From Vannella sp. (Eukaryota), in NCBI GenBank assembly GCA_023345925.1, contig JAJQQN010000586.1:1-33022 (forward strand): a stretch of DNA of 33,022 nucleotides, in the 5' to 3' direction. The notes beneath the pieces are model-generated. The model did not search any database and was not told the DNA's origin. It was given only the letters and a program-made list of their open reading frames with translations. Every line of letters begins with the position of its first letter. Position 1 is the stretch's first letter. A program made the translations under genes and the position numbers. Positions 1 through 33,022 of this stretch are shown piece after piece.

Positions 1-11127: not shown

Positions 11128-11850
11128 TTAAGGTAAGAAGGATAGTATTTGGGCGTTTGTGATGGAGGAGGGTCGGGAAAGAGGGTTCTTCAACTGAAAG
11201 TGTCTTCGAACAAGAGCAGGAACCGTGGGCTGGCGATGTGGGCGCTCCATGAAAACGTCTTTCTCATAGTACCAAATGGAGTACTCAGCATCCCCAGAAT
11301 CGCACGTTGTTCTGCTCACAACAACGAAGCTTCCCTGCACAGATTTTTTGAGTGCAGATCGATACTCATCCTCGGCACCACCCCAGAAGTAGGGAATCGA
11401 AAAAAGCTCGCTTTTGGATGGAGATAGTTGACGAATTAGTGAACTTGAGCCCCTGACTGGCTGCCAGCCATAACTTTGCAAGATATCGAAAGTTCCTCTT
11501 CCGCTGCCCTCTTCTCTGGCAAAGAGGAATCGCAGCATCTTTAACGGAAACGTCGGGAAGATCATTTGCAGGGAGCTAAACTGCTGAAGCGCACTCGCTA
11601 CTGGGCCGCTTCGGACAACTTTTGAAAGAACCGTCGACTCTTGCGCGAGAAGGAGGAATCCAGTGGGACCTGTTATGACAACTTCCTCGTCTTCTTCTGT
11701 CTCTGGTGGAAGAAGAAGAGTATCTTCCCCTCCACGCTTCACACGTAACGAGTTGAAAAGACCAATCGCATGGAACCGAGGAGAAGACAGTATCTTCACC
11801 CGAATCCGTCTATCTCCCGGAGCTGACGCTTCTTCAGAAGTCCGTCTCAT
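11128..11850 (-). CDS. Hypothetical protein with possible CUE-like and degenerate SH2-like segments
   Basis: 240-aa ORF filling the space between MIF and the CDK gene. Domain resemblance is by eye only and the start codon is uncertain. Confidence 0.65.
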   Translation of the reverse strand: MRRTSEEASAPGDRRIRVKILSSPRFHAIGLFNSLRVKRGGEDTLLLPPETEEDEEVVITGPTGFLLLAQESTVLSKVVRSGPVASALQQFSSLQMIFPTFPLKMLRFLFAREEGSGRGTFDILQSYGWQPVRGSSSLIRQLSPSKSELFSIPYFWGGAEDEYRSALKKSVQGSFVVVSRTTCDSGDAEYSIWYYEKDVFMERPHRQPTVPALVRRHFQLKNPLSRPSSITNAQILSFLP

Positions 11851-12157
11851 TCACTAACGGAGGAAAACAATGACCCACACTCACTCCAGCTTATGGAACA
11901 TCGACCTGTCCCAAGAAGGAGCGAAATTCGTCGTAAACGAACCGCCCAGATACTTTTTTAGAACTAACAATCTAATGCGCAATGTTAAGGTTTGTGAAAT
12001 TTGGTGTTCAAGGGGATAGAAGGGAAATGGTGGTTTACCTTTCCCGCCTTTCGGTCTTGACCGGCCCTGCGTTGCTGTGTGCTGTGGGTGAACTCTTCTG
12101 TTGGTCTCGTTGTGGTGTTATGGACTTACGTTGGCATAGTCTGCAGTCTCCCATCTC

Positions 12158-14226
12158 ATGAGTGCAGAGCCAATCCAAGAACCTCCGCGGATGGGGATGG
12201 GGAGTGGGGAAAGGAATGGGGAGGCCCCTCCTGCTGCAAAGGTGGAGGCCAGTGAGCAGAAAGATCAAGTCATTAGAAAGCCTACTACAGCACTGGAAGT
12301 GCGGACTCTCACGTACAAACGCCCACCACTGCGCACGGTCGATGACTTCGACTGCGATCAACAGAAGATCGGGGAGGGCACCTACGGCAAGGTCTTCAAA
12401 GCATGTGACAAGAAAACCAAAGAAATAGTAGCTTTGAAGCAGATACCTTTTACCCAAGGCGATCAAGGGGTAAGGCTACCAACGGTCGGTTGGAACATCG
12501 ACCTGCCGCACCGTTTTTCCCTCCATGTTCATGAACCCCTCGAAGACTTTACTGACTGATTCTAGCTCTCTGTAACCTGCGTTCGTGAGATTAAATTGCT
12601 CAAGTCCCTCCAACACGAGAACATCATCCACTTGAAAGAGGTCGTTCTTGACACCCGTGAGCCCTTTCCTCCCCTTCCTTCGTTGTCTTTCTAATCCCTG
12701 ATGAGACGAAAAACGGAATAAGCCAGATGAACACCTCTATCTGGTGTTTGAGTACATGCACCACGATCTCTCAGGTCTGAGCGGCCAGAAGGGGCAGTGC
12801 TTTGTTGCAGGTCAGGTGCGCTGCTATGTGCTTCAAATGCTCGAGGGGCTCTACATGTGCCACAAGAAGGGAATCCTTCATCGAGATATCAAAGGTGTGA
12901 AGGTCATGATGAGGTTTCTCAGCCTCGGAACTGACCCAAGTAGGAGCCAATATGTTGGTTAATAACGAAGGAATCTTGAAGATTGCGGACTTTGGACTAG
13001 CACGGAAGATGAAAGAGGACTCGTGCCACACACAACCGGTGGTTACCCTTTGGTACCGCGCACCCGAGCTCCTGTTAGGAGCGAGAAACTATGGTCCTGC
13101 CATAGACATGTGGTCTGTAGGGTAGGTGAATCCTCCGGGGCATTGTGACTTGCTTCAACGCAGTCACAATGCAGGGGTTTGCGTGGCGGCATTTTCCTCT
13201 CGTGTATTCCCAATGGGAGCCGAGGAGGGACATGCTGCCGCGCAAACCCATTCCCATTGTTCACCGCACAGTCTTGATTGACCAGTGCGTGGGATGATCA
13301 CCTAGCTGTCTGCTGGTTGAGTTGTACACCCGCCAACCTCTCTTTCCGGGAACGACCGAAACCGATCAAATTGATCGTATCTATAAGCTTTGCGGCACAC
13401 CCAGTGGTGAGAATTGGCCCGCAGGGCGCGAATTACCAAATTATCGCAGCTTCATGCCAAGGAATCCCATTCGGAGAACCCTGCGAACTCATCTCTCGTA
13501 TGTTACTGCTCATTGATGAGCGGCATTGTCCGACTCATACTGGGGTGGCGAACAGCAACATTGCTGACGAGAAAGTTGTGGACTTAATTGACCAACTCCT
13601 TTCGCTTGATCCCACCAAGCGTCCCTCTGCGGAGTCTGCGTTGAATCACCCGTATTTCTTCGATCTTCCGAAGTTGGAGCCTTCTGAGTAAGACCAGCAA
13701 GGGAAAGCCTTTTCTTTGCCTAACCTAAAGAAGACTACCAAAGTACGATCGATCGCTCAACGAGTTGTATCATAAGTCAGAAACATCAAGGCGAGAAGGT
13801 AACACAAGACCAAGACCTCTAGAGCCTGCCCCCAAACGTTACCGCGACAACTCAGGACAATCCCAATCTCAGCGCTCTCGCTCTGACGATCATTCACGAA
13901 GTGGAGGGCACTCGCGGAGCTCGAGAGGTCCTCGCGAAGAATTTCCGCGCCCCCATGCAGGGAGGCCAGAACCTTCTCGGCGTGGCAGTGGCAACCCAGA
14001 GTACGATCGACCAGTTCGCGATCAATCCAATCGCACCCATAGGGGTAATGAGCATCACCGCCACCCAATAGATGGTCGCCCAAGGCATGAACCCCCTCGT
14101 CCCAGATCTCCCCCTCCTTCAAGGCCCCTTTACCAAAGAGAACCAACTCCAAATGAGCCCCCAAGAGACTACAGAGAGCGAGGACTCTCCACTGAAGAGT
14201 TTTCTAAGCCATCAAAGCCAAAATGA
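12158..14226 (+). CDS. Transcriptional cyclin-dependent kinase, CDK9/CDK12 (CDKC)-like, with Arg/Pro/Ser-rich tail (7 exons)
   Basis: [99 protein letters not shown]. Introns 12470-12565, 12657-12726, ~12895-12943, 13122-13305, ~13498-13555 and ~13688-13733. Confidence 0.92.
13122..13305 (+). ncRNA. Structured RNA element filling CDK intron 4 (candidate cis-regulatory RNA or intronic ncRNA)
   Basis: 11-bp perfect stem 13140-13150/13162-13172. 18-bp stem 13175-13192/13232-13249 with two G-U pairs. Third stem 13265-13269/13285-13289. Intron ends are complementary (TAGGTGA 13123-13129 / TCACCTA 13298-13304). Confidence 0.65.
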
Positions 14227-14292
14227 GTTGGATTCTCAGCCATTGATTCTTGCAAGTGAGAAACTTGGCAATATAAGAGTACAAACACCACA

Positions 14293-15722
14293 TTAAGCCC
14301 TTCTTTCATCATATTCTCTTGAGAGTTGGGCCAATCGCTTCTCAGAGAGAGAAAACTCTTTCGCGCACGAAATAAGTTGTTCCGGGGATGCTTTCAGAAA
14401 CTGGCCAAGGGACTTCAATTGGAGCATGGTTTGGCCAAAGTCACTCTTCAGGAGGTCCTTTTGCATGATTTTGAGAACAGCAATGGATGTTCGGAAGAGG
14501 ACGCCGATTCCTTGCGCCAAGAACAAGTCAAAGATGCGCACAAAGTACGGGAACTCTAGCGAGTTGACAAACATCGTAGAATACCATCCAAATGCGTAGT
14601 ATGAAGGAACGATATCGTGGCCTTTCTAAAGTGGAGTGTGTTGGTATGGAAAGGGAACAAGGAGAGAGAGAATCCGAACCAGATGGGAGTAAAGTCGCGG
14701 GAGCCAGAGCCGCATGAGCTCGCCATGGATATAGAAGATCTTGATGAGCTTGGGGAACCCAAAAGTATACATTCCTTTCATATCAAAGTCGATCATCCAT
14801 CGCTTCATCATACAAAACGCCTCTGCCTCAGAGAGGTACAATAAGAATACCGCACAGAGGAATCCCATTCCTTGGCAGTATCCTATCTCCTGGTCAAACA
14901 TAGAAAAAGCTGATAACACCTTTGAAAGGGTCTTCTGCCTGATGATACCTTTAGCCAGACGTCAAAATCCCTTTTGGACTCACCCAGCACCTCCAGCCTC
15001 GTGAAATAAAGCATGTTTTGGTAAAGAACGACTCAGGTCCACGTTGATTTGATCCTTGAAAGGGGACTCCGCTGAACAGAGTTCCTACGAAAGTCAATAA
15101 TAGACTTCTGGAGGGAGCCAAACCCTCTCACTTGGTACAGTGCGGGTTCTATAAGCTCGGAATCACTTATTCTAGCAAGGGCTTTCCATAATTCCCCTCG
15201 TATTCGATTGGGAATGCCTCTCCAAACACGTTCTCGGAGCTGGGAAGATAAGGAATGTGGCTTCGTTGCTTCAAAGTCACTCACTTTGGCTTGCTTATCG
15301 GAGGACAGAGAGTCCCAGTGCGCTAGCGCAGAGTCCCAGCGCTGCTCGTTGGCCTTCTTCTCCTTTCGAGAAGGTCCAGAGTCGGTGGGCGTTGGATTTT
15401 GGCTAATAATGAACCCAAACTCGTCTGTGACAAGTGTCAGCGGGCGAGGAGTACCACCTAGGCTCAACATCTCCTCCAATGAAGGGAGCTCCAATCGTTC
15501 CTCCATCGAGGCAACGAAAGTGCGCTCCGTCAAAGGTGTCGTCACTTCGTCCGCTTCCTCCTCCTCTTCTGAAGCATCCAGCCCCATCGAACGAGCGAAC
15601 AAAGACCTTGATGATGCAGACACCTTTGTATACTCTATAATGTGCTCACGAACGCTGAGCTTTCCCCGTCGATCCTCCAAACCCTCCCGAAGGAGGTCAC
15701 CAACATCCCGCCACTGGCCCAT
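14293..15722 (-). CDS. TBC-domain Rab GTPase-activating protein (EVI5/RABGAP1-like), multi-exon
   Basis: LRERVWRGIPNRIRGELW, QINVDLSRS (IxxDxxR Arg finger), IGYCQGM (Gln finger), EAEAF, RIFDLFLAQG. Confidence 0.92.
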
Positions 15723-15775
15723 CCCAGATGAGCAACAATTAATAAATGGGACGTAATAAAGCGATTCCCAGCCCG

Positions 15776-15796
15776 ATTGGAGCCATTTTTTATTGG
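15776..15796. promoter_or_regulatory. Two ATTGG (CCAAT) boxes in the 75-nt gap between divergent TBC and U1A start codons
   Basis: ATTGG at 15776-15780 and 15792-15796. Function inferred from position only. Confidence 0.35.
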
Positions 15797-15797
15797 C

Positions 15798-16668
15798 ATG
15801 GCCGACGCGATGGAGATCCCTCAGGGAGAGGCTGTGGAGGAGGTTAAGGCTACCAAAGAGACCTTTCCTCCAAAGGAGACTCTTTATGTCAATAACCTGA
15901 ACGAGAAGACGAAGATCGAAGGTGGGAGAGCTGAAGGGAGCTGTAAAAGGAGAAAACTTCGGCGTTTGTCTCATATGGGCTTGTAGAGTTGAAGAAGGCT
16001 CTGTATACGCTCTTTGCTCAGTATGGGACAGTTTTGGAGATCGTAGCGGTCAAGACGTACTCCTTGAGGGGCCAAGCTTGGGTGGTTTTTGATAGTACAA
16101 CAGAAGCCTCCACAGCTATGCAGAAGCTCAACGGATCGATGTTCTACGAGAAACCTCTTGTAAGGGACCCTTTCTTGTCATCCTGTCGGTTCAATCACTC
16201 ACCTCAAGCCAAGAGAATCCAGTTCTCGGCCGATAGGTCCGACAAGATCACTGAGAGAGAAGGTGTGCCAATCAACAAGGAAGAGCGCAAGTCTTTGAAG
16301 AGGAAGAAGCGCGAAGCTGAGATGGAGGAACGCGCGAAGAAGAGAAGAGCGACGGCGACCGTTCGAGCAGACAACAATGCGCCGAACAAGCTTCTCCTTG
16401 TTCAGAACATCCCTGCCCTTGACCCCAAGATCATCCACGACATGCTGCAGACCCTCTTCAGCCAGTGAGATCGCCTTCTCTATCTCATGACCCCTCTCAG
16501 CTCACCGTTTGTAGGTTTGACGGGCTGAAGGAAGTTCGAATGGCACCTGGCAGAGGAGTGGCCTTTGTGGAGTTTGAGAACGAACTGCAATCTGGCCGAG
16601 CGCGTGAAGGATTGCAGAACTTTAAGATCTCTCCGGAGTTCCCCCTTTCTGTCTCCTTTGCCAAGTAG
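15798..16668 (+). CDS. U1A/U2B'' (SNF-family) spliceosomal RRM protein (4 exons)
   Basis: TLYVNNLNEK, ELKKALYTLFAQYG, LRGQAWVVF, IQFS, then a second RRM PNKLLLVQNIP...EVRM...VAFVEFENE...SFAK*. Confidence 0.93.
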
Positions 16669-16995
16669 GACTGGAATGGTACGTGCGTGGCCATCACCAG
16701 GTAACGAGGCGGCGATAAACTGGCCTTGCACTGAAGCAGTTGTCCCTCTCGTCCTTCCCTTGTCCCACTAACTTACTCACCTTTCAGACCAAGAGACACA
16801 TAGAGCCCGAGAGGACCCTTGCTTGTGCAAAAGCCCACCAAACGGATCAAACGGGGTCCAACAGGCCCCCAATCAAGAGCCAATGCGGATGGAAGGTGGA
16901 GATGCTGATCGGAATGGTACAGAGTGTATAAATAGGGTTGACAGAAAGGCTGTCACTCACACCTGGCCCTGGGTGCCGGCCTGGAACGCGCCGAC

Positions 16996-18517
16996 TCAGG
17001 AAATATAGATCTGAATGACCTCCTTGATCGTCTCGCGGCAGATCGGGCACACTCGAGTGTGTGACATAACCAAACTTGAGCACTCCATGCAGATAGCAGA
17101 GTGGCGGCAGGGCAAGCAGAGCGAGTCCACTTGGTTGCTCAGACAAATGGAACATTCTCTTGTCTGCACTTTCTGCTTGTTCACCTCCGCCATGAGGATG
17201 TCCAGCTGATCAGTAGGCTCACCACGCGCCTGAATAGAGTATAAACAAGCGATGGAGACCGCCGGCTCCACGCCCATGATCTCCGCCGCTTCGATGAGTT
17301 TCTTGTTGTAGGAAATGCTCGCAACTGCAGCAGAAGGATGAGATCCTTGCGAATGTAGAGGATTACACCACTTACTGTTGTCAGAAGGACTCAAAACAGG
17401 GTCTTCATCACCGATCCGCCGGTGAGTGGCTTCCCACCCTCGCAGGAACTCGATCAGGTCGAAGTGGCCTTCGTGTTCAGCTATGTTTAAGCATGTTCCG
17501 TTCACTCCTGGAAGGTTGAACTCTGCTCCCATCCCCAAAAGGATCTGTACGGTGTTGATGTGCCCTCCTCGAGCGGCATAATGAAGACAAGACTCGCCAT
17601 TTCTGTCATTGATGAGGAGATATCGAAGGCTGACAGATAACTACTCACAAATTGACGAGATTCAGCTTCACCGAGCGGGTGTTGATCAACATAATGACGC
17701 TCTCCTCGAGACCTCGCAGAGCGGCTTGATGCAAAGGAGTCTCCCCGCTCTTATCCTGAGAGTTGACGTCTGCTCCTTTGGATATCATCAAGGTCTATGC
17801 TCGTTAGGTATACAGGCCCAGGTCTCTGAGAGGGGAGCTCACCAGAACCTCGAGAAAGAGAGCGCTTTCGTCTGAGGCGTTGTTGACGACAAGATAGTGA
17901 AGTGGTGTTGCTCCAGCGTTGTTCTCTGCAATCACATATGCGCCCTTCTTCACCAGGCACTGGACAAGCTTAAGGGCATTCTGCCTGGCGTGATTAGCTT
18001 CGTAGCCGCACCCGTTTGGTCACCGACCTCATTCAAACAAGCACATGCAAAGTGAAGAGCTGTCCATCCTTGTCTCTCGCGGGTATCAATGTCACAGCCC
18101 ATACTTAGCAGTACTTGAGCTACAAAGAGGGGCTAAGTGGAAGGTTCCTCTTGAGCTGGGGCAGCCTTACCTATCTCTAGAGCACCCTCTAAACAAGCTA
18201 TTTGCAGTGGGGTTCGACCCATCTCGTCTGGGGAGTCGATAAGAGAGGGCTTCTTCCCTGTGGGACCAAATGGGTGAGGAAGGGGCCGTACAAGTGGAAA
18301 GCGTACGAATAAGCTTGATGAGAGCCTCTCGATCACCTTCCATACAAAGACAGTGAACCTTCGACTTGGAAGAGCCACTCATACGCAGGGGAATGATCTT
18401 CACCGTTCGTTTCCCCACCTGCCGAGCCGCTTTCGTTACCCTCTTCTTTGCTCGAACACTTGCTGTAGGAGACCGTTCCATCCCTTTACCCGTCTCAACC
18501 AACGAGCTGTTCTTCAT
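16996..18517 (-). CDS. Ankyrin-repeat protein with C-terminal C3HC4 RING finger (putative E3 ligase), multi-exon
   Basis: Ankyrin repeats GRTPLQIAC, GATPLHY, GADVNSQDKSGETPLHQAA and GESCLHYAARGGH. RING CSICLSNQVDSLCLPCRHSAICMECS...CPICR. Start codon uncertain (18517, 18481 or downstream). Confidence 0.88.
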
Positions 18518-18675
18518 CCAGCAAGCGGAAGGAGCGTGAGCACGAGCGTGGGAGGCAACAAAATGAGCTCCACCCTTCCCTTTTTCGGATTCAGGGCAAG
18601 AGGGTGGCGAGAGTGATGTCCAAGGAGTGATCTATTGAAGGGAGAACCTTCTAGGACGAGGAAAGTTGAATAGAG

Positions 18676-20512
18676 TTAGGTTCGGAGGTCATGGGAAGGT
18701 CGCGGTCGATCCGAAGGAGCGTTTCGTTGGGAGCGCGGGGACTCGGGCAAGGCACTGCTACTCCCCTCCTTCTTGGTCCACGAGAAACAACTCTGGTTGG
18801 CAATGGTCCATTGGGCTTTGGTGGACGCGTCCGTCTGGAAATGACGGAAAAGATCACTTTGGAGGATGTCGATGGGATCTGGTCGGTCCTTGGGGTTGTA
18901 GCTGAGCACCCTCACCAGCATATTGATTTGATTGGGAGAAAGATATTGGCGTACTTTGGGGTTCGTGTTGATCAATCCCCTGCCCCAAGGAGGGGGCACC
19001 TTCCCATTTTGCTTCTTTCGGTCTTCCATGAAGTCATGAAGCATCTTCCACACTTGGGTCTCTTCAATGCCTGGCCAGTTGGCATTCGTTGGTGTACCTA
19101 ACTCATAGTACATCCCCCAAAGGTAGCGGCAAAGGAGCTTGGCCTCTCCCTTCTCCAAAAAGCCCTTCCGCACCATTCTCGACCAGGTTTTGAGGGGTTT
19201 CTCCTCCTCTGGATTGTCTTCTGTCTTCTGAAGTGAGTCACAGAGCTGTTCAAACTTGTGTGAAAGCTCTCCTGGTGGCTGGTAACGCATGAACGGGTGA
19301 GAAACATGGGCTGAAGGTTCAACATTTGTGGAACGCATTCTGTCTTGGTTGCATTGGTCGCCCATTAAGATCTCTAGGATGGCCACGCCAATGGAAAAGA
19401 GGTCTGTAGATGGGGTGTACTGAGGAAGGAGCTTCCCTGTGGGCAAGGGGCTTATGAAGATGAGTTCAGGAGCACGATACCGGAGGGTGGTGTGGCGGAA
19501 GTCAGTCCTAAAGTCCCAAGGAGGGTGCAATAGCTTAGCTGTTCCATAATCGATGATAAGGGGCTTAAAGAGAGGTCGAGGGAAGCAGAACTTGGTCTCT
19601 CCCACAGCAAAACACCAATCCGCAGGCTCCCCCTCGGTCTGGGGAACCGCGCAGACGAGAATGTTGTTGGAAGCCCCAAGATCACGATGTAGTAACCTGC
19701 TTTGAGGTAGTGCCGCTGCAGAGAAGATCAGCTGGAAGATGGTGACGTCAATAGCCCACCAGGCGTGTTCAATGGAAGGTAGCTGGCGCGTGTCAGGTCT
19801 CTCCGACAAACGAAAGAAGCCAGCTTCTACCTACCTGATCAAGGTAGATCTCAAAGAAGGAGCGAAGGGAGCCAGCTTCTGCAGCTTCCATGATAACGTA
19901 GCCAAAGAGCTTCTCTTCTGCTGAAGACTTTCGGGACTGCGTGGAGCCGAGGAACTTCTTCTGGATAGCGTCCCAGTTACCACTTGAGGGTGGAGGTTGG
20001 TCTGAGATGAACCAATGATGAAGTTGAGGAGCATTAGCCATGGAGCAGCTCTGTAGGCGTTGGAGGGCATTCACTTCATGAAAGAAGGCGGTCTCAGCCA
20101 TGGACACTTTGATGACGAGCTTCTTCTCCGGACACTCAGAGTCAGTTACATCATAGACCAACCCAAAGGTTCCCTCGCCCTTCTTCTCTCCTCTGGTGCT
20201 GAATAAGCGGGGAGGGGCGAGAGGGAGATTGGGTAGTTTTGCCGGTGTGATGACTCGAGGATCTGGGTAGTCTTTGAAGAGGAACTGGCGGGCGTTTGAC
20301 TTGCTTATATCCCATGTGTCAGAAGGCCCCAACGACAGTCTTGCCACCTTTGTAGGGGCTGAGGTGGGCACCTCAGAGCTTTCCCTCCTCCGCTTCTCTC
20401 CCACCGGATCCTGACGAGCTATCCATTGAGACGGGGATCTCCCTGCTACTGCCAACGTTCAGCAACCGCCCATTCCCCCAAACAACGAACCTGCAGCCTG
20501 GCGGCGGGACAT
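18676..20512 (-). CDS. Atypical Ser/Thr protein kinase (3 exons)
   Basis: GEGTFGLVY, LVIKV, HEVNAL, IMEAA, HRDLGASNNILV, IIDYG, TTLRYRAPEL, DLFSIG, YNPKDRP. Short first exon MSRRQAA from ATG 20512. Confidence 0.88.
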
Positions 20513-20689
20513 CAGAAAAAGTGTAATCTGACATGGCTTTCAGGTCAAACATACTTTTCTCAATAATACTTTCCTAAATGAATGCGACGAATCATGACCA
20601 AACTCCTGTTATCCTATCTCCGAGAATGGAGCCAATGGCCACGTGGCACCAATGGGTGAACAGCTTTCTTTTGCCTCTCCTTTTCGGTC

Positions 20690-22615
20690 ATGCTCGCAAC
20701 GAAGGAGCCTGAGTTTGCTAGGAGGCTCCCATTGGATGGGTTGAGAGGCGTGTTCGTCCTTGTGGTGATTCTGTTCCATTTGGACTTTGAATGGATACGG
20801 ATCGGCTTCGTGGGTGTGGACGCCTTCTTCGTTCTCTCTGGCTTTGTGATCACCAGCATACTTGCAGTGCAGCAGAGCAGCAATGAATCCTTCCACTTCA
20901 GCAAATTCTACGCTCGACGGTGCATGCGCTTGTTTCCCGTCTCCGCCTTGGTCCTTATCGTGGCCGCCCTCTTCACCCGCTCCTTCACCACTGCCACCAA
21001 CGTTGGCAAGATGAGGTCAGCATTCCTTTGTGCGGGTGCATACAGCGAGAACTGGTACCTTAGGTGGTCCAACAACGACTACTTCTCCCAAGGCATCGGT
21101 CGCAACCCCATCCTCCACTACTGGTCCCTCGCTGTCGAAGAGCAGTTCTACTTTGTGTGGCCTTTGCTACTGTTTGTATGCTACAAGATCGGAAGGACCC
21201 ACGAGAAAGTCTTCCGTCTTGTTGTGGCTCTTTTTCTTGCATTTGCCACTTGGACAGTCGTTGCTGTGCTTCAGGGAGCCAATGTTAGCTCTATTTACTA
21301 CGGCACACAATTTCGGATCTATCAGCTTCTTACGGGAGCTTGCCTGGGCCTTTGGAAGCTGTCAATGCGTGGGGAAAAGGAACTTTCTTCCTCCCTTTGC
21401 GGGGCAATGTCATACACAGGTATGGGGTGCTTTTTATGCTTGGCCCTCTATCCCTTCAATGTGAGCCCCATCGTGGCAGGAGCCATATCAACAGGATGCA
21501 TGGCTCTGATGATTGTGGGATTCGAGGGAAACTCCTCCACTCTCTTGGCCAATGCCCTTTCCGGGGCCGTCTTCCAAAGGTTGGGACTGTACTCGTATGC
21601 CATGTATCTCTGGCACTATCCTTTGATCTTTGCAGAGGAGATCACCCGAACCCACGGCACCCAAACAGATCCATTACTTCGCGGAGGAGCTCTCGTTCTT
21701 GCCACCATCGCGATGTCAGCTCTGACGCACCTGCTGATTGAGCAGCCTCTGAAGAAAGTCCGATTAACATCATTCATGACATTGGTGTGCGCGGTAATTG
21801 GTTCCCTTGCCCTGTTGGCAAGTCTTAGTGCAATTCTGCCTCCTTCGGTAGAGTTCGTGCCCAATCCCAAATGGATCCCAACCTCTGAGCTGGATCGCGG
21901 AACCTCAATGCCTCCCGTTGATGTGGGTGGCGGGCACTTAGAGCTTGGCCCAGCACGATTCGTTGGGGACTCGTTCCTGGACGAGTGGACTCCCGTCTTA
22001 CAGCGACTTCTTGATCCTTTGGACCTGACTACTCAGTTCAGTCATCCTTGGATGAGAATCATCCCCGATTTCAGTGGGGGCAACTATGATGGAATACCGC
22101 ACTCCGGTCCCCTCTGGGATGCGATCAACCGACAGCCTCCGCCAAGGTCCTTGATTCTCTTTTCCTATTCCTTCATTGGTAATGATCGGATTCGCTGTCT
22201 TGAAGAGAAGGATTGCCCCTTTGCGGCAAAGAGGACCCCAGAATGGGCGGCAATTGTGAAGGAAGGGGCGAAGGATGCACTGAAAGATGTGTCACCTGCC
22301 ACAAAGATAGTTATTGTACTCCCACACCGGGTCACTTATGGCAGAGACTTCAAGCGCTGCATCCAAAACGGAGATCCTTCCTGCAAAGTGAAAGCAACCG
22401 AGGACGGATTCGATGAGTCGCGCCAGGCTCTCATCGACTTTGCCAATGAAAACGGCATCACCTTGGTTAGCTTGGACGATATCGTTTGTCCCAAACAGAT
22501 CTGCGAGAACATCGTTAACGGAATCTCTCAGTTCCGGGATGAACATCACATCTCACGAGAGTACGCAGATATGATCACTCCTCAATTCGTGGACCTTCTT
22601 GGCCGTTACTTTTGA
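20690..22615 (+). CDS. Acyltransferase-3 + SGNH fusion O-acyltransferase (OafA/OatA-like)
   Basis: LDGLRG, GFVGVDAFFVLSGFVIT, FYARRCMRLFP, HYWSLAVEEQFY, SYAMYLWHYP, then SGNH GDS and DEHH. The 641 codons are uninterrupted. A short upstream exon from ATG 20626 is possible. Confidence 0.93.
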   Translation: MLATKEPEFARRLPLDGLRGVFVLVVILFHLDFEWIRIGFVGVDAFFVLSGFVITSILAVQQSSNESFHFSKFYARRCMRLFPVSALVLIVAALFTRSFTTATNVGKMRSAFLCAGAYSENWYLRWSNNDYFSQGIGRNPILHYWSLAVEEQFYFVWPLLLFVCYKIGRTHEKVFRLVVALFLAFATWTVVAVLQGANVSSIYYGTQFRIYQLLTGACLGLWKLSMRGEKELSSSLCGAMSYTGMGCFLCLALYPFNVSPIVAGAISTGCMALMIVGFEGNSSTLLANALSGAVFQRLGLYSYAMYLWHYPLIFAEEITRTHGTQTDPLLRGGALVLATIAMSALTHLLIEQPLKKVRLTSFMTLVCAVIGSLALLASLSAILPPSVEFVPNPKWIPTSELDRGTSMPPVDVGGGHLELGPARFVGDSFLDEWTPVLQRLLDPLDLTTQFSHPWMRIIPDFSGGNYDGIPHSGPLWDAINRQPPPRSLILFSYSFIGNDRIRCLEEKDCPFAAKRTPEWAAIVKEGAKDALKDVSPATKIVIVLPHRVTYGRDFKRCIQNGDPSCKVKATEDGFDESRQALIDFANENGITLVSLDDIVCPKQICENIVNGISQFRDEHHISREYADMITPQFVDLLGRYF

Positions 22616-22696
22616 CAGCATCAAAATCAGACTGTCAAAGAATAAAACAAAAGGCTCATAGCATTTGGAACTGTTGTGAGTGAGCTGTTTAGCACT

Positions 22697-25600
22697 TTAT
22701 GGCTTTTTGCTGCCGCAAGTGTCACATTCTGAATGCTCTTGCTCATTAATAACCGTGCAAGTTGTACAAACCCAATTTCCATTTGACTGAGGTGCGGGAG
22801 ATCCGCACACAGAGCAAGTTGTCACAAAAGGGCTGTTATCCATTGTACAGGCGGTACAGCTCCAAGGTTGTTCTACCTCCTGTTCGTCACTTGGAAGAGC
22901 TTCCCGACTAGAGGTGAGCCGAGATCCTTTGAATCCCTCTTCTCCTTTCCCATTCTTCTTGGAGGTACGTGGCTTCTGCACCAGGACGGGTGTAACCGGG
23001 GCGGGTGAGATTTTTTGGTCCACTTTCGCAGGATAGTTCAAGAACACTATTGCTCTTCCAGTGATGTTAGTACAAAAGTAAATGGAATACAGGCCGTACT
23101 CTTGAACAAGGAGAGAGTCCCTAATAGAAGTCTCGTCCACCAATTCTGCGTCTCGGTAAGTCAAGATTTGTTGCCCAGGCTCGATTCCAGTGGCCTCAGT
23201 GATCTTCAGCTTCATAAATGCGACGCTTTCGTCTCCACTAACGGTAATGAACACCCTTTTAGGGCGACCAACTGGCAAACGAGCGAAGAAGGGCTCTGAC
23301 TTGGAATAAGGCACTTCCACCCACACTTTGCCCTTTTCCAAAGCCGCTGCCCTCCTTTCAAGCGATTGGCGATAAATCCACACAGTACAATCGTCGCAAG
23401 ATGGTGGGTCACTCGCGCATTTCCCGTTCGACTTGGTGATCCGAATCTGCGGACCTCCGGAATAGGAGAGAACCAGCTGCTTCCAATCAGCCTCAGAAAC
23501 AATTTGGTAGGCTCGTCCGGTCTCCTTTGCAATGCTGGGATCCACATAGTTCAGATCATGCGCCAGGCCACCATGCTCGCAAAGGAGAGAACCGTTATCT
23601 TATCCCGCAAAGGTGAGTCCAAAAGAATTCGGGGTGATGACGTACCAAAGGGACCTGGTTTTTCCTGTTTAGGAGACTTAATGAAGCTCTTCCATTCCAT
23701 GTGCCATCCACTGGCAATCAAAAAATAAGGAATGTTGTCCTTCAGTGCATCCATTCGGAAGGGGGAAACCAAGGAAGGGAGAGATATCTCCACAACAATT
23801 AGATGGATTAAAACTAGTGGCATACGGCAAACTTACCCGTTCCGCGAGGCGAATGTCAGTTGCTTTCTTTGCTTCAGATTTCTCCAATTGAAGAATCTCG
23901 TGGCACTCTGCACAGTGCTTTGTGGGGAATGGAAAAGCGGTAGAACGAGGATAACATTCGCTCAAGTAGTTCCAAACCTCACTAGTAACTGAATACCGCG
24001 CCTTCCTATCAAGAGAAAGGTTACCGTGAGCGCATGTGATGACAGCATTGATACTGTCATCAATATCTTGGTCCAGTTTGGCACTTCTCCACGCCTCTAA
24101 CCAGGGAAGGGATACCCAAAATCCTACGGCCTTTTCACAGGTTCGGCGAGACTCAGTGACCATCTTCTGTCGCAATTTAGTGCGCTCTTGTACCATTGTC
24201 TTTGAGCCCACAAGCTCCAAAGCACACACAATGCAAGCGTCCTCCTTCTTTAAAATAGGTCCACCTCCATATTGACCATGAAGCAATTCCCATGCGGCAC
24301 CGGAAATCCTTTTTGACGGCAGCGACGGATTAAGTTTGTTGTGGGGACAACAAAGAGCCTCATTGTCAATTGGAGGAACCTCCTCTCCTAGTACCCATTG
24401 CTTCAACCAAGCAGGGTTAATCCAATATGAGCTAGTTGGATCACAGTCCGGGCTATTTTCCTCTTGAATCGGTGCCAAACGAAGGAACTTCCGATAAAGT
24501 TGGGTGTGGAACTCCAGAGCCGCATATTTCTCTGCGTTTTTCTCCGTAAAATCGTCTGCTCGGAACTGCAGTATCCCATTGACTTTCTCGACATGCTCCT
24601 TTGCTGCGGTGGAGGGTAATACCTCAACTTCCGGTCGCTCATCTTTGGTGTAAATCAACATATAGGCGTTCCCAGATCTAGCTCTGTCACTTTGAAGAGG
24701 TTTCTCGCACTCTTGAGCAAGTCCATACAATTGGCGACTGTCTCTATCGAAGTCACCAATATTGGTACAGCCAAAAAGGCTAGTAATCTCGCTATCATTG
24801 AACTTCCACCACTCGCCTGTTGCCTCGTCGCAAATGTGAGCCATGTAATGCCCAGAAGTTGCGTTATCGCCCATATGCAAAAGCACTGCGGACAAGTGAT
24901 AGTCTCGAGACAAAAAGGGATCGTCCGTTGGCTTGCTCACAACATACGGCGACATGTTCAATCTCAAAGGGAAGGAAATTTCGCGCTGATGCTTGCGGCG
25001 GGAGAGGGTTTGAGGATCGTACTCGAACCGTCCCAACTGGATGTTGAGGACAGGCGGGAGTTCGTCAATGAACATCTTTCTATCAGCATCTGCAAGATGC
25101 TCACATTTCTCACAACGGTACTGGTTGTCTCCGGACATCTCCTCCGGGGTAAGAATGTTTTGCAGGGTTTTCTCCAAAGAACTGTCAAGATGGTTCAGGG
25201 AGAGCTCCAAGAAGGAGGAAGGCGCAGAGCAGATGGTTTTACACTCTCTACACTTGGTTTTGAAACAAGTTTCCCCTCTAAACTGCTCCCGGACGGTCTC
25301 GCGTATGCCAAACTCTTCGGGTGTCTTGTGGAAGAGATCTTCGAGGTGGTTCATCAGGAGATTGTTGAACTCCTGTACGTCCTCTTGAACAGAAGTGTTG
25401 ATGCCTAACAAGTGAGTGATAGCCTCGGGAGAACACGCTTTCATCTTGGACAATTGCATTGTGGCAAAGAGCTTTTGTAACTCCACCAAGAAGGACTGTT
25501 CCTTCTACCAATCGGTGAGATAGAGTCCCTCAACATGTATCTAAAGGTTACCTTGTCCTCAAAGGCAGTGGGGCATTGGTAAACCGCCTGTCGAAAGGAA

Positions 25601-26271
25601 TGGTTCATGAACAAGCATTGTAACATGGTATTGAGGTAACAGGTGGCACCCAGATTCTGAGCATGGTTATCTTTAGTATTAACCTTCCAATAGCTTCGTT
25701 CACTCACCTTGAGACCCACAAATGGAGCTGTTCGAAGAGTGTCAGATGGATCGATCTGATCCCCATCACTGTGGGCCCAGATACCCTCCCTGAACTCTCC
25801 AAACCCTCTTATACAAAGAGGGTTATCTCGACAGTTCCGTGTGTGCCCATCAGCGCCAAAGGAGCCGTCTAGTGAAGTGAGAAAGGCGAGGGTTGACTGT
25901 AAACCTCTGCACTCACCTGCCCAGACGCAAGGCTTGGCGTTCAGCCTAAACACTCTGTTGAGAACGTTTTCTTCGTGTTGTTGTTGAGCCTTAAGGGCCT
26001 TCTCTGCCTCTCTCTTGCGCCTCTCCTCCGCCTCTCTCTGTTCTCTCTCTCGATTGCGAATGTTCCATTGGCTCTCTTCCACTGAACCGTTCTTCTTTGA
26101 AACATTTGATGGTGATGAAGGCGTCACTCGTCCCTGTGCAAAGCCCTTAGGGGAAGACTTCTGGGTTGCTCCTCCTCGACCGCCACCCTTCTTCCCTTGC
26201 GCAGTACTTTCCTTCAGCCTTTGTTTCGCAGATGCCTCCTCCGCCTTACGGCGCGCTCCAGCTTTTGGCAT
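22697..26271 (-). CDS. USP48: Ubiquitin C-terminal hydrolase USP48/UBP26-like with DUSP repeats, UBL and two C-terminal RanBP2/NZF zinc fingers
   Basis: RNCRDNPLCIRGFGE, GLK|NLGATCYLN (Cys box), QEDVQEF, NQYRCEKC, LLHMGDNATSGHYMAH...WWKFND, NAYMLIY, DUSP motifs CPHNKL/CAHGNL/CEHGGL, EEGFKGS, then two W.C..CT..N......C..C fingers. Confidence 0.9.
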
Positions 26272-26399
26272 CCTTCAGGCTTCAAAGGCAAGGAAAAACT
26301 AACCAAAAAAAGGTCCGAATTGGATAGACTTTGGGGCTCTATCTGATTATGTTGATTTAAATGAGGAACAATGTTTTGAGGAAATCATTTTTTGGAGCG

Positions 26400-27216
26400 A
26401 TGGGGAAGGACGGAACGTTGTTCATCCGCGGGCTTGCGTCGCAGACAACTGCAAAGGGTCTTGCGATGGAGTTTGAGCCTTTTGGGGACCTTCTTCGATG
26501 TGACATTCCATTCTCTCAGGGCGTGTCTAAAGGGTAAGTAGCAATGGGACGGGAAGGGGCCGAACAACAAGTGTAAAGGAGGTTCTCATCTTCCGTCCGT
26601 TGTGTGATGCAGGTACGCCTTTGTAGAGTTTGTCAACGACAAGGATGCCGATGATGCCTATCAGGGCTTGAGAGACCTAACCGTGGATGGTCGCCGTCTC
26701 ACAATTGAGGTAACCAAGGCAACCAGAACGCCATCTGAAGCACCTTCTAACAGGCCTTGTGTAGCGCGCAAAGCGGGCTCCTAACCAGTCTTGGAGGTGA
26801 GGAGGTGGATGGCGTTGAGGGATCCTTACTCACCAGGACACCTAGCGCTGAGTCCCCTCCAAGGCGCCGTTCTTCTCCAAGACGCGAATATAGGCGAAGC
26901 CCGCCACGATCTCGTTCCCCCTCACCAAAGAGGGCTCGAGGACGTTCCCCTTCTCCTCCTCGTCGCAGATATCGCTCTCCGCCAAGAGATAAGCGCTCCC
27001 CCGACAGACGACGACGACACGGAAGATCGCCCTCTCCGCCGAGAGATAAACATCGCGGAGATTCTCCACGCAGAAGGTCTCCTCCTCGTGGATCCCCTCC
27101 TCGTGGATCTCCTCGTCCGCGCCGAAGTCCACCAAGGTGAGTTTATTGATATCCTTAGTCATTCCCCGTCATCCACCGACTGCCATTATAGAGATAATTC
27201 GCGCGATAGAAGATAA
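26400..27216 (+). CDS. SR-family splicing factor (RRM + RS/RSP domain), multi-exon
   Basis: MGKDGTLFIRGL...KG|YAFVEF...DADDAY...VDGRRLTIE, followed by RSPSP/RSPPR repeats. Last exon inferred to end at TAA 27216. Confidence 0.88.
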
Positions 27217-27309
27217 AACGGAATAAAGTTCGAGAAGAAGTATTGGAAAGAATTATTTAATAAATCACAGTTGTTAGGAGTTGTACAACAAAGGAGCCGA
27301 GAAGACTGA

Positions 27310-27708
27310 TTAGTAGTCTTGAGAAGCATCGCCACCCTCCTTGGTCTTGGACTTGGGAGGGAGGAGGATGGGGTTGATGTTGGGGATAACACCACCAGAG
27401 GCGATTGTGACGTTTGCGAGGAGCTTGTTCAACTCTTCGTCGTTGCGGATAGCAAGCTGAATGTGACGGGGGATGATACGGACTCGCTTGTTGTCGCGAG
27501 AGGCGTTTCCGGCAAGTTCGAGAATCTCAGCAGCGAGGTACTCAAGGACAGCTGCGAGGTAGACAGGGGCACCAGCACCAATACGGGCAGCGTGTCTTCC
27601 TTCACGGAGTTGACGGTGAATGCGACCGACGGGGAACTGGAGTCCAGCCTTGTTCGATCGGGTGGTGGAGGGGCCCTTAGCCTTCTTAGTTTCAGCTCGT
27701 CCAGACAT
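27310..27708 (-). CDS. H2A: Histone H2A with H2A.X-type SQDY tail (intronless)
   Basis: MSGR...[16 protein letters not shown]...[24 protein letters not shown]...[21 protein letters not shown]...GGVIPNI...ASQDY*. Confidence 0.98.
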
Positions 27709-27793
27709 GTTGTTTGAGTAGTTGATCAGATGAATGCTCAACGTCGAGAGCAAGGCTTTATTCACTCAGAGCAGAAGCGTATCCGATCGTTTC

Positions 27794-27803
27794 AGCCAAT
27801 CAG
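27794..27803. promoter_or_regulatory. CCAAT box upstream of H2A
   Basis: AGCCAATCAG is a full NF-Y consensus about 90 nt upstream of the H2A ATG. Confidence 0.55.
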
Positions 27804-28619
27804 ATGTAAGATATGCTGTGAAACGGATTTTTGCTTTTGTGGCAACCGCTTTTTTCCCGCCTGTAACTTTTTCTCTCAACGGTCGATTCCGTTCTACAAA
27901 ACTTCATTGAGACTTAGATTATGTGATTCATTCAACTAAATTCAGTTTTAGTATCATGAGTTTTTACTGGTTCAACTGGATCGATAACTCTCAGTTTTTC
28001 TATTCTCTTGTTGTCCCGCATGTATCTTCTCATTTCGTGGTTGAAGGAGAGGCACCCTTTTCATGTGGTATCCACTGGATAAGGACTCTCCTGCTTTCGC
28101 TGTGCCATTTGGAGGGTAGCCGTGTCCTGGTCCTGATGTGCAGATCGGGTTGACGTAGACAGGTACCCTTGTTCATTGGATAACGATAACCGAAACGTCT
28201 CTACACCACTCTATCAAGTACCTAGAAGCATCCAAGAGGCCATGTTCTTGGGAACGGAGGCAAGCACTTGCTATGGAAGCTTGGAGTTATCGACGCAGCC
28301 TCACAATGGGCACCATACCACGACTTCGGGACAAACTGGGATGATACCAAGCCGGACCAATCGTTTGCTCAACATGCGAGAAAAAAGCAAGGGACCATCA
28401 TGCCCATTCAACCAGAGGTTCCTACAACAATAAATCTCTTAGAAGGAGCAGTCGCCGCAGTCGATTCCAGCAAACTGGATCATCAAGCGCTTCAAGAGCG
28501 AGGTCAAGGTTGCTCCTTGAAGGCAGTATTAGGGTGCCTTCCTCAGCCTCATTGGATTTCCAGGAAAGCAATCAGGATTGCTGTTTGCACTGATTTATAC
28601 TGATGTTTTCCATTTGCGA

Positions 28620-30798
28620 ATGTCCACAGCAAAGAAGTCGGGACGGGAGAAGGCTGAGAAGAAGAAGACAAAGCCTGCGAAGGTGCCTGTGAAGGAGGGG
28701 AAGAAGGAGGGAAGGGAAGCACCCGATAGCCCCTCTGATAAAGGTTCAAACAAGAAGGTCAATTGGCGGTCCCTCCCACGACCAGGAAAGCGAGGGCGCG
28801 CGCTCAATGCGGAGACTGGGGAGTCTCCCCCCGTCGAATCCAAGAGGAAGAGAAGCTTGTTGGTGTAATCTAGTAACTTCCCAATACGTCTAACTGGTGA
28901 TGGTCCAGATCATCCATGTCTGGGGAGGAGGGGGAGAACAAGGAAGCAACGCCTTCATATTCACCAGAGGGCGCTGCTACTTCGCCCCCAGAACCGCTTT
29001 CACCCGTGGCCAAAGATCGCACAAAGAGCACTTTACTCTCTAAACGATCAAGTGCTGGGCCAGGGGTGGCTCTCTCAGCTCATCCTCTTCGATTCCCCTT
29101 AGACTTCACCCAGTTTGAGCGGATTGCATCGACAAGTACAGGCGAAGTGTTTCGTGTGCAACATAATCAAGATGGATCCGAGTACGGTAAGTCGCACGTC
29201 TACCTTCGTTCATGTCCTTTGGTTAACGAACTCGTAGCGGTGAAGAAGATCTGCTTTCCTCACTTTGATGAGTCTCAAGAGTCGTACAAACTCCTCTTAC
29301 ATGAGGCTAAAACTCTGGCACATCTCTCACATCCAAATATCGTCAAATACTACAACTCCTGGATTGAATTGGACGAACCAGCAGCCTCTGGCAAGGCTCC
29401 AGAGGACACTTACCAATCCTTCGTCCTTCAAATGGGATCTCCTCTCTCTACCGTGCGGAGGACACTCTCCAGCATTGATGAGGGGTCATTCTCAGAGGGC
29501 ATCGACTCCTCCATCACAGCGATCACCTTTACTGAGGTAAGGGCTTTCTTCAAGCATCGTGTGACAACTTAGTTTGCTTCATTCTAGTACAATCTCACTT
29601 CAGAAGCTGACCAGTTTGACGGAGCCTCTGATGACGCAACAGACAATGACTTTGTGTGCGACAATGAAAACTTCCCTTTTGGGGATGATGTAAGCATTCC
29701 GTCTTGTTTCAACGTATTGTACAATCTTATCGCTTACCAAAACATTAGTTTTCATCACAAAAGTTGCTCACAAACCAGCGGGTGACTTTGTACATTCAAA
29801 CAGAGTTGTATTCGACGACTCTGCAGGACTATTTGAATCAAAGTAAGATCGAGTTGTATCGTATGGTTTGGTAGATCTCATAGATGGCATAGGAGGGGCT
29901 GTGGATGGCCATGTGTCTCTCACAATATTCGCTCAGATACTATTGGGTGTTCGTTACTTGCATGGCAAGTGTTTGATGCATCGTGACCTTCGACCTACCA
30001 ACATATTCATCTTTCGGCATGGTTCTGAGGAGTCTGAAGGCAGTAATGTGGTCAAGATTGGTGATTTCAGTGTCAGCACTGATGCTGTTCCTTATCTTTA
30101 TGCTGAGAGCCACAATGCCGAAGCGGGCCAAACCAACCCCGAAAGGAATGATGCAGAAGATATCTTACATCCTGTCATTGGAGACTATGCATACGCTAGC
30201 CCAGAACAGAGAAGAGGAGTTCCGTGCTCGCAGTCGGTGAGTCTCTGCATGGAAGAGTGTGAGAGCTTCCAGACTGATTCTCCACTTCAGACAGACATTT
30301 TCTCTCTTGGTGTCATTCTCTTCGAGCTGTTCTACGACTGCACTAAGAATCGAGACCGATTAATCAAAGAATTACGAAGGCGCATTCTCCCTTCTCAGGT
30401 GCTTTTAGACCACCCTCAAATCGTACGCACCTTGAAGAGCCCTCTTCCACTGCTAATCATGAGATGTATAAGGCATCCATCATCCTGTGGCTGATGTCTC
30501 CTGAACCAAGTGAGCGACCAACAGCTATCCAGATTCTAGAAAGGCAACTATTCAAGGACATTGCGTACCAGGGTCATGTGAGGAGCCTTTCCTCCTCTTC
30601 TTGCCATCGCTCTCTTCTGATGTGGATGGGATCGTTCAGGTGTTCATTCCCCAAAAGGATTTGGACGATCTCGACCAAAGGCTCCAGAGGCAAGAAAGTA
30701 CCATTCAAGAGCAGGAGAACATCATTCGGCAACAAGAAAGGCTAATCCAGGAGCTCCTTGGGAAGGAAGCTCGGGATAACCACTCCCCAGCTCTGTAG
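28620..30798 (+). CDS. eIF2-alpha kinase (HRI/PERK/GCN2 family)-like protein with degenerate motifs, multi-exon
   Basis: DGSEY|AVKKI, EAKTLAHLSHPNIVKYYNSWIE, acidic kinase insert, LYIQTELY, QILLGVRYLH, HRDLRPTNIF, VKIGDFS, YASPEQ, DIFSLGVILFEL, C-terminal coiled coil. Confidence 0.88.
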
Positions 30799-30903
30799 CA
30801 AGACCGACTCGTTTGGGATGTTGCTACTTCCAGAGCCTCGTAAACGGACATGAATTGAAGCGAAGAGTCTTTAGAGAACGACTGGGGGAGTGCTAACAGG
30901 CAC

Positions 30904-31926
30904 TTATTGCAATGGCATGGCAGTCATCGCGTTCTTCGCGGGGAGGGCTCGTCCACGGGGAATGACTTCGGACTGAGCCACGAAAGGCACAACATGTTGT
31001 TGGTTGGTCATTGTCCAGAGCTGTCCTTCTTTAGAGACCAGCATCGAGTGACCGAGGTGGAAGTCTTTGACGTTGTCGTGCTCCTCGACCTTGAACATGG
31101 TGGGTGCGCGATGGCCTTCTGGTTTGTAGAAGAAGCGAGCATTGTCTCCCCACGCCCAGACTTGGCCTTCAGTGTCCACAGCACTTTGAATGAACTCCTC
31201 ATTGCGGAAGGAGATCGAAAGATAGCTGAAGGAGGCCTCCCCTTGAGTGGGAACGACCACCCACGTCTTCGGTGAGTCACAGTCGTCAGGAAGGCCCATT
31301 TCGCGATGGCTGTTGCTTCCCAATGACCAGAGCTGACCTTCACTGTCAATCAAGAGAGCTACGTTGAAAGACCGAGCGAGGGAACGGAGGGGGGTTGGGA
31401 CAGGGTCACCAGCATTACACTTGAGGATCTGGAAGTTTCTTTCACTCTTGTCACAGCAGTACAGTCCTCCATTGATGTCCTCAGCCACCAGTTGAGTTCC
31501 ACAAGTGGCGATTTGGCGAAGAGGAGGGAAGTCCCCGGGAAGGGAAGTTGCAGGGACGAGCTCATAGTTCTTGAGAAGACGGCCTTGTTCATCAATAATG
31601 AGGAGTTCGTCTCCCAGAGCAGCGATTTGGACTGCGGTCTCCTTGTACTTGTTCGAAAGCTCAAACTTAGGATTCTCAACTGGGGAGCTCCAGAGTGCGC
31701 CTTGGACATCAAGCATGTGGAGCTCTTTCCCAGCAACAACGATGTAACGAGGTGCGGCCTCCAGGTTAACACTTGGGTCAACAAACTCGGTTTGGTTGGC
31801 CGAAACAATCCACAGGTTGTCATCCACGTCTACCACAGCGTCTCGATTACCCAAGGAGAAGAAGGGGCGACGAGACTCTCGGTGGATAACATGCGCGGCA
31901 TAGGTTTGTTCCCCAACATCAGCCAT
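30904..31926 (-). CDS. RCC1/BLIP-II-like beta-propeller protein (intronless)
   Basis: Repeats LLIDSEGQLWSLGSNSHREMG, AVDTEGQVWAWGDN, LDVQGALW and VSKEGQLW. Confidence 0.78.
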   Translation of the reverse strand: MADVGEQTYAAHVIHRESRRPFFSLGNRDAVVDVDDNLWIVSANQTEFVDPSVNLEAAPRYIVVAGKELHMLDVQGALWSSPVENPKFELSNKYKETAVQIAALGDELLIIDEQGRLLKNYELVPATSLPGDFPPLRQIATCGTQLVAEDINGGLYCCDKSERNFQILKCNAGDPVPTPLRSLARSFNVALLIDSEGQLWSLGSNSHREMGLPDDCDSPKTWVVVPTQGEASFSYLSISFRNEEFIQSAVDTEGQVWAWGDNARFFYKPEGHRAPTMFKVEEHDNVKDFHLGHSMLVSKEGQLWTMTNQQHVVPFVAQSEVIPRGRALPAKNAMTAMPLQ

Positions 31927-32048
31927 CTCGAGTGGGAAGGAAGGAAAGTGAAAGACTTCCACAAACCCGCACAAAATTTTTTAATTTTGGGAGAACTCGA
32001 CATCTCCACCAAATGTCGTCCCCTTTCAAATTGAAGTGTATTAGAAGC

Positions 32049-32825
32049 TCAGTCCTCGGCACAGAACGCGAGAAGCTTTTCGCGCTTCTTTTCTGCTTTT
32101 CGTTGTTTCCAAAACTTGGCGGACTGTTTCCTGGGCTTCTTGCTGATGGTCCGTTGCGACTCTTGATACGCGTTGACATCGAAGAAAAGGGACATTTGGC
32201 GGCCTTCCTTGTCGTCTGGGACACCTTTCATCTCCCAATGCTCTTCGCTGGTGACGGCTTGGAAGCGATTGGTTCTCTTGTTGAACCGCCCTCGGACAAC
32301 GTAGTCACCTGAGCCGGTGATTCCTACTCCCACCTTGGGGACTGGAGAGGCCCCCGAAGGGTCTGTTTGTGGAACCCCAAGAGGGGAGACTGTGGTGATA
32401 GTTTGGGTGATCCAAGCGTACTGTTGTAGGTACCATGATTGATAGAACTGGTTGGCTTGGGCATTGAAGGTGAGGTTCCACTCTGTGTAGGCAGCGGGGA
32501 TCTGTTCGCTGGTCATGGCGCTCAGATCGACGGGGGGAGCTGTTGATGGGGGCGGTAGCTCAGAGAGACACTGTGGCATCTCCCCTAACAGTTGGTGTTG
32601 CTTATAGTAGAGCCGCAACTGCTGTAGAAAGTACTTTGCATAGTATTGGATGTAGTAGTTGTAGAGAGCGCTCCGATACTCTTCCAACGCTCCTTCAGAA
32701 GGAAGCTCCCCCTCACTCACCTCTGGGGGCTTCGGAATAGGGAGCTCCTCAGCAAGCTGGATATCAAACGAATCAACCTCCGAGATCCCCAGAGTGGCCC
32801 CAACCTGACTACCCTCCTCGGCCAT
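32049..32825 (-). CDS. Hypothetical protein with Tyr/Gln-rich repeats and a basic, conserved-looking C-terminal domain
   Basis: 258-aa ORF. The C-terminus GDYVVRGRFNKRTNRFQ...RQMSLFFDVNAYQE...WKQRKAEKKREK suggests a nuclear protein. Confidence 0.7.
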   Translation of the reverse strand: MAEEGSQVGATLGISEVDSFDIQLAEELPIPKPPEVSEGELPSEGALEEYRSALYNYYIQYYAKYFLQQLRLYYKQHQLLGEMPQCLSELPPPSTAPPVDLSAMTSEQIPAAYTEWNLTFNAQANQFYQSWYLQQYAWITQTITTVSPLGVPQTDPSGASPVPKVGVGITGSGDYVVRGRFNKRTNRFQAVTSEEHWEMKGVPDDKEGRQMSLFFDVNAYQESQRTISKKPRKQSAKFWKQRKAEKKREKLLAFCAED

Positions 32826-33022
32826 CAAAATAATAATAATCCAAGTTAAAGTAGACCGGGTAAATAGCGAGCAGAATATCCAGCGTGAAGCCACCCCCAA
32901 CTCCGTTCTAGGGGAAGGTGGACCTCTAAGGCATACTGTAGGACGTTTTGAACATCCTATTAGTCACCCAAACAGTCCCCAGTGCACAGAGACAGTCGCA
33001 GCCCGTCTAAACTCCGAATTGT

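Follow-up and report, generated by a model that had tools for sequence, protein, structure and literature searches.

A predicted cloverleaf intron in a likely CTD-type kinase gene of a vannellid amoeba, a candidate splicing-control element

Structured RNA elements that control splicing have been described mainly from plants, fungi and animals. Among the plant elements, 45ABC and P5SM in TFIIIA reportedly choose between coding and non-coding splicing with feedback, and P5SM is said to act through binding of L5. Introners and MITEs carry inverted ends that include the splice sites. In the Clk1/4 kinases, introns 3/4 stay unspliced in otherwise spliced transcripts, and this pool, which is released by inhibitor or stress, limits the active kinase, as described in the available part of the report (PMC3187705). 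The plant DEAD element is presented, in the accessible portion of the preprint, as a structured pre-mRNA RNA that decides, within a feedback loop, whether an expression regulator is spliced into a coding or a non-coding form (bioRxiv 10.64898/2026.01.23.701338). According to the available text, yeast zipper and downstream stems shorten the effective distance and conceal cryptic sites, and their structure persists although the sequence is not conserved (PMC12350175). In Arabidopsis, splicing of the CDK11-group kinase CDKG1 is thermo-sensitive and is controlled by conditions as well as by related kinases; both isoforms are coding, and no structured intron is named in the part of the paper at hand (PMC6032924). 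Donor-blocking hairpins and folds joining the splice sites are known in general, judging from the accessible sections of two papers (PMC9977717; PMC12350175). A literature search that lay mostly outside subscription journals found no structured splicing-control element for a CTD-type kinase or for vannellids.

The intron described here is the fourth of a kinase gene located in a 33,022-nt stretch of Vannella sp. DNA (hereafter the window, meaning the whole stretch that was analysed), and it can be compared with each of these systems. As in the detained introns of Clk1/4, a specific intron of a CMGC kinase gene appears to be left unspliced, here on the evidence of relatives' protein records; unlike Clk1/4, which are SR kinases, the host is a likely CTD-type CDK, a single short folded intron is predicted to pair both splice sites, and release of a stored pool is a proposal only. 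The locus would resemble DEAD in its structured RNA, its choice between coding and non-coding products and its feedback. However, DEAD, 45ABC and P5SM are conserved throughout the land plants and their effector is known, whereas the intron 4 structure seems limited to some vannellids: the fold is absent in fungi, in animals and apparently in the vannellid record P0337. The plant elements also target either an alternative site or a suicide exon, while in intron 4 the whole intron is the structure and a counterpart of the P5SM suicide exon is absent. The yeast zipper stems avoid the splice sites, at least in the available text (PMC12350175), whereas the helix of intron 4 includes both. CDKG1 differs in its kinase group and its coding isoforms. 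Like introners and MITEs, intron 4 has inverted ends covering the splice sites; in contrast to them, it occupies an ancient position, lacks a fitting target-site duplication and has no second copy in the material searched.

The host kinase carries an Arg/Ser/Pro-rich tail, and its other five introns are 96, 49, 49, 58 and 46 nt long, their removal together with intron 4 giving the complete reading frame (Table 1). By exon, the best PDB matches were CDK12/13 for exon 3, Ctk1 for exon 4 and CDK3/CDK11 for exon 5. In a midpoint-rooted tree of 29 rows, with no animal CDK12 among them, the kinase was sister to P0145 (100/97) within a five-row vannellid clade (100/99). This clade fell inside the CDK9/CDKC group (97/95), apart from CDK11/CDKG/CDK10, so the label CDK9-like given in the original prediction is right at the group level, the nearest tree rows being CDKC/CDK12-type. 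The closest relatives of the kinase, a V. robusta protein among them, have the same C-terminal motif as the kinase, and the window histone H2A is 89% identical to the cluster containing the Vannella robusta H2A. The host is likely a divergent CTD-type CDK of a vannellid amoeba, and from family knowledge it presumably acts on the Pol II CTD.

Table 1. Coordinates of the host gene, of intron 4 and of its predicted structural features in the window.
Feature	Position	Strand	Description
Host kinase gene	12158-14226	+	528 aa; spliced frame open
Host kinase exons	12158-12469, 12566-12656, 12706-12894, 12944-13121, 13306-13497, 13556-13687, 13734-14226	+	
Structured phase-2 intron 4	13122-13305	+	184 nt, GT..AG, inside the Gly codon of DMWSVG
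Closing helix, 5' strand, donor included	13123-13136	+	pair probabilities 0.5-1.0 in the free intron
Module H1+H2	13137-13255	+	closed by 3 G-C pairs, 13137-13139/13253-13255
Hairpin H1	13140-13172	+	11-13 bp, z -5.3
Hairpin H2	13175-13249	+	75 nt, z -8.7; 18-bp outer stem with 2 G-U, plus inner stems
Alternative partner of donor region 13125-13130	13260-13265	+	second conformer, P ~0.37
Hairpin H3	13262-13291	+	z -2.2, 7/150 shuffles equal it
Closing helix, 3' strand, and productive acceptor	13292-13305	+	pairs predicted with 5' strand 13123-13136 at 13292-13304

The comparison set for intron 4 consisted of the 36 other introns of the window, hand-curated from rough gene models. These introns have a median length of 50 nt and a maximum of 96 nt, with 34 of the 36 between 43 and 65 nt, and intron 4 is 3.7 times the median, which bears out the earlier description of an oversized intron about three times the typical length. 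The GT-AG intron within DMWSVG also stands as proposed, although the Gly codon is cut as GG|C and not at the G|C boundary. The intron sequence was recovered without differences, at the depth of its flanks, in contigs from two of the three DNA runs of one study, one of which may be the source of the window sequence, and in one run a contig crosses the intron unbroken at flanking depth; one run did not reach across the intron. Within the same curated set, kinase intron 1 (12470-12565; 96 nt) is about twice the median length and is not among the best-folding introns, two introns (12657-12705 and 23788-23836) have a GAG acceptor, and branch motifs are loose, lying 10-21 nt from the acceptor.

Intron 4 folded at -100.9 kcal/mol (z -9.19), a value equalled by none of 200 shuffles. 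The strongest of 357 window tiles of 184 nt overlapped it, and the best fold among the other 36 introns reached only z -2.2. The closing helix and the three hairpins named in the original prediction were all recovered, and the predicted architecture is a cloverleaf, in which three hairpins are held by a closing helix that joins both splice sites. Positions 2-8 form Watson-Crick pairs with positions -2 to -8, an arrangement observed in none of the 36 window introns and in none of 71 introns found at the same codon position in other genes; by prediction, a stable structure thus overlaps both splice sites. H2 has a pre-miRNA-like shape, and the H3 loop (13274-13279) is unpaired with probability 1.0. 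When H1 and H2 were taken away, the remaining H3 and closing helix folded modestly (z -2.7, 1/150 shuffles as good). In the free intron, the core closing pairs had P ~1.0, and the cloverleaf was the single dominant fold there only. With flanking exons the closing helix had P 0.57-0.64, and in this pre-mRNA context the closing-helix conformer and the conformer pairing the donor with 13260-13265 lay 0.6 kcal/mol apart. The earlier argument that G-U pairs favour selection at the RNA level is weak, as the intron contains four G-U against no A-C pairs (p ~0.06, a coin-flip estimate) and its minus strand still folds (z -7.9).

A junction pattern requiring a Tyr-Gly-Pro motif and a GTRR donor identified 109 metagenomic loci in which an intron interrupts the same codon position, mostly in fungal Ctk1/Bur1-type and animal CDK12/13-type genes as judged by motifs. 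An acceptor was not callable in 22 of these loci and was doubtful in 4 of the other 87; 71 distinct introns were called, with a median of 57 nt, and 65 of them were folded, the 6 longer than 500 nt being left aside. The folded introns, from fungi, animals and other groups, were ordinary, with a best z of -3.3 and none resembling intron 4. Since the position is ancient and the introns that share it are ordinary, the structure would have been gained by an intron that was already old, so that the intron itself cannot have originated as an introner. The scan returned no vannellid orthologue because the relatives lack the Tyr-Gly-Pro motif and the GTRR donor. Among the fungal loci, eight Ctk1-type copies (L019, L020, L024, L030, L036, L049, L063 and L105) are frameshifted upstream of the motif and keep the intron, which suggests that they are degenerate duplicates.

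Vannellid orthologues were available as protein records, and unspliced-type records at the intron 4 site were found in two of four orthologue clusters. In the first species (species A; P0145 and P0194, on contigs of 1932 and 1948 nt), both records read 44 codons past DMWSVG and then stop, and three upstream introns are absent in both contigs; by arithmetic, the lengths fit a full transcript plus a 136-nt insert. No spliced form of species A was present among the best 120 of 614 matches. The second species (species B; the P0197 cluster, 12 members) is represented by four full-length proteins on 6 contigs, by four truncated proteins on 5 contigs that end two residues after DMWSVG, and by two C-terminal halves found as separate ORFs on contigs of matching length. 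Contig sizes in this species fit an insert of ~60-150 nt. A genomic contig of species B (6956 nt; P0312) gave two exon-sized calls with the intron at HRDIKG present, which indicates that another intron exists in this gene and has been removed in all 11 contigs, 5 of which stop at the intron 4 site (Fisher p 0.035 for intron 4 versus the HRDIKG intron, with contigs that are not independent).

All truncated records of species B stem from a single source database and may go back to one study or to libraries of total RNA; in one of these records, P0319, the upstream equivalent of kinase intron 1 seems to be retained as well. Their G-L-V-stop ends (P0311, P0317, P0318 and P0319) may reflect a homologous alternative acceptor and not retention; in intron 4, use of the cryptic acceptor 13271 (region 13269-13282) would read G-L-D-stop. 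Only spliced forms were found in the P0143 cluster and in the V. robusta cluster (3 members). The exon call P0337, which shares 80% identity with P0143, runs on into an intron that is rich in U and looks unstructured. Of the 184 kinases carrying the motif, a set composed mostly of cluster representatives and therefore favouring full-length forms, 13 do not continue normally, comprising 7 vannellid records, 3 exon-sized calls elsewhere and 3 ordinary variants. From these records, the same intron appears to be selectively left unspliced in transcripts of two other vannellids, and for this reason intron 4 is likely an RNA brake on kinase amount.

A degenerate nucleotide profile was derived from the 44-residue read-through of species A. 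Provided that the TAG of the acceptor serves as its stop, the intron is 136 nt long and all five determinable end positions (2, 3, 5, 6 and 8) pair in the register of intron 4, a pattern found in none of 107 control introns (36 from the window and 71 from the same position), and positions 5, 6 and 8 alone were paired in one of the 107. A multi-helix fold of the profile gave a closing helix and three hairpins (z 2.9, 2/300 shuffles), with z 2.4 when the ends were fixed (7/500) and z 2.3 for the interior only (6/300). As a positive control, intron 4 itself scored z 2.0-2.2 with its cloverleaf recovered, and each of four ordinary introns stayed below z 1; false positives amounted to ~5-7%, with 3 of 40 random window stretches at z 2.1 or more and 2 of 40 above 2.4. 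A single-helix version of the test was not significant (25/200), and mean folding of random back-translations had no power (positive control z -1). No sequence similarity was detected between the two introns (28/200 shuffles as good), and the size order of the hairpins differs between them. The folds are suggestive of a species A intron that keeps end-to-end pairing with a cloverleaf.

Intron 4 is a real, single-copy-looking and lineage-restricted structured intron. We give about an even chance to the reading in which it serves as a lineage-specific, structured retained-intron switch that limits the active kinase. The cloverleaf, by pairing donor with acceptor, would make intron 4 the one intron of this gene that is spliced slowly and conditionally. 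H1 and H2 would fold locally and bring the intron ends together, the closing helix would compete with U1 and with recognition of the 3' site, and H3 would display the branch point and hide nearer AGs. Part of the transcripts would keep the intron and yield no active kinase, and the stored pre-mRNA pool would be released once a helicase or splicing factor opens the helix. By analogy, the most likely input would be negative feedback from the kinase's own transcription or splicing activity, with temperature or stress in second place. Such a short intron, folded throughout and with both splice sites paired, offers a compact and testable model of RNA structure gating the spliceosome, and it could show post-transcriptional control of a transcription-elongation kinase in a protist lineage.

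Several predictions bear on this switch. To open both splice sites of intron 4 takes 15.8 kcal/mol; the other 36 introns average 10.9 (SD 3.6) kcal/mol, which places intron 4 at rank 4 of 37, so that masking alone is not extreme. A kinetic-window model based on Pol II speed gained no support: in a co-transcriptional scan the values stayed at 3.5-9 kcal/mol whatever the length, the donor looked about equally paired at every transcript length, and no clear open window was found. Of the RNA switch claimed in the original prediction, the splicing-control part is indirectly supported by the relatives' records and by the apparent end pairing in species A. A thermometer was likewise set aside, the closing-helix probability ranging only from 0.51 to 0.74 between 10 and 65 C, a nearly flat response with no sharp melt predicted.

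Retention of intron 4 would end the kinase after ~259 aa, with most of the C-lobe lost. The immediate stop stressed earlier is present, but it carries little weight, as an in-frame stop would follow in phase 2 from 29 of the 36 window donors. All non-canonical outcomes checked are non-coding: besides retention, these comprise the weak cryptic acceptor 13174, just after H1, whose use would lead to a premature stop, and the non-productive acceptors 13271 and 13285 in the H3 stem, the internal acceptors giving stops or frameshifts. The five internal GT sites from 13177 to 13259 all score below 0 (minimum of the 36 true donors, 4.4), which leaves no usable donor and no cassette exon; a hidden exon at 13175-13258 (53+84+47 nt) was rejected with a donor score of -6.5. 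No consensus branch motif was found at the usual -10 to -21 from the productive acceptor, and A13277 (-29), in a branch-like motif within the unpaired H3 loop, is a candidate branch point. K-turn and SECIS readings of the closing helix were discarded on inspection because the register does not fit.

It is also possible, if unlikely, that the intron hosts a non-coding RNA, either as an excised and debranched intron that persists as a stable cloverleaf or through H2 as a miRNA precursor, with retention as a side effect. The dominance of the cloverleaf in the free intron only, compared with its lower probability in pre-mRNA, fits this possibility, and the G-U bias is a weak hint at the sense strand. 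At 75 nt, H2 lies at the lower edge of the amoebozoan pre-miRNA range, usually 75-125 nt with some intronic cases in the available text (PMC11014262). Against it, the window gave no Rfam match at gathering score, and at E up to 10 the only matches were to generic miRNA hairpins, to one lncRNA fragment and to an H/ACA family at 11.8 against 60 bits; the best generic miRNA scores of H2 were at most 21 bits, compared with gathering scores of at least 70 for the best ones. The absence of a specific match, riboswitches, 7SK, SRP and snRNAs included, agrees with the earlier statement that no known family is recognised, and the link to 7SK drawn at that time found no support; two apparent resemblances, one to the SRP Alu U-turn and one to 7SK, were dropped for the same lack of Rfam support. 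Intron 4 contains no tRNA (ARAGORN) and no Sm or B-box motif, and searching for exact motifs revealed no C, D or H box. A protein-binding RNA should moreover keep some of its motifs, whereas the sister intron of species A shows no sequence similarity to intron 4 and has its hairpin sizes in another order.

Rather unlikely, in our view, is a zipper-type splicing aid or tolerated expansion, in which the fold shortens an overlong intron and hides acceptors while splicing remains constitutive. Looping out 13137-13255 would leave ~65 nt, about the ordinary length of a window intron, and the cryptic AGs at 13271 and 13285 sit in H3, as this explanation would have it; the unexceptional masking of the splice sites is in line with it as well. 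In yeast, zipper stems and structure around cryptic sites are common and poorly conserved in sequence, but zipper stems start at least 10 nt from the donor in the portion of the study available (PMC12350175), whereas the helix of intron 4 covers donor and acceptor. Constitutive splicing also fits poorly with unspliced forms that are frequent in two relatives.

The retained-intron switch has a more elaborate form, which we regard as quite unlikely. Here the Pol II CTD-type kinase would control how much of it is made by means of the whole-intron cloverleaf, which would sense kinase activity as the state of elongation or splicing; once released, the cloverleaf may itself bind the kinase or tune it. 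If true, vannellids would have evolved an element encoded in cis that takes the place of 7SK control, and its architecture would have been kept, not its sequence.

A fold-back transposon (MITE) or introner relic in the intron, or as its source, would make the structure a DNA-level leftover, and we consider it improbable. The inverted ends, the long near-perfect stems and the strong fold of the minus strand are what such a relic would leave; yet the position is common to fungal and animal genes, so insertion did not create intron 4, and the architecture is branched and does not consist of one terminal repeat. No target-site duplication matches the ends of intron 4 or those of its modules, only offset repeats of 4-5 nt being found, and no second copy was detected in the window or, at 80% identity, in the three runs, which hold 46-71% of sampled words. 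The MITE/introner alternative raised in the original prediction has lost ground. Among viral contigs, no relative of the kinase was found, and two matches to the H1 pattern were unrelated palindromes. Chance folding or an assembly artefact, for which only the modest score of H3 and the closing helix alone could speak, is hardly credible beside the whole-intron z and the identical sequence in contigs of two runs.

Other features were observed around the kinase gene. A U1A/U2B''-like gene (15798-16668) and an SR-like RRM gene (26400-27216) lie in the same window as the kinase gene, which is probably a coincidence. At 11063-11087, an intergenic region inside the contig contains ~3.5 tandem copies of the plant-type telomere heptamer, which we take to be a telo-box-like array. 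In addition, a long gene at 20690-22616 (+) seems to combine acyltransferase-3 and SGNH, shows no evident introns in this otherwise intron-rich region and has a bacterial-type look, so that, by eye, horizontal transfer is possible.
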